Source of the DNA: Alphaproteobacteria bacterium
GTDB lineage: Bacteria > Pseudomonadota > Alphaproteobacteria > Bin95
Assembly: GCA_022826185.1 (NCBI GenBank)
Contig: JAJDVH010000056.1
Span: 1-59,446 of the forward strand
DNA length: 59,446 nt
Reading direction: 5' to 3'
Shown: piece after piece, positions 1 to 59,446 of the stretch
How positions within the stretch are numbered: position 1 is the first letter of the stretch
Layout of the letters: each line of letters opens with the position of its first letter
Position numbers and translations under genes: made by a program
The notes under the pieces: generated by a model
Seen by the model: the letters and a program-made list of their open reading frames with translations, nothing else
What the model was told of the DNA's origin: nothing
Databases searched by the model: none

Positions 1-789
<789 letters not shown>

Positions 790-838
790 GGCGCGCTGCG
801 GATGCTCCGAATCGGGGTCCGTTACAGAATAGGCCTCC

Positions 839-1549
839 TCAGTCCGCGAAACAATCCGCGAGGCGCAGGCGCGCGGCGGGCAGGGGGCGGTCCACGGCTC
901 CGGCGATATGGCGCGCGAGGAAATGGCCCGTCAGCGCGAGGCCGTCGCGAATGTCCGAAGGCGCGAACTCCGGCGCGCCGGAGAGGAACCCCGGCAGGGC
1001 CAGCAGCCGCTCCCGCCACGGCTCGCCCGCCTCGCGCGTGACGGCCCTGCCGGACCGCGGCGACACCCAGGCCAGCCCCGCGCGGGCGCCGGTGACTGCG
1101 CAGCGCTCCAGGTCGAGGCCGAAGCCGAGCTCGGCCAGCAGCGCCACCTCGTAGCCCACATAGGCCGCCGGCCAGGCTTCGCCCGCCAGCGTCTCCAGAA
1201 AGGCGGCGAGCCCGGAGAACGCGGCCGGGTGCGGCTCGCGCTCCGGCAGGCCCATTTCCGCCACCGCGCAGGCGCTCTGGAGCGCCGCCAGCCGCGCCGG
1301 GTCGTCCAGCCAGAGCGCGGCATGGGCCGTCTCCGCCTCGCAGGAAAACGTGCCGAGCTGGTCGCTGAGCCGCGCCCGCCAGCGCACCGTCGCCAGCGTT
1401 CCCGGCTGGAGCGCCTCGGCGTGGCGGCGCGCGCCCTGCACCAGCCCGGCATGGCGTCCATGCGCCTCGGTCAACGCCTGCGCGACGGCCTTGCCCTCCC
1501 CGAAGGGACGGGCCGAGAGCATGACGGCGCGGTCGGTCCAGTCGATCAT
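839..1549 (-). CDS. recO: DNA repair protein RecO
   Basis: 236-aa ORF with the length and sequence character of RecO ([18 protein letters not shown]...). It lies immediately upstream of parC and near era/rnc, as in other alphaproteobacteria. Confidence 0.85.
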
Positions 1550-1634
1550 CGCCGGGCGTCATACCACCGTTCGCCCCCCGGCGCCCCTGCGCCCGCAGCC
1601 GCGCTCCGCCGGCGGCGGCGAGACCCTGCGGAAA

Positions 1635-1660
1635 TGTCATGATCTGTCATGTTCCGTCAT
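1635..1660. promoter_or_regulatory. Array A1: three 10-bp-phased (T/C)GTCAT(G) direct repeats
   Basis: aTGTCATGatcTGTCATGttcCGTCATGg, with repeat starts at 1635, 1645 and 1655. It lies about 90-110 bp upstream of the recO start on the opposite strand. Confidence 0.45.
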
Positions 1661-1833
1661 GGGGCCGGTCTCCGCCCAGGCCGTTCGCAAGGCATTGCAG
1701 CCTCCTTGCCGGTCTGCGGTCCCGGACGTCCCGCCGCCGGAGGAGCGCTCCTCTCGCGCGCATAATGCGCGCCCGGCTGCGCGCGCGCTCGCCCGCCCGC
1801 GCGATAGCGGCGGGGCCGTCCCCTCCCCGTGGA

Positions 1834-1889
1834 TGTCATGTTTCGTCATGAGGAGGCCGTGCGATGTCATGGAATGTCATGTTCGCCAT
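1834..1889. promoter_or_regulatory. Array A2: five phased (T/C)G(T/C)CAT(G) direct repeats
   Basis: TGTCATG (1834), CGTCATG (1844), TGTCATG (1865), TGTCATG (1875) and CGCCATG (1884). The core and helical phasing match arrays A1 and B. Confidence 0.45.
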
Positions 1890-2026
1890 GCGCCGGAAGC
1901 ATGTTCTGCGGTCGATCCGGGCATAAGGCCCCCGTTCCGGACACGTCCCCTGGGTATGTCCTCCGCTTCACCTGGCCTTGCGTCTTCGGCATAAGTCTCT
2001 CCTTTCGAACCCTGTTCGTTCCGTTC

Positions 2027-2331
2027 TCCCCGCCGCCGGTTCCTCCCTGCGGCGGGACCCTGTTTCGCGCGTATCCTGCGCCCGCCTGCGCCCGGGCGCA
2101 GGCGCGCGTTTCGCGGCGGCGCGGTTCGTGCGCCTGATTGCGCCTGCGCGCCCGCGCGAGCGCGAAGGCCCGGGCATCGGGCACACCTGTCCCGTCACCT
2201 TCCCAGGGGCCTTTTCGCGCCGGCGCGAACGGATGCGGCCTCCGGATACCGCCTCCTCCCGGCCTATATAGGCAAGGCGTTCCCTTGGTCAATGCCAAAC
2301 AAGGAATTTTTACAAAATTAAGGAACAAATC
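2027..2331. repeat. Copy A of a ~300-bp conserved non-coding element (candidate sRNA or long leader)
   Basis: Collinear blocks are shared with 28734-29052. ggaccctgt is at 2055 and 28798. ggcgcggttcgYgcgcctgattgc is at 2118-2141 and 28847-28870 (23/24 identical). ttttcgcgccggcgcgaa is at 2212-2229 and 28926-28943 (18/18). cggaYaccgcYtcctcc is at 2243 and 28962. An A/T-rich tail ggaattNtt..aat.aag.aacaaa follows in both. No credible ORF is conserved between the copies. Confidence 0.6.
2265..2292 (-). promoter_or_regulatory. Sigma70-type promoter candidate reading leftwards into element A
   Basis: The minus strand reads TTGACC (2292-2287), a 16-nt spacer, TATATA (2270-2265), then ggccggg and AGGAGG. 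An A/T-rich stretch lies upstream. The homologous position in copy B also carries a near-consensus promoter. Confidence 0.45.
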
Positions 2332-2448
2332 TGTCCATCCGATTTCGCGGCATCGCGAACGGGCTGCACCGGCGCGCGTCACGGGCTGTGGAACAGGGGC
2401 TGGCGGAGGTGAGGGGCAAGCTCACCTTCGTCAGAAATTACATCCTAC

Positions 2449-2490
2449 GCCGCTACTCGGCCGGCGGCGAAGCGCCGGCCGAGTAGCGGC
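2449..2490. repeat. Perfect 18-bp-stem inverted repeat (hairpin) at the islet boundary
   Basis: gccgctactcggccggcg (2449-2466), a gcgaag loop, then cgccggccgagtagcggc (2473-2490). The arms are exact reverse complements. No T-tract follows on either strand. Confidence 0.7.
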
Positions 2491-2590
2491 TGGTTCGACT
2501 GCCCCGATCCTGTCTTTCCGGGTAAACGCCGTCTTCCGCGCCTCGTCGCTGCGGCATCGCCCAATCGCCGGAAGCACGCCATTGGGATAT

Positions 2591-2612
2591 CCCGCCGCAG
2601 AGTGTCGGCGGG
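2591..2612 (-). terminator. Possible terminator hairpin downstream of the 69-aa gene
   Basis: The 7-bp stem cccgccg / cggcggg (2591-2597 and 2606-2612) lies 8 nt after the stop at 2620. The downstream U-tract is weak. Confidence 0.3.
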
Positions 2613-2619
2613 CGCCGGG

Positions 2620-2829
2620 TCAGTAAAAGGTCCCTAGCGGGATCGTGGCGATGTAGGCTTTCAGCGGTTCCCGGCTATGCTTCGCGATGCACTGGCACAG
2701 CATCGGGATCTGATCCTCGCCGATCCCAAAGCCCCATGGCATCGACTCGCCAAAGATCGCCTCCCACTCGCCTCCGAGGATAGCGAGTTCGTCGGGATCG
2801 TCGCGCAGACCGTCTTCGCCGTCTGCCAT
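2620..2829 (-). CDS. Hypothetical small acidic protein (69 aa)
   Basis: An AGGA Shine-Dalgarno sequence lies 4 nt upstream of the ATG, and the gene starts 7 nt after the stop of the upstream gene, so the arrangement is operonic. I recognise no family. Confidence 0.55.
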   Translation of the reverse strand: MADGEDGLRDDPDELAILGGEWEAIFGESMPWGFGIGEDQIPMLCQCIAKHSREPLKAYIATIPLGTFY

Positions 2830-2836
2830 CGTTCCT

Positions 2837-3031
2837 TCACTTCTTGCCGGAGGTTCCTTGGTTCGGCGGATTTGATGGCGCCTTGGCGGGAGCGCCCTGG
2901 CTGGCCGTGGGCTGGTGCCCGTCCTGCGGTCGCGGCCTGTAGCCGAATGTAACGTCTACAGGCTGGTATCCCCGATTTTGGATTGGTGGCGGTGGCTTCA
3001 CCGGCTTGTCAGACTTGCTCATCGGCATCAT
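2837..3031 (-). CDS. Hypothetical small proline-rich basic protein (64 aa)
   Basis: MMPMSKSDKPVKPPPPIQNRGYQP... The start overlaps the end of the upstream membrane-protein gene, which suggests translational coupling. I recognise no family. Confidence 0.45.
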   Translation of the reverse strand: MMPMSKSDKPVKPPPPIQNRGYQPVDVTFGYRPRPQDGHQPTASQGAPAKAPSNPPNQGTSGKK

Positions 3032-3644
3032 CCTCTGGAGTGTAAGGCCAGAATTCTATCGTCTTGACCTCACCCGGCGCGATGAGAACCCCCTTCGGAC
3101 CGGGCGAGGACCAGCTACCCGTATTATCTATATCGTAAATTTGCTCAATGTAAATGTCACGATTGGTCGGATCAGACGATATGAAGGAGCTCTGCCCGCA
3201 GAAACCGACGAATCGGGTATCATCCTTAAGGGTAACCAAGACCCATTGTTCGGTCATATTCCCGAATTTCCAATCCCATGCTGTTGTGATCGGATGGACA
3301 AGATTGAGGCCGCAACGCTGGAGAAAGCGGTGCAACAAGTTCTTCCTAATATTAATTCCGAGTAAGAGACCGATAAGTGCAGGTCCAATGAAAATCAAGA
3401 TAGACCAGATCACTTCTCTACCATATTCTCGTTCACTCAAACGCTGGATCGGGTCCAGAAGAAGAAACGACAGAGCGTAATAGACAAGGGAAACCGCGAG
3501 ATAGCTCAGAAGCATCGCCGAATGCGATGGCATTCGGCCGGTTACAAATTGAGAACGGACAAATAGGATAATGAGGCCCGGCACAAGGAGGCCCATGGCC
3601 GCATAAAGATTGTTAATGTTGTCGATGGATTTCAGTTGTTCCAA
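3009..3644 (-). CDS. Membrane protein with three N-terminal TM helices and a soluble C-terminal domain (resembles DUF6338, from memory)
   Basis: 211-aa ORF with a TTG start. Hydrophobic segments are LYAAMGLLVPGLIILFV, AMLLSYLAVSLVYYALSFLLL and VIWSILIFIGPALIGLLLGINI. G+C content and codon usage are clearly lower here than in the flanking genes. Confidence 0.7.
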   Translation of the reverse strand: MEQLKSIDNINNLYAAMGLLVPGLIILFVRSQFVTGRMPSHSAMLLSYLAVSLVYYALSFLLLDPIQRLSEREYGREVIWSILIFIGPALIGLLLGINIRKNLLHRFLQRCGLNLVHPITTAWDWKFGNMTEQWVLVTLKDDTRFVGFCGQSSFISSDPTNRDIYIEQIYDIDNTGSWSSPGPKGVLIAPGEVKTIEFWPYTPEDDADEQV

Positions 3645-3678
3645 AGTTCCGCAGTTCCTTCATAGGCGCTGAAACCGT

Positions 3679-4040
3679 TTACTTCCCTGCTTGAAGCATA
3701 GCCCGGCGATTGAACGCCAGCAATTCCCTCAGCGCCTCCGCCTCGCCGATTTCCGCGTTCCAGCCATAGGCCGTAGCCATGGGCATCCAGCGCCGCATAG
3801 GTGTCGGCGAGCCATTGGGGGCGGGCGTTATAGAGGTTCGTCAGGGTTCGCTTGCGGAGTTCCGTCGCGGCTTTCTCGTTGCGGGCGGCGGGCAGGTTTC
3901 TCCCGCCATTCGACCCATTCGGGCGGGTTGAGGCCAGCGGTTGTGCAGTTCGGCGAGGCGGCGGACGGCCTCGGCGATGACGGCCGCCTGCGCGGGCCGC
4001 GTTTCACCGTCGCTGGAGAACCGCCGGGTCCGGCGGGTCG
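3679..4040 (-). pseudogene. Frameshifted C-terminal remnant of a large SAM-dependent DNA methyltransferase (MmeI/type IIG or PglX-like tail)
   Basis: The minus-strand translation needs at least 3 frames: AAVIAEAVRRLAELHNRW / LNPPEWVEWREKPARR / EKAATELRKRTLTNLYNARPQWLADTYAALDA / MATAYGWNAEIGEAEALRELLAFNRRAMLQAGK*. The TLTNLYNxRPxWL...AYGW tail is characteristic of that family. Only about the last 115 codons are present. Confidence 0.65.
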
Positions 4041-4044
4041 CGCC

Positions 4045-4326
4045 CTACCCCGAAGCGAGGGCGTCGAATGTCTCCACATCGACGGCGGGGGAGGTCAGGA
4101 AGCCGACCCCGGTCAGGCGCGTCAGTTTCAGCGAGACCTGCATCGCGGTCTCGACATCCGGCAAGTCAACGATGAGGATGAGGTCGAAGGCCCCGAGCAG
4201 CGCGTATATGCCGACCACCTCGCCGCCGCTCTCGCGGACCACCTCCGCCGCCCGGTCGGTGCGCGATGCGCTGATCCCGTCCATCGACCCCTGCGTGTAT
4301 TTTCCGAGCATGACGAACCTGGCCAT
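4045..4326 (-). CDS. GYD domain-containing protein
   Basis: 93 aa: MARFVMLGKYTQGSMDGISASRTDRAAEVV...GAFDLILIVDLPDVETA matches the GYD family pattern. Confidence 0.75.
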   Translation of the reverse strand: MARFVMLGKYTQGSMDGISASRTDRAAEVVRESGGEVVGIYALLGAFDLILIVDLPDVETAMQVSLKLTRLTGVGFLTSPAVDVETFDALASG

Positions 4327-4458
4327 GATGTCCCCTCCGGTGCGGTTTCAGGATTCCTCGAGCCGCGCCCGATACGGACGGGCAAGCGGTCGGGGATTAT
4401 ATACGAAAGTCACGAACGGCTCCTGCCGCCGGCCGCGGAATCATCCCCGCGCCCCGGT

Positions 4459-5355
4459 TCAGACATTGTAGTCGAGGCCGAGGTCGCGGAAGCGCTCCGG
4501 GTCGTCGGGCCAGCCCTCGCGCACCCTCACCGTCAGGAACAGGTGGACCGGCCGGTCGAGCGCTTCGGCCAGCTCCGCCTGCGCGGCCTCGCGGATGGCC
4601 TTGATGCGCGCGCCGCCCTTGCCGAGCACGATCGCGCGCTGGCTCGTCCGGCGCACATAGACCGTCTGGTCGATGCGCACGCCGCCATTGTCGAACTCCT
4701 GCCAGTCCGCCGTTTCGGTCGCGATGTCGTAGGGAATCTCGTCATGCAGGCGCAGGAACAGCTTCTCGCGCGTGATCTCGGCGGCGAGGAAGCGCAGCGG
4801 CACGTCGGAGAGGTCGTCCTCGGGATAGAGCCAGGGACCCTCCGGCAGGCGCCCCGCAAGATGCTCGAACAGGTCGTCCACGCCGTCGCCGGTCAGCGCC
4901 GAGACCATGAAGACATCGCTGAAGCAGCCCGTTGCGTAGAGCCGGTCGGCGCGCGCCAGCAGCCGTTCGCGCGCGATCAGGTCGATCTTGTTGAGCGCCA
5001 GCACCGCCTGTCCGCCGCCCGCCTTGAGGCCCGCGACGATATCCGCCTCGCGGGCGCCCGGCCGGCGCGCGGCATCGACGAGCAGCACGGTGATGTCGGC
5101 ATCGCCCGCAGCGCGCCAGGCGCGGCGCACCATCGCGCGCTCCAGCCGCCGCTGCGGCTCGAATATGCCGGGCGTGTCCACGAAGATGACCTGGGATGCG
5201 CCCTTGATGCGGATGCCGAGCACGCGCGAGCGCGTGGTCTGCGCCTTGGGGGTGACGATGGAGACCTTGGCGCCGACCAGCCGGTTGAGCAGGGTGGACT
5301 TGCCGGCATTGGGCGCGCCCAGCAGGGCGACGAAGCCGGCCCGGCGCGCGGTCAT
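4459..5355 (-). CDS. era: GTPase Era
   Basis: G1 motif GAPNAGKST, DTPG, NKID and a C-terminal KH domain. I placed the start at the ATG at 5355, which forms an ATGA overlap with the rnc stop. The longer track ORF is an upstream extension. Confidence 0.95.
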   Translation of the reverse strand: MTARRAGFVALLGAPNAGKSTLLNRLVGAKVSIVTPKAQTTRSRVLGIRIKGASQVIFVDTPGIFEPQRRLERAMVRRAWRAAGDADITVLLVDAARRPGAREADIVAGLKAGGGQAVLALNKIDLIARERLLARADRLYATGCFSDVFMVSALTGDGVDDLFEHLAGRLPEGPWLYPEDDLSDVPLRFLAAEITREKLFLRLHDEIPYDIATETADWQEFDNGGVRIDQTVYVRRTSQRAIVLGKGGARIKAIREAAQAELAEALDRPVHLFLTVRVREGWPDDPERFRDLGLDYNV

Positions 5356-6008
5356 TCGAGCTTTTCGAGCAGGGCGGCGGCCGCGGCCGCGGCGGCGGCG
5401 CGCTTGGAGCCGCCGGACCCCTTGGCCCGTTCGCCGCTGGACAGCGCGGCCTCGACCTCGAATTCGGGGCGGTGCGCGGGGCCGCGGCGCGCGCGGACGG
5501 TATAGACCGGCTGGCCGAGCGCGCGGGCGTGGCTCCATTCCTGCAGGCGGCTGCGGGCGTCGCGCTCCACCTCCGCATGGCGCTCGACCAGCGCCCGCCA
5601 GTGGCGGCGCACGAACTGCCGCGCGGCGTCGAGCCCGCCGTCGAGGTAGAGCGCCGCGATGACCGCCTCGCAGGCGTCCGCCGCCGGCTTCTCCGCCATG
5701 CGCCTGTCGCGGGCCTTCGGGTCCCGCATGAGAGCCGCGTCGAGGCCCGTTTCCCTTGCGACCTCGATCAGCGTCTCCTCGCTCACCAGCACGGACATGC
5801 GCAGGCCGACCCCGCCTTCGTCCACTTCGGGGAAGCGCTCCAGCAGCATCTCGGCCACGACAAGGCCCAGCACGCGGTCGCCGAGGAACTCCAGCCGCTG
5901 GAACGCGCCGTCCCCGCGCCCCGGCGCGCTCGGATGGGTCAGCGCCTGCCGGAGCAGGCCGGGGTCGGCGAACTCATGGCCGAGCGCGGCGCGAAACCGG
6001 GCGTTCAC
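5352..6008 (-). CDS. rnc: Ribonuclease III
   Basis: RNase III signature ERLEFLGDRVLGLVVAE plus a C-terminal dsRBD. The GTG start at 6008 forms a GTGA overlap with the lepB stop. The 645-aa track ORF is a chimeric read-through. Confidence 0.9.
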   Translation of the reverse strand: MNARFRAALGHEFADPGLLRQALTHPSAPGRGDGAFQRLEFLGDRVLGLVVAEMLLERFPEVDEGGVGLRMSVLVSEETLIEVARETGLDAALMRDPKARDRRMAEKPAADACEAVIAALYLDGGLDAARQFVRRHWRALVERHAEVERDARSRLQEWSHARALGQPVYTVRARRGPAHRPEFEVEAALSSGERAKGSGGSKRAAAAAAAAALLEKLE

Positions 6009-6730
6009 GGTCCTATCGCGTCGAAAAGGCGCTCCCAGCGAACCCCGGACGGATATCTCCAGAGCTCCCAGAAGCTGGTGTCGTGGTCGAGGGAAAAGAA
6101 CAGGATTTCCGCCCGCCCGACGAAATTCTCCGTCGGGATGTAGCCCACATGGTTGAGGAAGCGGCTGTCGGTGGAGTTGTCCCGATTGTCGCCCATGGCG
6201 AAATAGTGGTCCTCCGGCACCTCGAACACCGGCGTGTTGTCGGCGGGGCCGGAATCGCTTTCCTCCAGGATCTCGTAGGAGCGGCCGTTCGGCAGGGTCT
6301 CCCGGTAACGGATGGCCCGCTTCACGATCCCGTATTTGTCGCGGTAGTTCGTCGGCCCGATGCGTCCGCGCGCCACCGGCGTCCCATTGATGAACAGACG
6401 GCCGCTGCGCATCTGGACGGTGTCGCCCGGCAAGCCGACGACGCGCTTCACGAAATCGATCTTCGGCGCGACCGGATTCTTGAACACCGCCACATCGCCG
6501 CGCTCGGGCCCCTCCCCGAACAGGCGCCCCGGCCCCGGAACCAGCGGCAGGCCGAACGGCAGCGAATAGCGGCTGTAACCGTAGGAATATTTGGAGACGA
6601 ACAGGAAATCCCCGACCAGCAGGGTCTGCAGCATCGAGCCGGAGGGGATCGTGAAGGGCTCGAAGAGGAAACTGCGGATGCCAAGGGCGATCAGGCCGGC
6701 ATAGACGATGGTCTTGACGGTTTCTTTCAC
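6005..6730 (-). CDS. lepB: Signal peptidase I
   Basis: IPSGSM catalytic serine box, GDNRDNSTDSR box and an N-terminal TM segment. Confidence 0.95.
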   Translation of the reverse strand: MKETVKTIVYAGLIALGIRSFLFEPFTIPSGSMLQTLLVGDFLFVSKYSYGYSRYSLPFGLPLVPGPGRLFGEGPERGDVAVFKNPVAPKIDFVKRVVGLPGDTVQMRSGRLFINGTPVARGRIGPTNYRDKYGIVKRAIRYRETLPNGRSYEILEESDSGPADNTPVFEVPEDHYFAMGDNRDNSTDSRFLNHVGYIPTENFVGRAEILFFSLDHDTSFWELWRYPSGVRWERLFDAIGP

Positions 6731-6814
6731 GGGTGCTGCGACCTGGATGAGGAAATGCCGGATTCCCGCCGGCGCGGATGCGGCCCGGATAGAACGCCGC
6801 CGGGCGGCCGGCTG

Positions 6815-7234
6815 TCAAGCGCCGCCATTCGCCGCATTCGCCGGCAGCGCGGTGATGATGACCAGAGCGTGGGCCAATGGCGGCTCGTCGGTGATGGTGA
6901 GGTCGATGCGCGCGCGGGTGCCCGGCGGCAAAAGGCTTGCAAGCCGCCTGGCCGCGCCGCCGGTCAGCTGCAATGTCGGGCGTCCGCCCGGCAGGTTGAC
7001 CACGCCCATGTCGCGCCAGTAGACGCCCTGGCGCAGCCCCGTGCCGAGCGCCTTGGAGCAGGCCTCCTTGGCCGCGAAGCGCCGGGCGTAGCTGGCCGCG
7101 CGCAGATGCCGGCGGTCCGAGCGCCGCCGTTCGGCCTCGGTGAAGACGCGGCGCGTGAAACGCTCGCCGAAGCGCTCCAGCGTGCGTTCGATCCGGGTAA
7201 TGTCGATCAGGTCGCTGCCGAGCCCGACGATCAT
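6815..7234 (-). CDS. acpS: Holo-[acyl-carrier-protein] synthase
   Basis: [16 protein letters not shown]...[14 protein letters not shown] is the typical AcpS pattern. There is an ATGA overlap with the pdxJ stop. Confidence 0.9.
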
Positions 7235-7959
7235 CGCGCGCGGTCCATCGCCGCCCGCATCCGCCGGACCGCCTCCGCCAGGCCGACAAAGATGGCCTCG
7301 CCGACGAGGAAATGGCCGATATTCAGCTCGGCCACCGTCTCGATGGCCGCGACAGGCCCGACATTGTCATAGGTCAGCCCGTGTCCGGCGTGGCATTCGA
7401 GGCCGAGTTCCGCCGCGAGTTCCGCCGCCGAGCGGATGCGGTCGAGCTCGGCCTCCTGCTCCCGCCCCGCCAGTTCGCAATAGCGCCCGGTGTGCAACTC
7501 CACCACAGGCGCGCCCAGCGCCACCGCGGCGCGAAGCTGTCCGGGGTCCGGCTCGATGAACAGCGAGACCCGGATGCCCGCCGCCGCCAGCGCCTCCACT
7601 CTCCTGCCCAGCGCGCTGCCGAGGCCGGCCGCGTCGAGGCCGCCCTCGGTGGTGAGTTCCTCGCGCTTCTCCGGCACGAGGCAGGCGGCGTGCGGCAGGA
7701 CGGCGGAGGCGATCTCCACCATCGCGTCGGTCGGCGCCATCTCGAAATTGAGCGGCGCCGGCAGCCGTTCCTTGAGCCGGCGCATGTCCTCGTCGCGGAT
7801 ATGGCGGCGGTCCTCGCGCAGATGCGCGGTGATCCCGTCCGCGCCGGCCTCGCAGGCCAGCAGGGCCGCCCGCACGGGGTCCGGATACGCCACCCCGCGC
7901 GCATTGCGGACGGTTGCGACATGGTCGATGTTCACCCCGAGCCTCGGTCGGTTTGTCAT
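7231..7959 (-). CDS. pdxJ: Pyridoxine 5'-phosphate synthase
   Basis: [16 protein letters not shown]...HLREDRRHI...ECHAGHGL motifs. The start is the ATG at 7959, with an ATGA overlap to the upstream gene. Confidence 0.95.
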
Positions 7960-8537
7960 GCCTCGACATCCCCGGCGCGGGCGCGGGCGATGCGGCCCCG
8001 CCTGCGTCTCTGATAGGCGCGCACAAGCGGCGCCAGCATGATGAAGAACGCCCCCCAGGCGACCGCGCCCAGAGCCGCGCCGCCGACCGTCATCGCCAGC
8101 AGCAGGGGCTGCGCCGTCTCCAGGAAGGTGCCGAAACGCCCCTCGATGCCGGCCTGGAAGGCGCGCCCCCAGGTGTCGGTGAAATTGACGCCCTCCGCCC
8201 CGAAGCCGAGCCACGCGCCGAGTTCGTAGGTGCCGACCCAGATGAAGGGGAAGGTCCAGGGATTGCCCACCACCGTGCCGAAGGCGGCCGCGAGCACATT
8301 CGAGCGCGTCAAGAGCGCAAAGATCGCGGCCATGACGAAATGCAGCCCCGGAAAGGGCAGGAAGGAGGTGAACGCGCCCCAGGAGAAACCGGCGGCCAGC
8401 GAATAGGGCGTGCCCGGAATGCGGCTGAGGCGCATGGCGAGATAGCGGGACGCCCGCCGCCAGCCCCCGGACGGCCAGACCCACCCGCCGATCCGGGACG
8501 GCAGCCCCTGCCGCCGCTTGCGCCCCAGGATCGCCAT
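7956..8537 (-). CDS. DUF2062 domain-containing membrane protein
   Basis: 193-aa polytopic membrane protein whose sequence and position upstream of pdxJ fit DUF2062. Confidence 0.65.
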
Positions 8538-8542
8538 TGCCG

Positions 8543-10690
8543 TCAGCGCCTTGCCCGCTTGACCGAGGCGATCTCCGGCCGGGCGCTCAGGGCAGCCATG
8601 ATGTCGTTCAGATGGCGGGTGTCATTGACCTCGACATCGATCAGTATGTCGAAGAAGTCCGGCTGCCGGTTGACGAATTTCAGGTTGGAGATATTCGCCT
8701 GGTTGCCCGCGATCAGGGAGGCGACATGGGCCAGCGTGCCGGGCTTGTTGACGGCGGTCAGGCGCATCCGCCCGACATGGCCCGGCCGTTCCTGCTCCGG
8801 TTCGTCTTCCCAGTCCAGCTCGATCCAGCGTTCCGGGGTGTGCGAAAAGCTCTCCAGCGTCAGGCATTCGTCGGTATGGACGGTCACGCCCTTGCCGGTG
8901 GTGATGATGCCGACGATCCGGTCGCCGGGGATCGGGTGGCAGCAGCGGGCGAAATGGGTGGCGAGGCCGGGGATGACGCCGCGGATCAGCAGCGGGCGGG
9001 GGCGCTCGCCGCGGCGCCGGCGGGCGCGTTCGATGGAGACCACCGTCTCGGTGTCGGCATCGAGCGGCGCTTCGGGATAGAGCTCCCGCACCACTTCGCG
9101 CGCCGGGACGCGCCCGTCGCCGATCGCGGCCAGCAGGTTTTCCGGGGAGTCCAGTTCGCGCCTGACGGCAATGGGCGCCAGCTGGCGCTCGCGCCATGCA
9201 TGCCCGGTTTCGCGCATTTCGGAATCGAGAAGCTGGCGGCCGAGCTTGATGAACTCTTCGCGCCTGCGCAGGCGCACATGCCGGCGGACATGCGCCTTCG
9301 CCTTGCCGGTGACGACGAACCGGTCCCATTCCGGCGTGACGCGCAGGCTGTTCGCCGTCACGATCTCGACCCGGTCGCCGTTGGTCAGCTCGGTGCGCAG
9401 CGGCACCTGCCGGCCGTTGACCCGTCCGCCGGCGCAGCGGTCTCCGACCTCGGAATGGATGGCATAGGCGAAATCGACCAGCGTCGCCCCGGCGGGCAGG
9501 GCTTTCAGGTCGCCCTTCGGCGTGAAGCAGAACACCTGCTCCGGGAACAGCTGCATCTTGGTGTGCGACAGGAACTCCTCGGGGCTCGACGCGCTTTCGA
9601 GAATGTCGAGGAACTGCTGCACCCATTCATACTGGCGCCCGTCCACGCCGCCGCCTTCCTGCTTGTAGAGCCAGTGGGCGGCGGCGCCGTTTTCGGCGAA
9701 TTCGTGCATCTCGCGGTTCCGGATCTGCACTTCGATCCGGTGCCCGTTCGGGCCGATCAGCACCGTGTGGAGCGAGCGGTAGCCGTTTTCCTTCGGGTTG
9801 GAGAGGTAGTCCTTGAACTGCTCCGGCACCGCCCGGTAGGCGGCATGCAGATGGCCGAGCGCCTCGTAGCAGTGCATCACCGTGTCCACGACGACGCGGA
9901 AGGCCATGATGTCGGAGACCTGCTCCAGCGACACATGCTTGCGCTGCATCTTGGTCCAGATGGAATGCGGGCGCTTGCGCCGTCCGGTGACCTCGGCTTC
10001 GACGTCCGCCTCCCGGAGCGTCTGCGACAGCGCCTCGATGATCTCCCCGACCTGGTCGCCCCGCTCCCGGTCGAGGAGTTCGAGGCGTTGCACGATGTTG
10101 GCGCGGGCGTCCGGCTGGAGCACGGCGAAGGCGCGGTCTTCCAGGTCCTCCTTCCAGTCCTGCATCCCGATCCGCTCGGCGAGCGGCACATAGATGTCGA
10201 GCGTCTCGGCCGCTATGCGCCGCCGCTTCTCCTCCCCGGAGACGAAATGCAGCGTGCGCATGTTGTGCAGCCGGTCGGCCAGCTTGACCAGCAGCACCCG
10301 GATGTCCTGCGACATGGCGAGCACCAGCTTGCGCAGGTTCTCCGCCTGCCGGGTGCGGCTGGACTGCGATTCGATTCGGGAGAGCTTGGTGACGCCGTCC
10401 ACGAGGCGGGAAACCTCGCTGCCGAACATGCGGCGGATGTCGGCCAGCGTCGCATCGGTGTCCTCGACGGTGTCGTGCAGCAGGGCCGTGATGATGGAGG
10501 CGCTGTCGAGCTTGATGTCGGCCAGCAGGCCGGCGACTTCGAGCGGATGCGAGATATAGGGATCGCCCGACGCCCGGAGCTGGTTTCCGTGCTGGGCCAT
10601 CGCATAGACATAGGCGCGGTTTATCAGCAGTTCGTCGGCATCGGGGTCGTAGGCCCGGATGCGTTCGATCAGTTCGTACTGCCGAATCAT
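8543..10690 (-). CDS. spoT: Bifunctional (p)ppGpp synthetase/hydrolase (RelA/SpoT homolog)
   Basis: HD hydrolase domain (HPLEVA...HDTVEDT), synthetase domain, and TGS and ACT regions. The ATG at 10690 (MIRQYEL) is preferred over the GTG at 10699. Confidence 0.95.
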
Positions 10691-10759
10691 CCCGCGCACC
10701 CGGCAGCGCTTACCGCGTCCGGCGGCAGGGAATCCCGCAGCGCCCGCGCATATGTCCCG

Positions 10760-11137
10760 CTAGCCGCTGTCGCGCGGCGGGAACTCGCCGTCCTGCTGGG
10801 TCATCGCGCGCATGAGGGAGTCGAGGTTGAGGTCCTGCTCCGCCGGTCCCCTGTCCGGAAGGTCCGGGGCCGGCAGCATGTCGAGCGCGTCGCCCGGGTC
10901 TTCCTCTTCCTCCCGGTGGCGCAGGAGCCTGCGGATCTGGCCTTCCTCGAGCTCGTCGAGCGGAACGGTTTCCTCCGCGATCTCCCTCAGCGACACGACG
11001 GGATTCTTGTCCCGGTCGCGGTCCAGGGTGATCTCCGCGCCCTCGGAGATGTCGCGCGACCGCTGCGCCGCCAGCATGACCAGATCGAAACGGTTGGGAA
11101 CCTTGAGGACGCAGTCCTCGACGGTGACGCGCGCCAT
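10760..11137 (-). CDS. rpoZ: DNA-directed RNA polymerase subunit omega
   Basis: [30 protein letters not shown] is the canonical RpoZ N-terminus. It lies upstream of spoT as usual. The 225-aa track ORF is an upstream extension. Confidence 0.95.
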
Positions 11138-11177
11138 GGGCTTCACTCGCTGCGGAATTGAACGATAGTTGCAGGGT

Positions 11178-12152
11178 TTATAGGCGGAACGGTCCCTGAC
11201 GGCAACCGTTGCAACGGGATGGCGCCCGGCGGCGGGGCCGGACGGCCTCGACCGTGGACCAGCCGTCGCGGCGCCGCGAGCGGAGGAAGCGGAGGCCGTG
11301 GCGGCGCAGCGCGAGGCGCAACGGCAGTTCCTGGCGTTCGAGAATGCCCGATATGATGACGGCGCCGCCGGGCGCGGTGGAGCGGGCGATCCCGGGCGCA
11401 AGGCGCAGCAGGGGCCTGTAAAGGAGGTTTGCGACAATCACGTCATAGGGCGCGCCGGCATTCAGCGTAGGATGCGCCGGTCCGTCCGCCCGCACGGCGG
11501 TCAGACGCAAGCCGTTCGCGCGGGCGTTGCGGGCGAACAGCGCGATGGCGGCGGGGTCGATATCGCTTGCCGCGACGCGGACGCCCGGCCAGAGGCGCAC
11601 CGCCGCGAAGGCGAGGATGCCCGTGCCCGTGCCGAGGTCGAGCACGGCGCGGGGCCGCCTCCCCGGTCCCGTCCGGCTGCGAAGGCGGTCGAGTGCGGCA
11701 AGGCATCCCTCCGTGCTGGGGTGCGCGCCCGTGCCGAACGCGGTCGCGGCGGCGATGCCGAGGCGCACGGGAGCCGGCGGCAGCGGCGCGCCGGGGTCGC
11801 CCACGGCGATGCGCCCGACGCGCCGCAACGGCAGACCGGCATTGCTTTCCGCCGCCCAGTCGCGCTCTGCGAGCGGCGCGGTTTCGGGCGCGGGCAGGTT
11901 CTCTTCCGCGGCGCGGCGCGCCAGGTCGCCGGCATCAGGCGGAGCGGCGGCGAGTCCCTCCACCACGCAGACCTCCGCCAGCCAGAGGTCGTTCGCCCAG
12001 CCCTCGCCGCGCCCTCCTTCGCTCGGACGGGGCCGGTCGGCCGGGGAAAGCTCGAAGACGGAGACGGCGTCGGCCCAACCTTCGAACACACGTTCCGCCG
12101 CCGCCGCACGGTCCTCCGGGACGATCAGCCAGGCCCGCCAGAGCGGGGTCAA
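11178..12152 (-). CDS. prmA: Ribosomal protein L11 methyltransferase
   Basis: The SAM-binding motif [12 protein letters not shown] and FGTGAHPST are typical of PrmA. I placed the start at the TTG at 12152 (TTGA overlap with the upstream stop). The track start at 12182 is also a TTG. Confidence 0.8.
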
Positions 12153-12319
12153 AAGTCGATGCAGCGCCCGTCGATCTCCCAATCGCCGTAGCGCGTCGGG
12201 TCGGGCCTTGCGGGCTTGTCCTGCGTATCGCCGGCAGGGGCTTCCGGCGGCGGCGGGCGCTCATTGCCGGGCGCCGGGTACTGCACCGTCGGCTCGTCGG
12301 GGCGTGATTTGCGCGACAT
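12149..12319 (-). CDS. DUF1674 domain-containing protein (SDHAF4-like)
   Basis: 56 aa ending ...[16 protein letters not shown], the characteristic C-terminal motif of the family. The track shows only a longer 145-aa ORF in this frame. Confidence 0.75.
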
Positions 12320-12373
12320 GGCGCCTACATATGGCATGCTGGAGCCCCTTGCCAAGCGGAGCCGCGCCACCCC

Positions 12374-13300
12374 ATGCCGAACTTCGCCCGAACCGCGATC
12401 CTGCTCGCCGGCCTGACCGGCCTGTTCCTCGCCGTCGGATATCTGCTCGGCGGCCCTGTCGGGATGGGCCTCGCGCTCGTCTTCGCGCTCGGAATGAACG
12501 CCTTCGCCTGGTGGAACTCGGACCGGATGCTGCTGTCCATGTACGGCGCCGAGGAGGCGGATGAACGGCGCGAGCCGGAACTCCACGCCATGGTCCGGCG
12601 CCTGTCACAGCGTGCGGACCTGCCGATGCCGCGCGTCTATATCGTCCGCAACGACCAGCCCAATGCCTTCGCCACCGGGCGCAACCCGGAGAACGCCGCT
12701 GTCGCGGCCACGACGGGCCTCTTGCAGACCCTCTCGCCCAAAGAGGTCGAAGGCGTGATGGCGCACGAGCTTGCGCATGTGAAGAACCGCGACACGCTCA
12801 TCATGACGATCACCGCGACGGTCGCGGGCGCGGTGTCGATGCTCGCCAATTTCGGCCTCTTCTTCGGCGGCGGGCGCAACAGTCCGCTCGGCTTCGCCGG
12901 CGCCCTGCTCGTCGCGGTCCTGGCGCCCATGGCGGCCATGCTGGTGCAGATGGCGATCAGCCGGGCGCGCGAATACGAGGCCGACAGGCTGGGCGCGGAA
13001 ATCTGCGGCGACCCGCTGGCGCTCGCCTCCGCGCTCGAACGCCTGGAGCGGGGCGCCGCCCGCATCGACAACCATGCGGCCGAACGCAACCCCGCCACCG
13101 CTCATATGTTCATCGTGAACCCGCTGCACGCGCACAAGGCCGACAAGCTGTTCTCGACGCATCCCTCGACGGCGAACCGGGTACGGGCGCTCCGGGACAT
13201 GGCCCGCGCGCAGCGGCCGCGCCCGGCCGGGCGGCCGGGCGGCGCGCCGACCGGCGCCTCGTGGATGCAGGGGCCTCGCCGCAAGGGCCCCTGGGCGTGA
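12374..13300 (+). CDS. htpX: Zinc metalloprotease HtpX
   Basis: HELAHV zinc motif, multiple TM segments and an EYEADRLGA downstream glutamate motif. Confidence 0.9.
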
Positions 13301-14547
13301 GCGGCGGCGCGGCCCGCGCGCTCGCTCTCGACCTTCTCGCTTCCGTCCTGCTGGAAGGCCGCCCGCTCGAAGACCCGCCGCCGGAGAGGGGAAGCCCGGA
13401 GCAACGCGCCTTCGCGCGCCGCCTCGCCGCGACGGCGCTCAGGCGCGCGGGCCAGATCGAGGCGCTGATGGCGCGCTTCCTTGTCCGGCCCCTGCCCCGC
13501 CGGGCGGAGCGGACCCGGCTGCTGCTGCTGCTCGGCATGGCGCAGATACTGTTCGAGGAAGTGCCGGCCCATGCGGCCGTCGATACCGCCGTCGGCCTGG
13601 CGGATGCGCGCATGAAGGGCCTCGTCAACGCCGTGCTGCGCCGCTGCGCGCGCGAGGCACCGGCCCTGGTCGAGGCCCAGGACGCCGCCCGGCTGAACAC
13701 GCCGCCGCGCCTGATGGCCGGCTGGGAGGCGGCCTATGGCGAGGCCGCCGCCCGCGCCGTCGCCGAAGCGCATCTCGGGGACGCGCCGCTCGACCTCTCG
13801 CTTCGCCGGCCGGACGCGCCGGGGCCGCTGCCGGAGGGCGAGACCATGCCAACCGGCTCGCTGCGCCTTGCGCGGCCGGGGGCGGTAAGCCGGATGCCCG
13901 GATACGAGGAGGGCGGCTGGTGGGTCCAGGACATGGCGGCCGCCCTGCCGGCGCGGATGCTGGGCCCCGTCGCCGGCGAGCGCGTGCTGGACCTTTGCGC
14001 CGCGCCCGGCGGCAAGACGGCGCAACTCGCCGCGGCCGGGGCGCGGGTGACGGCGCTGGATCGCGCGCCCGACCGACTGGCGACGGCCCGCGCCAACCTC
14101 GCCCGTCTCGGGCTGGAGGCCGAGTGGGTCGAGGCGGACGCCGCCGAGTGGCGGCCGGACAGGCCCTTCCCGGCCGTGCTGCTCGATGCGCCCTGCAGCG
14201 CCACCGGCACGATCCGCCGCCATCCCGACATCCTGCACCGCCGGGCCGGGCGGCGGCTCGACCGGCTGACCGCGCTCCAGGACCGCCTCCTCGCCGGCGC
14301 GGCCGACGCCACCGCCCCGGGCGGGCGGCTGGTCTATGCCTGCTGCTCGCTGGAGCCCGAGGAAGGGCCGGAGCGCATCGCCGCCTTCCTCGCCGGACGG
14401 CCCGAATTCGCGCTGGAGCCGGTCGCCTTCCCGGCGCTCCCGGAGGCCGCCGCGCCCGACGGCGCGCTGCGCACGCTGCCCTCCATGCTGGCGGACCGCG
14501 GCGGCATGGACGGCTTCTACGCCGCCCGCCTCGCCCGCATGGGTTGA
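13297..14547 (+). CDS. rsmB: 16S rRNA (cytosine-C5)-methyltransferase RsmB/Sun family
   Basis: NusB-like N-terminal domain and a SAM methyltransferase core ([38 protein letters not shown]). The GTG at 13297 gives a GTGA overlap with the htpX stop. The track start at 13261 is in the same frame. Confidence 0.85.
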
Positions 14548-14613
14548 GGGCGGCGGCGTCGCTGTTGCCGGCGTTTGACAGAAATGTTGTCAGCTGACCT
14601 GTCATACCTTCCA

Positions 14614-14642
14614 TTGAAATAATGTAACCGGTTGAATATAAT
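14614..14642 (+). promoter_or_regulatory. Near-consensus sigma70 promoter upstream of fic
   Basis: TTGAAA (14614-14619), a 17-nt spacer, then TATAAT (14637-14642), in an A/T-rich intergenic stretch. The first in-frame start candidates follow at 14652-14676. Confidence 0.5.
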
Positions 14643-14651
14643 CACCTTATC

Positions 14652-15848
14652 TTGGATTTGTTTGTGACAAAGACAGTGACAAACCAGCGGCCATACGAAC
14701 GGACACATCCCTGGCTGACCTTTGCCTTCGATCTCGGGCGGCTGCAACATACGGACTGGCTGGCCCTTGGCGAGGCGGCGGCGATGATCGACCGGATCGC
14801 CGGTGCGCCGCTCGACCCGGACATCGCCGAGGAGGTCCACAAGCTCTATCTCGCCAGGGGCGCGCTCGCCACCACCGCCATCGAAGGCAACACGCTCTCG
14901 GAAGAGGAGGCGCGCGGCGTCATCGACGAGACGGCAGCGCTTCCGGCGTCGCGCGCCTATCTCGGGCAGGAAATCCGGAACATCGTCGAAGCGTGCAATC
15001 TTGTGGGGGGCGAGATTGCCGGGCACGGCCGTTTCGCACTGACCGTCGAGAGCATAGAGCGGCTGAACGCCGTGGTGCTCCGCGATCTTGAGGTCGAGGA
15101 CCATGTCGCGCCCGGAAAGGTCCGCGAGGTGAATGTGTCGGTCGGCGGCTACCGCTGCCCGGACCGGCGCGACGCCGCTTTCCTGCTGGACCGGCTTTGC
15201 ACGGTGCTGAACGATTTTCCGCTGCCGGACGGGAACCGCTACGCCTTCTCGATCCTCAAGGCGGTCTTCGCGCATCTCTATTTCGTCTGGATCCATCCCT
15301 TCGGCGACGGCAACGGACGCACGGCGCGGCTGATCGAACTGGCCATCCTGCTGGAAGCGGGCCTGCCTCAGCCCGCCTGCCATCTGCCCAGCAACCATTA
15401 CAATCTCACGCGGACCGAATATTACCGCCAGCTGGCGAGAGCCAGCGAGCGGGAGAACGGCATATACGGCTTCGCAAGCTACGCAATCCGGGGATTTGCG
15501 GACGGGTTGCGCGAACAGGTCGAGGTCATCCGGGAGCATCAGGAAGCGGTCGCCTGGGTCAATTTCGTCCATGAGCAGTTCCGCGAAAGCAGGGGCGCGG
15601 GGGCGCCGAGGCAGCGCGACCTGCTGCTTGCGCTGTCGCGGCAGCCCGGCCCGGTTCCGGTGAACCGCCTGGCGTCTCTCGATGCGACGACCGCTCTGGC
15701 CTACGCGCCGCTTTCGGACCGGACGCTGCTGCGCGATGTCGAGGCGCTGGCGCGGCGCGGCCTTCTGTCGAGCGGTCCGGACGGCGTGCGCGCAAACCGG
15801 GAGCGCATCCGCGCCTTCCTGCCCTGGCGGAACGATCCACCGTCCTGA
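14652..15848 (+). CDS. Fic family protein (class II, with N-terminal inhibitory helix)
   Basis: Fic motif HPFGDGNGRTAR. The inhibitory motif (S/T)xxxE(G/N) is present as TTAIEGN about 140 residues upstream in the same polypeptide. The start is ambiguous (TTG 14652, GTG 14664 or GTG 14676, all in frame). Confidence 0.9.
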   Translation: MDLFVTKTVTNQRPYERTHPWLTFAFDLGRLQHTDWLALGEAAAMIDRIAGAPLDPDIAEEVHKLYLARGALATTAIEGNTLSEEEARGVIDETAALPASRAYLGQEIRNIVEACNLVGGEIAGHGRFALTVESIERLNAVVLRDLEVEDHVAPGKVREVNVSVGGYRCPDRRDAAFLLDRLCTVLNDFPLPDGNRYAFSILKAVFAHLYFVWIHPFGDGNGRTARLIELAILLEAGLPQPACHLPSNHYNLTRTEYYRQLARASERENGIYGFASYAIRGFADGLREQVEVIREHQEAVAWVNFVHEQFRESRGAGAPRQRDLLLALSRQPGPVPVNRLASLDATTALAYAPLSDRTLLRDVEALARRGLLSSGPDGVRANRERIRAFLPWRNDPPS

Positions 15849-15860
15849 GGAACGGTTCCG

Positions 15861-15890
15861 CGCCGCGTCAGAGGCGGTAGATGCGGGCGG
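15861..15890. repeat. Direct repeat copy 1: duplicated 3' end of the amidohydrolase gene
   Basis: cgccgcgtcagaggcggtagatgcgggcgg matches 16276-16305 at 27/30 positions. The reverse translation reads ...NTVSARIYRL*, against the genuine gene end ...DNAARIYRL*. Confidence 0.6.
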
Positions 15891-15969
15891 AGACCGTGTT
15901 CGATTTCGTCAGCCAGACAGCAGAAGAAGTCAGCCTATCGAATGTCGTCGGACCGGAGTATCATCGGGC

Positions 15970-16254
15970 ATGGCTGCCACTTTCGATACTCTTGCCGCCG
16001 TAGAAGCTCTGGAAGCAGCCGGTGTCAAGCCCGAGCACGCAAAAGCGCACGCCACGCAATTGCGGGCCGCGATCGACAGCGCAAGCGCCACTGCTGGCAC
16101 AGACCGCGAATATCTTGCAACGAAAGCCGACCTAGCGACGCTGGAAACGCGGCTGACCTGGCGCATGGTCGGCATCATGGTGGGGCTTCTGGCGGCGCAA
16201 GGCGCTCTGATAGTCGGTTTGGTCGTCGGGCTGCTTCAGCCGCTGCCCCAGTGA
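15970..16254 (+). CDS. DUF1640 (CCDC90-like) coiled-coil membrane-anchored protein
   Basis: MAATFDTLAAVEALEAAGVKPEHAKAHATQLRAAI...LATKADLATLETRLTWRMVGIMVGLLAAQGALIV is the typical DUF1640 layout with a C-terminal TM helix. This is an internal ATG of the 190-aa track ORF. Confidence 0.75.
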   Translation: MAATFDTLAAVEALEAAGVKPEHAKAHATQLRAAIDSASATAGTDREYLATKADLATLETRLTWRMVGIMVGLLAAQGALIVGLVVGLLQPLPQ

Positions 16255-16275
16255 GACAAGCTAACCCGGCATCCG

Positions 16276-16305
16276 CGCGCCGTCACAGGCGGTAGATGCG
16301 GGCGG
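16276..16305. repeat. Direct repeat copy 2 (covers the authentic amidohydrolase stop region)
   Basis: See copy 1. It covers the stop codon and last codons of the gene at 16283-17299. Confidence 0.6.
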
Positions 16306-17299
16306 CGTTGTCGTGGTGGAGCGCCGCCTTTTCGTGTGCCGAGTAGCCGGCGGTCAGGCGTTTGAAGGCGTTCCAGAGCACCGTGTAGCTGCAGCTCACC
16401 TTCTCGACCGGGAAGTTCGATTCGAACAGGCAGCGCTCGGTGCCGAACAGCTCCAGGGTCGCCTCGTAGTAGCGCCTCGAGGCGTCCATCAGCTCCCGGC
16501 TGGTCGGCGGGCGGGGCCGTTCGTGCCAGCCGAAGCCGTTGACCTCCATCGCGAGCCCGCCGAGCTTGGCCATGACATTCGGGCAGGCGGCGACGGGCGC
16601 CACGGCCTTGCGCCAGTCGGCGAACACCTCGTCCGCGCGTCCCTCATAGGGGCCGACGCCGATGGGTCCGCCGAAATGGTCGAGGATGAAAATCTGGTCC
16701 GGGAAGTCGCGGACCAGCCGCGCCGCCTCACCGAGCTGGGTGTGGTAGCACCAGAGCTCGAAGGTGAGCCCGCGCGGCGCTAGATGGGCCAGACCCGCGC
16801 GGAAACCGGCGCTGTCGTAGAGGCCGGGCGGCGGCTCCGTGCGGTGGTTGGGCACCTCCGGGCTTTCGTGCCATGTGGCGCCCCGGCGGATGCCGCGGAA
16901 CCGCCCCCGCCCGGCCTCGATCTGGGCGTCCAGCACGGCCGCCGCGCTGTCGCCCCGTTCGAGCCAGGCCGTGCCGACGATGCCGGCGGCGACCCGCGCC
17001 GACCCGTAGCCGCCGGAGGCCGACATGGCGGCGATGCCGTTCACGAACTCCGTCTCGCCGAGCGGGCGCATGTCCTCCGGCCCGTCGGCGCGGAACATGG
17101 CGCCGCATTCGATGAAGACCGTGCTGACGACATTGTGGCCGGTGCCCAGGTCCTCCAGGAACTCGTCGAGCAGGTAGCGCGGCTGCACATAGCCCGCGCG
17201 CGCATCCCAGAGATGGTGGTGCGGGTCGCAGATCGGCAGGTCCGGCTCCAGCGCTTCCTCTTCGGTCAGCGCCAGCCAGTCCGCATTGTCGCTCGCCAT
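16283..17299 (-). CDS. Amidohydrolase family protein (amidohydrolase 2 / ACMSD-like)
   Basis: N-terminal metal-binding CDPHHHLWD motif and TIM-barrel hydrolase features. The start is the ATG at 17299 (MASDNADW), which avoids overlap with ccrM. Confidence 0.8.
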   Translation of the reverse strand: MASDNADWLALTEEEALEPDLPICDPHHHLWDARAGYVQPRYLLDEFLEDLGTGHNVVSTVFIECGAMFRADGPEDMRPLGETEFVNGIAAMSASGGYGSARVAAGIVGTAWLERGDSAAAVLDAQIEAGRGRFRGIRRGATWHESPEVPNHRTEPPPGLYDSAGFRAGLAHLAPRGLTFELWCYHTQLGEAARLVRDFPDQIFILDHFGGPIGVGPYEGRADEVFADWRKAVAPVAACPNVMAKLGGLAMEVNGFGWHERPRPPTSRELMDASRRYYEATLELFGTERCLFESNFPVEKVSCSYTVLWNAFKRLTAGYSAHEKAALHHDNAARIYRL

Positions 17300-17303
17300 T
17301 TCG

Positions 17304-18434
<1,131 letters not shown>

Positions 18435-19049
18435 TCAAGAATCTTTCGGAATCAGCAGCTTGGAAACGGGTCTGAAAGTGCGGCGGTGACAGGGCGTGGG
18501 CCCGAGGCGGGCGAGCGCGGCCAGATGCGCGGGCACGCCGTAGCCGGCATTCTGCGCCCAGCCATAGCCCGGCCAGTCGCGGTCGAGCGCCGCCATGCGC
18601 CGGTCGCGCGCGGTCTTGGCGAGCACGGAGGCCGCCGCGATGGAGAGCGAGGCCGCATCCCCGCCGGCGACGGTGCGCACGGGGCAGTCGAGGGCGGGCG
18701 CGTGGCTGCCGTCCACCAGCGCCGCCTCGGGCCGGACGGGCAGGGCGGCCGCCGCGCGCTGCATGGCGAGCAGGGCCGCCTGCAATATGTTCAGCCGGTC
18801 GATCTCCTCCGCCGAGGCCTCGCCGAACCCGACCTTCACCAGCCGCACCAGACGGCAGTAAAGCTCCCGGCAGCGTTTGGGCCCGAGCTTCTTGGAATCG
18901 TCGAGCCCGAGGGCGGCGACAGCCGTCCGGCTGGCTTCCGGCACGATCACCGCCGCCGCCATCACCGGCCCCGCCAGCGCCCCGCGCCCGACCTCGTCCA
19001 CCCCCGCCACCGGCCCCCGCCAGGCCCGCTCCAGCGAAAAATCCGGCAT
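18435..19049 (-). CDS. rnhB: Ribonuclease HII
   Basis: VAGVDEVGRGALAGPV catalytic motif plus DDSKKL and the typical length. Confidence 0.92.
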   Translation of the reverse strand: MPDFSLERAWRGPVAGVDEVGRGALAGPVMAAAVIVPEASRTAVAALGLDDSKKLGPKRCRELYCRLVRLVKVGFGEASAEEIDRLNILQAALLAMQRAAAALPVRPEAALVDGSHAPALDCPVRTVAGGDAASLSIAAASVLAKTARDRRMAALDRDWPGYGWAQNAGYGVPAHLAALARLGPTPCHRRTFRPVSKLLIPKDS

Positions 19050-19050
19050 C

Positions 19051-20109
19051 TCAGAGCTCCAGCCGCAATTGCGCGCCCGGCGGCCGGAAGCGGGTGTCGT
19101 CCAGCTTCCCGTAGCCGCGTTCGAGGCCGAGCCGGCGGCAGGTGATCGCGAAGCGCTTCGAGATCATCTCGGCATAGGGCCCCTCGCCCTTCATGCGGGT
19201 ATGGAAGGCGCTCTTGTAAAGCGGGCCGCCGCGCATGTCGCGCACCCGCGAGAGCACCCGCGCCGCCCGGTCTGGCGCATGCGCCTCCAGCCACTCCCGG
19301 AACAGGTCCGCGATCTCCAGCGGCAGGCGCAGCAGCGTGTAGCCGGCGCCCTTTGCCCCGGCTTCCCGGGCCGCCTCCAGCACCGCTTCCATCTCGTGGT
19401 CGTTCAGCGCCGGGATGATCGGCGCGAAATTGACCGAGACCGGCACGCCCGCCTCGCTCAGCCCCGCCACGGCCTCCAGCCGCCGGGCGGGAGAAGAGGC
19501 GCGCGGCTCCATGCTCCTCGCCAGCCGCCCGTCAAGTGTCGTGACCGACATGGTGACATGGGCGAGGTTCTCGGCCGCCATCTCCGCCAGCAGGTCCCGG
19601 TCCCTGAGCACCAGGGCGGACTTGGTGGTGATCGAGACCGGGTGGCGGCAGCCGGCCAGCACTTCGAGAATGCCCCGCATCACACGGTAGCGCTTCTCGA
19701 TCGGCTGGTAGGCGTCCGTATTGGTGCCGATGGCGAGCACCTGGCATCGATAGCCGGGCTTTGCCAGTTCCTTCTCCAGCAGTTCGGGCGCGGTCGGCTT
19801 GGCATAGAGGCGGCTCTCGAAGTCGAGCCCCGGAGACAGGCCGAGCCAGGCGTGGGTCGGCCGCGCATAGCAGTAGATGCATCCATGCTCGCAGCCCCGG
19901 TAGGGGTTGATCGAGCGGTCGAAGCCGAGGTCGGGCGAGTCGTTGCGCGCGATGACCTTGCGCGGCGCCTCCTCGGTGACGGTCGTGCGCAGCGGCGGCG
20001 GCGCTTCCTCTACCGTGCCCCAGCCGTCGTCGAACGCTTCCGGGCGCTCGCGCTCGTAACGCCCGCTCCGGTTGCTGACCGCCCCCCGCCCTTTCCGAAC
20101 CGCCTGCAT
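19051..20109 (-). CDS. PA0069-family radical SAM protein
   Basis: The N-terminus KGRGAVSNRSGRYE and the CxxxCxxC cluster RGCEHGCIYCYARP match the family. The start is taken at the ATG at 20109 (MQAVRKGRGA). Confidence 0.8.
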   Translation of the reverse strand: MQAVRKGRGAVSNRSGRYERERPEAFDDGWGTVEEAPPPLRTTVTEEAPRKVIARNDSPDLGFDRSINPYRGCEHGCIYCYARPTHAWLGLSPGLDFESRLYAKPTAPELLEKELAKPGYRCQVLAIGTNTDAYQPIEKRYRVMRGILEVLAGCRHPVSITTKSALVLRDRDLLAEMAAENLAHVTMSVTTLDGRLARSMEPRASSPARRLEAVAGLSEAGVPVSVNFAPIIPALNDHEMEAVLEAAREAGAKGAGYTLLRLPLEIADLFREWLEAHAPDRAARVLSRVRDMRGGPLYKSAFHTRMKGEGPYAEMISKRFAITCRRLGLERGYGKLDDTRFRPPGAQLRLEL

Positions 20110-20296
20110 ATGGACACAATATCCCTGCGAAAGGAACAAATCAAGAAACATTTTGTCCTGAAGACGGAAGGGAAAGTCATGCTTCTTCCCGGAGCGAAGA
20201 GGCTCCGACTCAATGCCTTTCAGAATAGTTTCCGAAATAACGAACGAAACGCCTCCCGCTTCCCGAAATCGAAACGGCAGGAAGGCAGGGCCGGCG

Positions 20297-21895
20297 TTAC
20301 GGCGCGGGGAGCAATACGCCCGGGTTCATGATGCCGGCCGGGTCGAGCGCGGCCTTGGCGCCCTTGAGCGCGGCGGCGAAGATGTCGGAGCGCTGGCGCG
20401 TGTACCAAGGCATGTGGTCGCGCCCGACGGCATGGTGGTGGGTGATGGTGCCGCCCGCGTCGATGATCGCGTCCGAGACCGCGTTCTTCACGGTGTCGTA
20501 CTGCGCCGAAAGCCGGCCCTGCTCGCCGAGGCCGATGAAGGTGAAATAGGGCGCCGGCCCGTCCGGATAGACATGGGTGAAGCGGCAGGCGACGATCCCC
20601 GGCCGCCCCGTCGCTTCCCTGAGCGCCCGCTCCGCCGCGCCGCCCACCTCGCGGTGGAAGTCCTCGAACCGGTCCCAGGTGATCGCGGTCTCGAAGGTCT
20701 CGCGGATGATGGCGCGCGCGGTCAGCATCTCGCGCATATGCCCGCCCTTGATGAAGGCGTCGCGCCAGCGCGCCGCCGCACTGCCGCCACCGCCGCCCGC
20801 TTCTTCGGGCAGCCGGCCGCCATGGTCCCGGCAGCATTCGAGCGCCCGCGCCATCCAGCTGTCGAGCGGATGGTCGGCGCTCTCGAAGCCCAGCACCAGC
20901 ACTGCGGCCGAGCCGTCTCCTGCGCCCGACCAGCGCACCTCATTGTGGTCCAGCAGGCGCAGATTGGCGGGATAGAGCCCGGCCTGCGAGATGGCGCGCA
21001 CGGCTTCCGCCCCGTCCATGAAATGCTCGAATTCGACCGAGCGGCCGTCGCGGAAGGTCGGGCGGTCCTGAAGGCGCATCCAGGCTTCGGTAATGATGCC
21101 GAGCGCGCCCTCGGAGCCGAGGAACAGACGGTCGGGGCTCGGGCCCGCGCCGGAGCCCGGCAGGCGGAAGCTGTCATGCACGCCCGCCGGCGTCACCGCG
21201 CGCACGCTCTCGGTCATGTCGTCGATATGGGTCAGCATGGTGGCGTAATGGCCGGCGCCGCGCGTCGCGATCCAGCCGCCGAGGGTGGAATATTCGAAGC
21301 TCTGCGGGTAGTAGCGCAGGGTCAGGCCGTGCGGGCGGAGTTGCTCTTCGAGATGGGGACCGTAAACGCCCGCCTGTATGCGCGCGGCGCGCGAGGTGCG
21401 GTCGATTTCCAGCACCCGGTCCATGGCGCCCATGTCTATCGAGACCGCGGCCCTGAAGCCGCCGCCGACATCGGGATGCACCCCGCCCACCACCGAGGAG
21501 CCGCCGCCGAAGGGAATGGCCGCCGCGCCCGCATCCGCGCACCAGTCGAGCAGGGCCGCGACCTCGCCCTCGTCGCGCGGACGGGCCACCAGGTCGGGCG
21601 CGCCGGCGAAGTCGCGGTCCATGATGCGGACCTGCTCGTGGAAGGAGCGGCCGAAGGTGTGCACCAGCCGCTCCCACTTGTCGTCCGTGCAGACCGGCGC
21701 CAGCGAGGCCGGGGGGGGCGCCAGGCGCGGCGGGGCGATCTCGATCTCGTCCACGGTCGGGAACGGCCGGGCCTCGAAGCCGTCCACCCCGAAGACCGCG
21801 GCATAATCCGCCTCGAAGGGCTTCATCTCCTCGTCGGTGAAGCCCTCGCCGACCTTGCCCCACCCCCAGAACTTCCGCCGCGCCATCGCCCCGTC
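20297..21895 (-). CDS. FAD-binding oxidoreductase (FAD-linked oxidase / alkyl-DHAP synthase-like)
   Basis: PCMH-type FAD-binding domain (IPFGGGSSVVGG) and a C-terminal FAD-oxidase domain. The start is the ATG at 21895 (MARRKFWGWG). Confidence 0.8.
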   Translation of the reverse strand, partial: DGAMARRKFWGWGKVGEGFTDEEMKPFEADYAAVFGVDGFEARPFPTVDEIEIAPPRLAPPPASLAPVCTDDKWERLVHTFGRSFHEQVRIMDRDFAGAPDLVARPRDEGEVAALLDWCADAGAAAIPFGGGSSVVGGVHPDVGGGFRAAVSIDMGAMDRVLEIDRTSRAARIQAGVYGPHLEEQLRPHGLTLRYYPQSFEYSTLGGWIATRGAGHYATMLTHIDDMTESVRAVTPAGVHDSFRLPGSGAGPSPDRLFLGSEGALGIITEAWMRLQDRPTFRDGRSVEFEHFMDGAEAVRAISQAGLYPANLRLLDHNEVRWSGAGDGSAAVLVLGFESADHPLDSWMARALECCRDHGGRLPEEAGGGGGSAAARWRDAFIKGGHMREMLTARAIIRETFETAITWDRFEDFHREVGGAAERALREATGRPGIVACRFTHVYPDGPAPYFTFIGLGEQGRLSAQYDTVKNAVSDAIIDAGGTITHHHAVGRDHMPWYTRQRSDIFAAALKGAKAALDPAGIMNPGVLLPAP

Positions 21896-22005
21896 TCCTT
21901 GCCTCGCGCGGGAATTCTGGCATGCCGGCCGCCAGGGCGGAAGGGGGCAGAGAGGCAACGCCCGGAAATGACGGTTCGTTGGATAGGTCCTTGGGATGCG
22001 TGATA

Positions 22006-22392
22006 TCAGCCTGCTTCCCGGTTTAGCGGGAAGAGAGCGATTCCACCTTCGGTCGAGACCTCCAGGACGTGGTTGACCATGACCTGCATCGGGTCTCCGA
22101 TTCTCGACAGATGGCCGATGGCCGACCGAAGCAGAATTTCGGACTCCCGGCGGCTGACGCACGGCAGGACGATGAGACCCGGATGGACCGATTCCGATGC
22201 GACGAGGGCGCGGAAGTCGCGGGCATTGGCCGTGACGAGGACGAGGTCCTCATCGAGGCAGCGTTGCAGGACAGCGTGGTCGGGCTGACCGAGGCCGCCG
22301 AAATCGCGAGGATGTTTGGCAAGGTGTTGGCCCTGTCGGTTGATCGCACCTGCGATGGCTGGCGAAAGACACTCGTCCAGAAAGAGCCGCAC
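22006..22392 (-). CDS. DUF5615-family PIN-like toxin
   Basis: MRLFLDECLSP... with LVLVTANARDF is the typical DUF5615/Mut7-C-like fold signature. It pairs with an upstream DUF433 gene. Confidence 0.7.
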   Translation of the reverse strand: MRLFLDECLSPAIAGAINRQGQHLAKHPRDFGGLGQPDHAVLQRCLDEDLVLVTANARDFRALVASESVHPGLIVLPCVSRRESEILLRSAIGHLSRIGDPMQVMVNHVLEVSTEGGIALFPLNREAG

Positions 22393-22410
22393 AGGAAGGG
22401 GAGCCGGGTG

Positions 22411-23007
22411 TCAGGACGCGGCTTTCCACGGACGGCCGGCGGGGCGGCCTCGTAGAGGATGGCTCCTGGCGTAGAGTGCGGCGGTCTCGAATGCCCGGCG
22501 GTCGATATCGGGATAATCCTCGATAAGGTCGTCAACGGTCTCTCCGCCCTCGAGGCGGCCGAGGACCGAATAGACGGTGATCCGCGTTCCCCGGATGACG
22601 GGGGTGCCGCCCAGGATATCGGGATCGGAATGAATGAAGGCCGCACGGCCGCGAAGGTACCGGTCGGCTGATGCTATGAGCTCTTCGGGCACGTCTTCAA
22701 GGTGAAGAACCGTGTAAGCGGCGAATTCGACGTTTTCGAGGCGGGGCCATTCCATGCCGGCGAGATGCTGCCAGATTCTCCTCTTGTGGCTGACCGGGAG
22801 CCTCGTGAGGCCGGCCGCCTTCAGGGCGTGGAAGAAGACGACGGCGCCGCGGGGAAGGTGGCGGGTCGGCCTCCTGTTGCTGTGAATGGTGGCGGGAACG
22901 GTCGGGACAATCCTCGACTGGATCGCCTTTTCGATGGTTCCCGGCGCAACGCCGGAGAGCTCGGCGGTTTCCCTGACGGTGAAATCTGCCCGGTGAGCCA
23001 TAATCAT
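22411..23007 (-). CDS. DUF433 domain antitoxin-like protein with extended N-terminal region
   Basis: The C-terminal ILGGTPVIRGTRITVYSVLGRLEGGETVDDLIEDYPDIDRRAFETAALYA is a DUF433 domain. It is preceded by about 120 aa, including a putative HTH (FTVRETAELSGVAPGTIEKAI). Confidence 0.7.
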   Translation of the reverse strand: MIMAHRADFTVRETAELSGVAPGTIEKAIQSRIVPTVPATIHSNRRPTRHLPRGAVVFFHALKAAGLTRLPVSHKRRIWQHLAGMEWPRLENVEFAAYTVLHLEDVPEELIASADRYLRGRAAFIHSDPDILGGTPVIRGTRITVYSVLGRLEGGETVDDLIEDYPDIDRRAFETAALYARSHPLRGRPAGRPWKAAS

Positions 23008-23083
23008 TTCCTCTCCGGTAAAGAATATGTGCTTTGTTCAATGGCTGACAAGCAGGGCATGGGAAGAATGGCGCAGCCGCCCG

Positions 23084-24577
23084 TCAGCGCCTTATGCGCA
23101 TCAGGAGAAGCAGGGGGAGCGCGGCCAGCGCGACGGCGGTGTAGGCGGTGAAGGCGTTGAGATAGCCGATCATCGCGGCCTGCTGGCCGATCTGGCCGCT
23201 GAGCGCCGCAAGGCCCGACGCCGTGCCCGTGTCGATCACCGCCAGCGCCTCGTTGTAGGGCGAGACGAATTCGGTGAGCCGTCCGTAGTTCTCGCCGCCC
23301 GTGCGCACCAGCACGGTCACGCTCACCGAGATGAAGAAGCTGGAGCCCAGATTGCGCATCAGGTGATAGACGGAGGAGGTCTCCGCCAGGTAGCGCGGCG
23401 GCAGGGTCGAGAAGGTCGCGACCGTGAGCGGCACCCAGGTGACGCCGACGGCGACGCCCTGCATCCAGGAGACCAGCGCCACGTCCCACCAGGTGGCGTT
23501 TGCGTCGAACTGCATCATGATCCAGCCGGACGCCGCCATGATGGAGAAGCCCGCGCTCATGCCGATGCGCGGGTCGAGCCTGCCGACATACATGGCGAGG
23601 AAGAATCCCAGGATCGCGCCCACGCCCCGCGCGGCCACCAGCTGGCCCACCACCGCGTTCGGGAAACCCGCAAGGTCCTGCAGCATCGGCGGCAGCATCA
23701 CCATCGGGGTGAAGTTCAGCATGCCGTATATGCCGACGATGCAGAGCCCGAGCGCATAGTTCCGGTCGAGCAGCAGCTTCAGGTTCAGGAAGGGGCGCCG
23801 GGTGGTCAGGCTGTGGGCCAGGAAGATGTAGAGGCCGATGCCGGCCAGGCAGGCTTCCAGCAGGATTTCGGTGGAGTCGAACCAGTCGCGGCGCTCGCCC
23901 CGGTCCATCATCAGCTGGAAACAGACGACCGCGACGGAGAGCGCGAGGAACCCCGTCCAGTCGAGGCGCGCGCGCCGGAGCCTGCCGCCGTCGGTCAGCA
24001 CCAGCCACATGGCGAGCCAGCTCGCGCCCGCCACCGGCACGACCATGAAGAAGGCCCAGCGCCAGTTGTAGGCCTCGGTAAGATAGCCGCCGACGACCGG
24101 GCCGATCACCGGCCCGACGACGACGCCCATGCCGAACGCGGCCATGGCGGTGCCGTGCTGCGCGCGCGGATAGCTGTCCTGGGTGATGGCCTGGGCGAGC
24201 GGGATGATCGGCGCCCCCGCCGCGCCCTGGATGACGCGGAAGACCACGAGCGACTCCAGCGAGGTCGCGAAACCGCAGCCGAGCGTCGCCGCGCCGAAGA
24301 CCGCCATGCCCCAGAGCATGACCGCGCGGCGTCCGAAGCGGCCCGTCAGCCAGCCCGTCATCGGCGTCACGATGGCGGTCGCGACGATGTTGAAGGTCAT
24401 CGCCCAGGCGATCTGGTCCTGGGTGGCGGAGAGCGAGCCCTGCATTTGCGGCAGCACGGTCGAGACGACGAGCACGGTGGTGCCGTAGAGCGTCGTCGAG
24501 AGCGTCACGGCGGCGAGGATCGACGCCCGCCTGAGCGCCGAAAGGTCCTTGCCGCCGAACTCCTCCTCTCCGTTCAC
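23084..24577 (-). CDS. MFS transporter, DHA2 (EmrB/QacA-like, 14-TMS) family
   Basis: About 497 aa with many TM helices and typical MFS motifs. The GTG start at 24577 forms a GTGA overlap with the upstream SLOG gene. The 616-aa track ORF is an extension. Confidence 0.85.
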   Translation of the reverse strand: MNGEEEFGGKDLSALRRASILAAVTLSTTLYGTTVLVVSTVLPQMQGSLSATQDQIAWAMTFNIVATAIVTPMTGWLTGRFGRRAVMLWGMAVFGAATLGCGFATSLESLVVFRVIQGAAGAPIIPLAQAITQDSYPRAQHGTAMAAFGMGVVVGPVIGPVVGGYLTEAYNWRWAFFMVVPVAGASWLAMWLVLTDGGRLRRARLDWTGFLALSVAVVCFQLMMDRGERRDWFDSTEILLEACLAGIGLYIFLAHSLTTRRPFLNLKLLLDRNYALGLCIVGIYGMLNFTPMVMLPPMLQDLAGFPNAVVGQLVAARGVGAILGFFLAMYVGRLDPRIGMSAGFSIMAASGWIMMQFDANATWWDVALVSWMQGVAVGVTWVPLTVATFSTLPPRYLAETSSVYHLMRNLGSSFFISVSVTVLVRTGGENYGRLTEFVSPYNEALAVIDTGTASGLAALSGQIGQQAAMIGYLNAFTAYTAVALAALPLLLLMRIRR

Positions 24578-25035
24578 GGGGCGAGGACGCGCATGAGGAA
24601 ACGCCGGGCCTCGGTACCGATGCCGGGCGCCTGGCTCTCGCGGGGGCCGGCGATATTGAGCCGGACGACATTGTGCTTGCGCAGCCATGCCGCGGCGGCG
24701 GGCGCCTGCGCGCGGCGCGAGAGGTCGGCGATGCGCAGCGGGCGCCCCGTTCGGCGCGCGATGGCGGCCGTCAGCTTCGTGCCGCCGGTGAGCGGCCCCC
24801 GGCAGAGGATCAGCGTCGCGTCGCTGTCGCGGACATTGAGGCGCGTCCGCACCCGGTAGGCCGCGCTCGCCGTCTCGGCGAGGGGATAGCGCTCGGGGAC
24901 CGGGCCGTCCTCGGCGCGCCGCCCGCGCGGGCACCAGCCGCCGACGGCGAGGCCCAGCGCCAGCGCGGCGTCGAGCCCCGCCCGGTCCACGCCGGTCTGC
25001 CCGCCCGAAACGATCTCCTGCACCGGATGCGTCAT
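24574..25035 (-). CDS. YpsA-like SLOG family protein (formerly 'putative molybdenum carrier')
   Basis: IVSGGQTGVDRAGLDAALALGLAVGGWCPRGRRAEDGPVPERYPLAET...NVRDSDATLIL..LTGGT matches the family consensus as I remember it. It is hidden inside the C-terminal part of the 1065-aa track ORF. Confidence 0.75.
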   Translation of the reverse strand: MTHPVQEIVSGGQTGVDRAGLDAALALGLAVGGWCPRGRRAEDGPVPERYPLAETASAAYRVRTRLNVRDSDATLILCRGPLTGGTKLTAAIARRTGRPLRIADLSRRAQAPAAAAWLRKHNVVRLNIAGPRESQAPGIGTEARRFLMRVLAP

Positions 25036-26378
25036 GGCCGCCGCGATAGCATGACGAAGCGCGCGCACAGAAGCCCGAGCGAGATGGCCGTCGAGAGGAT
25101 CACCGCCTCGAACAGCCCGGCCACGCCCCGCTCCAGCCCGAACGCCAGCAGCAGCGAGAGCGGCACCATGCAGCCGATGAAGGCGAAGGCCTGGAGCGCC
25201 GTCGGCACCCAGGCGTCGGAGCAGCCGCGCAGCGCATTCAGCATCAGCGTCTGCCCGCCGTCGAAGAGGGGCATGAGCCCGGCCAGCACCAGCACCGGAA
25301 CGGCGGCTGCAAGCACGGCGGCTTCCGAGGAGTAGATGGCGGCGAGCGGCCGGGCGAGCGCCGCCATGAGAGCGCCCGAGGCGGCCATGAGGCAGATCGT
25401 GACGGCAAGCCCCATCCAGCCGGCCGCGATCCAGCGCCGGTGGTCGCCGCGGCCCCAGGCATTGCCGATGCGCACGCTGGTGGCGATGCCGACGCCGTTG
25501 GCGACCATGAAGATGACCGAGATCACATTCAGCACGATCGTGAAGACGGCGAGCGGGACCGTGCCGAGCCAGCCGGCGAACAGGTGGATGGCGGTGAAGG
25601 CCCCCATCTCGACGGCGATGGCGACGGCGGCGGCAAAGCCCACCATGCGCTGCACCCGCCAGCGCCGCCAGGCCCAGTCGGCGCGGGCACGGACACCCAG
25701 CCGCGCCCGGCCCGGCATCCACCAGACCCAGGCGAGCAGGAACGCCGCCAGCGCCCAGCGTATGCCGGTCGTGGCCCAGGCCGAGCCCTCCGCCCCCAGT
25801 TCGGGCAGGCCGAACAGGCCGTGGACCAGCAGGAGGTCGGCCGGGACGTTCACCAGGTTGGCGGCGATGATCGCCCAGGCGGCCGGGCGCGGGCGCCGCA
25901 CGCCTTCGAGGAAGAAGGCGGTGGCGAAATAGAGGAAAGCGGCCGGGTAGCCGAGCGCCAGGATGAAGAAGACCCGGCCCGCGCCCGCCGCCACGTCTTC
26001 GCTCTGCCCGGTGAGCAGCAGCACCTCCCGCCCGAACAGCCCGAGCAACAGGCCGACGCCGCCGAAGGCGAGCGCAACCGGCACGGCGCGCCGCCAGGCC
26101 GCCCCGCTTTCCGCCTCCTCGCCGCGCCCCATGGCCTGCGCCGCCGCGACCGTCGTGCCGGTGAGCAGCCCCATCACGGTCAGCAGCAGCGGCAGATAGA
26201 CCGCGACGCCGAGCGAGAGATAGCCGAGCTCCACCGAGGAGTAGCGGCCGACGATCACCGTGTCGGCCACCGTCATCGCCAGCACGCCGGCGCGGCTCAC
26301 CACCACGGGCAGGGCGAGCCGGTAGAGGTCGGCCAGGTGGCCGAGGACGAGACGGCGGCGGAGGCGCATGGGCGGCAA
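25032..26378 (-). CDS. MATE family efflux transporter
   Basis: 448 aa with a 12-TM profile and a typical MATE N-terminus (LYRLALPVVVSRAGVLAMTVADTVIVGR). There is an ATGA overlap with the downstream SLOG gene. Confidence 0.88.
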   Translation of the reverse strand: MPPMRLRRRLVLGHLADLYRLALPVVVSRAGVLAMTVADTVIVGRYSSVELGYLSLGVAVYLPLLLTVMGLLTGTTVAAAQAMGRGEEAESGAAWRRAVPVALAFGGVGLLLGLFGREVLLLTGQSEDVAAGAGRVFFILALGYPAAFLYFATAFFLEGVRRPRPAAWAIIAANLVNVPADLLLVHGLFGLPELGAEGSAWATTGIRWALAAFLLAWVWWMPGRARLGVRARADWAWRRWRVQRMVGFAAAVAIAVEMGAFTAIHLFAGWLGTVPLAVFTIVLNVISVIFMVANGVGIATSVRIGNAWGRGDHRRWIAAGWMGLAVTICLMAASGALMAALARPLAAIYSSEAAVLAAAVPVLVLAGLMPLFDGGQTLMLNALRGCSDAWVPTALQAFAFIGCMVPLSLLLAFGLERGVAGLFEAVILSTAISLGLLCARFVMLSRRP

Positions 26379-26424
26379 TCGGCCTTTCTGTTAGCGTCGC
26401 GGGCGGCGGCGGGAGGCGAGGCCC

Positions 26425-27897
26425 ATGCGGATTGCGGTCGGCGGATTTCACCACGAGACCAATACCTTTGCGCCGACAAAGGCAAGCTTCGAGATGTTCC
26501 GCCGCGCCGACGGCTGGCCGGGGCTCTGCCGGGGCGGGGCCGTGCTCGCCGACACGGCCGGCATAAACCTGCCCATCGCGGGCTTCCTGGAGGCGGCGCG
26601 CGCGTCCGGCCGCGACTTCGCGCCGCTGGTCTGGGCCAATGCCAGCCCCTCGGCCGAGGTCGAGGAGGAGGCCTATGAGCGCATCGCCGGCATGATGGTG
26701 GACGACCTCCGGGACGCCGGGCCGGTGGACGCCGTCTATCTGGACCTGCACGGCGCCATGGTCGCGGAGCATCTTGAGGACGGCGAAGGCGAGCTGCTGC
26801 GCCGCGTGCGCGCCGTCATCGGCCCCGATGTGCCGCTGGTGGCAAGCCTCGACCTCCACGCCAATGTCTCGCCGCTGATGGCGGGCCGGGCGGACGCGCT
26901 GACCGTGTTCCGCACCTATCCGCATGTCGATATGGCCGAGACCGGCGCGCGCACGGCCCGCCTGCTGGAGCGCATTCTCGCCGAGGGGCGGCCGGCCAAG
27001 GGGTTCCGGCAGATCCCCTTCCTCATCCCGCTGACCGCGCAATGCACGCTGGTCGAGCCGGCGGCGGGCCTCTATGCGGGTCTGGACGAACGGGAACGGG
27101 GCGCCGTCCGCTCCGTCTCGCTCGCCGGCGGCTTCCCGCTCGCCGACACGCCCGACTGCGGCCCGGCCGCGCTCGCCTATGCCGGCGACGAGCGGAGCGC
27201 GGCGGCCGCGGCCGAGGCGCTGGCGGAGGCGGTGCTGGCGGCGCGCGGGCGCTTTGCCGCCGCCTTCCTCTCGCCGGAAGAAGCGGTGGCGCGCGCCGAC
27301 CGGGCGGGGCGCTCGGGCCGGCCGGTCGTCATTGCGGACAGCTGCGACAATCCGGGCGGAGGCGGCGACGGCGACACCACGGGCCTCTTGCGCGCGCTCG
27401 CGGCCGCGCGGCCGGAAGGCGCGGTGCTGGGCCTGCTGATCGACGGGCAGGCGGCGGCGGCGGCGCATGAGACGGGCGAAGGCGGGCGGCTCTCGCTGGC
27501 GCTTGGCGGGCGTTCCGGCATATCGGGCGACGCGCCGTTCGAGACCGACGCCATCGTGCGCCGGCTGGGCGACGGGAGCTTCACCTGCACGGGGCCCTTC
27601 TATGGCGGCAACCGGATGCAGCTCGGGCCGATGGCGCTGCTGGAGTTGCCGGGCGGCGTGCAGGTCGTTGTCGCCAGCCGCAAGGTGCAGGCGGCCGACC
27701 GGGAGATGTTCCGCCATCTGGGCGTGGAGCCGGCGGACTGCCGCATTCTGGCGCTCAAGAGCTCGGTGCATTTCCGCGCCGATTTCGGGCCGATCGCCGG
27801 CGAGGTGCTGATCGCCGCCGCGCCGGGCCCGGTGGCGGCCGATCCGGGCGCGCTCGCCTTTACCCGGCTTCGCCCCGGCGTGGCGCAGCGGCCCTGA
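26425..27897 (+). CDS. M81 family metallopeptidase (MlrC-like)
   Basis: MRIAVGGFHHETNTF N-terminus with typical MlrC N- and C-terminal domains. Confidence 0.85.
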   Translation: MRIAVGGFHHETNTFAPTKASFEMFRRADGWPGLCRGGAVLADTAGINLPIAGFLEAARASGRDFAPLVWANASPSAEVEEEAYERIAGMMVDDLRDAGPVDAVYLDLHGAMVAEHLEDGEGELLRRVRAVIGPDVPLVASLDLHANVSPLMAGRADALTVFRTYPHVDMAETGARTARLLERILAEGRPAKGFRQIPFLIPLTAQCTLVEPAAGLYAGLDERERGAVRSVSLAGGFPLADTPDCGPAALAYAGDERSAAAAAEALAEAVLAARGRFAAAFLSPEEAVARADRAGRSGRPVVIADSCDNPGGGGDGDTTGLLRALAAARPEGAVLGLLIDGQAAAAAHETGEGGRLSLALGGRSGISGDAPFETDAIVRRLGDGSFTCTGPFYGGNRMQLGPMALLELPGGVQVVVASRKVQAADREMFRHLGVEPADCRILALKSSVHFRADFGPIAGEVLIAAAPGPVAADPGALAFTRLRPGVAQRP

Positions 27898-28549
27898 AGA
27901 AAGGCAGCAGCGCGATCCCGGCCGCGAAGCCGCCGATATGCGCCCACCAGGCGACCTTCGCGTCCTCGCCGAAGGTGGAGAGCCCGAGGAAGAACTGCAC
28001 CGCGAACCATCCCGCCACCAGCAGCCAGGCCGGCAGGCGCAGCGGCACGACGAAGAACAGCACCAGGATGCGCGCCCGCGGGCTCAGCACCAGATAGGCC
28101 CCCAATATGCCCGATATCGCCCCGCTCGCCCCGATCAGCGGCACCGCGGAGGAGGGGTCCGTCAGCCCGTGCGCGAGCGCGGCCAGCACGCCGCAAAGCA
28201 GGAAGAACAGGGCGAAGCGCAGATGGCCCATCGCGTCCTCGACATTGTCGCCGAAGATGTAGAGATAGGCCATGTTGCCGAGCAGGTGCGCGAAGTCCCC
28301 GTGCAGGAACTGCGTCGTCACCAGCGAGAAGGACGCCGGCAGGATGGCGAGGTCGGGACGCAGTTGCAGCTCGCCCAGCAGCCGCCCCGGCACGAAGCCG
28401 AGCGCCAGCAGCCGGCGGTATTCCATGGCTTCCGGCAGGCTCGACTGCCAGATGAACGCGACGACGCAGAGCAGGATCGCCCCCCAGGTGACGTAAGGCG
28501 TCTCGATGCGCGTGCGCTCATTGTCGTCATGGATCGGCATGAACGGCAT
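27860..28549 (-). CDS. Rhomboid family intramembrane serine protease
   Basis: Multi-TM protein with HLLGNM, a GASGAISG catalytic serine motif and a downstream AHIGG histidine. Confidence 0.88.
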   Translation of the reverse strand: MPFMPIHDDNERTRIETPYVTWGAILLCVVAFIWQSSLPEAMEYRRLLALGFVPGRLLGELQLRPDLAILPASFSLVTTQFLHGDFAHLLGNMAYLYIFGDNVEDAMGHLRFALFFLLCGVLAALAHGLTDPSSAVPLIGASGAISGILGAYLVLSPRARILVLFFVVPLRLPAWLLVAGWFAVQFFLGLSTFGEDAKVAWWAHIGGFAAGIALLPFFRAAAPRRGEAG

Positions 28550-28696
28550 AGGCGGCAGGGTAGCAGCTTGCCGCGATGTTCCCGAGCGATGCGGCCGCCG
28601 GCTCGGCCGGACATCGGGCCGCTATTCAATCCGCCGCTCGCAACTGCCCATCGTGACGCCGCGGTCACGCGGCAAATTCGAGACTCCGTAGGCGCA

Positions 28697-28722
28697 GGTC
28701 ATGTTTTGTCATGTTTTGTCAT
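28697..28722. promoter_or_regulatory. Array B: three 10-bp-phased (G/T)GTCATG direct repeats
   Basis: gGTCATGttttGTCATGttttGTCATGtt, with repeat starts at 28697, 28707 and 28717. It lies about 150 bp upstream of the rhomboid start on the opposite strand and directly adjoins element copy B. Confidence 0.45.
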
Positions 28723-28733
28723 GTTCCCTCCTT

Positions 28734-29052
28734 GCGGCGGCCTTTCCTCCGCCGGGTTTCGTTGCCTTCGTGTTCCCGGCCGCCGGACCGGGAGCGCGGA
28801 CCCTGTACCGCGCGCAATCGCCTGCGCGCGGGCGGGTGTCGGCGCCGGCGCGGTTCGCGCGCCTGATTGCCCGCGCATGCGAGGCGGGCGCAGGACGCAC
28901 GTCTCCCGTCGGTTCCTTCGGGTTTTTTTCGCGCCGGCGCGAAACGGAAGAAGCGGCGCCGCGGACACCGCTTCCTCCTACCCTCATTGTAGCACACTTC
29001 GCCAGAATGCAAGCCCACAACGGGGAATTGTTTCGAGAATCAAGAACAAACA
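28734..29052. repeat. Copy B of the ~300-bp conserved non-coding element
   Basis: See copy A (2027-2331). The same ordered sequence blocks and the same A/T-rich tail are present. Confidence 0.6.
28986..29013 (-). promoter_or_regulatory. Sigma70-type promoter candidate reading leftwards into element B
   Basis: The minus strand reads cTTGCAt (29013-29007), a 15-16-nt spacer, TACAAT (28991-28986), then gagggt and AGGAGG. The position is homologous to the promoter in copy A. Confidence 0.4.
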
Positions 29053-29121
29053 ACGTATTCCTGCCGGGGTGACGATTGCGGGGCCGGTGTGCGATGCGGC
29101 CCGGTTCAAGGGGATGCGGCG

Positions 29122-29946
29122 CTATCCCCGGCTCACCGTCACATGCGCGTCCTTGCGGCGGTCCAGGCCGGGCAGAAGGTCGGTGCCGAGGCCCGGGCCT
29201 TCGGGGGGCAGGATCCAGCCGTTCTCGACCGCCGGGACATGCGTGACCAACTCCCGGTACCAGCCGTCGTAGAAGGCGCGCACCGATTCCTGCACGAGCG
29301 CGTTCGGCACGCTGAGGGAGAGATGCACGCAGGCCATGAACGCGACCGGCCCCGAGCAGTCGTGCGGGGCCACGGGCCGGTGGTAGCTGTCCGCCAGCGC
29401 GGCGATCTTGCGGGCCTCGGTCAGTCCGCCGCACCAGGACACGTCCGGCATCACGATGCCGCAGGCCCCGGATTCCAGCAGGTCACGAAACTCCCACTTG
29501 CCGCCCAGGGTCTCGCTCAGGCAGACGGGCACGCGGGTCCTGGCGGCATAGTCGGCCAGCGCCGCGATGCTGTCCGCACGGATCGGGTCCTCGTACCAGA
29601 AGGGGTCGAAGGGTTCGAGAGCCGCCGCGATCTTCACCGCCGCCGGATGGCGCCAGAGCGTGTGCAGCTCCACCATGATGTCCATGCCATCGCCGACTGC
29701 GCTCCTGATCTTGCGGAACGGCTCCAGCGCCCGGTCGAGGTCGCGGTTGGAGATGTAGTAGCCGTCGGACTCCACCGCCGCATGGTCGAACGGCCAGATC
29801 TTCATGCCCGTAATGCCCTGCTCCAACAGGCTCAGCGCAAGCTCGTCGGCGCGGTGGAGGAAGGCGTCGAGGTCCTCGTACGGGCCCTCGGACGCGCCCT
29901 CCAGCCCCCAGTCGTCGGTCGGAACCCATGCCGCCGCCTCCGTCAT
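29122..29946 (-). CDS. Enolase-superfamily (mandelate racemase/muconate lactonizing enzyme) protein lacking the N-terminal capping domain; possibly a truncated pseudogene
   Basis: The barrel-domain sequence is present (GMKIWPFD...MVELH...FWYEDP...CLSETL...MPDVSWCGGLTEA). The ORF from the first plausible ATG is only 274 aa, whereas family members are typically about 370-400 aa. The upstream in-frame sequence is repeat-derived. Confidence 0.65.
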   Translation of the reverse strand: MTEAAAWVPTDDWGLEGASEGPYEDLDAFLHRADELALSLLEQGITGMKIWPFDHAAVESDGYYISNRDLDRALEPFRKIRSAVGDGMDIMVELHTLWRHPAAVKIAAALEPFDPFWYEDPIRADSIAALADYAARTRVPVCLSETLGGKWEFRDLLESGACGIVMPDVSWCGGLTEARKIAALADSYHRPVAPHDCSGPVAFMACVHLSLSVPNALVQESVRAFYDGWYRELVTHVPAVENGWILPPEGPGLGTDLLPGLDRRKDAHVTVSRG

Positions 29947-29964
29947 GCCTGAACGCCCCCCTCC

Positions 29965-30050
29965 GTCATGCCCGGACTTGTTCCGGGCATCCATGCGGCC
30001 GTTCGGGGGAAGCAACGAAAGTGGATGCCCGGAACAAGTCCGGGCATGAC
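29965..30050. repeat. Perfect 27-bp inverted-repeat pair of the GCCCGGA-N5-TCCGGGC intergenic repeat family (REP/MITE-like)
   Basis: catgcccggacttgttccgggcatcca (29967-29993) is the exact reverse complement of tggatgcccggaacaagtccgggcatg (30022-30048). Each arm also contains an internal 7-bp hairpin. The same sequence produces spurious PGLVPGIH / SPGMT peptides in the ORF track, a hallmark of a repeat family widespread in alphaproteobacterial genomes. Confidence 0.75.
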
Positions 30051-30148
30051 GATGAGGGGCATGACGAGAAGAGAGGCGGGGCGCCGGGCGGGAGGGGAGC
30101 GCAACGGGACGCCTCCGAGATACGAGCCTCGCATGGAGCGCCCCGGTA

Positions 30149-32119
30149 TCAGAGGCCGCGCGCAATCCGGTGTCCGTCCACGACGGCCATTTCGATGTCC
30201 CTCGGCTGGAAGCAGTCGCCGGCAAGGTGGAGCGAGCCGTGATGCGCGGAAAGCTCGCGGTGGAGGCGGGTATCCGCCTTGCCGCCGGAGCCGAACACGA
30301 CGCTGTCGAAGCCCGTTATCGTCCGGGGCTCCCAGGTGACGGTGTTGTAGGCCTCGGCGCTCTCCTCTTCGATGTCCCAGAGCGCCGTGTGGGTCGTCAG
30401 TGCGACGCCGGCCTTCATCAGTTTCTCCAGCAGGTGGTGGCGTGTCGGCGAGGGCATGAAGGGGGCGACGGTCTCCAGCCCGGTCAGGAGCTCGACCCGG
30501 CGCCCGCGGGCGGCCAGCCAGTCGGCGGTCGTCGCGGCCTCGGCGCGTCCGAGCGTATCGACCAAGAGCACGCTTTCGCCGGGCGCGGCACGGCCCGACA
30601 GCACGTCGCGGGCGGAGAAGACGTTGGGCCGGTCCGTTCCCCCGATTTCCGGCAGCCAGGCCGTGGAGCCGGTCGCAAGCACGATCTCGTCCGGGCGGGC
30701 CTCCAGCACGGTGTCCGCCGTGGCCTCGCTCCCCAGCCGGATTTCGACGCCCAGCTTCGGCAATTGGCGCTCGAACCAGAGGATGATCTCCTCGAAGCTG
30801 CCCCGGTCCGGCGTCTTCACGATGAGCGCGATCTGGCCGCCCATCCTCCGGTTCCGGTCGATGAGCAGGACATGGTGGCCCCTGAGGGCGGCAATGCGGG
30901 CGGCCTCCATGCCGGCCGGTCCCGCGCCGACGACGACCACCTTCTTCCGCGTTTCGGCGGGCGGCAGGTCGGCCCAGTCCTTCTCCCGGCCGGTGACCGG
31001 GTTGTAGATGCAGCCCACGCCGAGCCCGATATCGACATGCCCGACGCAGGCCTGGGTGCAGGCGATGCAGGGGCGGATGTCGTCCACCCGCCCCTCGCGC
31101 GCCTTGTTCGGGAAGTGGGGGTCGGCGATCAGGGTCTTCGCCATGCCGACGATGTCGGCCTTGCCGTCGGCCAGCGCGCGCTCGGCGACCGCCGGCGAGT
31201 CCATGCGCCCCGTGCCGACCACCGGCCGGGTGACGACGGCCTTCACGGCCTCCGACAGATAGGTGAACGCGCCGGGCCCGTAATAGTAGCTCGGCCAGTG
31301 CATCCGGCCCTGCTTCGGGCTCGGCACGATGCCGTGCCAGATGTTGAAGTAATCGACCAGGCCCGCCCGGTCGAGCAGCCGGGAAAGCTCCACCAGGTCC
31401 GCCAGCTTCAGGCTGTAGTCCATGACGTCGTCATAGAGGCGGATGCCGAGGATCCGCGCGGCCCCGAGCTCGGAGCGGACCGCCTCCAGCGTCTCACGGA
31501 GGAAGGTCATGCGTTCGGCAATCGTGCAGCCGCCATATTTGTCCGTCCGGCGGTTGCCGTGCGGGTGGAGGAAATTGGCGAACAGATAGTCCATGCCGAC
31601 AGCCAGTTCGACGCCGTCGAAACCGGCGAGGCGCATGCGCCGCGCGGCATTGGCGAAACTCCCGACCAGCGCCTCCGCTTCGGCGGTGGTGAGTTCGTGC
31701 GGCATGTAGACCGGCACCGAAAAGTCGGGCGGCGGCACGGCCGAGGGCGCCACGACCGGCCGGCCGATGAAGGCGGAATCGTCGGCCACGCGCCGCCCGC
31801 GATGCTCCAGCTGCGCCAGGACCGGCACATCGAATTCATGCACGGCATCCGCGATGCGCCGGTAGATCGGCAGGATGCCGTCGTGGAAATTCGTCAGCGA
31901 GAGCGACGTCTCGCCGTCATAGACGGGCACGGTGTGTGCGGTGACGATGATGCCGGCGCCGCCCTTCGCCCGTTCTCTCAGATAGTGGACATAGGCTTCC
32001 GACGGCGTGCCGTCCCCCGACTGGTGGTGGGCGGCGTGGCCGGTGTTCATGATCCGGTTCCGGAGCGTGCAGGGCCCGACCGAGACCGGGCTGAACAGGT
32101 GGGGAAAACTGTCGGTCAT
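30149..32119 (-). CDS. NADH:flavin oxidoreductase (OYE domain) fused to an FAD/NAD(P)-binding domain (2,4-dienoyl-CoA reductase-like)
   Basis: 656 aa with an N-terminal OYE TIM barrel, the Fe-S cysteine cluster CIACTQACVGH and a C-terminal GAGPAG Rossmann motif. Confidence 0.85.
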   Translation of the reverse strand: MTDSFPHLFSPVSVGPCTLRNRIMNTGHAAHHQSGDGTPSEAYVHYLRERAKGGAGIIVTAHTVPVYDGETSLSLTNFHDGILPIYRRIADAVHEFDVPVLAQLEHRGRRVADDSAFIGRPVVAPSAVPPPDFSVPVYMPHELTTAEAEALVGSFANAARRMRLAGFDGVELAVGMDYLFANFLHPHGNRRTDKYGGCTIAERMTFLRETLEAVRSELGAARILGIRLYDDVMDYSLKLADLVELSRLLDRAGLVDYFNIWHGIVPSPKQGRMHWPSYYYGPGAFTYLSEAVKAVVTRPVVGTGRMDSPAVAERALADGKADIVGMAKTLIADPHFPNKAREGRVDDIRPCIACTQACVGHVDIGLGVGCIYNPVTGREKDWADLPPAETRKKVVVVGAGPAGMEAARIAALRGHHVLLIDRNRRMGGQIALIVKTPDRGSFEEIILWFERQLPKLGVEIRLGSEATADTVLEARPDEIVLATGSTAWLPEIGGTDRPNVFSARDVLSGRAAPGESVLLVDTLGRAEAATTADWLAARGRRVELLTGLETVAPFMPSPTRHHLLEKLMKAGVALTTHTALWDIEEESAEAYNTVTWEPRTITGFDSVVFGSGGKADTRLHRELSAHHGSLHLAGDCFQPRDIEMAVVDGHRIARGL

Positions 32120-32136
32120 TCCGCCGCCCGCGGCGC

Positions 32137-32922
32137 TCAGGAGCGCGGCCGGCCCGGGATGTGGTTGAAGATCGACTCCGCGAGGCCGCCGTCGGTCAGG
32201 ATCACCTGCCCGGTGACATAGCGGGAATCGGGGCCGAGCAGGAAGGCGATGATGTCGGCGATGTCGTCCGGGCCGGCGACCCGGCCCATCGGCACCAGCT
32301 CTTCGCGTGCCGCCTTGATCTCGGGGTCCTCATACATCGCCTCGGTCATCATGGTGCGCACGAGGCCGGGCGAGACGCAGTTGACGCGGATGCCGTCCGC
32401 CGCCCATTCCTGCGCCATCTGCTTGGCGAGGATGATGACGCCCGCCTTGCTCGCCGAATAGGCGCCCATGCCGCTGTGGGGGTTCATGCCGGACATGGAG
32501 GCCGTCACTGCGATGGCGCCCCCGCTTTCCTTCAGGTGCGGGTGCGCCGCCTTGCCGAGCAGCCAGGTCGCGCGGGTGTTGACGTTCATGGTGAGGTCCC
32601 ACTCGTCGAGCCCGAGCCGGGTCAGCGGGGCCGGCGCGGCAATGCCGGCATTGGAAACGAGCGCGTCGATGCCGCCCATCGCCTCGGCCGCCTCCGCGAC
32701 GATCCGCGCAGGCTCGTCCGGGTCGCCGAGATCGCCCATGAAGGGCGTGGCCTCGACGCCCTCTTCGCGAAGCTCGGCGAGCAGGGCGTCGAGCTCGTCC
32801 TCATGCGCCCGGTCCACGGCCGCGATATGCGCCGGCCGATTGCTCCGCCGGGCGTCCCGGGCGAGCCTCAGGCAGACCGCCCGTCCGATTCCGCGCGCCG
32901 CGCCCGTCACGATGGTCTTCAT
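32137..32922 (-). CDS. SDR family oxidoreductase
   Basis: TGAARGIG cofactor motif, NAG, and a YxxxK catalytic motif (YSASKAG). Confidence 0.88.
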   Translation of the reverse strand: MKTIVTGAARGIGRAVCLRLARDARRSNRPAHIAAVDRAHEDELDALLAELREEGVEATPFMGDLGDPDEPARIVAEAAEAMGGIDALVSNAGIAAPAPLTRLGLDEWDLTMNVNTRATWLLGKAAHPHLKESGGAIAVTASMSGMNPHSGMGAYSASKAGVIILAKQMAQEWAADGIRVNCVSPGLVRTMMTEAMYEDPEIKAAREELVPMGRVAGPDDIADIIAFLLGPDSRYVTGQVILTDGGLAESIFNHIPGRPRS

Positions 32923-33008
32923 CTGTCCCCGTGCCTCCCTTTTGCGGCCATGCTACATGAGCAGGCCGGCCGCGCCAGCCCGGCGGCCCGCCAACGAGGG
33001 AAGACGAC

Positions 33009-33953
33009 ATGGCCGACCCCATCCATCACAGGGTCCTGATCCTCGGCTCCGGCCCGGCCGGCTACACGGCCGCGATCTACGCCGCGCGCGCCGCGCTCAG
33101 GCCCGGCCTGGTGCAGGGCATGGCGCCGGGCGGGCAGCTCACCATCACCACCGATGTGGAGAACTATCCGGGCTTCGCCGACGTGATCCAGGGCCCGTGG
33201 CTGATGGAGCAGATGGAGGCCCAGGCCCGGCATGTCGGCACGGAGGCCTATTTCGACATGATCGTCGAATGCGACTTCGAGGCCCGGCCGATGGTCTGCA
33301 GGGGCGACAGCGGCGCGGTCTATACGGCCGATGCGGTCGTGATCTCGACGGGCGCGGAGGCCAAGTGGCTGGGCCTGCCGAGCGAGGAGCGCTTCCGGGG
33401 CTTCGGCGTCTCGGCCTGCGCCACCTGCGACGGCTTCTTCTTCCGCGACCGCGAGGTGCTGGTGGTGGGCGGCGGCAACACGGCGGTCGAAGAAGCACTC
33501 TACCTCACCAACCATGCCAGCAGGGTCTCGGTGGTCCACCGGCGCGACAGCCTGAGGGCCGAGAAGATTCTCCAGGAGCGGCTCTTCCGCAACGAGAAGG
33601 TCGAGATGGTCTGGGACACGGTGCTGGACGAGGTGCTGGGCGGCGGCGCGCCGCCGGGCGTGACCGGCGCGAAGCTGCGCCATGTGAAGACCGGCGCCGT
33701 GACCGAGCGCGCGCTGGACGGCGTGTTCATCGCCATCGGCCACCGGCCCAACACGGACATCTTCCGGGGGCTGCTGGAGATGGACGAGGAGGGCTATCTC
33801 ATCACCCGCCCGGACAGCACCGTCACCTCCGTGCCGGGCGTGTTCGCGGCCGGCGACGTCAAGGACAAGGTCTTCCGCCAGGCCGTCACCGCCGCCGGCC
33901 TCGGCTGCATGGCGGCGCTGGAGGCCGAAAAATATCTGGCGGCGCAGGAGTAG
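33009..33953 (+). CDS. trxB: Thioredoxin-disulfide reductase
   Basis: GSGPAGYTAAIYAARA FAD motif, redox-active CATCDG, and the GGGNTAVEEALYL NADPH motif. Confidence 0.95.
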   Translation: MADPIHHRVLILGSGPAGYTAAIYAARAALRPGLVQGMAPGGQLTITTDVENYPGFADVIQGPWLMEQMEAQARHVGTEAYFDMIVECDFEARPMVCRGDSGAVYTADAVVISTGAEAKWLGLPSEERFRGFGVSACATCDGFFFRDREVLVVGGGNTAVEEALYLTNHASRVSVVHRRDSLRAEKILQERLFRNEKVEMVWDTVLDEVLGGGAPPGVTGAKLRHVKTGAVTERALDGVFIAIGHRPNTDIFRGLLEMDEEGYLITRPDSTVTSVPGVFAAGDVKDKVFRQAVTAAGLGCMAALEAEKYLAAQE

Positions 33954-33957
33954 CGGG

Positions 33958-35214
33958 ATGGCAGCAAGCAGACTGGAAGTGAACGGCACGGAATACCGCC
34001 GGCCCGCGCGGCCGCTGGTCGTGGTGTGCATCGACGGCGGGGACCCGGCCTATATCGAGCACGGGCTGGGCGCGGGCATCCTGCCCAATATCGCCCGCTA
34101 CATGCGCGAGGGCTTCCACACGGTGGCGGAAGGCACCATGCCGAGCTTCACCTGCCCCAACAACATGTCGATCGTCACCGGCCGTCCGGCCTCGGTGCAT
34201 GGCATCTCCGGCAATTTCTACCTCGACCGCGCGACGAACGAGCCGGTGGTGATGACCGGCCCCGAATTGCTCCAGGTCAACTCGGTGATGAGCGCGTTCT
34301 CGCGCGCCGGCCTGCGGGTCGCCTCCGTCACCGCCAAGGACAAGCTCCGCCGGCAACTCCAGAAGGGCATGGACCTTTCGAACGGCTCGGTCAGCTTCTC
34401 CTCGCAGCATGCCGACCGTTGCACCATGGAGGAGAACGGCATCGAGGACGCGCTCGGCTATGTCGGCCGGCCGCTGCCGGACATGTATTCGGCGGACCTT
34501 TCCCTCTTCGTGCTCGACGCCGGGCTGAAGCTGCTGGAGGAGCGCCGCCCGGACATGCTCTACCTCTCGCTCACCGACTATATCCAGCACGCCTATGCGC
34601 CGGGCCACCCGGAGGCCGACCGCTTCTATGCGGAGATGGATGCGCGCTTCGGGCGGTTCGAGGAGCTGGGCGCAACCGTGGCGCTCACCGCCGACCACGG
34701 CATGAACGACAAGAGCAACGAGGACGGCACGCCCTGCGTGGTGTGGCTGCAGGACATTCTGGACAGGGAGTTCGGCCGGGGGGCGTGCACGGTCATCTGC
34801 CCCATCACGGACGCCTTCGTCGGCCATCACGGCTCGCTCGGCGGCTTCGTGCGCGTCTATTGCAATGACGGGACGCGGCCCGAGCGGGTCTTAGAAGCCA
34901 TCCAGGACGTGCCGGGCCTGGAGCGGGTGCTGTCCCGCGAGGCGGTTTCAAGGGAGTTCGACCTGCCGTTCGACACCGAAGGAGACCTGGCGGTGCTGGG
35001 CGACGAGCGCACCGTTATCGGCTCCCGCGAGGCGGACCACGATCTGAGCGGGCTCAAGGGCCACCGGCTGCGCACCCACGGCAGCACCCACGAGGCCCAG
35101 GTGCCGATCCTCCTCAGCCGCCCGGTGAGCGACGCCTATGCGCGCCGCGCCGGGGAAGCGCAGCTGCACAGCTACGAGGCCTTCGACTACGCCCTCAACG
35201 GCATCGTCGATTGA
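33958..35214 (+). CDS. phnA: Phosphonoacetate hydrolase (alkaline-phosphatase superfamily)
   Basis: Collinear similarity over the whole length to the Pseudomonas fluorescens 23F enzyme as I recall it (VVCIDG...[22 protein letters not shown]...TAKDKLR...YSADLS.FV...YLSLTDY.QH..APG.PEA..FY...TADHGMN). Confidence 0.8.
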
Positions 35215-35224
35215 GTTTGAGACC

Positions 35225-36724
35225 CTACGGGGCCGCGCCTTCCGCCTCGGCCGCCCGCGAGGCGAGGGCGGCGCGGTCCACCTTGTTGGTGCTGGCGAGC
35301 GGCAGTTCGTCGAGGAAATGCACCCGGCGGGGGTGCATGTAGGCGGGCGCCGAAGCCAGCGCATGGGCCTTGACTGCGTCCGCGTCGAGCCGCGCGCCGG
35401 GCCGGGCCGCGACGAAAGCGACCGGCATGTTGCCGCGCACCGGGTCCGGCACCGGCACCAGACAGGCATGCGCGATGTCGGGATGCGCCTCCAGCACCGT
35501 CTCGACCTCCGACGGCCAGACATTCTCGCCATTGACGGTGAACATGTCGTCCACGCGCCCGACGAAATAGTAGAAGCCCTGCCCGTCGCGGCGCATGACG
35601 TCGCCGGTGCGGTAGAGGCCGTCCGCAGTCACGGCCTGGGCGGTCTTTTCCGGCAGGTTGAGATAGCCCGGCATGTTGGCGGGGCAGCGCATCTGGAGTT
35701 CGCCCTCGTCGGCGTCGAGATCGCCGCCGGCCGCGAGGCGCAGCTCCACGCCCTCGAGCGGCGTGCCGAGCGCGAGGTCGGGCGTGGGCAGGCCGTCCGG
35801 ATGCGGGCCGAACACGCAGGGGCCGGCCTCCGTGGTGCCGTAGGCATAGGCGATGCGCGCATTGGGGAAGACGCGCCGCGTCTCCGCGAACAGCCCGGCC
35901 GTGGCGGGCGCCGAGCCCATCGTCACCACCTCCACCCCGGAGAAGTCGAGCCGGGCGATCAGCTCGCGCTCCTGCAGCGCCAGCGCGATCATGGTCGGCA
36001 CGGAGGTGAGCCGGGTGCAGCCGAAGCGCGGGATCGCCTCCAGGTAGCGCTGTGCGGTGAACTGCGCCAGCAGCACCATGCTGGCATGGCCGGACAGCAG
36101 GAACTTCGTGCTGGCGAGCGCGTTCATGTGGTAGAGCGGCGCGGCCACGAGAAAGCGGTCGCGGTCGGTCTCCAGGGTCTGGCCGAGCCGCATCTCGACC
36201 ACCCAGAGATGGCCGGCATGGGTGAGCGGCACGCCCTTGGGCAGGCCGGTGGAGCCGGAGGTGTAGAGGATCTGCGCCACCTCGTCCGGCCCCGGAACGA
36301 CGGTCTCGAAGTCCCCGGGATCGAGGAACGCCTCGAAATCCGGGCCGAATTCGACCGCGGGCAGGCCGTCCGGCGCCCGGTGCCGCCGCGCCTCGTCCAC
36401 GAACACGAGCTTCGCCTCGCTGTCGGTCAGCACATGGGCCACGGTCTCGTCGGGGAAGCGCCAGTTGACGGGCACGACGATGAGGCCCGCGCGCATGGCG
36501 CCGAAATAGACCGCGAGCCAGTCGGCGCTGTTGGCGGCGAAGATCGCAATCCGCTCGCCGCGCCGGAGCCCGCGGCCGACAAGCGCGCGGGCGGCGGCGC
36601 GGGCGCGCTCGTCCAGCCAGCGGTGCGAGCGTTCGGGCGCGCGTTCCCAGTCGGCCGCGTCGATGATCGCGGTGAGCTCCGGGTCCTTGTTCCGGTCCAC
36701 CAGGTCGCCGAGATTGGTGCGCAT
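35225..36724 (-). CDS. AMP-binding acyl-CoA synthetase / ligase
   Basis: AMP-binding motif [19 protein letters not shown], and a C-terminal [10 protein letters not shown] lysine motif. The start is the ATG at 36724 (MRTNLGDL). Confidence 0.88.
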
Positions 36725-36848
36725 GGCTGCCTGCCCCCTTGCTGCCGGCGCGGGAGAATAGCCGCTGTCACGCGGGCTGTCCCGGCCTGCGCAGCACTGC
36801 CGCACCCGCTGGCGCCTGCCGTGCCGCCTGTGCTATTCGCGTGGCCCC

Positions 36849-37274
36849 ATGACAGACACGCTGCCGCTTTCCGTCGCCGCGCTGCAGGCGAAGATCGACG
36901 CCTCGCCCTTCAATGCCGGCATGGGCATCACCGTGACCCATGCCGACGCCGAGGCCGAAGAGATCACCATGCGTATCGAGATGCGCCCGGAGTTCGAGCG
37001 CGCGCACGGCACGGGCCAGTATCACGGCGGCGTCATTTCCGCCTTCATCGACACGGTCGGCGACTATGCGCTGGTGATAAACCGGGGCGGCGGCGTGCCG
37101 ACCATCAACTACCGCACGGACTTCCTGCGCCCGGCCTCGAACACGAGCCTAACGGGCAAGGCCAAGGTGCGCCGGGCGGGGCGGACGGTCGCGGTGGTCG
37201 ATATCGACGTTTACGACGAACAGGGCAGGTTGGTCGCGGTCGGACGCGGCACCTACGGCACCCAGGTCGGATGA
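36849..37274 (+). CDS. PaaI-family hotdog-fold thioesterase
   Basis: 141 aa with the [13 protein letters not shown] motif typical of PaaI/YdiI thioesterases. It is divergent from the acyl-CoA ligase. Confidence 0.8.
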
Positions 37275-37828
37275 GGAAGCCTTCGATGCTGAAACATGTC
37301 CTTTCCCTTTTCGCTTTCCTCGGAGCACTCATCGTGACGGACGCCCAGGCCCAGAACCCGAAGGTCTATTTCGACATTTCCATCGACGGCCAGCAGGCCG
37401 GCCGGATCGTGCTGGAGCTGCGCAAGGACGTGGCCCCGAAGACGGCGGAGAACTTCCGCGCGCTCGCGACCGGCGAGCCCGGCTTCGGCTATGAAGGCTC
37501 GCGCTTCCACCGCGTCATTCCCGATTTCATGATCCAGGGCGGGGATTTCACCAGCGGCGACGGGCGCGGCGGCAAGTCGATATACGGCGCGCGCTTCGAG
37601 GACGAGAACTTCACCCTCGTCCACGACCGGCCGGGCCTGCTCTCGATGGCCAATGCGGGGCCGAACACGAACGGCTCGCAATTCTTCATCACGACGGTGC
37701 CCACACCTTGGCTCGACGGCAAGCATGTGGTGTTCGGCCATGTGGCGGACGGCATGGACGTGGTCCGCAAGATCGAACAGTCCCCCAACAACGCCGCGCA
37801 GATCACGGCGTCGGGCGAGGTGGAGTAG
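37271..37828 (+). CDS. Peptidylprolyl isomerase (cyclophilin type), secreted
   Basis: Signal peptide ([17 protein letters not shown]) followed by cyclophilin motifs [15 protein letters not shown] and [17 protein letters not shown]. It is the C-terminal part of an 896-aa track ORF. The ATG at 37271 overlaps the upstream stop. Confidence 0.92.
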
Positions 37829-38052
37829 GGACGCCCGCCCGCCGGGCGAAGAGCCCGACGGGGTATCCGGGGAACGCGATTGCAGGGCACTGGAACCCGT
37901 CGCCCCGTCGTGCAACACTCGTTGCATTAACCGGCCCGACAGGGCGGCTGTGCCTGTCGGGTGCGATAACCGCGCCGCGGACACGGGGGGAGAAATCGTT
38001 CCATGCGCCGCTGCAAAGAGGACTCCGTTTCCGGAACCGGGAGAAGAAAGTC

Positions 38053-39042
38053 ATGAAGAGAATGCTACTGGCGGCGACCATGATGGCCGTCGTCGCGGCA
38101 ATGTCGGCGGGCTCTGCGTCCGCAGCGACATTGATGAACATCGGCTACGCGACGGCGGAATCGAATGCTTACGGCACGTTCATGAACACCTTTGCCGACC
38201 GCCTGAACAAGCTCACCGGCGGCGAAGTCCGGGTCAAGGTCCACTGCTGCTTCAAGATGGGCGGCGAGCAGGACATGTTCAAGAAACTGCAGCTCGGAAC
38301 GCTCGACGGCACCCTGATCGCGCAGAACAATGCCGGCCCGTTCTATCCCAAGATCGACCTGCTGGTCATGCCCTACATGCTGCAGAACCTCGACCATGCC
38401 CTCAAGGTGGTCGATGGCGATACCGGCAAGAAGATCTGGGGCGCAATGCCCGAAGAAGCCGGCGTCCACCTGGTGAAGATCGTGCTGGTCTCGTTCCGGC
38501 ACATCTACAATTCGAAGCAGGCCATCAACTCCATCGAGGATTTCAAGCCGCTGAAATACCGGGTTCCCAAGAATGTCGTGATGGTGGACACCTACAAGGC
38601 GTTCGGCTCCGACCCCGTACCGATGGCCTGGTCGGAAACCCTGACCGCGGTGCAGACAGGAACCGTCGATGGCGGCGACCTCCCGCTCGACGTCATTTAC
38701 ACCCAGAAGTTCCACGAGGTCGCCAAGCATGTCGCGCTGACGGGCCACTTCGCGCTGACGCCGCCGTTCTTCGTCAGCAACAAGTTCATGGACAAGCTGA
38801 CCGACGAACAGAAGGACGCGCTCTACATGGCCGCCGATATCGCTGCCGAGGCGGCGCGCGCGCATCTGAGGATCGGCAATGAAGGGTTCACGCAGAAGCT
38901 CATCGAGTCCGGCGTGCAGATCACGACCCCGGACACCAAGCCCTTCATCGAGGCCGCCGCCAAGGTGCATGCGGCTTTCGCGGCCGAACGCGGCCCCGAA
39001 TATGTCGAACTGATCGAGGCGATCAACGCCGTCGCCAACTAG
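38053..39042 (+). CDS. TRAP transporter substrate-binding protein (DctP family)
   Basis: Signal peptide MKRMLLAATMMAVVAAMSAGSASA and DctP-type periplasmic domain features. DctQ and DctM follow. Confidence 0.88.
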   Translation: MKRMLLAATMMAVVAAMSAGSASAATLMNIGYATAESNAYGTFMNTFADRLNKLTGGEVRVKVHCCFKMGGEQDMFKKLQLGTLDGTLIAQNNAGPFYPKIDLLVMPYMLQNLDHALKVVDGDTGKKIWGAMPEEAGVHLVKIVLVSFRHIYNSKQAINSIEDFKPLKYRVPKNVVMVDTYKAFGSDPVPMAWSETLTAVQTGTVDGGDLPLDVIYTQKFHEVAKHVALTGHFALTPPFFVSNKFMDKLTDEQKDALYMAADIAAEAARAHLRIGNEGFTQKLIESGVQITTPDTKPFIEAAAKVHAAFAAERGPEYVELIEAINAVAN

Positions 39043-39144
39043 GCGGGTCCTTCGGCAGAGAGCGGCCGCGGCGGGGCAAGAGGGCCATCGACCCCCGCCG
39101 CGGGCCTCGGTTTCGGTCCGGATTCTCGTTTTACGGCAGGCAGC

Positions 39145-39672
39145 ATGCCCTCGTTCAGCACAGTCTTAGCGTTCCTTGAGCGGCGAGCCGAAGAAGTCGT
39201 TGCGGGCGTCTGCGTGGTCGTGATGGCGGTGCTCGTCTTCTTCCAGGTGGTGATGCGCTACGTGTTCAACGCGCCGACCTCATGGTCGGACGAGATCGCC
39301 GTCTATGCGATGCTCTGGTCCGTCTATATTTCGGCCTCCTGGGCGGTGCGCGAACGCGCCCACATCCGGGTGATGAACCTCATCAACCTGTTCCCGGGCC
39401 GGATAGCGGCCGGCCTGGCCGTGCTGAGCGACCTGGTGTGGTTCGCGTTCGCCGTATACCTGACCTGGCAGAGCTTCCTGCTGCATCTTTCGATGTGGGA
39501 GCTTCCCTTCGAATCGCCGGTGCTGGGCGTGGCCCAGAAGTGGCCCTATCTGTGCCTGGTCGTCGGCTTCGCCCTGATGACGGTCCGCCTCATCCAGGTC
39601 TATTACCAATGGGCCCGCTACGGCATTTCGCCGACGGCGGTCCCCGAGGACGCGGCGATCATCCATGATTGA
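39145..39672 (+). CDS. TRAP transporter small permease (DctQ family)
   Basis: 175 aa with 4 TM helices, positioned between the DctP and DctM genes. Confidence 0.88.
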   Translation: MPSFSTVLAFLERRAEEVVAGVCVVVMAVLVFFQVVMRYVFNAPTSWSDEIAVYAMLWSVYISASWAVRERAHIRVMNLINLFPGRIAAGLAVLSDLVWFAFAVYLTWQSFLLHLSMWELPFESPVLGVAQKWPYLCLVVGFALMTVRLIQVYYQWARYGISPTAVPEDAAIIHD

Positions 39673-40960
39673 AGCGCTCTACATGTTCGGGGCGCTGGTC
39701 GTCACCATCGCGTTCGGCATTCCGATCCCTATCGCGGTGGCGATCGCGACAATGGTCGGCTACTTCCTGATCGACATTCCGGTCGTGGCGCTGGCCCAGG
39801 CCATGTACACGGGGGTCGAGCCCTTTCCGCTCCTGACCGTGCCGCTGTTCGTGTTCGCCGGCGCGCTCATGGAACGCGGCGGCCTCGCGCTGAGGATCGT
39901 GGCGATCGCCCAGTCGCTGATCGGCAACTATATGGGCAGTCTGGGCCTGGTGGCCGTGCTCGGATGCACCTTCTTCGCCGCGCTCTCCGGCTCGGGGCCC
40001 GCGACGACGGCGGCGATCGGCGCCGTCATGATTCCGGCGATGATCCGCGAGCGTTACGACCCGGCCTTCGGCGGCGCCATCGCCGCCTCCGGCGGCGCGC
40101 TGGGAAGCCTCATTCCGCCGAGCAACCTGATGATCATTTACGGCGTGGTTTCGGACACGTCGATCCCGCGCATGTTCCTCGCCGGCGTCCTGCCGGGGCT
40201 GATCGCCAGCGCCCTGCTGCTGCTGGTCACCTGGCTGATCGCGCGCCGGCGCGGCTACGGCGGGCAGACCGATCACAGTTTTGCATGGGCGCGCGTCGGG
40301 CAGGCCTGCTGGGAGGGCAAATGGGCGATCGGCGCTCCCGTGCTGATCCTCGGCGGCATCTACAGCGGGGCCTTCACGCCTACCGAAGCGGCCTCGGTCG
40401 CGGTGGTCTACGCCTTCCTCGTCGGCCAGTTCGTGCACCGCGAATTGACCCGGGAGGCGATCCTGTCCTGCCTGAAGACCACGGCGATGATCTCGGGCGC
40501 GGTGCTCATCATCGTCGGTCCGGCCAAGGCCTTCGGCGAATTGCTGAGCCTGATGGACGTGCCGTTCCTGATCGGCGAGTTCCTGACCGGCTTCACCGAA
40601 AGCAGTTTCATCCTGCTCCTGGTCATCGCCGCGATCCTGATAATCACCGGCATGTTCCTCGAGTCGATCGCCCAGATCATCCTGCTGACCCCGCTGATGC
40701 TTCCCATCGCGGTCTCGCTCGGCATCGACCCGGTGGTGTTCGGAGTCATCATGGTGATCGCCTGCGAGATCGGCTTCCTCACGCCGCCGGTAGGCGCGAA
40801 CCTGTTCGTTGCGACGCGATTGACGAATATCGGCATCGACAGGATTTCGGTCGCCGTGATCCCGTTCCTGCTCACCTATGTCGTCGTGATCGTCCTGATC
40901 GCGCTGTTCCCGGAATTCGTGCTCTGGCTGCCCGACCTCGCCTTCGGCCCGGGCGGATAG
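39665..40960 (+). CDS. TRAP transporter large permease (DctM family)
   Basis: 431 aa polytopic protein. Its start overlaps the dctQ stop by 8 nt. Confidence 0.92.
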   Translation: MIEALYMFGALVVTIAFGIPIPIAVAIATMVGYFLIDIPVVALAQAMYTGVEPFPLLTVPLFVFAGALMERGGLALRIVAIAQSLIGNYMGSLGLVAVLGCTFFAALSGSGPATTAAIGAVMIPAMIRERYDPAFGGAIAASGGALGSLIPPSNLMIIYGVVSDTSIPRMFLAGVLPGLIASALLLLVTWLIARRRGYGGQTDHSFAWARVGQACWEGKWAIGAPVLILGGIYSGAFTPTEAASVAVVYAFLVGQFVHRELTREAILSCLKTTAMISGAVLIIVGPAKAFGELLSLMDVPFLIGEFLTGFTESSFILLLVIAAILIITGMFLESIAQIILLTPLMLPIAVSLGIDPVVFGVIMVIACEIGFLTPPVGANLFVATRLTNIGIDRISVAVIPFLLTYVVVIVLIALFPEFVLWLPDLAFGPGG

Positions 40961-41010
40961 CCTTGTTACCCTGACCTCTTTCCGGCGTTTGGAGCGGACC
41001 CGCCCGCTCC

Positions 41011-41757
41011 TCAGGGCGCGCCGCCGTCCACGCGGATGACGGAGCCGGTGGTGAAGCCACTTGCCTCGGAGGCGAGGTAGAGGGCGGCGGTGACGATCTC
41101 GTCGGGCTCGCCGCTGCGCTGGAGCGCGGCCTCGGCGTTGCGGCGCGTCTCCTCGTCCCAGGCGCGCGAGATGTCGGTGAGGAAGCGCCCCGGCATGATG
41201 GCGTTGACGCGCACCTTCGGCGCATACTCGCGCGCGAACGCCTCCGTCACCGCATTGAGCGCCGCCTTGGCGCCGGCATAGGGCGCAAGCTCCGGGCGCG
41301 GGCGGATGGCGCCGGTGCTGGAGATGTTGACCACCGCCCCGCCCCGGCCCATCGCCATGGCCGTGCCGAGGATCGCCGTCAGCCGGAACGGCCCCTTGAA
41401 GTTGAGCGCGATCACCTTGTCGAACAGCTCCTCCGGCGTTTCGAGCGACGAGGGAGCCAGCGGCGAGGAACCGGCATTGTTGACCAGCACGTCGATGCCG
41501 CCCGCCTCCGCCCAGGCCCGTTTCGCCAGGTCCTCCAGCGCCTCCCAGTCCGAGACGTTGCACGGCATCGCCCAGGCGCGCCGGCCGAGCGCTTCCACCT
41601 CCGCCGCCACGGCAAGGCAGGACTCCTCGCGGCGCGAGACGATGACCGCATCGGCGCCGCGCCGGGCGAAGCCCAGCACCATCTCGCGCCCGAGCCCGCG
41701 GCTGCCGCCGGTGACGAGCACGGTCTTGCCGGTGAAGTCGAACAGCGGATCGGTCAT
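41011..41757 (-). CDS. SDR family oxidoreductase
   Basis: TGGSRGLG, NNAG and YAGAKAA motifs. The start is the ATG at 41757 (MTDPLFDFTGK). Confidence 0.88.
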   Translation of the reverse strand: MTDPLFDFTGKTVLVTGGSRGLGREMVLGFARRGADAVIVSRREESCLAVAAEVEALGRRAWAMPCNVSDWEALEDLAKRAWAEAGGIDVLVNNAGSSPLAPSSLETPEELFDKVIALNFKGPFRLTAILGTAMAMGRGGAVVNISSTGAIRPRPELAPYAGAKAALNAVTEAFAREYAPKVRVNAIMPGRFLTDISRAWDEETRRNAEAALQRSGEPDEIVTAALYLASEASGFTTGSVIRVDGGAP

Positions 41758-42008
41758 GGGCCCGGCTCCGTTCCTTGTCCTCGGGAAACGACATGGCGGG
41801 AAGGTTAAACCCTTTTCCACATGCCGGCCGAGTTCACCGGGATTTGAACGCGGCCCCCCGCCCCGGCATTTGGCGGATTGCGGGACTGTTCCTATCTTAT
41901 GGCCATGCACGGGATCACGGCGAAACATGCGGTGACAACGGACCGATCCGTATGTGGACCGATTCGAACCGCCCCTGCTGAAACCTCGACAATCCGAAAG
42001 GAAGCAGA

Positions 42009-42302
42009 ATGACGACTTCGACACTCAAGGGCCTTGCGGTCGCCAGCGCCGTCGCCGCGGCGCTGGCCATGCAGACCGCCACCCCGGCCGCGGCCGACGA
42101 GAAGGAAAAGTGCTACGGCGTCTCGCTCGCCGGCAAGAATGACTGCGCCGCGGGCCCCGGCACCACCTGCGCCGGCACCTCCACGGTCGATTACCAGGGC
42201 AATGCCTGGACGCTCGTGCCCAAGGGCACCTGCATGACCATGGAGCTGCCGGGAGACCGCAAGGGCTCCCTCGAAGCGCTCGACCGCGACCTTCCGAGCT
42301 GA
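42009..42302 (+). CDS. bufA1: DUF2282 family secreted Cys-containing peptide: bufferin-type (BufA1-like) RiPP precursor
   Basis: A Sec-type signal peptide (...[10 protein letters not shown]) is followed by [43 protein letters not shown], with four Cys in the DUF2282 spacing. DUF692, DUF2063 and DoxX genes follow directly. Confidence 0.85.
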
Positions 42303-42315
42303 GGACGGCGCCGCC

Positions 42316-42344
42316 CGCGTCCCGGATTTCCCTTCCGGGACGCG
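42316..42344 (+). promoter_or_regulatory. Perfect 11-bp-stem intercistronic hairpin between the precursor and MNIO genes
   Basis: cgcgtcccgga (42316-42326), a tttccct loop, then tccgggacgcg (42334-42344). It starts 14 nt after the bufA1 stop. No U-tract follows, so it looks like a partial attenuator or mRNA-stabilising element. Confidence 0.5.
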
Positions 42345-42378
42345 GCCAGCCGGCCCCCTGCCGGACAAGGACCCCGCA

Positions 42379-43236
42379 ATGGACGGCATGGACAGAGGGT
42401 GGAGCGGCCTGCCGCCGAAGGCCGGCGTCGGCTACAAGCCCCGGCATCTCGAAGACATCCTCGCAGCGCCCGGCCCGGTCGCCTGGGTCGAAATCCACGC
42501 GGAAAACTACATGGTGGACGGCGGCCCCGCGATTGCCGGGCTGCGTCGGATCGCCGAGCGGTTCCCGGTTTCCTGCCACGGCGTGGGCCTGTCCATCGGC
42601 TCCGAAGGACCGCTCGACGCCGAACATCTGGGCCGCCTGGCGCGTCTGGTCTCCTGGCTCGACCCCGCCAGCGTTTCAGAACATCTCGCCTGGTCCGGCC
42701 ATGGCGGCGGCTATCTCGCCGACCTGCTGCCCCTGCCCTGCGACGAGGCGACGCTGGCGCGGGTCTCGGACCATATCGACGAGGTGCAGGAACGGCTCGG
42801 CCGCCGCATCCTGCTCGAGAACCCCTCGAACTATCTCGGCTTCTGCTCCAGCACGATGGCCGAGGTCGAATTTCTCGGCGCGGTTGCCGCGCGCACGGGC
42901 TGCGGCCTGCTGCTCGATGTCAACAATGTGCATGTCTCGGCGGTCAACGGAGCCTACGGGGCCGAGGCCTATCTCGATGCCTTTCCGCTGGCCCTTGTCG
43001 GCGAAATCCACCTCGCCGGCCACGAGATCGAGGCGGACGAGGGCGGCGGCCCGCTGCTGATCGATGCGCACAACAATCCCGTCGCCGACCCCGTCTGGAC
43101 GCTCTACGCCCGCGTGCTTGCGCGCTCGGGGCCGCTGCCGACCCTGATCGAATGGGACAATGACGTGCCCGCATGGCCGGTGCTCGCCGCCGAGGCCGCG
43201 CGCGCGGACGCCGTGCTGGCGAAGTGCCGTGCCTGA
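42379..43236 (+). CDS. bufB1: DUF692 / MNIO (multinuclear non-heme iron-dependent oxidase, MbnB-like) family protein
   Basis: VGYKPRHLEDIL...VEIHAENYM...SCHGVGLSIGS...SEHLAW...LENPSNY...DVNNVHVSA...EIHLAGH...LIDAH is the TIM-barrel pattern typical of DUF692. Confidence 0.88.
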   Translation: MDGMDRGWSGLPPKAGVGYKPRHLEDILAAPGPVAWVEIHAENYMVDGGPAIAGLRRIAERFPVSCHGVGLSIGSEGPLDAEHLGRLARLVSWLDPASVSEHLAWSGHGGGYLADLLPLPCDEATLARVSDHIDEVQERLGRRILLENPSNYLGFCSSTMAEVEFLGAVAARTGCGLLLDVNNVHVSAVNGAYGAEAYLDAFPLALVGEIHLAGHEIEADEGGGPLLIDAHNNPVADPVWTLYARVLARSGPLPTLIEWDNDVPAWPVLAAEAARADAVLAKCRA

Positions 43237-43978
43237 CTACCAGAACGCCTTTGCGGACGCCCTGCTCGATCCGGAGAAACCCGTTCCGCCGGACCTTGTC
43301 CGGCCGGACGGGCAGGCGGCGGGCCGGCGCTTCGACATTTACCGCAACAATGTCGTCGTCGCGCTCATCGAGGCGCTGGGAGAGGCGTTTCCCGTGGTGA
43401 GGGCGCTGGTCGGGGAGGAGTTCTTCGAGGCGATGGCGGGCGTCTATGTGCGCGCCCATCCGCCCTCGTCTCCCCGCATGATGTTCTACGGCGAGGGCTT
43501 CGCGGCGTTTCTGGAAACCTTCGGGCCCGTGGAGGGGCTTGCCTACCTGCCCGATGTGGCGCGGCTCGAATATGCCCGCCGGCTGGCCTACCACGCCGCC
43601 GACGATCCCGCCGCCGATCCTTCGGTGCTGGCCGGGCTCGACGCGGATGCGCTGGCGGCGGCCCGCTTCGAGTTGCAGGCGGCCTGCCATATCCTCCGCT
43701 CGGCGCATCCCGTCCATGCGATCTGGCGCTTCAACGCAACGGACGATAAATCGCCCGTGCAATCCGCCGCCGAGGATGTTCTGGTGTCGCGCCCGGAAGA
43801 TATTGTGCTCGTGCAGTTGCTTCCCCCGGGCGGCGCGGCGTTCCTGCAGGCGCTCGGCGCCGGCGAGCCGCTCGGCCGGGCGGCGGAACGGGCCGCTGCC
43901 GAGGCGCCGGAATTCGACCTCGGCAACAGCCTCGCCGGAATGTTCGCCGCCCGGATCGCCAAGTCCATATCGGTGTGA
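43229..43978 (+). CDS. bufC1: DUF2063 domain-containing protein (partner of DUF692; BufC-like)
   Basis: FDIYRNNVVVALIEALGEAFPVVRALVGEEFFEAMAGVYVRAHPP is the typical DUF2063 N-terminal region. The GTG start at 43229 overlaps the bufB stop. Confidence 0.8.
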   Translation: MPDYQNAFADALLDPEKPVPPDLVRPDGQAAGRRFDIYRNNVVVALIEALGEAFPVVRALVGEEFFEAMAGVYVRAHPPSSPRMMFYGEGFAAFLETFGPVEGLAYLPDVARLEYARRLAYHAADDPAADPSVLAGLDADALAAARFELQAACHILRSAHPVHAIWRFNATDDKSPVQSAAEDVLVSRPEDIVLVQLLPPGGAAFLQALGAGEPLGRAAERAAAEAPEFDLGNSLAGMFAARIAKSISV

Positions 43979-43979
43979 A

Positions 43980-44558
43980 ATGTCGGGAGAACCCGCGATG
44001 AATGCTCTCTACCGCCTCGAAGACGCCATACTGGGACCGGTCGGCCGGCTCCTCGACGGCGCGGCCACGCCGGTCCTGGCCCGCCTGGTATTCCTGGCGA
44101 CGCTCGCCACCTTCTTCTGGTCGTCGGCCATGACCAAGCTCGGGGAAGGCGTCGGCGGCATCTTTTCGCTCTCGGCCGGCGCCTATGTGCAGATCCTGCC
44201 CGCGCAGATGGAGGCCGTCGGCTACGACGAATCGCAACTCGGCCTCTTCGCGGACCTGATCGTTCTCGCAGGCACCTGGGCGGAGTTCGTCATTCCCGCG
44301 CTGATCGTGGTCGGGCTGTTCACGCGCGCCGCCAGCCTCGCCATGATCGGCTTCATCCTGGTGATGAGCTTCGTCGATATCGCGGGCCACGGCGCGGACG
44401 CGGCGACGGTCGGCATGTGGTTCGACAATGTGCCGGACGCGAAGATCCTCGACCAGCGGCTGTTCTGGATCTTCCTGCTGCTCATCCCCGTCGCGCGCGG
44501 CGCCGGCCCCGTCTCCCTCGACGCCCTGCTGAGACGCGGCAGCGCACAGGGCCGCTGA
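43980..44558 (+). CDS. DoxX family membrane protein
   Basis: Four TM helices and DoxX-like sequence. It starts 2 nt after the bufC stop. An alternative ATG lies at 43998. Confidence 0.8.
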   Translation: MSGEPAMNALYRLEDAILGPVGRLLDGAATPVLARLVFLATLATFFWSSAMTKLGEGVGGIFSLSAGAYVQILPAQMEAVGYDESQLGLFADLIVLAGTWAEFVIPALIVVGLFTRAASLAMIGFILVMSFVDIAGHGADAATVGMWFDNVPDAKILDQRLFWIFLLLIPVARGAGPVSLDALLRRGSAQGR

Positions 44559-44641
44559 GGGGCGAAGGTGTTCGACCTTGCGCTTATTAGAGGTTGTTGC
44601 CAAGATAGACTGGTCTAAGCGACTGGTCGGAGGCGGTCATT

Positions 44642-44884
44642 ATGGAAACAGTTGGAGCCTACGAGGCCAAGACTCACCTGCCGAAACTGCTTGATCGGGT
44701 GGTGCAGGGCGAGAGCCTCACCATTACGCGTCACGGCAAGCCGGTAGCCAGATTGGTTCCCGTTGCCGGTGATCGCGAACGGGCCCGAGCGGCCGCCGCA
44801 CGTATCTTCGAGCGTCGCCGCCATTTGAAGCTCGCGCCGATGGCGGAGTTGATGGCGTCGGTCCATGAGGGGCATCGTTTTTGA
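44642..44884 (+). CDS. Type II antitoxin, Phd/YefM family
   Basis: VGAYEAKTHLPKLLDRVVQGESLTITRHGKPVARLVP is the canonical Phd/YefM N-terminal fold sequence. Confidence 0.88.
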   Translation: METVGAYEAKTHLPKLLDRVVQGESLTITRHGKPVARLVPVAGDRERARAAAARIFERRRHLKLAPMAELMASVHEGHRF

Positions 44885-45303
44885 CGCCGATTGTTGTCGA
44901 TTGCTCCGTCTTGATGGCTTGGTGTCTGGCCGACGAGGACGAAAACGCGGCAGCCGAGGCTATTCGGAGGATTACCGAAGCAGGGGCCGTTGTGCCGCAG
45001 GTGTGGTGGTACGAACTGCGCAATGCCTTGCTGATGAGTGAACGTCGGGGACGAATCGCCCCTCAAGAGATGGCCGGTACATTGGCCGACTTTGCGGCTC
45101 TGGGCTTCGAGATGGATGGCGAGCACGACGAAGCCGGAATTCTGGCCCTCGCACGCCGTCACACCTTGACAGTCTATGACGCAGCCTACCTTGAGGTCGC
45201 TTTTCGTCGCAGCCTGCCGCTCGCAACGCTCGACCGACGGTTGGCCGAAGCAGCCGCAGCCGAAGGAGTTGCCCTCATCGGGCCTTTCCATCGGAGCCTG
45301 TAA
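44881..45303 (+). CDS. vapC: Type II toxin, VapC (PIN domain ribonuclease)
   Basis: TTGA overlap with the antitoxin stop. The PIN acidic residues are present (VVDCSV..., YELRNAL, DAAYLEVA). Confidence 0.85.
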   Translation: MTPIVVDCSVLMAWCLADEDENAAAEAIRRITEAGAVVPQVWWYELRNALLMSERRGRIAPQEMAGTLADFAALGFEMDGEHDEAGILALARRHTLTVYDAAYLEVAFRRSLPLATLDRRLAEAAAAEGVALIGPFHRSL

Positions 45304-45368
45304 CCGCTCGAAACAGGCAAGCCGCTCGAGGCGGAGGGGGCAGGACGCCGCCCTCCGGCTTGTATTGA

Positions 45369-45692
45369 CTACTGCGCGACGGAGCGCGAGGTCGGCACCA
45401 CCCGGGTCACCTGGATGAGGTCGCGGTCGATGAGATCGACCACCTTGGGCGCTACGTCGTTCTTCCAGAAATCGCTCTCATAGACCGCGGCATAGAGCGC
45501 CTCGCGCTGCGCCTCGCTCTCGAAACGGCGCGTCCAGAAATAGACGGAGTCGTCTTCCTCTCCCCGGTAGCTTCCGGTAATCACCATCCCCTTGGAGACT
45601 TGGAACGGGATGATGGTCCCCTCCATGAACTCAAGCCAATCCTCCATCTTGCCGGGCCTGACCGTGTACCGGCGAAGCTCGTAGAACGCCAT
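45369..45692 (-). CDS. NIPSNAP family protein
   Basis: MAFYELRRYTVRPGKMEDWLEFMEG is the typical NIPSNAP start. The ATG at 45692 is preferred over the track start. Confidence 0.78.
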   Translation of the reverse strand: MAFYELRRYTVRPGKMEDWLEFMEGTIIPFQVSKGMVITGSYRGEEDDSVYFWTRRFESEAQREALYAAVYESDFWKNDVAPKVVDLIDRDLIQVTRVVPTSRSVAQ

Positions 45693-45804
45693 CGGCGCCG
45701 CTCCCCTGTTGCGTTGCATGCGCCCCGATCATGCGCGATGCGCCGGCCCCTGGATAGCCCCCGCGGGAGGAACCTGACGGGGAGACGAAGGAAACTACCG
45801 TCCC

Positions 45805-46437
45805 CTACCGGTCGCCGTAGTGGCGCCGCCAGATGGGGCCGACGACCGGGTGGCGGCGCACGGCGTCCCTGATGCGGGCGAGGCGGGGCAGTTCGACATC
45901 GCCGCGATACCAGACGAGGAACATGGCGATGTAGACGTCGGCCACCGTCATCTCTCCGCCCAGGAGGAACGGCCCTGCGGCATGGGCGTCAATGAGCGCC
46001 AGCGCCTCGCCCATGCGGCGGATGGCGGCGGTCCGCACCGCATCCTCTCCCTCCGGGTCGTCGGTGAAGCGGAACGGGTAGCCGCGCCTGAGCGCCGCTT
46101 CGTAGAGGTTGACGTTCGCGAACACCGTCCAGCGCAGGAAGGCCGCGTGCGCCGGCGTGCCGGGCGGCGGCGCCAGGCGCTTCTCCGGGAAAGCGAGCGC
46201 GAGGTGGACCAGGATCGCCGAGGTTTCCGTCATCACCGACCCGTCCGGCAGGATCAGGGTCGGCAGCTGGCCCCAGGGGTTGGTGGCGCGGAAGCTCTCC
46301 GGCAGGGGCATTCCGGGCTTCGAGTCCAGCTCGATCAGCTCGAACGGCGCTTCCGCCAGGGCGAGCGCCGCCTCGACGACGAAGCCGCCCGAGCCCGGGC
46401 GGTTGTAGAGCGTGTAGCCCACCGGTTCCTCCTTCAC
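45805..46437 (-). CDS. Glutathione S-transferase family protein
   Basis: 210 aa with a thioredoxin-like N-terminal domain (GQLPTLILPDGSVMTETSAIL) and an alpha-helical C-terminal domain. Confidence 0.82.
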   Translation of the reverse strand: MKEEPVGYTLYNRPGSGGFVVEAALALAEAPFELIELDSKPGMPLPESFRATNPWGQLPTLILPDGSVMTETSAILVHLALAFPEKRLAPPPGTPAHAAFLRWTVFANVNLYEAALRRGYPFRFTDDPEGEDAVRTAAIRRMGEALALIDAHAAGPFLLGGEMTVADVYIAMFLVWYRGDVELPRLARIRDAVRRHPVVGPIWRRHYGDR

Positions 46438-47297
46438 CGCGCCAGCATGGCGACCCAGTTGGCGTAGAAACGCTCGCCCGCGGCGCGCCAGCGGTCTCCG
46501 GGCGGCTCTGCCGGATCGTCGTCCGGGTAATAGGCCTTCGGCACCGGCACGTCGTCGCGGCGGCCGAGGTCGCGCCTGTATTCGTCGTCGAGCGTTGTCG
46601 CCTCATACTCGAAATGGTTGAGCGCGTGGACATGGCCGAGCGCCGGTTCGCAGATGGCGCCGACATTGGCCTCGTCATGGTCGAGCAGCAGGTCGAGGCC
46701 CGCGCCGGCCCCGGCCAGGTCCTCGCGCCGGGTCTCGGTGTGGCGCGAGACCGGCATCGCCACCGGCCCTTCAAGACCCGAGACGGCGGCGCTCGCGGGC
46801 GCGGCGATCCGGTGCTCGAACACGCCGAAGCGCTTCTCCGCGAGCGCGTGCTTGGGCAGGCCGTAATAGCGGTAGAGCGCCGCCTGCGCCGCCCAGCAGA
46901 GCGTGAACAGCGGCGTCTTCCGGGCGCGCAGCCCGTCCAGCAGATGCGCGATCTCCTCCCAGTAATCGACCGCCTCGAAATCCAGCAGCTCGATGGGCGC
47001 GCCGGTCAGGATCACGCCGTCCGTCTCCTCCGCCGCATCCAGCCCGCCATAGAAGGCGCCCATATGCGCGGGATCGGCGTTCTTGCCCCGGTAGCGCGAG
47101 GGAACCGCGAGCGAGAGCGCAATGTCCGGTCCGGCGAGGCCGAGCTTGCGGGCGATCTGGCGCTCGGTCTTCTGTTTTTCGGGCATGAGGTTGACCAGCA
47201 GCACGCGCCGCGCCGGCCGGTCGTCGGAGAAGAGCGGCACGCCCTCCTCCGCAAGCTCGGCCGCCGCCGGCAGTCCCTCTGCAAGCCGAATGGCCAT
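46434..47297 (-). CDS. metA: Homoserine O-acyltransferase MetA family (homoserine O-succinyl/acetyltransferase-like)
   Basis: VLLVNLMPEKQKTERQ, GVILTGAPIELLDFEAVDYWEE, CWAAQAAL and the FGVFEH motif order are typical of MetA. Confidence 0.8.
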   Translation of the reverse strand: MAIRLAEGLPAAAELAEEGVPLFSDDRPARRVLLVNLMPEKQKTERQIARKLGLAGPDIALSLAVPSRYRGKNADPAHMGAFYGGLDAAEETDGVILTGAPIELLDFEAVDYWEEIAHLLDGLRARKTPLFTLCWAAQAALYRYYGLPKHALAEKRFGVFEHRIAAPASAAVSGLEGPVAMPVSRHTETRREDLAGAGAGLDLLLDHDEANVGAICEPALGHVHALNHFEYEATTLDDEYRRDLGRRDDVPVPKAYYPDDDPAEPPGDRWRAAGERFYANWVAMLAR

Positions 47298-48202
47298 CAG
47301 CCGCCCTTCCTTTCCGCCCGCCGCCGTTCGCAGAGCCCGATATAGGCCTCCAGCCGGTCGCCGCCATGCTCCCAGAGCGTGGCGAGGAAACCGTCGGCAT
47401 CGGGAACCCCGCCCTTCGCGAACACGTCCGCGGTCTCCAGCGCCAGCCCCCGCTCCGCCAGGCGCTCATAGCGCGGCCGGCGGAAGGCCAGCAGCTCCGG
47501 GAAGAGCGGGCGCGCGAAGCCCACCGGGTCGATGCCCGCGCCGTCCTCCGGCATGTCTTCGAGGCGCGGCGTCAGGAAATCGGGATTGTAGAACAGCGGC
47601 TTGGGGTGGGTGCGGGCGCGCTCCTTCAGGGTCTCCTCGAAGGCGGCGTCGGCGCGGATATAGACGATCAGGCTGTGGGCTGTCAGGCGCTCCAGCACCG
47701 GGTCTTCCGGGTCGTCGGGATCGGCCACCTCGCAGAGCGAGCCGGAGGCGTCGTTGACGAAGCTCTCGCAGCCGTAGAGCCGCCAGCCCTTGGCGATGAA
47801 GTCCGGCACGTCGAGCATCGACTGTATCTCGGCGTCCCGGTAAAGCCTCTGGCGGTGGAGGAAGGTCTCCATGTCCAGCCCGCCCGCGGCCGGGTCGCCA
47901 TACATGCCGAGAAAGGTCGAGACCGGCTCCAGATTGTCCACGGAGATATTATGCTCGATATAGATCGAGTCGGAGCGCAGCAGGTCGGCGACGAAGCGGT
48001 CCGCCATCGACATGATCTTGAACTTGATATTGTCGAGGATGTGCTCGGCCAGGTAGCGCGTGCCGATGCGGTAATCGGCGGAATAGTGGAACCAGTCGGC
48101 CGATCGCCGCAGCGAGGTCGAGAGCATCGTCTTGCCGACGCCGGACATGCCGAGCAGCGTGATGGCGTGGGGAAGCGCCCGGAAAGCCTCGAAGCTGCCC
48201 AT
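47297..48202 (-). CDS. P-loop NTPase of unknown function
   Basis: Walker A motif LLGMSGVGKT near the N-terminus. I do not recognise the remainder. The start is the ATG at 48202 (MGSFEAF), and the stop overlaps the metA start by 1 nt. Confidence 0.7.
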   Translation of the reverse strand: MGSFEAFRALPHAITLLGMSGVGKTMLSTSLRRSADWFHYSADYRIGTRYLAEHILDNIKFKIMSMADRFVADLLRSDSIYIEHNISVDNLEPVSTFLGMYGDPAAGGLDMETFLHRQRLYRDAEIQSMLDVPDFIAKGWRLYGCESFVNDASGSLCEVADPDDPEDPVLERLTAHSLIVYIRADAAFEETLKERARTHPKPLFYNPDFLTPRLEDMPEDGAGIDPVGFARPLFPELLAFRRPRYERLAERGLALETADVFAKGGVPDADGFLATLWEHGGDRLEAYIGLCERRRAERKGG

Positions 48203-48210
48203 GGCCGTTC

Positions 48211-49479
48211 TCACCCGGCGAGGCGCGGATGCAGCCAGGCGGCGGCGGCGAGCAGGTCTGCATCCCCGCCCGCCCGGCCGACGAGCTGGACCCCGACCGG
48301 CAGGCCGTTGCCGGGCGAAAACCCCGGCAGCGTGATGCAGGGCACGCCCAGCGTCGTCCAGATGCGGTTGCATTCCGGCGAGCCGGTCCAGCCGAGACCC
48401 TCCGGCGCCTCGCCGGGCGCTGCGGGAGTAATCAGCGCATCCACACCGTCGAAGACCTTGTCGAAGGCAGCCCGCGCGGCCTCGCGGATGCCGAGCGCCC
48501 GGAGATAGCGTTCATGGTCGAGGCCGAGGCCGGTTTCGACGATCTGGCGGATGGCGTCGCTCATCAGCTCCCGGTGCGCGCGGTATTCCCATGCGAGCAG
48601 GCGCGCGCCCTCATAGGGCATGATGACATCGTGAGCCGCCGGCACCTCGTCGCAGGGAGGCGGCAGCACCAGGTCGTCCGGTCCCGCGCCGGCAGCCGCG
48701 CGCGCCACCTCCATCGCCTCGGCCGACGCCGGCTCGACGCAATGCCAGGCCGGGCTCGGGCACATGGCGAAGCGCGCCGGCCGGGCCTCGACCAGCGAGA
48801 TCGGGATGCCCGCCATCGCCTCCACGAAAGCGCCGGCATCGGCGACCGTGCGCGCCATGGAGCCGACCGTGTCCAGCGTCTCGGAAATCGGCTTCACGCC
48901 CGCGCGCGGCACCGTGCCGAAAGTGGGCTTGAAGCCGACCGCGCCGCAATAGGAGGCCGGGCGGATCACCGAGCCCGCCGTCTGGGTGCCGATGGCGACG
49001 GGCACCTGGTAATCCGCGACCCCCGCGGCCGAGCCCTGCGAGGAGCCGCCCGGCGTGTGGGCCGGGTCCGCCGGGTTGCGGGTCTTGCCCGGATGTCGCA
49101 TGGCGAACTCGGTCGTGACCGTCTTGCCGAGCACCACCATGCCGGCGTCGCGCAGCAGCGCCACAGAGGCGGCGTCCCAAGCCGGGCGGTTGCCGGGCGT
49201 GTAGATCGGCGAGCCGTAGCCGGTCGGCATGTCATGCGTGTCGATGATGTCCTTGATGCCGGCCGGCACGCCGTGGAGCGCCGAGCGGGGCTCCTCCCGG
49301 TCGCGCTGCCGCGCTTCCGCAAGCGCGGCGTCGGCGTCGAGATGGATCCAGGCGCCGACCGCCTCGTCGCGCGCCTCGATGTGCGCGAGGCAGGATTCGA
49401 CCAGCCGCTCGGACGTCAGGTTCCCCGCCCGGATGGCGGCGGCGGCGTCAAGGCCGGAGAGGAGATGGGGTTGGGTCAT
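48211..49479 (-). CDS. Amidase (amidase-signature family)
   Basis: GVPAGIKDIID and the GGSSQGSAAGVA amidase-signature motif. The start is the ATG at 49479 (MTQPHLL), with an ATGA overlap to the upstream stop. Confidence 0.88.
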   Translation of the reverse strand: MTQPHLLSGLDAAAAIRAGNLTSERLVESCLAHIEARDEAVGAWIHLDADAALAEARQRDREEPRSALHGVPAGIKDIIDTHDMPTGYGSPIYTPGNRPAWDAASVALLRDAGMVVLGKTVTTEFAMRHPGKTRNPADPAHTPGGSSQGSAAGVADYQVPVAIGTQTAGSVIRPASYCGAVGFKPTFGTVPRAGVKPISETLDTVGSMARTVADAGAFVEAMAGIPISLVEARPARFAMCPSPAWHCVEPASAEAMEVARAAAGAGPDDLVLPPPCDEVPAAHDVIMPYEGARLLAWEYRAHRELMSDAIRQIVETGLGLDHERYLRALGIREAARAAFDKVFDGVDALITPAAPGEAPEGLGWTGSPECNRIWTTLGVPCITLPGFSPGNGLPVGVQLVGRAGGDADLLAAAAWLHPRLAG

Positions 49480-50651
49480 GCCTGCCTCGCAAAACTGCGG
49501 CCGATGAGTTGGCGGTGGATCTGGTTGGTCCCTTCCCAGATCTGGGTGATCTTGGCGTCGCGCAGCAGCCGTTCGGCGCGATAGTCCCTGATATAGCCGT
49601 AACCGCCGTGAAGCTGCACGCACATATCGGCGGCCTTCATGGCGAGGTCGGAGGCGGAGAGCTTGGCCATGGAGGCCTCGATGCCGATATCGTCCAGGCC
49701 CTCGTCCACCAGGCCGGCGACATAGCCCAGCCAGAGCTCCGCCTGGGCAAGCTCGGTGGCGAGGTCGGCCAGCATGAACTGGATGCCCTGGAAATCCGCG
49801 ATGCGCCGGCCGGACTGGCGGCGCTGGCCGATATAGGCGGTGGCGTCGTCAAAGGCGGCGCGCGCGATGCCGAGCGCATGGGCGGCGATGGAGGGCCTGG
49901 ACTTGTTGAGCGCGCCGAACAGCACCTTCAGCCCCTCGCCCGGCCCGAGCACCAGGTTTCCGCGCGGCACGCGCACGTCCTCGAAGGCCAGCGCCGCGGT
50001 GGAGCTCGCGCGCAGGCCGAGCTTGTCCTCCAGCCGCAGCACGCTTATGCCGGCCGCCTCCTTCTCCACGACGAGCGCCGTGATCGCCGCGCGGCCGTCC
50101 TCGATCTCCGCCCATTTGCCGAACAGCACATAGACATCCGCCACGTCGCCATTGGTGATGAAGGTCTTGCTCCCGTCGATGACGATATCGCCGCCGTCCG
50201 GGCGGAAGCGGGTCCGCATGCCGGTGGCGTCGGAGCCGGCGTTCTCCTCGGTGATGCAGAGCGCAGCGAGGCCGCCGTCGGCGATGCGCGGCAGGACGCG
50301 GCGCTTCAGTTCGTCGCTGCCGAAGTCGATCACCGGCTTGATGGCGTGGAACACGGTAGACCACACGATGCCGGTCGCCGCGCAGGCCCGCGCCATCTCG
50401 TGCGCCGCGCGGATATAGCAGGCGAAGGACAGGCCGGCGCCGCCATGGGCCTCGGGAACGAACATGCGGTTGAGTTCGAGCTCGCGCATGGCGGCGAGGT
50501 TGTCCCAGGGGAAGCTCGCGGAGGCGTCCAGTTCCGCGGCGGCGGGCGCGACTGTCCGCTCGGCGAGGCGCTTCACGGCTTCCAGCACCGCCGCTTCCTC
50601 GTCCGGCAGCGCTTTTTCGAGGCGGGCGTCGAGACGGTCGAGCACGGTCAC
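49476..50651 (-). CDS. Acyl-CoA dehydrogenase family protein
   Basis: ITEENAGSD, FITNG, and the C-terminal QLHGGYGYIRDYRAERLLRDAKITQIWEGTNQI are typical of ACADs. The GTG start at 50651 gives a GTGA overlap. It is buried in the 1028-aa track ORF. Confidence 0.88.
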   Translation of the reverse strand: MTVLDRLDARLEKALPDEEAAVLEAVKRLAERTVAPAAAELDASASFPWDNLAAMRELELNRMFVPEAHGGAGLSFACYIRAAHEMARACAATGIVWSTVFHAIKPVIDFGSDELKRRVLPRIADGGLAALCITEENAGSDATGMRTRFRPDGGDIVIDGSKTFITNGDVADVYVLFGKWAEIEDGRAAITALVVEKEAAGISVLRLEDKLGLRASSTAALAFEDVRVPRGNLVLGPGEGLKVLFGALNKSRPSIAAHALGIARAAFDDATAYIGQRRQSGRRIADFQGIQFMLADLATELAQAELWLGYVAGLVDEGLDDIGIEASMAKLSASDLAMKAADMCVQLHGGYGYIRDYRAERLLRDAKITQIWEGTNQIHRQLIGRSFARQA

Positions 50652-51361
50652 TGGTTTATGCTTTGGGCACCGTCCATCACGATGGTCTCGCCGGTGAGGT
50701 AGCGGATCTTCTCGGCGAACAGCAGCGCCACGAGGCGCGCCACCTCGTCCACGCTTCCGGGCCGTCCGACCGGGATGCGCCGCTCCAGCCAGGCGCGGAA
50801 GCGCGGATTGGCGAGGATTTCGGCGTTCATGTCCGTCTCCACATAGCCGGGGGCGACGGTATAGACCGAAATATTGTCCCGCGCCCATTCCACGGCGAGG
50901 CAGCGCGTCAGGCCGGAGACGGCGGCCTTCGACGCGCAGTAGGCGGTATTGGCGCGTACGCCGAGCCGCTCCCAGTAGGAGCCGAGATTGACCACGATGC
51001 CGCCGCCATTGGCCTTCAGGTGCGGATAGGCGGCCTGCGCGGCGGCGAAGACGGCGGTGGTGTTGACCGCCATGGTGCGGGCGAAGTCCTCGACCGGGAA
51101 GTCCGCGCTCGGCCCCTGCAGGTGGACGCCGGCATTGTTCACCAGCCCCTCCAGCCCGCCGAGCTCGGCAGCCGCCGCGTCGAGCGCGCGGGCGAGGCCG
51201 GCCGTGTCGGTCACATCGACGGCGTAGGCCGGCAGGTCCAGCCCCTCCGGACCGCGCCCGGAGCGGGTGAGGCAGGCCACCGTGAAGCCGCGCTCCGCCA
51301 GCGCCGCCGCAATGCCTGCGCCGATGCCCCGATTGGCCCCCGTCACCGCAATAGCCCCCAT
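50648..51361 (-). CDS. SDR family oxidoreductase
   Basis: TGANRGIG, NNAG and YCASKAA motifs. The start is the ATG at 51361. Confidence 0.85.
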   Translation of the reverse strand: MGAIAVTGANRGIGAGIAAALAERGFTVACLTRSGRGPEGLDLPAYAVDVTDTAGLARALDAAAAELGGLEGLVNNAGVHLQGPSADFPVEDFARTMAVNTTAVFAAAQAAYPHLKANGGGIVVNLGSYWERLGVRANTAYCASKAAVSGLTRCLAVEWARDNISVYTVAPGYVETDMNAEILANPRFRAWLERRIPVGRPGSVDEVARLVALLFAEKIRYLTGETIVMDGAQSINQ

Positions 51362-51524
51362 CGGTCCTCCGTCTTTGCCGGCCGGTATCTGCAGCGCGAG
51401 AATGGCACGGGGCGGCCTCGGCTGCGACTCCGGCGCGACTGTTTGCCGGTAACCGGATGGGAAAGCACTGCGTGACGGCCCGCCCCGGTTCAAGACGACC
51501 GGAGCGTGCCTTACAATCATCGCG

Positions 51525-52580
51525 ATGGCGGAGCTTCGACGGGGCTGGACGACGGGGGCCTGCGCGGCGGCGGCGGCGCGGGCGGCCTGCGAACGCCTCT
51601 TCACCGGACGCCTGCCCGACCCGGTCGCCATCGACCTGCCGCGCGGCCTCAAGGCGTCCTTTGCGCTCGCCGAAACCGGAGAATGGATCGGCGTCGAGAA
51701 GGATGCGGGCGACGATCCGGACGCCACCCACGGCGCCATTGTGCGTGCGCGGCTGCATCCCGCGCCGGCCGGCGCGGGCGTGCGCTTCAGGGCGGGGCCC
51801 GGCGTCGGCACCGTCACCCTGCCGGGGCTGCCGCTCGCGGTCGGCGAACCGGCGATCAATCCGGCCCCGCGCGCCATCATCGCCGACAATCTGCGCACCG
51901 TCGCCGATGAATACGGGCTCGCGGCCGACCTCGAGGTCGAGATCGGCATCGAGGACGGCGAAGCGCTGGCGCTCAGGACCGCCAATGCCCGGCTGGGCAT
52001 CGAGGGCGGGCTCTCGGTGCTCGGCACGACGGGCGTCGTGATCCCCTATTCCTGCGCGGCCTGGATTCACGCGGTGCATCGCGGCGTGGATGTGGCGCGG
52101 GCCGCCGGGCTGGACCATATCGGGGCCGCCACCGGGCGTGGTTCCGAGGCCGCGTTGCAAGCACTGCTCGGCCTGCCGGATCACGGCATGATCGACATGG
52201 GCGATTTCGCGGGCGCGCTGCTCAAATATCTCCGCCGGCGGCCGGTGGCGCGGCTCAGTCTCGCGGGCGGCTTCGGCAAGCTCTCCAAGCTGGCGGCGGG
52301 ACATCTCGACCTGCATTCCGACCGCGCGCCGGTGGATATCCCGCGCCTGGCGGCCGAGTTGAAGGCGCTCGGCGGCCCGGACGCCGGCGGAGCGCACAGC
52401 GCGGGCGCAGTCCTGGAGCTCTCTGGAGACCTGCCGCTCGCGCGGCGCATCGCCGAACAGGCGCGTGAGACCGCACTTGCGGTGCTCGCCGGCGGCACGG
52501 AAGTCGATGTCCGCGTGATCGACCGCAGCGGCGGGGTGATCGGGGAGGCGGGTGTGGATCAAGGAAGCGGTCTGGAGTAA
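51525..52580 (+). CDS. cbiD: Cobalt-precorrin-5B (C1)-methyltransferase
   Basis: LRRGWTTGACAAAAA N-terminus, GVGTVT, INPAPR and GLSVLGTTGVV are typical CbiD motifs. Confidence 0.9.
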   Translation: MAELRRGWTTGACAAAAARAACERLFTGRLPDPVAIDLPRGLKASFALAETGEWIGVEKDAGDDPDATHGAIVRARLHPAPAGAGVRFRAGPGVGTVTLPGLPLAVGEPAINPAPRAIIADNLRTVADEYGLAADLEVEIGIEDGEALALRTANARLGIEGGLSVLGTTGVVIPYSCAAWIHAVHRGVDVARAAGLDHIGAATGRGSEAALQALLGLPDHGMIDMGDFAGALLKYLRRRPVARLSLAGGFGKLSKLAAGHLDLHSDRAPVDIPRLAAELKALGGPDAGGAHSAGAVLELSGDLPLARRIAEQARETALAVLAGGTEVDVRVIDRSGGVIGEAGVDQGSGLE

Positions 52581-52587
52581 TCGCGTC

Positions 52588-52854
52588 TCAGCGATACACG
52601 TCTCTGCGATGGCGCACCCGGATCACCAGCACAACGAGTTCCGTCTCCTGAATCTCGTACACGATCCGATATTCGCCGACTCGAATTCGCCTCAATCCGC
52701 GCAACTCGCCCTTGAGGGCGCTCCCCGCGAACGGATTCCCGGCCAGGCCGTCGATCGCCTCGACGATCCGCCCGCGCGCCGGCTTCGCGATTCGGGCCAG
52801 CTCCCTGGCCGTGCTCCGCTTAATCCTGACGGAGTAGGCCACGCCTGACGTCAT
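52588..52854 (-). CDS. Type II toxin, RelE/ParE family
   Basis: 88 aa. GELRGLRRIRVGEYRIVYEIQETELVVLVIRVRHRRDVY is the canonical RelE/ParE C-terminal pattern. Confidence 0.88.
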   Translation of the reverse strand: MTSGVAYSVRIKRSTARELARIAKPARGRIVEAIDGLAGNPFAGSALKGELRGLRRIRVGEYRIVYEIQETELVVLVIRVRHRRDVYR

Positions 52855-53041
52855 CCCAGTCGAGCACCGGGTCGCCCGGGTCGCGAAGCCGTTCTATCGC
52901 GACGCTCAGGTCGTCGAAATCCTCAATGTAACGCTCGATGGCCTGGCGGATCACCTCCGCGCGGGAACGCTTGAGGTCCCGGGCGGCGGCGTCGAGGGCC
53001 CTGACCAGTTCATCGGGAAGCCGCGCTGAGACCTGGCTCAT
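52820..53041 (-). CDS. Ribbon-helix-helix (CopG/RelB-like) antitoxin
   Basis: MSQVSARLPDELVRALDAAARDLKRSRAEVIRQAIERYIED is a typical RHH fold sequence. It overlaps the toxin start. Confidence 0.85.
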   Translation of the reverse strand: MSQVSARLPDELVRALDAAARDLKRSRAEVIRQAIERYIEDFDDLSVAIERLRDPGDPVLDWDDVRRGLLRQD

Positions 53042-53177
53042 GGCTGACTCCGGTCGAAGTCGTTCAATGTCGGATACATTACCTTACTGTCACGCCGTCG
53101 CAACAGCCGGTTCCGAGCGCCTTGACGCCTGCCTCGGTGGCGGTGACATTCCTCTTGTGTTTTCTCCCGGTCCCCGC

Positions 53178-53924
53178 GTGCTGATCCTGGGAGGCACAGG
53201 CGAGGGGGCGGCGCTTGCACGCGCCCTCGACGGCCGCGCCCGGGTGACGAGCTCGCTCGCCGGCCGGACCCGGCGGCCGGCGGCGCTCGCGGGCGTCGTC
53301 AGGACCGGCGGTTTCGGCGGCGCGGCGGGCCTTGCGCGCTATCTCCGCGAGCAGCACATCGACAGGCTGGTCGACGCGACGCATCCCTTCGCCGCGCGCA
53401 TCTCCGCCAATGCGCGCGAGGCGGCGGAGCGGGCCGGCGTGCCCCGGCTGGCTGTCGAGCGCCCGATGTGGCGGCGGCAGCCGGGAGACCGCTGGATCTG
53501 CGTGGCCGATGCTGCGGCGGCCGCTACAGCGCTTGCCGGTCTGCCGGACGCCGTCTTTCTGACGCTGGGCCCCGGCGACCTCGGCGCCTTTGCGGGACTC
53601 ACCGGCCGGCGCTTCGTGCTGCGGCGCATCGACCCCGGTCCGTCGCCCCTGCCGGACGCAACGGTGGTGCTGGCGCGCGGTCCTTTCGACTTTCCGGGCG
53701 AACGCAGGCTGTTCGAAGACTACGGCGTCGGCACGCTGGTGACGCGCGCTTCCGGAGGAGCCGCGACCGAAGCGAAAATCCTCGCCGCGCGCGAATGCGA
53801 CATGCCTGTGGTGATGATCCGGCGCCCGCCGCCGGAGCCCGGCCCCCGCGTTTCCAGCGTCGAAGAGGCCGTCCGGTGGGCGCTTTCGGGGGCGCTCAGC
53901 AGCGCCGGCAGCGGATCTTCTTGA
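53178..53924 (+). CDS. cobK: Precorrin-6A / cobalt-precorrin-6A reductase
   Basis: VLILGGTGEGAALARAL N-terminus, DATHPFA, and the C-terminal LVTRASGG...K..AA motif. The GTG at 53178 was chosen as start and is uncertain. The track ORF begins at 52938 inside the antitoxin gene region. Confidence 0.8.
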   Translation: MLILGGTGEGAALARALDGRARVTSSLAGRTRRPAALAGVVRTGGFGGAAGLARYLREQHIDRLVDATHPFAARISANAREAAERAGVPRLAVERPMWRRQPGDRWICVADAAAAATALAGLPDAVFLTLGPGDLGAFAGLTGRRFVLRRIDPGPSPLPDATVVLARGPFDFPGERRLFEDYGVGTLVTRASGGAATEAKILAARECDMPVVMIRRPPPEPGPRVSSVEEAVRWALSGALSSAGSGSS

Positions 53925-54081
53925 ACACCTGGTCGCGGTCGCCGTCCACGGCCAGCCAGTCCAGCAGGCAGCGCAGCGCCTTGCCGCGGTCCGCCAACCG
54001 GTAGTCCTTCACCACGTCGTCCAGCAGCGTGAGCATGTCGGGGTTGAGTTCGACCTCGACCGTCACCTTGTCACCGGCCAT
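53896..54081 (-). CDS. Hypothetical small protein (61 aa, ends ...KKIRCRRC)
   Basis: G/C at nearly every third codon position, as in the genuine genes of this window. It converges on cobK, and the 3' ends overlap by 29 nt. I recognise no family. Confidence 0.55.
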   Translation of the reverse strand: MAGDKVTVEVELNPDMLTLLDDVVKDYRLADRGKALRCLLDWLAVDGDRDQVFKKIRCRRC

Positions 54082-54096
54082 TCCCTCGTCTCCCCG

Positions 54097-54228
54097 TTAC
54101 AGCAGCGTCGCCGCGAGGATGACCAGCAGGAGGACCACCCCGCCGGTGGACCAGCCGAGGAACCTGCAGAAGCCGCCCCAGATGTACTGGTGGCGCGCTT
54201 CTTCCGCCGCCGCATTGTATTCCGCCAT
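54097..54228 (-). CDS. aa3-type cytochrome c oxidase subunit IV-like small membrane protein (43 aa)
   Basis: Manual translation gives MAEYNAAAEEARHQYIWGGFCRFLGWSTGGVVLLLVILAATLL*, with a single TM helix and the layout of the small COX4_pro_2-type proteins. It falls below the ORF-track size cut-off. Confidence 0.55.
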   Translation of the reverse strand: MAEYNAAAEEARHQYIWGGFCRFLGWSTGGVVLLLVILAATLL

Positions 54229-54285
54229 GGACGCATCTCCCTGCCAGAAGAGCCGCCCGGCACTATAGCCAAGCGTCCCCGGCCC

Positions 54286-54909
54286 CTACTGCGACGGATT
54301 GACCGATGAGTCGCCGGGATCGACCGCTACCACCCGCTCGTCCTCCACCCTGACGCGGCCTTCGGCGATCCAGCCGACCGCCATCGGCAGCACATGGTGC
54401 TCCCGGGCCAGCACGCGGGCCGCCAGCGATTCCTCCGTGTCGTCCGGGCGCACGGGCACCGCCGCCTGGAGGACGATCGGTCCGGCATCGAGTTCGGCGC
54501 GGACGAAATGCACCGTGCAGCCGTGCCAGCGCACGCCGGCCTCCAGCGCGCGCCGGTGCGTGTCGAGGCCCCGGAAGGCCGGCAGCAGCGAGGGGTGGAT
54601 ATTGACCGACCGGTCCCGCCAGCGGGCGACGAAATCCGGCCCGAGCACGCGCATGAAGCCCGCCAGCACGACGAGTTCGATCTCCGCCGCCCGGAGCGCC
54701 GCATCCAGCGCCTCCTCGAAGGCCGGCCGGTCCGGGAAGTCCCGGTGCGGCACGGTGCGGGTGGGCACGCCGGCCGTCCCGGCCCTGGCGAGGCCGGGGG
54801 CATCGGGCTCGTTCGAGATCGCGAGCGCGACGTTCCACGAAGCGGCTCCGGCGTCCAGCAGCGCCTGGAGATTGCTGCCCCGGCCGGACAGCAGCACGCC
54901 AACCCTCAC
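54286..54909 (-). CDS. purN: Phosphoribosylglycinamide formyltransferase
   Basis: [23 protein letters not shown] and the HxV...D catalytic pattern. The GTG at 54909 gives a GTGA overlap with the purM stop. The track start (TTG at 54918) is in the same frame. Confidence 0.92.
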
Positions 54910-55952
54910 CGCCGCCAACCCTCGAGCCCTTCGAGGACGACGCCCTCGCCGTCCATGACCTCGCCAATGCGGAAGACCGTCTCTCCCGATGCCTCGAAAG
55001 CCGCAGCGAGCGCGTCGGCGCGGTCAGGCGCGACGGCGGCGGTCATGCCGATGCCGCAATTGAAGGTGCGCGCGAGCTCTTCGGGCGCGGCATGGCCCGC
55101 AAGCCACCCGAAGACGGGCGGCAGCGGCCAGGCGGCGCAGTCGAGCCGCATGCCGAGGCCCGGCGGCAGACCGCGCGGCGGGTTCTCCACGAGGCCGCCG
55201 CCGGTGATGTGCGCAAGAGCCCGCACGCCGCCTGCGGCCAGCGCGGCAAGCACGGAACGGACATAGATGCGCGTCGGTGCGAGCAGGGCGTCGCCGAGCG
55301 CGCCCTCCGAGAAGGGCGCCGGGCCTGCAAGGTCGAGGCCGTCGCGCTCGACGATCCGGCGGACGAGGGAGAAGCCGTTGGCGTGCAGGCCGTCGGAGGA
55401 GAGGCCCAGCACGATGTCGCCCGGCTGCGCGGCGGGCATGTCCATCCGCTCGCGCTCGACCGCGCCGACGGCGAAGCCCGCAAGGTCGTAGCGCCCCGGC
55501 GGGTAGAAGCCCGGCATTTCCGCCGTCTCGCCGCCGATCAGCGCGCAGCCGGCGGCGACGCAGCCCTCCGCGATCCCCTCCACGACAGCGGCGGCTTCAT
55601 CCGCGTCGAGCGCCCCGGTCGCATAGTAGTCAAGGAAGAACAGTGGCTCCGCCCCCTGCGCCGCCAGGTCGTTGACGCACATGGCCACGAGGTCGATGCC
55701 GGCGCCGCGATGGCGCCCGAGCGCCTGGGCGATCTCCAGCTTGGTGCCGACCCCGTCCGCGGCGGCGACCAGGACCGGGTCCCGGAAGCCGGCCGCGCGG
55801 AGGTCGAAGAGGCCGCCGAAGCCGCCGAGCCGCGCATCCGCGCCCGGCCGCGCCGTCCGCGCCGCCGCCGGCGCGATGCGGCGCACCAGCGCCTCTCCCG
55901 CGTCGATATCGACGCCGGCCGCCTTGTAGGTCGTCCCGTCCGCGCTCGCCAT
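54906..55952 (-). CDS. purM: Phosphoribosylformylglycinamidine cyclo-ligase (AIR synthetase)
   Basis: [28 protein letters not shown] and GGETAEMPG motifs. The start is the ATG at 55952. It is hidden in the 884-aa track ORF. Confidence 0.95.
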
Positions 55953-56009
55953 GTCACCTCGGGGGCGGTATAGTCCCGCGCGACAATATCCATCGGGCGA
56001 AGAGGCGCA

Positions 56010-57158
56010 ATGCGAGCGTTGTTCGGGCCGGCGGCGGCGCCGACGCCGCCATCCCTGAGATCCGCCGCGTTGCGCGCGGCAGCGGTGCTCCTCGCAACGC
56101 TCGCGGTTCTGTTGCCGGGCGGGCCGGCCGCCGCGAAAACCGATCTCTATACGGTGCAGGGCGTTTCCGTGGACGAGTCGGCGCCTTCCGCCGCCGAGGC
56201 GAAACAGGCCGCCATGGCCGACGCGCTGGCGACCGCCTTCGATGCGCTGCTCCGCCGCCTGACGCTTCGCGAGGACCATGAGCGGCTGCCGGCTCCGGAG
56301 CCTGCCGTGCTGGAAGCCTCGATGCGCAGGGTGCAGGTGCTGGAGGAGCGCCAGTCGCCGGTGCGCTATATCGCGCGCGTCTCGGTCGGCTTCCATCCGG
56401 AGCCCGTGCGCATGCTGCTGCGGGAAGCCGACATTCCGTTTTCGGAGGCCGTGAGCGGGCCCGTCGCCGTCTTCCCCGTATATGACTGGGGCCCGCTGCG
56501 CCTCCTGTTCGAGGACGTCAATCCCTGGCGTGCGGCCTGGGCGAAACGGCCGGCGGCGAACGAACCCGTGCCGCTTGTGCTGCCGGCGCCGGGCGACCCG
56601 GCCATGCCTGCCGCGGACAGCGCCGCCGATGGCGACCGGGCCCGCCTGTTGCAGGCCGCGGCTCGCATCGGCGCCCGGCGCGCGCTGGTCGCCCATGCCG
56701 TTTACCGCCTTGAAGGGCAACGCACCCGCCCGGTGCTGGAGGTCGCGCTCCGGCCCTACGGGGCGGGCGAAGCGGCCGGCGCCGGGATGCTGCGCGTCGA
56801 AGGCCGGGCCGGGGAAACGGTCGAGAGCCTTTGCGCGCGCGCCGCTGCCGCGGCGGCAACGCGAATCCAGGAAAGCTGGAAACGGGCCAACCTTGTGGCG
56901 GCAGGCGCGCCGGCGGAGCCCTACGAGGCGACGGCGCCGCTGGGAGGGCTGGCCGATCTCATCGCCGTCAAGGGCGCGCTCGGGGCGGCCGGCGGCGTGC
57001 AACAGGTCCGGCTGGCCGAGCTCGCGCGCAGCCGGGCGGTCTTCCGGTTCCGGTTTGCCGGCGGTGCGGAGCGCCTCGCAGGCGTGCTGGAGCGCCAGGG
57101 GTTCGCTCTCGAACGGGCCGGCGGCGAGGGCTGGACGCTTCGCCCGCTGGACCGCTGA
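56010..57158 (+). CDS. DUF2066 domain-containing secreted protein
   Basis: Signal peptide, then [13 protein letters not shown]...[14 protein letters not shown]. It occupies the conserved position divergent from purM in alphaproteobacteria. Confidence 0.65.
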
Positions 57159-57176
57159 GGCCGGCGCGCCCGCCCG

Positions 57177-57734
57177 ATGACCCTGCCGAACGCGATCACG
57201 CTCGCCCGCCTGCTGGCAGTACCGGCGACCGTCTGGCTGGTGGTGCGCGGCTGGTACGATGCGGCGCTCTGGCTCTTCCTGCTCGCCGGCCTGTCGGATG
57301 CCGTTGACGGCTGGCTGGCCCGGCGGCTCGGGCAGGTCTCGCGCCTCGGCAGCCTGCTGGACCCCGTCGCGGACAAGGCCCTCCTGGTCTCCGTCTTCAT
57401 TTCGCTCGGCGTCCGCGACCTGCTGCCCGCATGGCTGGTGATCCTTGTGGTGTTCCGCGACGCGCTGATCGTTTCGGGCTGGCTGCTCGGCCAGATACTC
57501 ATGCCGTCCGCCCAGCCGATCCGCCCGCACTGGACCAGCAAGCTGAACACCTGCGTGCAACTCCTGTTTGCGGCCGGCGTTCTCGCGATGCTGGCCTGGC
57601 AGTTCCGCGTTCCGGCGCTGGACGACGTCGCCTACGCGATCGTGGCGGCGACGACCGTCGTGTCGGGCGGGGTCTATGTCACCGTCTGGATGCGCAGCAT
57701 GATGCGGCTGGAACCGGGAGGCGAGGCGCCATGA
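57177..57734 (+). CDS. CDP-alcohol phosphatidyltransferase family protein (PgsA-like)
   Basis: The motif [27 protein letters not shown] fits D-x2-DG-x2-AR-x8-G-x3-D-x3-D. Confidence 0.88.
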
Positions 57735-58795
57735 CGCCTGCGAAGCAAACGGGCATCTGGCTCGCCGTCGCGCTGGCGGCGGTGCTCTTCCTCGCGCTCT
57801 TCCAGGACATATTGCTGCCCTTCGTGGCCGGCATCGCCATCGCCTATTTCCTCGACCCGCTGGTGGACCGGCTGGAGCGCCGCGGCGTCGGACGGACGGT
57901 CGGGGCGCTGCTCGTGCTCTCCGGATTCGCGGTGGCGAGCTTCGGTGTGCTGCTGTTGCTCGTACCGGTGGTGAACGCCCAGATCAGCGGCCTCGCCGCC
58001 GCCCTGCCGGGCTATATCGAGACCCTGGAGCAGGCCGTCTCGCGGGTTTCGGCGCGCTTGCAGTCGGAATTCTCGCCCGAGGACATGGAAGGCATCCGCC
58101 GGGCGCTGGCCGGCCATGTCGCAACCGCCGCCGGCTGGGCGGGCGAGATCGCCGGGCGCGTGCTGGGCAGCGGGCTGGCGCTCGTCAACCTGCTCGGCCT
58201 TGCGATCGTCACGCCCGTCGTCGCCTTCTACCTGTTGCGCGACTGGGACCGGATCGTCTCCGCCATGGACGGTCTGCTGCCGCGCCGGAGCGCGCCCGTC
58301 ATCCGCAAGCAGGCGGCGCTGATCGACGCCACGCTCGCCGGCTTCGTGCGCGGCCAGGCCACGGTCTGCATCCTGCTCGGCCTCGGCTACGGGTGCCTGC
58401 TGATGCTCGCCGGGCTGGATTTCGGTTTCATCGTCGGCATCTTCTCGGGCCTGGTTTCCTTCATCCCCTATGTCGGCAGCGTGCTGGGCGGGCTGATTTC
58501 CATCGGGCTGGCGCTCGACCAGTTCGACTCGCTCTGGCGGGTGGGGCTGGTGGCCGCGATCTTCGTCGCCGGGCAGGCCATCGAGGGCAACTACCTCACC
58601 CCGAAGCTGGTGGGCGACCGGGTCGGCCTGCATCCGGTCTGGGTGATCTTCGCGCTGTTTGCCGGCGGGTCGCTGCTGGGCTTCGTCGGCATGCTGGTCG
58701 CGCTGCCGGCGGCCGCGGCCATCGGGGTGCTGGCGCGCTTCGCCATCGAGCAATACCGGGAGAGCCGCCTTTATGGCTCCGACGACGCCTCGTAA
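57731..58795 (+). CDS. AI-2E family transporter (PerM-like permease)
   Basis: 354 aa polytopic membrane protein with typical AI-2E family sequence. The ATG at 57731 overlaps the upstream stop (ATGA). Confidence 0.85.
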
Positions 58796-59446
58796 CCGAC
58801 AACTCATACTGCATCTCGGCCACCGCGCGGCCATGGGCGCCGAGGACTTCCTGGTCGCCGACAGCAATGCCGAAGCGGTGTCGTGGATCGACCGCTGGCC
58901 CGACTGGCCGGCCCCGGCGCTGACGGTCTGGGGGCCGGCGGGGTCGGGCAAGACGCATCTCGCCCATGTCTGGCGCGCGAGGAGCGGCGCCGTGACGGTT
59001 CCGCCGGCGGCGCTGGCGGGGTCCAATCCGGTCAATCTGCTCGGCGGCCGCAGCCATCTCGTCATCGACGGCGCGGAGAGCGCGGTGGACGAACTTGCCC
59101 TGCTGCACCTCTACAACCTGCTGGCGGGGCAGGGCGGTTCGCTGCTGCTGACGGCGTCCGCGCCGCCCTCGCGCTGGGACCTCAGGACCGCGGACCTCGC
59201 CTCGCGCCTCGCCGCCGGCCCGGCCGTCGCCATCCGCGCGCCCGACGACCGCCTGCTCGAAGCCGTGCTCGCCAAGCAATTCGCCGACCGGCAGATCGAG
59301 ATCGGCCAGGAGGTGCTCGACCTGCTGCTCCGGCGCATCGAGCGCAGTTTCGCCGCGGCGCGTCGTGCGGTAGATATTCTGGACCGCGCCGCACTGGCGG
59401 GCCGGCGCCGCATCACGGCGGGCCTCGTGCGGGAACTGCTTGCCGA
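58773..59446 (+). CDS. hdaA: DnaA regulatory inactivator HdaA (partial, runs off window end)
   Basis: Manual translation gives [36 protein letters not shown]...VWGPAGSGKTHLAHVW...LLLTA. This is a Walker A motif in a DnaA domain III-like protein without the N-terminal DnaA domains. It follows perM as in other alphaproteobacteria. It is not in the track because no stop lies in the window. Confidence 0.8.
   Translation, partial: MAPTTPRNRQLILHLGHRAAMGAEDFLVADSNAEAVSWIDRWPDWPAPALTVWGPAGSGKTHLAHVWRARSGAVTVPPAALAGSNPVNLLGGRSHLVIDGAESAVDELALLHLYNLLAGQGGSLLLTASAPPSRWDLRTADLASRLAAGPAVAIRAPDDRLLEAVLAKQFADRQIEIGQEVLDLLLRRIERSFAAARRAVDILDRAALAGRRRITAGLVRELLA

Follow-up and report, generated by a model that had tools for sequence, protein, structure and literature searches.

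Phased CATGACA repeat arrays ahead of recO close a multicopy promoter-leader-ORF cassette in uncultured Alphaproteobacteria

In the window, i.e. the whole stretch of 59,446 nts that was analysed, three arrays of short direct repeats are found ahead of recO (locus A, arrays A1 and A2) and of a putative rhomboid gene (locus B, array B). These arrays form the terminal module of a lineage-specific multicopy cassette, which comprises an AT-rich box and promoter, a leader of about 200–250 nts, an ORF led by a Shine-Dalgarno (SD) sequence and three CATGACA+N3 units that close this ORF; of this architecture we are highly confident. The cassette is a previously undescribed promoter-leader-ORF-repeat unit, and a literature search for its repeat and core sequences returned no published description. 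Judging by association, the array may be a phased DNA site for an oligomeric protein resembling phage terminase small subunits (TerS) and act as the 3' boundary of the cassette, a reading that we favour while giving it somewhat less than an even chance.

The first-pass annotation of this DNA had reported three arrays with a common core, orientation and 10-bp phasing, and these are real. Read directly on the plus strand, array A1 has TGTCATG at 1635 and 1645 and CGTCATG at 1655, array A2 has TGTCATG at 1834, 1865 and 1875 and CGTCATG at 1844, and array B has GGTCATG at 28697 followed by TGTCATG at 28707 and 28717. A2 had been described as five repeats, which holds for the units at 1834, 1844, 1865 and 1875 but not for the one at 1884, which is degenerate (CGCCATG) and only 9 bp from its neighbour; the array consists of two pairs, 21 bp apart. 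In all, 10 of the 11 array units in the window are perfect. GTCATG pairs exactly 10 bp apart occur six times versus a mean of 0.003 in 300 first-order Markov simulations, and YGTCATG is present 32 times where 14.2 ± 3.9 copies are expected. All arrayed copies lie on the plus strand, the cassettes being read on the minus strand. The arrays are non-random. The parts of the two loci are as follows.

2303–2316, minus strand: locus A AT-rich near-palindromic box TTTGTAAAAATTCC, about 10 bp upstream of the -35 hexamer (from an alignment of 41 element copies)
2265–2292, minus strand: locus A sigma-70-type promoter, TTGACC (2287–2292), 16-nt spacer, TATATA (2265–2270) (from the same 41-copy alignment)
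2055–2259, minus strand: locus A conserved GC-rich leader with 5' stem-loop (2231–2259), invariant core GCAATCAGGCGCACGAACCGCGCC (2118–2141) and end motif AACAGGGTCC (2055–2064)
1867–2005, minus strand: locus A SD AAAGGAGAG and 41-codon ORF (1992 to 1867), with its stop inside array A2
1877–1924, minus strand: locus A nested 15-codon ORF MPGSTAEHASGAWRT (1924 to 1877), member of a recurrent 15-codon family
1834–1890, minus strand: array A2, CATGACA-type units at 1875–1881, 1865–1871, 1844–1850 and 1834–1840, degenerate unit offset by 9 bp at 1884–1890
1662–1833, minus strand: locus A "mid" module, conserved palindrome GCGCGCATTATGCGCGC (1756–1772) and SD-led mini-ORF MPCERPGRRPAP
1635–1661, minus strand: array A1, CATGACG-gaa-CATGACA-gat-CATGACA, read from the sequence
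839–1549, minus strand: recO, first host gene downstream of cassette A (Pfam RecO_N and RecO_C on an identical protein)
28986–29041, minus strand: locus B AT-rich box (29024–29041) and promoter (TTGCAT, 29007–29012; TACAAT, 28986–28991)
28798–28978, minus strand: locus B conserved leader with 5' stem-loop (28946–28978), core GCAATCAGGCGCGCGAACCGCGCC (28847–28870) and TACAGGGTCC (28798–28807)
28697–28734, minus strand: array B, CATGACA-aaa-CATGACA-aaa-CATGACC, with SD AAGGAGGG, read from the sequence
27860–28549, minus strand: putative rhomboid-family gene (an ORF, named so by an earlier reader), first host gene downstream of cassette B

The element upstream of the arrays is shared by locus A (about 1990–2345) and locus B (about 28790–29075) with 67 % mean column identity, invariant blocks included. 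In the 41-copy alignment the AT-rich box keeps its position and a GAAAnAATTCC-like consensus, and the promoter is conserved as CTTGAC-N15-17-TAnnAT. A generic promoter and terminator scanner gave nothing useful and did not call the locus A promoter, which was recognised only through this alignment. The window itself is ordinary chromosome; MlrC-type and MR_MLE-type genes are neighbours of the putative rhomboid gene. A variable island adjoins the 5' side of locus A.

The small ORFs of locus A run into the arrays and recur elsewhere. The 15-codon family (MPExxTxYAPxAC/WxT*) is also found at L008, L022, L023, L026, L034, L086, L089, L116 and L117, and its TGA is the first CATGA of an array. The “mid” module lies ahead of arrays at L011 (twice), L034, L036, L074, L077 (twice), L086 and L091 as well, with AAGGAGG-N5-ATG kept in all these copies; in the window its SD and ATG cover 1693–1708 and its ORF, from 1695 to 1657, ends at the first TGA of array A1. 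This array, which contains ATG and TGA in all three frames, is identical in four metagenome assemblies of the window species, including the divergent strain L002. The ATG of its second unit (1650) starts a 34-codon ORF whose TGA (1546–1548) overlaps the ATG of recO (1547–1549). At locus B, the mini-ORF MTKHDKT (28722 to 28699) with AAGGAGGG ahead of its ATG is present just as previously claimed.

A scan of 185,579 species genomes for the array pattern only, with a minimum of three units, yielded at least 113 loci. Some 85 of these belong to a single set of MAGs from uncultured Alphaproteobacteria, in which a genome has many such loci. On the 4.6-Mb chromosome OY730441, at least 12 array loci are dispersed. 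The element of about 300 bp (AT-rich box, sigma-70-type promoter and conserved GC-rich leader) was detected by nhmmer in 52 loci that had been fetched by their array; of 62 arrays, 61 are found downstream of the element on its own strand and none on the other. The order element, array, next gene that had been noticed at both window loci is thus a genuine conserved architecture. The stretch from element to array contains SD-led mini-ORFs (so in the window), further ORFs or a TerS-like gene that is multicopy. The minus-strand unit is CATGACA+N3, usually present three times, and neighbouring units are spaced by 10 nts in 234 of 260 pairs and by 11 nts in only two. Array sizes (88 with three units, 10 with four and 28 secondary arrays with two) follow a distribution biased by the search pattern of at least three units. 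The array edges are sharp, so that degenerate flanking units, inspected for retained ATGA or GACA, were uninformative; the spacers are A/T-rich and position-specific (unit 1 is A-rich and YNYC follows the last unit). Arrays are found 13–1800 bp downstream of a complete -35/-10 promoter and, in relatives, at the 3' ends of genes. The motif TGGAGTGGGCCC follows the arrays in 10 loci but not in the window. The arrays have ordinary housekeeping genes as neighbours, and the genes downstream look heterogeneous: among 34 judged by eye from their translations are a tRNA synthetase, an amidase and GST, SDR and TRAP genes.

Copies of the cassette can be very similar within a genome. L028 and L078 share 98 % identity from exactly the -35 box to the last CATGACA, and in L116 a 302-bp module is repeated in tandem. 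Conservation in relatives, which had been proposed as a check, was found both in the divergent strain of the window species and at orthologous loci of different species (L014/L040, L033/L035 and L075/L112). With nearly always three units, position-specific spacers and conservation across species, the arrays do not behave as a simple tandem-repeat expansion, an outcome that had been named as speaking against a function. For the leader RNA, RNAalifold predicts 22 pairs, four of them with compensatory changes; since this covariation is only modest, we do not claim a new structured RNA class. A search of the whole window against Rfam 15 gave no match at gathering score, and at E ≤ 5 only chance-level matches appeared at both loci, among them a weak CcsR1 match on the opposite strand.

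What ties the arrays to a protein is a gene of 320–490 amino acids which, at 10 loci, ends inside the array. Its product matches Pfam Terminase_2 (PF03592, E = 1e-11, residues 11–72) as well as the PHROG terminase small subunit. Clustered at 90 % identity, the family makes up at least 304 clusters, and single genomes have several paralogues. In each of the 44 members aligned, the protein ends in P-x-H-D-x-x*, i.e. in the CAT GAC of the array, and the helix-turn-helix (HTH) has the invariant recognition helix SARQTG. Diverged subfamilies end in HDxS/T or contain array translations of the MTxHDIS type. No co-variation is seen between site and protein: the core stays CATGAC although the recognition helix differs between subfamilies (SARQTGC/H versus ARQQGY).

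The structural model of the TerS-like protein is confident over the N-terminal 100 residues or so (pLDDT about 90 for the N-terminal domain) and low over the remainder. In Foldseek this model superimposes on the SF6 DNA-binding domain (4zc3, TM 0.85, rmsd 1.6 Å, 41 % identity; also 3zqq), and profile searches of the PDB returned 4zc3, 2cmp and 3zqp. Phage TerS proteins align to residues 7–122, which correspond to the DNA-binding domain and the start of the oligomerisation helices, and the model has a long helix at 52–106. The linked protein thus fits a terminase small subunit, with an N-terminal HTH domain followed by predicted oligomerisation helices. Its genomic context is chromosomal: LysR, aldolase, CoA-transferase, GNAT, ADH and EamA genes are neighbours, and at L041 IS110-family and DDE transposase genes flank it. 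No TerL, capsid or other phage genes were found near arrays or TerS-like genes in the loci annotated. A scan of IMG/VR for the array gave 21 unrelated iteron-like matches and none of the CATGACA type, and a scan for the protein only three distant N-terminal matches. A literature search for multicopy TerS in sponge symbionts yielded nothing relevant.

According to the favoured explanation, three phased invariant heptamers with bendable A/T-rich spacers would offer a site to adjacent HTH domains of a TerS-like oligomer, the protein being supplied in trans by the full-length copies of the cassette. In TerS rings the HTH motifs are about one turn of B-DNA apart and the DNA has been proposed to wrap around the ring (PMC4737164). 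The earlier idea that repeats one helical turn apart form a phased protein-binding site is still suggested by the strict 10-nt spacing, as a predicted site. Sitting on the 3' edge of the cassette, with the cassette promoter on one side and the next gene on the other, the complex might serve as a mark or insulator at the end of the unit; it could block read-through into recO or the putative rhomboid gene, or be a pac-like recognition point, and the ATGA core would, as a built-in side effect, stop translation in three frames. The two window copies, with mini-ORFs only, could then be derivatives without a TerS-like gene by which recO and the putative rhomboid gene are driven or gated. Lineage-wide dispersal, the fixed architecture, discrete spacing, the protein link and its fold, duplication as a unit and conservation all argue for this explanation. 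Against it, no TerS-like gene is encoded in the 59 kb of the window, only about 12 % of the sampled arrays are attached to one, and array core and recognition helix do not co-vary. Moreover, binding of pac DNA by the SF6 DNA-binding domain in isolation is weak and non-specific (PMC4737164), so that an invariant 7-bp site would be atypical for the family, and since neither phage genes nearby nor a phage contig with the array were seen, a packaging role would lack a visible partner. A bolder and in our opinion unlikely extension is that a domesticated, amplified phage small terminase and dozens of triple-CATGACA sites form a chromosome-wide network, either of pac-like entry points for gene transfer agents (GTA) or phage particles, or of a TerS-ring insulator or regulator of the shared promoter-leader cassette.

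The sense orientation, the ATGA core and the SD-led ORFs that enter the arrays are explained equally well or better by a function at the level of RNA or translation. The main rival, which we consider somewhat unlikely, sees the array in the mRNA as a universal element for stopping and restarting ribosomes, which would uncouple or recouple downstream translation. Because three ATGA units are spaced by 10 nts (10 = 1 mod 3), each reading frame contains one TGA and one ATG, so that a ribosome coming from the cassette ORFs would terminate at the array and could re-initiate. The orientation relative to the promoter (61/62), the presence of exactly three units in most arrays and the SD-led ORF that precedes, and ends in, every window array all agree with this, as do the conserved SD and ATG of recurring mini-ORF families, the stop codon that the array supplies to all TerS-like genes, the ATGA overlap by which the ORF from the second ATG of A1 meets recO, and a mini-ORF (L011b) kept open to the array by compensating +1/-1 indels. 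We calculate that ATGA is present in fewer than 2 % of random heptamers, and the TAACTGA heptamer repeats, for which a post-transcriptional role has been proposed, are a partial analogue (PMC4679880). Such a device would, however, only need ATGA, whereas C and CA on either side of it are just as invariant, and spacings of 7, 8 or 11 nts would serve as well as the strict 10. In addition, the 28 two-unit arrays miss some frames, the next gene is convergent after one third of the arrays (29/90), and an array ATG shares its frame with the downstream ORF in 26 of 61 cases, about what we would expect by chance at 70 % GC. Variable sites in the MPCERPP mini-ORF (4, 5 and 10 at codon positions 1, 2 and 3) are suggestive but not significant (chi-square p about 0.2). 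Alternatively, the AU-rich triple CAUGACA, exposed between GC-rich hairpins, could be the site of an oligomeric RNA-binding protein or the target of a sequence-specific endoribonuclease that controls the stability or translation of the cassette and downstream-gene transcript. This is doubtful in our view: strict sense orientation, a seven-nucleotide core invariant at a fixed distance, structured GC-rich sequence before the array and a G-rich then C-rich stretch directly after it would suit such a site, but no candidate RNA-binding protein is linked to the arrays and no Rfam family matches. DNA rather than RNA is indicated since the spacing equals one DNA helical turn and the linked gene encodes a DNA-binding protein.

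The arrays had originally been read as upstream operators through which PhoB or another OmpR-family regulator would control recO and the putative rhomboid gene, and this we now regard as highly improbable. The core does resemble a Pho half-site (CTGTCAT at 1644–1650), and OmpR-type sites are tandem 10-bp half-sites; in Streptomyces (L072), an OmpR-family gene even has three copies of CATGACGTCA about 50 bp ahead of it, so that such arrays can accompany response regulators elsewhere. Yet the arrays are placed inside the transcription unit, downstream of the conserved promoter and at gene 3' ends rather than at a -35 position, no AT-rich -10-like box follows them, and the core is ATGACA when read along recO, opposite to a canonical Pho box. 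At 10 nts, the period also differs from the 11 (7+4) of a Pho box. No Pho genes were recognised among the 34 downstream genes, neither the window nor the surroundings of any alphaproteobacterial array locus contain an OmpR/PhoB-family gene, and the arrays are tightly linked to a different DNA-binding protein family, the TerS-like one. Very unlikely, though less so, is that units of promoter, leader and array lacking a TerS-like gene have arisen from the full-length unit by decay or as MITE-like derivatives, with gene conversion maintaining their similarity and no function of their own at recO or the putative rhomboid gene. Multicopy dispersal, near-identical copies with sharp boundaries, the tandem modules of L116, remnants of cargo ORFs between element and array and the variable island beside locus A would fit such relics. 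On the other hand, loci A and B have diverged to about 67 % identity overall while the promoter and core blocks and all but one of the 11 array units stayed perfect, and arrays are retained at orthologous loci across species. Moreover, neither terminal inverted repeats nor target-site duplications were seen by eye at the L028 and L078 flanks, and most of the copies checked have no transposase beside them, L041 being the exception.

Should the array prove to be the cognate site of the TerS-like protein, a viral module for packaging recognition (terS and repeat site) would exist as a multicopy chromosomal family free of other phage genes, with gene-less copies wired ahead of housekeeping genes such as recO, and a TerS network would mean a new role for TerS. 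It would also open a route to sequence recognition by small terminases, a site of three invariant 7-bp units being far better defined than SPP1/SF6 pac, and to gene transfer or global regulation in uncultured Alphaproteobacteria, some of which come from sponges according to their MAG names. Were the function translational instead, a three-frame cassette for stopping and restarting, with its own promoter and structured leader, would be an undescribed regulatory device. The annotation of these MAGs is affected through mini-ORFs, false N-terminal extensions and TerS genes mis-annotated as prophage.

Several known systems share features with the cassette. With Pho boxes and OmpR half-sites, the arrays have in common short, helically phased direct repeats and a TGTCAT-like core, but they differ in period (10 versus 11 bp), in their location inside the transcription unit or at gene ends, in their opposite orientation and in lacking regulon logic or a nearby regulator. 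The parC/ParR centromeres, iterons and lambda-type arm sites are direct repeats phased by about 10 bp that small DNA-binding proteins occupy cooperatively. CATGACA sites are, in contrast, chromosomal, dispersed over many loci and made of three units each, and no partition, replication or integrase genes are present among the annotated neighbours. BIME/REP, Correia, ERIC and RIME are intergenic elements, modular and dispersed in many copies, through which host genes can acquire promoters. The cassette is likewise dispersed, modular and multicopy; unlike MITEs and mosaic repeats, however, it showed no terminal inverted repeats or target duplications at the L028 and L078 flanks, follows a directional order from promoter through leader and ORF to array, and in its full-length form encodes a conserved protein under purifying selection.

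The TAACTGA repeats of Beggiatoaceae, Cyanobacteria and Bacteroidetes are lineage-restricted and occur as many sets per genome with 2–6 copies per set (MacGregor 2015, PMC4679880). Like the CATGACA arrays they are intergenic, contain stop codons, adjoin unrelated genes and have no assigned binding factor, but they are contiguous 7-nt units located just upstream of start codons, whereas CATGACA cores have 3-nt spacers (period 10), nearly always number three, lie inside a promoter-leader cassette and are linked to a protein family. SPP1/SF6-like phages with pac and G1P, finally, offer a homologous DNA-binding domain (4zc3, 2cmp, 3zqq) and a recognition region made of direct-repeat sets at the terS gene; repeats lie at the TerS-like gene in relatives too (10 loci; all 44 clusters end inside an array), though not within the window. 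The TerS-like gene differs in being chromosomal, multicopy and solitary, without TerL or capsid genes: an adjacent packaging module of terL, portal and capsid is absent from the loci annotated, and most arrays have no neighbouring terS-like gene. The protein is twice as long as SPP1/SF6 G1P, with a conserved middle region and an acidic tail. Lastly, the cassette repeats are placed at the 3' end of the gene, versus the promoter and 5' end in the phage, and their core is an invariant 7-bp heptamer present three times.

Re-reading the sequence found the TGTCATG-type direct repeats upstream of recO (arrays A1 and A2, locus A) and of a rhomboid-family gene (array B, locus B) at the positions first reported, with one reservation. 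A2 had been described as five repeats; the four units from 1834 to 1875 hold, but the one at 1884 is a degenerate CGCCATG lying 9 bp from its neighbour.

Repeat arrays (read from the sequence, plus-strand reading) and the genes downstream of them
1635, 1645 and 1655, plus strand: array A1, TGTCATG twice, then CGTCATG
1834, 1844, 1865 and 1875, plus strand: array A2, TGTCATG, CGTCATG, then TGTCATG twice
28697, 28707 and 28717, plus strand: array B, GGTCATG, then TGTCATG twice
839-1549, minus strand: recO, downstream of the locus A arrays
27860-28549, minus strand: rhomboid-family gene, downstream of array B

The plus strand carries every arrayed copy, and A2 consists of two pairs with 21 bp between them. 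The window has six GTCATG pairs at exactly 10 bp, where 300 Markov simulations gave a mean of 0.003; the heptamer overall occurs at about twice its expected frequency. Read on the minus strand, where recO and the rhomboid-family gene are encoded, the unit is CATGAC(A/G) plus 3 nt.

A scan of one genome per species (185,579 species) with the pattern CATGACR-N3-CATGACR-N3-CATGAC returned at least 113 loci. About 85 among the listed loci belong to one coherent set of uncultured Alphaproteobacteria MAGs, some labelled Rhodospirillaceae and several sponge-derived by name; the other listed matches (Streptomyces, Dyadobacter, Planctomycetota and others) are microsatellite-like, with identical units. 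Many loci can occur in one genome, for example at least 12 dispersed on the 4.6-Mb chromosome OY730441. Within the alphaproteobacterial set, 234 of 260 pairs of adjacent CATGAC cores show a 10-nt period, and arrays have three units (88) or four (10), with 28 secondary arrays of two. The spacers are A/T-rich and position-specific, the first being mostly AAA or GAA; after the last unit come YNYC and then G-rich and C-rich sequence, and the positions flanking the array do not hold degenerate units. The array therefore forms a discrete, composite site, about 30 bp long, and not a tandem repeat that expands freely. At ten loci (L009, L018, L032, L036, L037, L059, L067, L080, L086 and L089) a second motif, TGGAGTGGGCCC, stands immediately after the array or, in L086, takes its place; it is absent from the window. 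A 97-kb IMG/VR viral contig (L132) carries two inverted arrays of three CATGACAGGT units (618-643, minus strand; 1045-1070, plus strand) about 400 bp apart, which have the look of iterons or operators and no relation to the alphaproteobacterial family.

Comparison of locus A with locus B bore out the proposal that they share an upstream element. When the window's two copies were compared with loci fetched through the array pattern alone, the element was found in 52 of the latter. Of the 62 arrays there, 61 have their nearest element upstream on the same strand, and no array is on the strand opposite to its element. In an alignment of 41 copies the first part is a near-palindrome rich in AT (GAAAnAATTCC-like), separated by about 10 bp from the -35 box of the CTTGAC-N15-17-TAnnAT promoter that comes after it. 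Next are a 5' stem-loop showing compensatory changes, a second, variable hairpin, the nearly invariant leader blocks ACGGGAGAgGTGCGCCCT and GCAATCAGGCGCGCGAACCGCGCC, and the end motif ACGCGCGAAACAGGGTC. Since only 4 of the 22 pairs drawn by RNAalifold show double-sided changes, we describe the element as a conserved promoter and plausibly structured leader, not as a proven RNA family. More distant genomes are without the long leader, yet their arrays are preceded, at 40-90 nt, by a similar promoter.

Between leader and array lie 13 to about 1800 bp, occupied by (a) mini-ORFs led by a ribosome-binding motif (SD) and ending in the array, (b) a 209-222-aa protein (MTATDPRPQ...) with no family assigned, (c) occasionally an ordinary host gene, or (d) a 320-490-aa protein with an N-terminal terminase-small-subunit HTH domain. 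Three mini-ORF families recur: a 15-codon MPExxTxYAPxAC/WxT-stop, MQEWNG...AWR(T/P)-stop, and MPCERPPDRRKRPGRRPAP-stop, the last within a conserved stretch of some 200 bp, the "mid" module. Both window copies are of type (a).

Order of parts on the minus strand
Locus A: promoter and leader, SD-led 41-codon ORF (with a nested 15-codon ORF), A2, mid module, A1, recO
Locus A mid module: palindrome GCGCGCATTATGCGCGC (1756-1772) and SD-led ORF MPCERPGRRPAP
Locus B: promoter, leader, AAGGAGGG, array B (MTKHDKT-stop), rhomboid gene

In almost all of the 11 mid-module copies that stand between two arrays (L011, L034, L036, L074, L077, L086), the palindrome hardly varies; in L091 it has diverged. It may act as an operator or form a hairpin. 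In L116, a record labelled Bryobacterales whose contig may be mis-binned, the distal leader half, mini-ORF and array stand in four tandem copies with a period of about 302 bp (1000-2300, oriented).

The window organism is uncultured, and an identical RecO protein was found on four metagenome contigs. Locus A sits in an ordinary chromosomal cluster (pdxJ-acpS-lepB-rnc-era ... recO-parC), and the remaining genes are housekeeping or metabolic (SpoT/RelA, PrmA, a DNA methyltransferase with RAMA domain, MFS, MlrC, MR_MLE, TRAP transporter, acyl-CoA dehydrogenase); the window annotation contains no phage genes. The divergent strain L002 has a wholly different gene island from the GYD-domain gene to about window position 2455, and the element and all arrays are nearly unchanged in it. 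This island (window 2490-4040, L002 2600-5100), flanked by the GYD-domain gene (4045-4326, minus strand) and, next to its 5' side, by cassette A, resembles a hot-spot of integration or defence. In the window, L001 and L003 it holds a low-GC (49%) DUF6338 gene (3009-3644, minus strand) and a 69-aa ORF (2620-2829, minus strand); in L002 it holds five other ORFs, one with a weak Nuc_deoxyrib_tr match. Near the point where strain similarity resumes, a near-perfect 19-bp GC-rich inverted repeat (2447-2491, CGCCGCTACTCGGCCGGCG...GCCGGCCGAGTAGCGGC) may be the terminator of a small plus-strand ORF or an island boundary. That short ORF (2385-2483, ...EQGLAEVRGKLTFVRNYILRRYSAGGEAPAE-stop), divergent from the cassette promoter and kept in L002 with synonymous changes, is similar to the C-terminal end of a small membrane protein with a coiled coil (...GRLEGKMDFVYDYIMRRNDPAPAAE) encoded downstream of an array in L081, and may be a gene remnant. 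Elsewhere, ARAGORN calls an 89-nt tRNA-Ala(CGC) (24681-24769, plus strand) opposite the long open frame that precedes the Pfam-matched region of the MFS transporter gene; because of its atypical length, the call may be a false positive. A Fic/DOC-family gene (14628-15845, plus strand) and the N6/N4 DNA methyltransferase with C-terminal RAMA domain (17307-18434, minus strand), possibly CcrM-like, are separated by 1.3 kb, in which an amidohydrolase gene lies.

The type (d) protein resembles the phage terminase small subunit (TerS): it matches Pfam Terminase_2 (E = 1e-11) and the PHROG terminase small subunit, and its family profile matches the SF6/SPP1-type G1P DNA-binding domains 4zc3, 2cmp and 3zqp in the PDB. 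The AlphaFold model is confident only for residues ~11-106 (HTH and long helices), Foldseek retrieves 4zc3 (TM 0.85, rmsd 1.6 A, 41% identity), and phage TerS proteins align to residues 7-122 with 28-36% identity. The family comprises at least 304 clusters at 90% identity, with several paralogues on single chromosomes amid unrelated housekeeping genes (LysR, aldolase, CoA-transferase, GNAT, others); a profile search of 1.84 billion representatives gave 50 clusters below 1e-30. About 270 residues are strongly conserved, the recognition helix SARQTG is invariant, and the tail is hypervariable, acidic or basic. One genome has two copies that are 98% identical over a stretch beginning at the -35 box and ending precisely with the last CATGACA. 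The C-terminus of each of the 44 aligned members reads P-x-H-D-x-x-stop; the frame therefore enters the array and stops at the second TGA. Diverged subfamilies end in HD(K/E/I/G)(S/T) or carry array translations (MTNHDISLH, MTKHDIPEGVAA) inside or at the C-terminus, and more distant phage-like TerS proteins show neither feature. One diverged copy (L030 315-1265, minus strand; 45% identity), apparently frameshifted in the HTH region and still ending in an array (...AEAHDGT-stop), may be a pseudogene or an assembly error. The window contains no TerS-like gene.

As a module, the array is conserved, discrete and fixed in its strand; it sits at the 3' edge of a transcription unit present in many copies and is inseparable from one HTH protein family. 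We infer that it may be the DNA site of the TerS-like protein. TerS proteins of this fold form ring oligomers with HTH motifs about one helical turn apart, around which DNA has been proposed to wrap, and the SPP1 pac region consists of sets of direct repeats at the terS gene; the isolated SF6 DNA-binding domain binds weakly and non-specifically (PMC4737164). Three invariant heptamers at exactly 10 bp, with bendable A/T spacers, would suit a row of three neighbouring HTHs. Where the cassette has no gene, as in both window copies, the array stands between a strong-looking promoter and the host gene, and because of this position a bound complex could gate read-through into recO or the rhomboid gene. 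No co-variation of recognition helix and array core was found among the TerS-like subfamilies, and no packaging partner genes are visible.

The main rival, which is compatible with a DNA site, places the function of the array in translation. Three ATGA at 10 nt provide one stop and one start per frame, the orientation is always sense, and SD-led ORFs run into the arrays; at A1, moreover, the ATG of unit 2 opens a 34-codon ORF (1546-1650, minus strand) whose TGA overlaps the recO start (ATGA, 1546-1549), a possible translational coupling with a chance estimate of roughly 1 in 10. Against such a role speak the additional invariant bases beyond ATGA, the strict 10-nt spacing and the existence of two-unit arrays. 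The PhoB/OmpR-type operator proposed in the first-pass annotation is not supported: the period is 10 and not 11, the arrays come after the promoter or sit where genes end and have no -10 box behind them, the next gene is convergent in 29 of 90 cases, and the downstream genes are, judged by eye, heterogeneous. With E. coli PhoB as query no OmpR-family gene was found near the alphaproteobacterial arrays, and the window holds no response regulator. That model might apply to an unrelated system in Streptomyces sp. (L072 5990-6100), where three CATGACGTCA copies with degenerate flanking units precede a response-regulator gene of the OmpR family by about 50 bp.

Array or cassette sequences were found in no paper by literature search, Rfam has no family containing them or the upstream element, and no phage or viral contig in IMG/VR carries the alphaproteobacterial arrays. 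Among published elements, the closest in kind is a heptamer repeat, TAACTGA, described from Beggiatoaceae and cyanobacteria (PMC4679880). Phased repeats as protein sites, and the pairing of terS with a recognition site, are known kinds. What is unprecedented is the chromosomal, multicopy, cassette-like setting in which these repeats and the terS-site pairing occur here.

What the first reader, a model, noticed from the sequence alone, without database searches (positions are those of the whole stretch)
2027..2331. Duplicated ~300-bp structured non-coding element with its own strong promoter (candidate novel sRNA or shared long leader), copy A
Copy A (2027-2331) and copy B (28734-29052) share ordered blocks separated by small indels:
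- A 23/24-identical 24-mer (2118-2141 and 28847-28870).
- An identical 18-bp perfect palindrome, TTTTCGCGCCGGCGCGAA.
- ggaccctgt.
- cggaYaccgcYtcctcc.
- An A/T-rich tail.

No reading frame is conserved between the copies. The 89-aa Arg-rich ORF of copy B hits a stop in the corresponding frame of copy A.

Evidence for a minus-strand transcript: both copies carry a near-consensus sigma70 promoter at the homologous position. Copy A has TTGACC-16-TATATA and copy B has cTTGCA-16-TACAAT. In both, AGGAGG follows 6-7 nt later.

Evidence for a plus-strand transcript: the response-regulator-type repeats lie upstream in the orientation expected for activation. The plus strand also carries several CCUCC / CCUCCUCCC anti-Shine-Dalgarno-like motifs. 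One sits in the loop of a hairpin whose stem is CCCGCCGC/GCGGCGGG in copy A, while copy B has a similar but non-collinear hairpin (CGGCGG/CCGCCG) with a UCCU loop. The CCUCCUCCC motif is the hallmark of the alphaproteobacterial cuckoo/CcsR sRNA family.

The two copies sit in unrelated gene contexts, which suggests a mobile or independently functional RNA or regulatory module rather than gene-specific leader sequence.
Basis: partly seen in the sequence, partly recalled or inferred. Interest (0 to 1): 0.72.

Follow-up and report, generated by a model that had tools for sequence, protein, structure and literature searches.

The report
Dispersed promoter-bearing intergenic repeat family
The two look-alike stretches are copies of a repeat family present many times per genome in uncultured, sponge-associated alphaproteobacteria, each unit carrying a promoter-like site, a conserved leader and a terminal array of 10-base CATGACA repeats, and the family matches no RNA family in Rfam or any phage or plasmid record I could search.

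Summary
The duplication is real, but it is not a two-copy curiosity. Both copies belong to a family with 131 profile matches in about 1 Mb of fetched DNA, at least ten copies in several genomes (lower bounds). All come from one clade of uncultured, largely sponge-derived Alphaproteobacteria.

Conserved order points to the window's minus strand as the sense strand:
- an A/T-rich stretch
- a TTGACA / TGnTAnnAT promoter-like site
- a purine-rich start and 5' hairpin
- a roughly 250-nt conserved core, including the 24-mer
- a GC hairpin
- a variable insert
- arrays of CATGACA at an exact 10-nt period

Rfam gives nothing; CcsR/cuckoo scores 12-13 bits against a 65-bit cut-off. Covariation does not support a conserved RNA fold. 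The 41-codon ORF is not conserved. I found no terminal inverted repeats, target duplications or transposase.

Both copies sit at synteny breakpoints and point at recO and a rhomboid gene. In some relatives era and recO are adjacent. Elsewhere the same frame encloses a multi-copy orphan small-terminase-like DNA-binding gene.

Best reading: gene-less portable promoter-leader cassettes. The role of the arrays is unresolved.

The parts
2291..2336 (-). Copy A: A/T-rich upstream stretch. The 5' boundary motif TTTGTTC reads GAACAAA on the + strand.
   Evidence: The family profile match starts at 2336. Homology among type II copies ends at T(T/C)TGTTC.
2265..2292 (-). Copy A: promoter-like site. TTGACC (2292-2287), a 16-nt spacer, then TATATA (2270-2265).
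   Evidence: Read directly from the sequence. Family consensus is TTGACA at 90/88/89/83/76/60% and TAnnnT. It fails the strict scan. Promoter activity is inferred.
2233..2260 (-). Copy A: purine-rich start (GGGAGGAGG) and 5' hairpin (GGCGG...CCGC).
   Evidence: The family consensus is GGAAGCGGC...GCCGCTTC. Folding individual copies gives this hairpin in most of them.
2214..2229 (.). Copy A: 16-bp palindrome TTCGCGCCGGCGCGAA. This hairpin position varies among subfamilies.
2054..2198 (-). Copy A: conserved core, including the 24-mer at 2118-2141.
   Evidence: Covariance-model match of 63.5 bits, E 3e-8. 24-mer located.
2029..2056 (-). Copy A: GC hairpin CCCGCCGC / GCGGCGGG after ...AACAGGGUCCC.
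   Evidence: The same feature sits at the equivalent place in most copies.
1867..1992 (-). Copy A: 41-codon ORF (MPKTQ...EHDIP) whose stop codon lies inside the first array. Probably not a gene.
   Evidence: Across 32 copies this ORF varies from 15 to 96 codons, and only 8 have 41 codons.
1834..1891 (-). Copy A: two-part array of CATGAC(A) repeats at a 10-nt period. These read TGTCATG on the + strand.
1635..1661 (-). Copy A: third CATGACA array, 85 nt upstream of the recO start codon (1549).
   Evidence: The array is shared with the orthologous loci L110, L116 and L119.
29014..29060 (-). Copy B: A/T-rich upstream stretch with the TTTGTTC boundary.
28986..29013 (-). Copy B: promoter-like site. 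Read either as CTTGCA-16-TACAAT, or as TTGCAT-15-TACAAT with TG two bases before the -10 hexamer.
   Evidence: Read. Fails the strict scan. Family conservation.
28928..28943 (.). Copy B: 16-bp palindrome TTCGCGCCGGCGCGAA.
28797..28912 (-). Copy B: conserved core, including the 24-mer at 28847-28870.
   Evidence: Covariance-model match of 84.1 bits, E 8e-12. 24-mer located.
28735..28754 (-). Copy B: GC hairpin (CGGCGG / CCGCCG) between the core and the array.
28697..28723 (-). Copy B: array of three CATGAC repeats at a 10-nt period, preceded by AAGGAGGGAA.
839..1549 (-). recO. It lies downstream of copy A on the same strand and is cut off from era by the insert at 1565-4458.
   Evidence: era and recO are adjacent in L114, L120, L121 and L123.
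27860..28549 (-). Rhomboid-family gene. It lies downstream of copy B on the same strand. Synteny with relatives ends at 28563-28574.

Best explanation
Copies A and B are gene-less members of an old, lineage-specific family of interspersed cassettes.

Each cassette reads on the window's minus strand as follows:
1. An A/T-rich stretch plus a sigma-70-type promoter.
2. A purine-rich, hairpin-capped 5' end.
3. A conserved leader of about 250 nt.
4. A variable insert.
5. Arrays of CATGACA at a 10-nt period, which end the unit.

In the window they most likely act as portable promoter-plus-leader modules. Copy A transcribes toward recO, which a 2.9-kb insert has cut off from the era operon. Copy B transcribes toward a rhomboid-family gene whose upstream context was rearranged.

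The arrays are most likely tandem binding sites for a DNA-binding protein that gates or ends this transcription. Candidates are the family's own small-terminase-like helix-turn-helix protein or an OmpR/PhoB-type regulator.

Shown: family membership, architecture, strand polarity of the conserved order, positions at synteny breaks, and absence of an intrinsic terminator.

Inferred: promoter activity, read-through into recO and the rhomboid gene, and protein binding at the arrays.
For: Family size and spread:
- The 24-mer alone hit more than 107 loci, several genomes each contributing ten or more.
- The core profile gave 131 matches in the loci fetched.

Polarity:
- The -35 and -10 hexamers are conserved family-wide.
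- 127 of 157 CATGAC arrays lie within 600 nt downstream of a core on the same strand.
- 91 of 106 cores are followed by an array, and 13 of the other 15 are cut off by the end of the locus.
- Among spacings of 6 to 30 nt between CATGAC copies, 10 nt stands out: 246 pairs, with 92 and 12 at its multiples 20 and 30, 20 at 21, and at most 5 at any other spacing.

Terminators:
- No minus-strand terminator-like site lies between either promoter and the downstream gene.
- Only 8 of 57 family copies have a weak candidate after the arrays.

Synteny:
- era and recO abut in L114, L120, L121 and L123. The window has 1565-4458 inserted between them.
- The element lies upstream of recO in L109, L110, L113 and L116 at 77-82% identity, against 90-92% for recO itself.
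- Similarity to five rhomboid loci of relatives stops at 28563-28574, and none of them has the element.
- The ortholog of the gene upstream of copy B, in L071, is not followed by the element.

Sequence constraint:
- In the five recO-linked copies the 24-mer has 0-2 changes while the whole element differs by 14-23%.

Gene-carrying versions of the same frame:
- Core, then a roughly 326-aa Terminase_2-like gene, then an array that contains its stop codon, in L012, L030, L034, L045, L048 and L226.
Against: - There are no expression data, so the promoter and the transcribed strand are inferred.
- The two window copies fail the strict promoter scan.
- Family-wide, the next gene downstream is co-directional in only 48 of 84 cases and convergent in 36. 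Driving a downstream gene therefore cannot be the general function.
- About 23 arrays within the clade have no detectable core upstream.
- No protein has been shown to bind the arrays.
- Gene calls in the fetched loci came from a crude GC3-based caller.
Confidence: 0.5

Rival explanations
1. A multi-copy small-RNA gene. Each copy makes a stable, trans-acting or protein-sequestering RNA of about 270-450 nt from its own strong promoter. Effects on neighbouring genes would be incidental.
For: - 36 of 84 copies face the 3' end of a convergent gene, so they have no gene of their own to drive.
- Sequence blocks are conserved in every copy.
- The sense strand is rich in GGA and GGAGG motifs.
- One-sided C-to-U changes that keep G-U pairs occur in the helix GAnnUGCGY / GCGCAAUC.
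Against: - There is no conserved intrinsic terminator.
- Covariation is no better than the shuffled control.
- MFE z-scores are only -1.65 for the sense strand and -1.46 for the antisense strand.
- No Rfam family matches.
- The distance from core to array varies from 2 to more than 1000 nt.
Confidence: 0.18
2. A DNA-level site cassette. On this reading the CATGACA arrays are pac-like or recombination sites recognised by the orphan small-terminase-like protein. The gene-less copies would then be dispersed recognition sites for DNA packaging, gene transfer or rearrangement, and the promoter and leader would be left over from expressing that gene.
For: - The gene-carrying cassettes place a Terminase_2-type helix-turn-helix gene directly against the array, with its stop codon inside it.
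- That gene is multi-copy and solitary among housekeeping genes.
- Both window copies lie at synteny breakpoints.
- From my own knowledge, not checked here: some pac-type phages carry the pac site in or next to the small-terminase gene.
Against: - No large terminase or capsid genes lie nearby.
- The predicted structure is only a helix-turn-helix plus long helices, with the rest of low confidence.
- The leader blocks remain conserved in gene-less copies, which relics would not explain.
Confidence: 0.12
3. A ligand- or signal-sensing cis-regulatory leader, in the manner of a riboswitch or attenuator, shared by many operons.
For: - It is a long conserved 5' region with variable-length GC segments between invariant blocks.
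- It lies upstream of co-directional genes in 48 of 84 cases.
Against: - There is no covariation support.
- Downstream genes are functionally unrelated: recO, a rhomboid gene, lysyl-tRNA synthetase, dehydrogenases, and a small-terminase-like gene.
- 43% of copies are followed by a convergent gene.
- There is no terminator or anti-terminator pair.
- No Rfam family matches.
Confidence: 0.07
4. Here the TGTCATG repeats act as PhoB-type boxes that activate a plus-strand sRNA carrying CCUCC loops, in the manner of CcsR/cuckoo RNAs.
For: - The heptamer TGTCAT and the A/T-rich spacers resemble PHO boxes.
- CCUCC motifs lie on the plus strand.
Against: - The period is 10 nt, not 11.
- No -10-like hexamer follows the repeats.
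- CcsR1 scores far below its threshold.
- The plus strand has no conserved promoter, whereas the minus strand does.
Confidence: 0.03

Closest known systems
Promoter-carrying interspersed repeats and MITEs, such as Neisseria Correia elements and enterobacterial ERIC/BIME repeats (compared from my own knowledge)
   Same: - High copy number in intergenic DNA.
- A few hundred bp long.
- Presence or absence varies between related genomes.
- Can supply promoter activity to neighbouring genes.
- Associated with rearrangement points.
   Different: - No terminal inverted repeats.
- No target-site duplication.
- No partner transposase.
- Strongly polar and modular.
- Copies within a genome are old: mostly below 95% identical, with indels.
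PHO box (PhoB/PhoP binding sites)
   Same: Direct repeats of a TGTCAT-type heptamer separated by A/T-rich spacers, in runs of two to four.
   Different: - The repeat unit is 10 nt, not 11.
- The arrays lie at the 3' end of a transcription unit, in the opposite orientation to it.
- No -10 element follows them.
CcsR / cuckoo RNAs (Rfam RF02791)
   Same: An alphaproteobacterial host, and a CCUCCUCCC string on one strand of copy A.
   Different: - No model match: 12-13 bits against 65.3.
- About 300-500 nt rather than about 80-100 nt.
- The motif lies on the strand that has no conserved promoter.
- No terminator.
Small-terminase gene with an adjacent pac site in pac-type phages and satellites (compared from my own knowledge)
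   Same: In the gene-carrying versions, a Terminase_2-type helix-turn-helix gene sits directly next to an array of helically phased direct repeats.
   Different: - The gene is solitary and multi-copy, with no large terminase or other phage genes nearby.
- The window's two copies carry no such gene.

Membership tests
CcsR / cuckoo sRNA (Rfam RF02791) | Match to the Rfam covariance model at or above its gathering score | tested here: not met
   No Rfam family reaches its gathering score anywhere in the window. CcsR1 scores 11.9 and 13.3 bits against 65.3, with E of 2-8.
CcsR / cuckoo sRNA (Rfam RF02791) | A short RNA with CCUCCUCCC in hairpin loops, its own promoter and a terminator | tested here: not met
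   The motif is on the plus strand of copy A only (2252-2260). The conserved promoter-like site is on the minus strand. No terminator was found.
PHO box (PhoB site) | Direct repeats of a CTGTCAT-like heptamer with A/T-rich spacers | tested here: met
   TGTCATG repeats with TTT, GAA or ATC spacers.
PHO box (PhoB site) | An 11-nt repeat unit (7 conserved plus 4 less conserved nucleotides) | tested here: not met
   The period is exactly 10 nt: 246 pairs at 10 nt against 1 at 11 nt. The definition is taken from PMC4415409.
PHO box (PhoB site) | Takes the place of the -35 element of a promoter that has a -10 hexamer just downstream | tested here: not met
   No promoter-like site on the plus strand after the repeats.
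MITE / non-autonomous DNA transposon | Terminal inverted repeats | tested here: not met
   The inverted-repeat search found only GC-rich internal pairs.
MITE / non-autonomous DNA transposon | Target-site duplication flanking the element | tested here: not met
   No duplication of 5 nt or more in 18 copies with a defined 5' end. The 3' end is imprecise, so short or decayed duplications could have been missed.
MITE / non-autonomous DNA transposon | Many copies, with presence or absence varying at orthologous sites | tested here: met
MITE / non-autonomous DNA transposon | A related autonomous element that encodes a transposase | tested here: not met
   No recurrent transposase or integrase among 559 neighbouring ORFs. 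The only recurrent enclosed genes are a small-terminase-like helix-turn-helix protein and a 197-aa protein with no Pfam match.
Structured cis-regulatory RNA (riboswitch-like leader) | A conserved secondary structure supported by compensatory changes | tested here: not met
   86.2% of cells paired against 85.9% in shuffles. 24 double-change cells out of 3482.
Structured cis-regulatory RNA (riboswitch-like leader) | Consistently upstream of co-directional genes of related function | tested here: not met
   48 co-directional against 36 convergent. Downstream gene functions are unrelated.
Sigma-70-type promoter | -35 and -10 hexamers at a workable spacing, conserved among copies | tested here: inconclusive
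   The family consensus is strong. The spacing is often 15-16 nt, and both window copies fail the strict scan. Activity was not measured.

The most novel reading that the evidence does not exclude
The family could be a previously undescribed genome-wide system. On this reading, many portable transcription units per genome, each a strong promoter plus conserved leader plus CATGACA decamer array, would be read by a domesticated, multi-copy small-terminase-like DNA-binding protein. That protein could act as a regulon-wide roadblock or switch. Alternatively, the arrays could serve as distributed pac-like entry sites for packaging and transferring host DNA.
Probability: 0.15. Interest if true: 0.85.

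Novelty: new variant of a known kind. Interest (0 to 1): 0.55.

Why it matters
If the reading holds, this is a natural portable expression cassette that has been fixed at many sites per genome in a clade of sponge symbionts.

- It marks where gene order has been broken, and it may restore expression of genes cut off from their operons. recO here is a clean example.
- The cassette would also explain part of the rearranged gene order seen among these MAGs.
- It is a concrete, testable case of regulatory rewiring by dispersed repeats.
- It links an orphan small-terminase-like protein family to a defined DNA motif.
- In practical terms, annotation pipelines currently leave these 350-550-bp stretches blank, or call spurious ORFs in them.

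Tried and rejected
- **Rfam.** At gathering scores and at E up to 10, only chance-level hits.
- **RNAalifold on a MAFFT alignment of 99 copies.** Uninformative, because indels wreck the alignment.
- **Covariance model.** A 115-position, 33-pair model was built and 107 copies re-aligned to it. Covariation was no better than shuffles.
- **Strand discrimination by folding energy.** No difference between strands.
- **The 41-codon ORF and a 15-codon ORF as genes.** Lengths and reading frames are not conserved.
- **The ORF region as a deletion remnant of the small-terminase-like gene.** Similarity is limited to the arrays themselves.
- **Terminal inverted repeats and target duplications.** None found.
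- **A linked transposase or integrase.** None found.
- **Phage and plasmid collections.** No match.
- **Literature.** Searches for the motif and for small terminases in sponge symbionts found nothing relevant beyond the PHO-box definition.
- **Structure prediction of the small-terminase-like protein.** Only the N-terminal helix-turn-helix and long helices are confident, with a mean pLDDT of 57. I therefore did not run a fold search.
- **Recent within-genome duplicates as a way to define the element's ends.** The one perfect pair, in L105, turned out to flank an IS21-like insertion rather than to reflect movement of the element itself.

Full report
**Observation**

- The 24-mer GGCGCGGTTCGYGCGCCTGATTGC occurs only at 2118-2141 and 28847-28870, with no match in shuffled sequence.
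- TTTTCGCGCCGGCGCGAA occurs only at 2212-2229 and 28926-28943. Only its inner 16 bp is palindromic.
- The regions align at 69% column identity with indels.
- TGTCATG direct repeats occur only next to the two copies: 6 matches against 0.05 expected. Their period is 10 bp.
- Rfam at gathering scores finds nothing in the whole window.

**It is a large family**

Nearly all come from uncultured 'Alphaproteobacteria bacterium' MAGs, and several genomes each contribute ten or more loci.

A profile built from 99 non-identical copies finds 131 matches in the fetched loci. In the window it finds exactly two: 2336-1973 (-) and 29060-28716 (-).

A second scan, using three CATGACA repeats as the pattern, again returned mostly this clade. 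Its hits include MAGs named after sponges: Spongia_Bin9, SB0661_bin_7 and COS4_bin_55. RecO and rhomboid orthologs place the clade near Thalassobaculaceae and Rhodospirillales.

There is no match in the phage or plasmid collections.

**Architecture and polarity**

Anchored displays and alignments give one conserved order. It reads on the strand complementary to the 24-mer as written, which is the window's minus strand:
1. An A/T-rich stretch that begins at T(T/C)TGTTC.
2. TTGACA (90/88/89/83/76/60% per position) and TGnTAnnAT.
3. A purine-rich GGAGGAAGGA and a hairpin GAAGCGGC...GCCGCUUC.
4. A second hairpin that differs between subfamilies. In the window it is the 16-bp palindrome.
5. An A run.
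6. A core with the blocks GACGGGAGAnGUGCGCCCUG, GCAAUCAGGCGCRCGAACCGCGCC and GAUACGCGCGAAACAGGGUCCC.
7. A GC hairpin, CCCGCCGC...GCGGCGGG.
8. A GGAACGGAACG-type purine tract.
9. A variable insert.
10. One to three arrays of two to four CATGACA repeats.

Evidence that the arrays belong to the unit:
- Pairwise homology between copies ends about 190-210 nt upstream of the 24-mer. Downstream it ends at about +60 to +130, or at +250 to +310.
- Of 157 CATGAC arrays, 127 lie within 600 nt downstream of a core on the same strand. Among spacings of 6 to 30 nt, 10 nt stands out with 246 pairs; its multiples 20 and 30 have 92 and 12, 21 nt has 20, and every other spacing has at most 5.
- 91 of 106 cores are followed by an array, and 13 of the other 15 are cut off by the end of the locus.

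In a sample ascertained by arrays rather than by the 24-mer, 54 of 87 assessable arrays have a recognisable core upstream. In that sample the 24-mer carries from one to seven changes or is missing. The 24-mer is thus the best-conserved block, not an invariant one. Arrays also occur with only a minimal promoter and hairpin, or on their own.

**What lies between core and array**

- The distance is 2-100 nt in most copies, as in copy B. It is about 190-250 nt in a long form, as in copy A. It is about 600-1100 nt where a gene is enclosed.
- The 41-codon ORF of copy A (1867-1992) is not conserved. In 32 copies the equivalent ORF runs from 15 to 96 codons, and only eight have 41.
- The enclosed genes are of two kinds. 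One is a 197-aa protein with no Pfam match. The other is a protein of about 326 aa that matches the N-terminal half of Terminase_2 (E 4e-13) and whose stop codon lies inside the array, ending ...EHDIS*.
- The Terminase_2-like protein has more than 358 close relatives, several per genome. They are conserved along their whole length (72% mean column identity) and sit alone among housekeeping genes.
- An independently fetched locus shows the same layout: core 5661-5991, gene 6001-6987, array 6973-6999.
- Its predicted structure is a confident helix-turn-helix plus long helices, with the rest of low confidence.

**Is it a structured RNA?**

- RNAalifold on the full alignment was uninformative.
- A hand-checked consensus for the core, with 33 pairs, was turned into a covariance model, and 107 copies were re-aligned to it. 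86.2% of cells pair against 85.9% in shuffles. Only 24 of 3482 cells show changes on both sides, and many pairs are broken in about a third of copies.
- Folding energies lie only about 1.5 standard deviations below shuffles on either strand.
- The one hint of sense-strand pairing is a run of one-sided C-to-U and A-to-G changes that keep G-U pairs in the helix GAnnUGCGY / GCGCAAUC.
- CcsR1 scores 12-13 bits against a cut-off of 65.3.

Conservation therefore lies in the sequence blocks, not in a demonstrable fold.

**Is it mobile?**

- No terminal inverted repeats.
- No flanking duplication in 18 copies with a defined 5' end.
- No recurrent transposase or integrase among 559 neighbouring ORFs.
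- Copies within a genome are mostly below 95% identical.
- The one perfect pair, in L105, flanks an IS21-like insertion.

Occupancy nevertheless differs between species.
- **Copy A.** In L114, L120, L121 and L123, era and recO abut: window 4459 joins 1564. The window has about 2.9 kb inserted at 1565-4458. The element lies upstream of recO in L109, L110, L113 and L116, and in part in L108. It is absent in the others.
- **Copy B.** Similarity to five relatives stops at 28563-28574, about 20 nt before the rhomboid start codon, and none of them has the element. The ortholog of the gene upstream of copy B, in L071, is also not followed by it.

Both window copies therefore sit exactly at synteny junctions.

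In the recO-linked orthologous copies the 24-mer has 0-2 changes while the element as a whole differs by 14-23%. That argues for constraint on gene-less copies.

**Relation to neighbouring genes**

With a crude GC3-based gene caller:
- The next gene downstream is co-directional in 48 cases and convergent in 36. By my own normal approximation to a binomial test this is not significant (p about 0.2).
- The gene upstream is co-directional in 65 cases and divergent in 28 (p about 1e-4 by the same approximation).
- I checked two convergent cases by eye and both are real genes: a nuclease homolog in L016 and the 3' end of mnmA in L099.
- No conserved intrinsic terminator follows the arrays. Only 8 of 57 copies have a weak candidate, and none lies between either window copy and its downstream gene.

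**Interpretation**

The best-supported reading is that copies A and B are gene-less members of an old family of polar cassettes that carry their own promoter and leader. In this window they supply transcription to recO, which has been cut off from the rnc-era operon, and to a rhomboid gene whose upstream context was rearranged.

The arrays are most simply tandem protein-binding sites. They share the TGTCAT heptamer and A/T-rich spacers of PHO boxes, but their unit is 10 nt rather than 11 (PMC4415409), and they face the wrong way to activate the unit. The small-terminase-like helix-turn-helix protein encoded against such arrays is an obvious candidate binder.

An incidental property of a 10-nt period is that three repeats put AUG and UGA into all three reading frames. 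I note this but cannot weigh it.

Promoter activity, read-through and protein binding are all inferences. Because 43% of copies face a convergent gene, promoter donation cannot be the family's only role. A multi-copy RNA, or a DNA-level site function of pac-like or recombination type, remains open.

**Novelty**

I found no description of the family in Rfam, the phage or plasmid collections, or the literature I could search. It resembles promoter-carrying interspersed repeats but lacks their inverted ends and duplications. Its frame of promoter, leader and decamer array, which sometimes encloses an orphan small-terminase-like gene, is unusual. I rate it a new variant of a known kind, with moderate interest.

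Noticed in passing
window 1565-4458: A lineage-variable insert of about 2.9 kb splits the era-recO junction. It carries a low-GC (55%) DUF6338 gene (3009-3644, -), a GYD-domain gene (4045-4326, -) and two small ORFs (2620-2829 and 2837-3031, -). In L114, L120, L121 and L123, era and recO are adjacent.
   Followed up: partly
window 2449-2490: A perfect hairpin with an 18-bp stem (GCCGCTACTCGGCCGGCG / CGCCGGCCGAGTAGCGGC) lies just upstream of copy A's promoter. It may be the terminator of the 69-codon ORF at 2620-2829, although the terminator scan did not call it.
   Followed up: no
L105, about 2000-7300: Two 100%-identical 376-bp segments of the element flank an IS21-like insertion. The insertion encodes an IstB-like ATPase and has ends CTGACTTCGACGGTTG... 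and ...CAACCGTCGAAGTCAG. This could reflect integration of a circle by homologous recombination, or an assembly effect.
   Followed up: partly
L012, L030, L034, L045, L048; L226 6001-6987: A multi-copy orphan gene annotated 'terminase small subunit' (about 326 aa). It has a helix-turn-helix, long helices, an acidic region and a lysine-rich tail. Several paralogs occur per genome, none inside a prophage, and each is framed by the element's core and a CATGACA array.
   Followed up: partly
L004 4974-5567; also L006, L023, L096: A second recurrent enclosed gene, about 197 aa and beginning MTATDPRP, has no Pfam match. It goes with a distinct promoter subtype, CTTGACATCTGGCGGATTGTGGTATGATGG.
   Followed up: no
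L247, L248, L231, L254: CATGACA arrays also occur without the core. Some follow directly after another gene's intrinsic terminator. Others follow a minimal promoter plus 5' hairpin.
   Followed up: partly
L035 5816-6811: A contig binned as 'Bryobacterales' carries four tandem partial copies of the element. This is probably a binning error or a transfer from the alphaproteobacterial clade.
   Followed up: no
L237, L250, L255 (Dyadobacter flavalbus) and other non-alphaproteobacterial loci: Triple CATGACA repeats at a 10-nt period also turn up in a few unrelated taxa, three times in one Dyadobacter genome. Some of the low-GC loci printed show simple CATGACATGA-type tandem repeats. None has the element's core upstream.
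   Followed up: no

Follow-up and report, generated by a model that had tools for sequence, protein, structure and literature searches.

A Buf1-type bufferin operon with a strong RNA hairpin directly downstream of the precursor gene in an uncultured alphaproteobacterium

Introduction

The locus described here raises two questions, namely whether its four genes form a complete bufferin operon and what the perfect hairpin directly after the first gene is for. It lies on the chromosome of a high-GC alphaproteobacterium that has not been cultured; the whole analysed stretch of 59,446 nt is called the window in the following. We conclude with good confidence that bufABCD forms a complete bufferin (captophorin) operon of the Buf1 type, that the hairpin probably serves as a leaky terminator and/or 3′ stabiliser and that the operon is regulated without an adjacent SigF/NrsF pair or a SigF-type promoter. 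The cluster as such is a standard, ordinary Buf1 member of a family which has thousands of members and was described in 2024–2026. Modestly new is only the strong RNA hairpin right downstream of bufA, and the searchable bufferin literature does not mention a hairpin at this position.

Gene content of the operon

The operon comprises the following genes and ribosome-binding sites.

41998–42002, + strand: Shine–Dalgarno sequence AAGGA of bufA, 6 nt upstream of the ATG, from sequence
42009–42302, + strand: bufA, Buf1-type bufferin precursor (DUF2282), 97 aa
42367–42371, + strand: Shine–Dalgarno sequence AAGGA of bufB, 7 nt upstream of the ATG, from sequence
42379–43236, + strand: bufB, MNIO (DUF692) maturase, 285 aa, from Pfam and NCBIfam
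43229–43978, + strand: bufC, DUF2063 partner, GTG start, 8-nt overlap with the bufB stop
43980 or 43998 to 44558, + strand: bufD, DoxX-family membrane protein

The features described in the original prediction are all present in the sequence, with coordinates that are exact or within one base. Likewise the four proposed domain assignments (DUF2282, DUF692 MNIO, DUF2063 and DoxX) hold when Pfam and NCBIfam profiles are searched. BufA matches DUF2282 (PF10048) with 90.2 bits at a cut-off of 22.4. The 285-aa protein is a DUF692 protein, as it matches PF05114 MbnB_TglH_ChrH with 335 bits and the equivalog NF050167 MNIO_BufB with 365.4 bits, over the cut-off of 310, and it also aligns with PDB entry 3BWW (E 1e-38). 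In BufC the DUF2063 domain is N-terminal (residues 4–95, 99.3 bits). BufD scores 22.0 bits against DoxX (PF07681), slightly under the cut-off of 23.6; its orthologues match this profile in 43 of 43 cases (best E 1.3e-10). A DoxX protein as fourth gene is common in Buf1 clusters and not obligatory. PDB searches with the BufA and BufC sequences and with a 60-sequence BufC profile gave no match, and thus none for the RRE-like domain expected at the C-terminus of a Buf1 DUF2063 partner.

The equivalog profiles of Buf2, Hvf and methanobactin proteins in NCBIfam all remained below their cut-offs (BufA2 20.5 versus 60, HvfB 218.7 versus 360, HvfC 47.9 versus 142, HvfX 22 versus 80, MbnB 43.7 versus 325). 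In a search of UniRef with BufA, close homologues are already named "BufA1 family periplasmic bufferin-type metallophore", and the best 120 matches are all at least 74% identical. The gene order bufABCD is retained in 80 of 80 related genomic loci and also in annotated plasmid loci.

Two start codons require comment. The start of bufC is most likely the GTG at 43229; the orthologue in locus L004 begins with MPDYQ. For bufD the ATG at 43998 (MNALY..., with GGGAG just upstream) is more likely than the ATG at 43980, and the orthologous open reading frames in L003, L004, L007 and L010 start at MNALY. Upstream of bufA the sequence GAAAGGA is invariant in the alignment of the upstream regions (alignment A1).

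Inspection of the N-terminus of BufA revealed a lysine (K7), a hydrophobic stretch of residues 8–21 (Kyte–Doolittle values up to 2.4) and the sequence A27-A28-A29 before D30. A Sec signal peptide of residues 1–29 with cleavage at AAA|D is thus predicted, leaving a predicted core D30–S97 of 68 aa with a monoisotopic mass of 7078.29 Da when unmodified. Across 78 homologues the four cysteines Cys35, Cys46, Cys54 and Cys75 each reach a conservation of 97% or more, and their spacing 11-8-21 equals that of Cys12/23/31/52 of Caulobacter vibrioides BufA1.

In BufB, the residues H67, H102, E147, D180, H211, D229, H231 and E258 are likewise conserved to 97% or more across 92 sequences. A comparison with MbnB chain 7tcr, based on the spacing of these residues and on the range offsets in the alignment, assigns H67/H102/E147/D180/H211 to the iron ligands His54/His90/Glu133/Asp163/His192 of MbnB and D229/H231/E258 to its ligands Asp208/His210/Glu239. 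All eight putative iron ligands of BufB are conserved.

Comparison with characterized clusters and the proposed pathway

The predicted buf1 architecture is borne out by gene order, spacing and the four-cysteine precursor, which agree with buf1ABCD of C. vibrioides (CCNA_03363–03366, bufferin 1; PMC11626156). The four genes and their order are identical in both clusters, which are alike in the DUF2282 precursor with 11-8-21 cysteines and, as predicted for the window, a Sec signal and a 68-residue core, as well as in the MNIO, DUF2063 and DoxX proteins. They differ in that CysI lies here 6 residues into the predicted core and not 12, the C-terminal tail is longer, and the window has neither an adjacent sigF–nrsF pair nor the promoter GTAACC-N16-CGAA. 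They may also differ in the strong intercistronic hairpin which the window has downstream of bufA.

To the same four-gene cluster family belong the gig operons (gold-induced genes) of Cupriavidus metallidurans and Legionella pneumophila and, in Bordetella pertussis, an operon under the control of BvgAS (all cited in PMC11626156); regulators and inducers differ. The oxazolin/HvfABC-type and Buf2 clusters share the MNIO and its DUF2063 partner, with DoxX being optional, and their 5-thiooxazole copper-binding products belong to the proposed "captophorin" class (PMC13097082), but their precursors have EGKCG repeats or 6/12 cysteines. The methanobactin cluster MbnABC has an MNIO with the same set of iron ligands which converts cysteines of a ribosomal peptide to a copper ligand, but it uses oxazolone–thioamide chemistry, a leader-dependent precursor without Sec export and a different partner protein (MbnC).

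Buf1 peptides carry thiooxazoles on CysII and CysIII and a CysI–CysIV disulfide, are exported by the Sec system and protect against copper; in Caulobacter BufB and BufC are needed, whereas BufD is dispensable (PMC11626156). The 5-thiooxazole assignment has been reinforced since (PMC13097082). From this work of 2024–2026 in other species we infer the modification, export and copper binding of the present BufA. By homology, BufA would be translated with a Sec signal peptide, the iron enzyme BufB together with its partner BufC would convert the inner pair of precursor cysteines, Cys46 and Cys54, into 5-thiooxazoles by oxidation, and the outer pair Cys35 and Cys75 would form a disulfide. The core of ∼68 residues would then reach the periplasm and bind excess copper, and BufD would be an accessory membrane protein of the DoxX type.

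Transcriptional control

The following elements were considered in the upstream region.

41832–41849, no strand assigned: palindrome GTTCACCGGGATTTGAAC in the divergent intergenic region between the SDR gene and bufA, candidate operator
41870–41898, + strand: candidate sigma-70-type promoter of bufA, found by eye in alignment A1, low confidence
41940–41963, + strand: direct repeat GGACCGAT-N8-GGACCGAT, probably chance

The absence of an adjacent ECF sigma/anti-sigma pair, which had been predicted, extends to the entire window, as tblastn searches with the SigF and NrsF homologues of related loci gave only E-values above 0.2. The best match to GTAACC-N16-CGAA in the window has 2 mismatches and is misplaced. 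Nine relatives have both the pair and the promoter: in these loci, which carry a divergent ECF sigma gene, GTAACN-N16-CGAA lies upstream of bufA, and a gene for NrsF (DUF1109) is found within the sequence examined in eight of the nine. A further match in L003 is probably due to chance. The expectation that the operon is regulated differently from the SigF-dependent one is therefore well founded. Judged by its sequence, this clade appears to use no adjacent SigF/NrsF pair or SigF-type promoter, unlike Caulobacter.

A promoter scan of 41500–45000 found no sigma-70-like promoter. The candidate promoter, with −35 TTGGCG (41870–41875), a 17-nt spacer and −10 TATCTT (41893–41898), scores 8/12 and is thus under the scan threshold of 9/12; its hexamers are kept in L001–L007 (TTGGTG and TATACT in L007). 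In the clade of the window, the region upstream of bufA contains no EcfG-like motif GGAAC-N15–17-CGTT, and sigma-54 and MerR-type spacings were rejected by eye. An nhmmer search with a profile built from the upstream module that is conserved in Rhodobacterales found no match in the window or the close clade, so that this module does not explain the regulation here.

Transcriptional control of the cluster family varies from clade to clade, and Caulobacter should therefore not be taken as a guide to the inducing signal, be it copper or another. The operon could serve against a stress other than copper, that is another metal or an oxidative or thiol stress. Homologous gig/buf operons elsewhere respond to gold, cadmium, chromate or a virulence regulator, and protection against oxidative/sulphur stress is known for a DoxX homologue in a different setting; in addition, no adjacent metal-resistance gene or metal regulator was found, and copper genes do not adjoin the operon. 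Nevertheless, we consider a non-copper role unlikely, because copper binding and copper protection are the only direct functional data on Buf1 peptides and the Caulobacter operon is induced by Cu and not by Fe, Zn or Mn.

The direct repeat had been regarded as a noteworthy feature and might be read as a site to which a response regulator binds in order to control bufA. Its two exact 8-mers extend to GGACCGATNCG, it is located 46–69 nt upstream of the start codon, and it is identical in L001, L005 and L006. However, these near-identical genomes are the only ones with an identical copy. In L002 the repeat is degenerate, the first copy being mutated, in L003 its spacing is altered, and it is absent in L004, L007, L008 and L010, where other upstream blocks stay conserved. 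Its frequency is also at chance level: 8-mer repeats at offsets of 8–30 occur 2.0 times per kb, so that a 250-nt segment includes one in 39% of cases. Moreover, a 16-bp period is atypical for tandem half-sites. A regulatory role is thus very improbable, and we rejected the repeat as a significant feature on frequency and conservation. The palindrome GTTCACCGGGATTTGAAC is conserved in the window and in L001–L007, including L007 which has lost the GGACCGAT repeat (alignment A1).

The hairpin downstream of bufA

Two stem–loops lie in the spacer between bufA and bufB.

42315–42345, + strand: hairpin 1, perfect 12-bp GC-rich stem with 7-nt loop, 12 nt past the bufA stop
42350–42364, + strand: hairpin 2, 5-bp stem CCGGC/GCCGG with 5-nt loop, immediately before the ribosome-binding site of bufB

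The perfect hairpin predicted after the precursor gene does exist, and only the length of its stem has to be corrected from 11 to 12 bp (42315–42345). Hairpin 1 has a dG of −26.0 kcal/mol, and the window contains only one other perfect hairpin of 11 bp or more, with 0.35 such hairpins expected. Its tail CCAGCCGG contains 0 T in 8 nt and thus no U-tract, which is why a terminator scan of 41500–45000 did not flag it. In sequence terms, hairpin 1 has the GC-rich stem–loop of an intrinsic terminator and lacks the U-tract, and is not a canonical one. Within the window no further copies of its arms were found, and a dispersed repeat was rejected. Hairpin 2 emerged from an RNAalifold consensus on alignment A3, with one pair covarying from GC to CG in L002 and L004 and G–U changes in two pairs. 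A scan of the whole window with Rfam at gathering thresholds gave no match, so that neither leader nor spacer holds a known riboswitch or sRNA.

Of 76 related loci, 66 carry a continuous stem of 8 bp or more downstream of bufA. In these related loci the stem has a median of 11 bp versus 4.6 bp in dinucleotide shuffles, and it lies a median of 11.5 nt past the bufA stop with unrelated sequences. Such stems are found in 88% of the bufA–bufB spacers of 40–150 nt, in 24% of other co-directional spacers and in 21% of the 90-nt regions past bufD. When only stems of 10 bp or more are counted, the difference between bufA spacers and controls is highly significant (Fisher p = 1.5e-12), with the qualification that the related loci are phylogenetically non-independent. 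In the close clade the stem of hairpin 1 is invariant with one compensatory pair, while the loop is free to vary. Hairpin 1 thus appears to be conserved as structure and not as sequence.

The 8 nt downstream of the stem are enriched in T (25% versus 15.5%, p = 2.6e-4), and this enrichment is strongest in genomes of lower GC content. Of 76 relatives, 12 have 4 or more T in these 8 nt, and the U-tract is clear in L064 and L020, where the hairpin is the best terminator-like site of the whole operon. In the lower-GC relatives the bufA hairpin thus has the sequence of a textbook intrinsic terminator. On the other hand, the hairpin is missing in 8 of 10 fetched plasmid loci with detected bufA, all 8 with short bufA–bufB spacers: all six beta- and gammaproteobacterial loci, unlike the window, as well as those of S. 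meliloti and Tistrella. It is therefore a habit of certain clades and not a rule of the family.

We suggest that one promoter would drive all four buf genes and that hairpin 1 would act as a leaky intrinsic terminator and/or as a protective stem–loop at the 3′ end, giving more bufA mRNA than bufBCD mRNA, in line with a stoichiometric product and catalytic enzymes. The hairpin probably lets the cell make more BufA peptide than enzyme; termination, stabilisation or no effect may all be compatible with the sequence. That the hairpin sets the precursor-to-enzyme ratio, as had been proposed, gains real support from the conserved structure in most alphaproteobacterial relatives and from its canonical terminator form in the lower-GC ones.

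Could hairpin 1 be a complete terminator, with bufA being monocistronic and bufBCD having a promoter of their own? Its strength (dG −26) and its likeness to the canonical terminators of relatives speak for this. As only 33 nt separate it from the start of bufB, however, bufBCD would have to be expressed by read-through; these 33 nt hold hairpin 2 and the ribosome-binding site and leave no room for a promoter, and the promoter scan found none. Furthermore, the hairpin of the window lacks a U-tract, and the four genes of Caulobacter are one SigF-driven transcription unit (PMC3511200). We thus regard complete termination as highly unlikely.

That hairpin 1 is a functionless by-product of high GC content or the remnant of a mobile repeat is highly unlikely, since the 69% GC of the window, in which GC-rich spacers fold readily, and the modest z-score of the whole spacer against shuffles (only −2.1 to −2.3) are set against the low number of perfect stems of 11 bp or more expected in the window, the comparable stems at the same position in relatives, far above control spacers, the unrepeated arms and an invariant stem with drifting loop.

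Instead, the leaky terminator or stabiliser that we favour resembles known cases of differential expression within operons. An intercistronic stem–loop in the pufBA operon of Rhodobacter capsulatus sets such differential expression, and leaky terminators follow lantibiotic precursor genes such as nisA. By analogy, the window would share with these a GC-rich hairpin directly downstream of the gene of an abundant small product, genes for catalytic or low-copy proteins next downstream, and the need for read-through, whereas the U-tract is missing in the window.

Implications

The operon itself is one further member of a very large, recently characterized family and carries little weight alone. 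Beyond this single locus, we give an even chance to the wider reading that a selected hairpin, joined in this clade by a small second one, uncouples the dosage of precursor and maturase in Rhodobacterales and part of Hyphomicrobiales. It would do so by attenuation and/or 3′ stabilisation and would add to bufferin expression a post-transcriptional layer not described so far, existing alongside at least three transcriptional set-ups: SigF/NrsF, the ∼100-bp Rhodobacterales module and another regulator in this clade. The hairpin suggests a built-in excess of the stoichiometric copper-buffering peptide over its catalytic maturases, and this possible dosage device could guide the design of heterologous expression and the reading of transcriptomes.

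Gene content and family placement

At a GC content of 69.4% for the window, genuine genes are recognizable by a third-codon-position GC of 0.84–0.93, and four consecutive plus-strand genes lie within 42009–44558:

42009–42302, plus strand: bufA, precursor gene, 97 aa; Pfam DUF2282, 90.2 bits
42379–43236, plus strand: bufB, MNIO maturase gene, 285 aa; PF05114 MbnB_TglH_ChrH, 335 bits
GTG 43229 (start of the conserved part, MPDYQ...), plus strand: bufC, DUF2063, 99.3 bits
ATG 43980 or ATG 43998 to 44558, plus strand: bufD, DoxX, 22.0 bits

These genes constitute the four-gene bufferin operon of the original prediction. DUF2282, DUF692/MNIO, and DUF2063 are assigned by their profile scores; the DoxX score is slightly under the gathering score of 23.6 bits, and this assignment comes from the orthologues, as DoxX is matched by 43 of the 43 aligned ones (best E 1.3e-10). 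BufB exceeds the cut-off of the NCBIfam equivalog NF050167 "MNIO family bufferin maturase" (365.4 bits vs. 310) and stays below the NCBIfam cut-offs of HvfB, ApyH, MbnB, and ChrH. The GTG codon of bufC overlaps the bufB stop by 8 nt, and the orthologue in L004, a locus of the close clade, has the identical start point. For bufD, ATG 43980 is 1 nt past the bufC stop, but ATG 43998 is the more likely start, as a GGGAG lies just ahead of it and orthologous reading frames in several loci begin there.

With BufB as query we retrieved 80 related genomic loci (L001–L080), and the gene order bufA–bufB–bufC–bufD is kept in all of them as far as the contigs extend. The same order is found in annotated plasmid loci of Agrobacterium, Burkholderia, Nitrobacter, E. 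coli, Ralstonia, and Thiothrix. The locus is a standard Buf1 cluster, unremarkable within a well-documented family, which comprises thousands of clusters (PMC11626156) and which a 2026 paper places together with oxazolin and relatives under the name captophorins (PMC13097082). The remark that buf genes are mostly annotated as domains of unknown function is fair, because the plasmid records carry the labels "DUF2282", "DUF692", "putative DNA-binding domain", and "DoxX". The annotation is already catching up, with close BufA homologues named "BufA1 family periplasmic bufferin-type metallophore" in UniRef. There are 506 plasmid records with a BufB homologue, among them conjugative IncC/IncF plasmids of E. 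coli and Klebsiella as well as Ralstonia megaplasmids, which shows that plasmids commonly carry bufferin operons.

Precursor and maturase

By inspection and hydropathy the N-terminus of BufA, with a lysine at position 7, an Ala/Leu/Val stretch at 8–21, and A27-A28-A29|D30, looks like a Sec signal peptide. Cleavage at A29|D30 would leave a core of 68 residues with a computed monoisotopic mass of 7078.29 Da. Among 78 homologues, the cysteines 35, 46, 54, and 75 show at least 97% conservation, and their spacing of 11-8-21 is that of Cys12/23/31/52 in BufA1 of C. vibrioides, where each of the two central cysteines becomes a 5-thiooxazole (−4.03 Da) and a disulfide links the outer pair (PMC11626156). 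The same changes would make the predicted core ~10.08 Da lighter. The signal-peptide coding part of bufA also contains a perfect 10-bp hairpin, GCCAGCGCCGTCGCCGCGGCGCTGGC (42042–42067), which may reflect the Ala codons.

The DUF692 structure 3BWW (E 1e-38) and MbnB are both homologues of BufB. The BufB residues H67, H102, E147, D180, H211, E258, D229, and H231, conserved in 92 sequences, match in this order the MbnB iron ligands His54, His90, Glu133, Asp163, His192, Glu239, Asp208, and His210 (PMC9060507), the pairing being made by residue spacing and alignment-range offsets to the MbnB chain 7tcr.

Genomic neighborhood

Upstream of the operon there are a TRAP transporter (DctP/Q/M) and a divergent short-chain dehydrogenase gene, and downstream of bufD a VapBC-type pair is followed by NIPSNAP, GST, and homoserine O-succinyltransferase genes; none of these neighbors is a metal-resistance gene or a regulator. 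The pair consists of:

44642–44884, plus strand: Phd/YefM antitoxin, directly past bufD
44881–45303, plus strand: PIN-domain toxin

It is also present in L003, and L002, L006, and L008 have two small genes in its place; the spot beside the operon is therefore variable.

Elsewhere in the window, the strongest perfect hairpin is found at 2449–2490 (18-bp stem, GCCGCTACTCGGCCGGCG...CGCCGGCCGAGTAGCGGC). Two 9-bp hairpins at 29968–29990 (ATGCCCGGACTTGTTCCGGGCAT) and 30025–30047 (ATGCCCGGAACAAGTCCGGGCAT) are mutual reverse complements and jointly form a larger inverted repeat inside or beside a coding region. ARAGORN calls an 89-nt tRNA-Ala(CGC) at 24681–24769 (plus strand) inside the span of a long minus-strand reading frame (23084–24934); Rfam reports no tRNA for this site at the gathering threshold, and the call is possibly a false positive.

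The hairpin downstream of bufA

The perfect hairpin that had been noticed right after bufA is present, and a second, smaller one follows:

42315–42345, plus strand: hairpin 1, perfect 12-bp stem, 7-nt loop, dG −26.0 kcal/mol
42350–42364, plus strand: hairpin 2, 5-bp stem

Hairpin 1 begins 12 nt past the bufA stop. Perfect hairpins of at least 11 bp number two in the window vs. 0.35 expected. In the close clade (L001–L008 and L010) the stem is invariant apart from one compensatory pair in L007 (G-C to A-U) and the loop varies in length and sequence; hairpin 2 shows a GC-to-CG covariation in the same clade. The arms of hairpin 1 do not recur elsewhere in the window and are thus no dispersed repeat.

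Among the related loci, an uninterrupted stem of at least 8 bp is found in the bufA–bufB spacer of 66 of the 76 analysable ones, with a median stem of 11 bp vs. 4.6 bp in dinucleotide shuffles and a median distance of 11.5 nt from the bufA stop. The hairpin sequences are unrelated between genera. Cultured species whose operon carries the hairpin include Salipiger thiooxidans DSM 10146 (L039), Marivita hallyeonensis DSM 29431 (L037), Shimia aestuarii (L048), and Primorskyibacter flagellatus (L022). Such stems occur in 88% of the bufA–bufB spacers of 40–150 nt vs. 24% of other co-directional spacers (n = 70, same loci), and in 21% of a control region comprising the 90 nt past bufD; for stems of at least 10 bp, bufA–bufB spacers differ from controls with a Fisher p of 1.5e-12. 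The plasmid loci of Agrobacterium and Nitrobacter have the hairpin as well, but the loci of S. meliloti, B. glumae, two E. coli plasmids, Ralstonia, Thiothrix, Stenotrophomonas, and Tistrella, with spacers of 10–50 nt, lack it; beyond this alphaproteobacterial group it is not general. The searchable bufferin papers do not mention a hairpin, terminator, or stem–loop after bufA.

The 33 nt between hairpin 1 and the bufB ATG are occupied by hairpin 2 and the bufB ribosome-binding site, and for this reason bufBCD must be expressed by read-through from the bufA promoter. Given this requirement, we suggest that hairpin 1 is best read as probably a leaky terminator and/or a 3′ stem–loop guarding the bufA segment. 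Either action would yield more precursor mRNA than enzyme mRNA, and such an excess would fit a stoichiometric product as opposed to catalytic enzymes. As to which action prevails, hairpin 1 of the window is without a U-tract, which favors a stabilizing role or weak termination. Across the related loci, T makes up 25% of the 8 nt 3′ of the stem vs. 15.5% elsewhere in the spacer (p = 2.6e-4). Loci with less than 60% GC have 36% T at these positions, and those with 65% GC or more have 15.5%. The hairpin of L064 and that of L020 are each the top terminator-like site of the whole operon region, with 12–14 pairs followed by CTTTTTTCC or TTTTTAATT.

Upstream region and transcriptional regulation

The following elements are found upstream of bufA:

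41832–41849: palindrome GTTCACCGGGATTTGAAC in the SDR–bufA divergent intergenic region, conserved in L001–L007
41870–41898: putative −35 TTGGCG and −10 TATCTT, 17-nt spacer
41940–41947 and 41956–41963: direct repeat GGACCGAT, exact 8-mers
directly before the bufA ribosome-binding site: leader block CCCTGCTGAAACCTCGACAAT

The direct repeat, originally singled out as a feature of note, does not stand up. Equivalent 8-mer repeats with offsets of 8–30 number 120 in the window (2.0 per kb, present in 39% of 250-nt windows), which is the frequency of chance, and in the upstream alignment of the close clade the repeat is identical only in L001, L005, and L006, mutated in L002, spaced differently in L003 because of an insertion, and missing from L004, L007, L008, and L010. 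The palindrome, the −35/−10 pair, and the leader block are better kept, L007 included. We regard the palindrome as a candidate operator and the hexamers as a possible promoter; these, like the leader block, are leads from the alignment and not findings.

In Caulobacter, SigF recognizes GTAACC-N16-CGAA (PMC3511200). Ten related loci have GTAACN-N15-17-CGAA within 300 nt 5′ of bufA, and nine of these (L022, L032, L040, L041, L049, L055, L061, L070, and L074) coincide with the set of loci that have a divergent ECF sigma gene, accompanied in eight of the nine by an NrsF-like gene within the available sequence. In these nine loci an exact GTAACN-N16-CGAA is located 50–106 nt upstream of bufA, and the divergent sigma gene adjoins the operon, which is the Caulobacter-type arrangement. 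In the tenth, L003, an exact GTAACG-N16-CGAA is located 109 nt 5′ of bufA, at the position of ATGGCC-N16-CGAA in the window (~41900–41925); this match is probably due to chance, but it could also be a relic of a SigF-type promoter in the close clade. The entire 59-kb window is devoid of ECF sigma and NrsF homologues (E > 0.2), and its best match to the SigF promoter has two mismatches and is misplaced. The missing homologues and the missing promoter match therefore support the proposal that regulation differs here from the SigF-dependent Caulobacter operon.

A further arrangement is found in ~48 Rhodobacterales loci (among L009–L080), which share a distinct conserved module of ~100 bp ending ~80 nt upstream of bufA. 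It is composed of tandem TCACG-N4-5-CGTGA dyads, a GTGAC −35-like box, a GCTAG −10-like box, and an ATCGC...GCGAT dyad in the leader (consensus ...TTTGTTACA-N6-CTCACGCCCGCGTGATACACGGCCCCGTGAGTGGCAGGTGAC...GCTA...ATCGCC...GGCGA), the boxes being sigma-70-like. The window and its close clade lack this module. What this locus adds to the bufferin family is solely the clade-wide conservation of the hairpin after bufA and the diversity of the upstream control regions.
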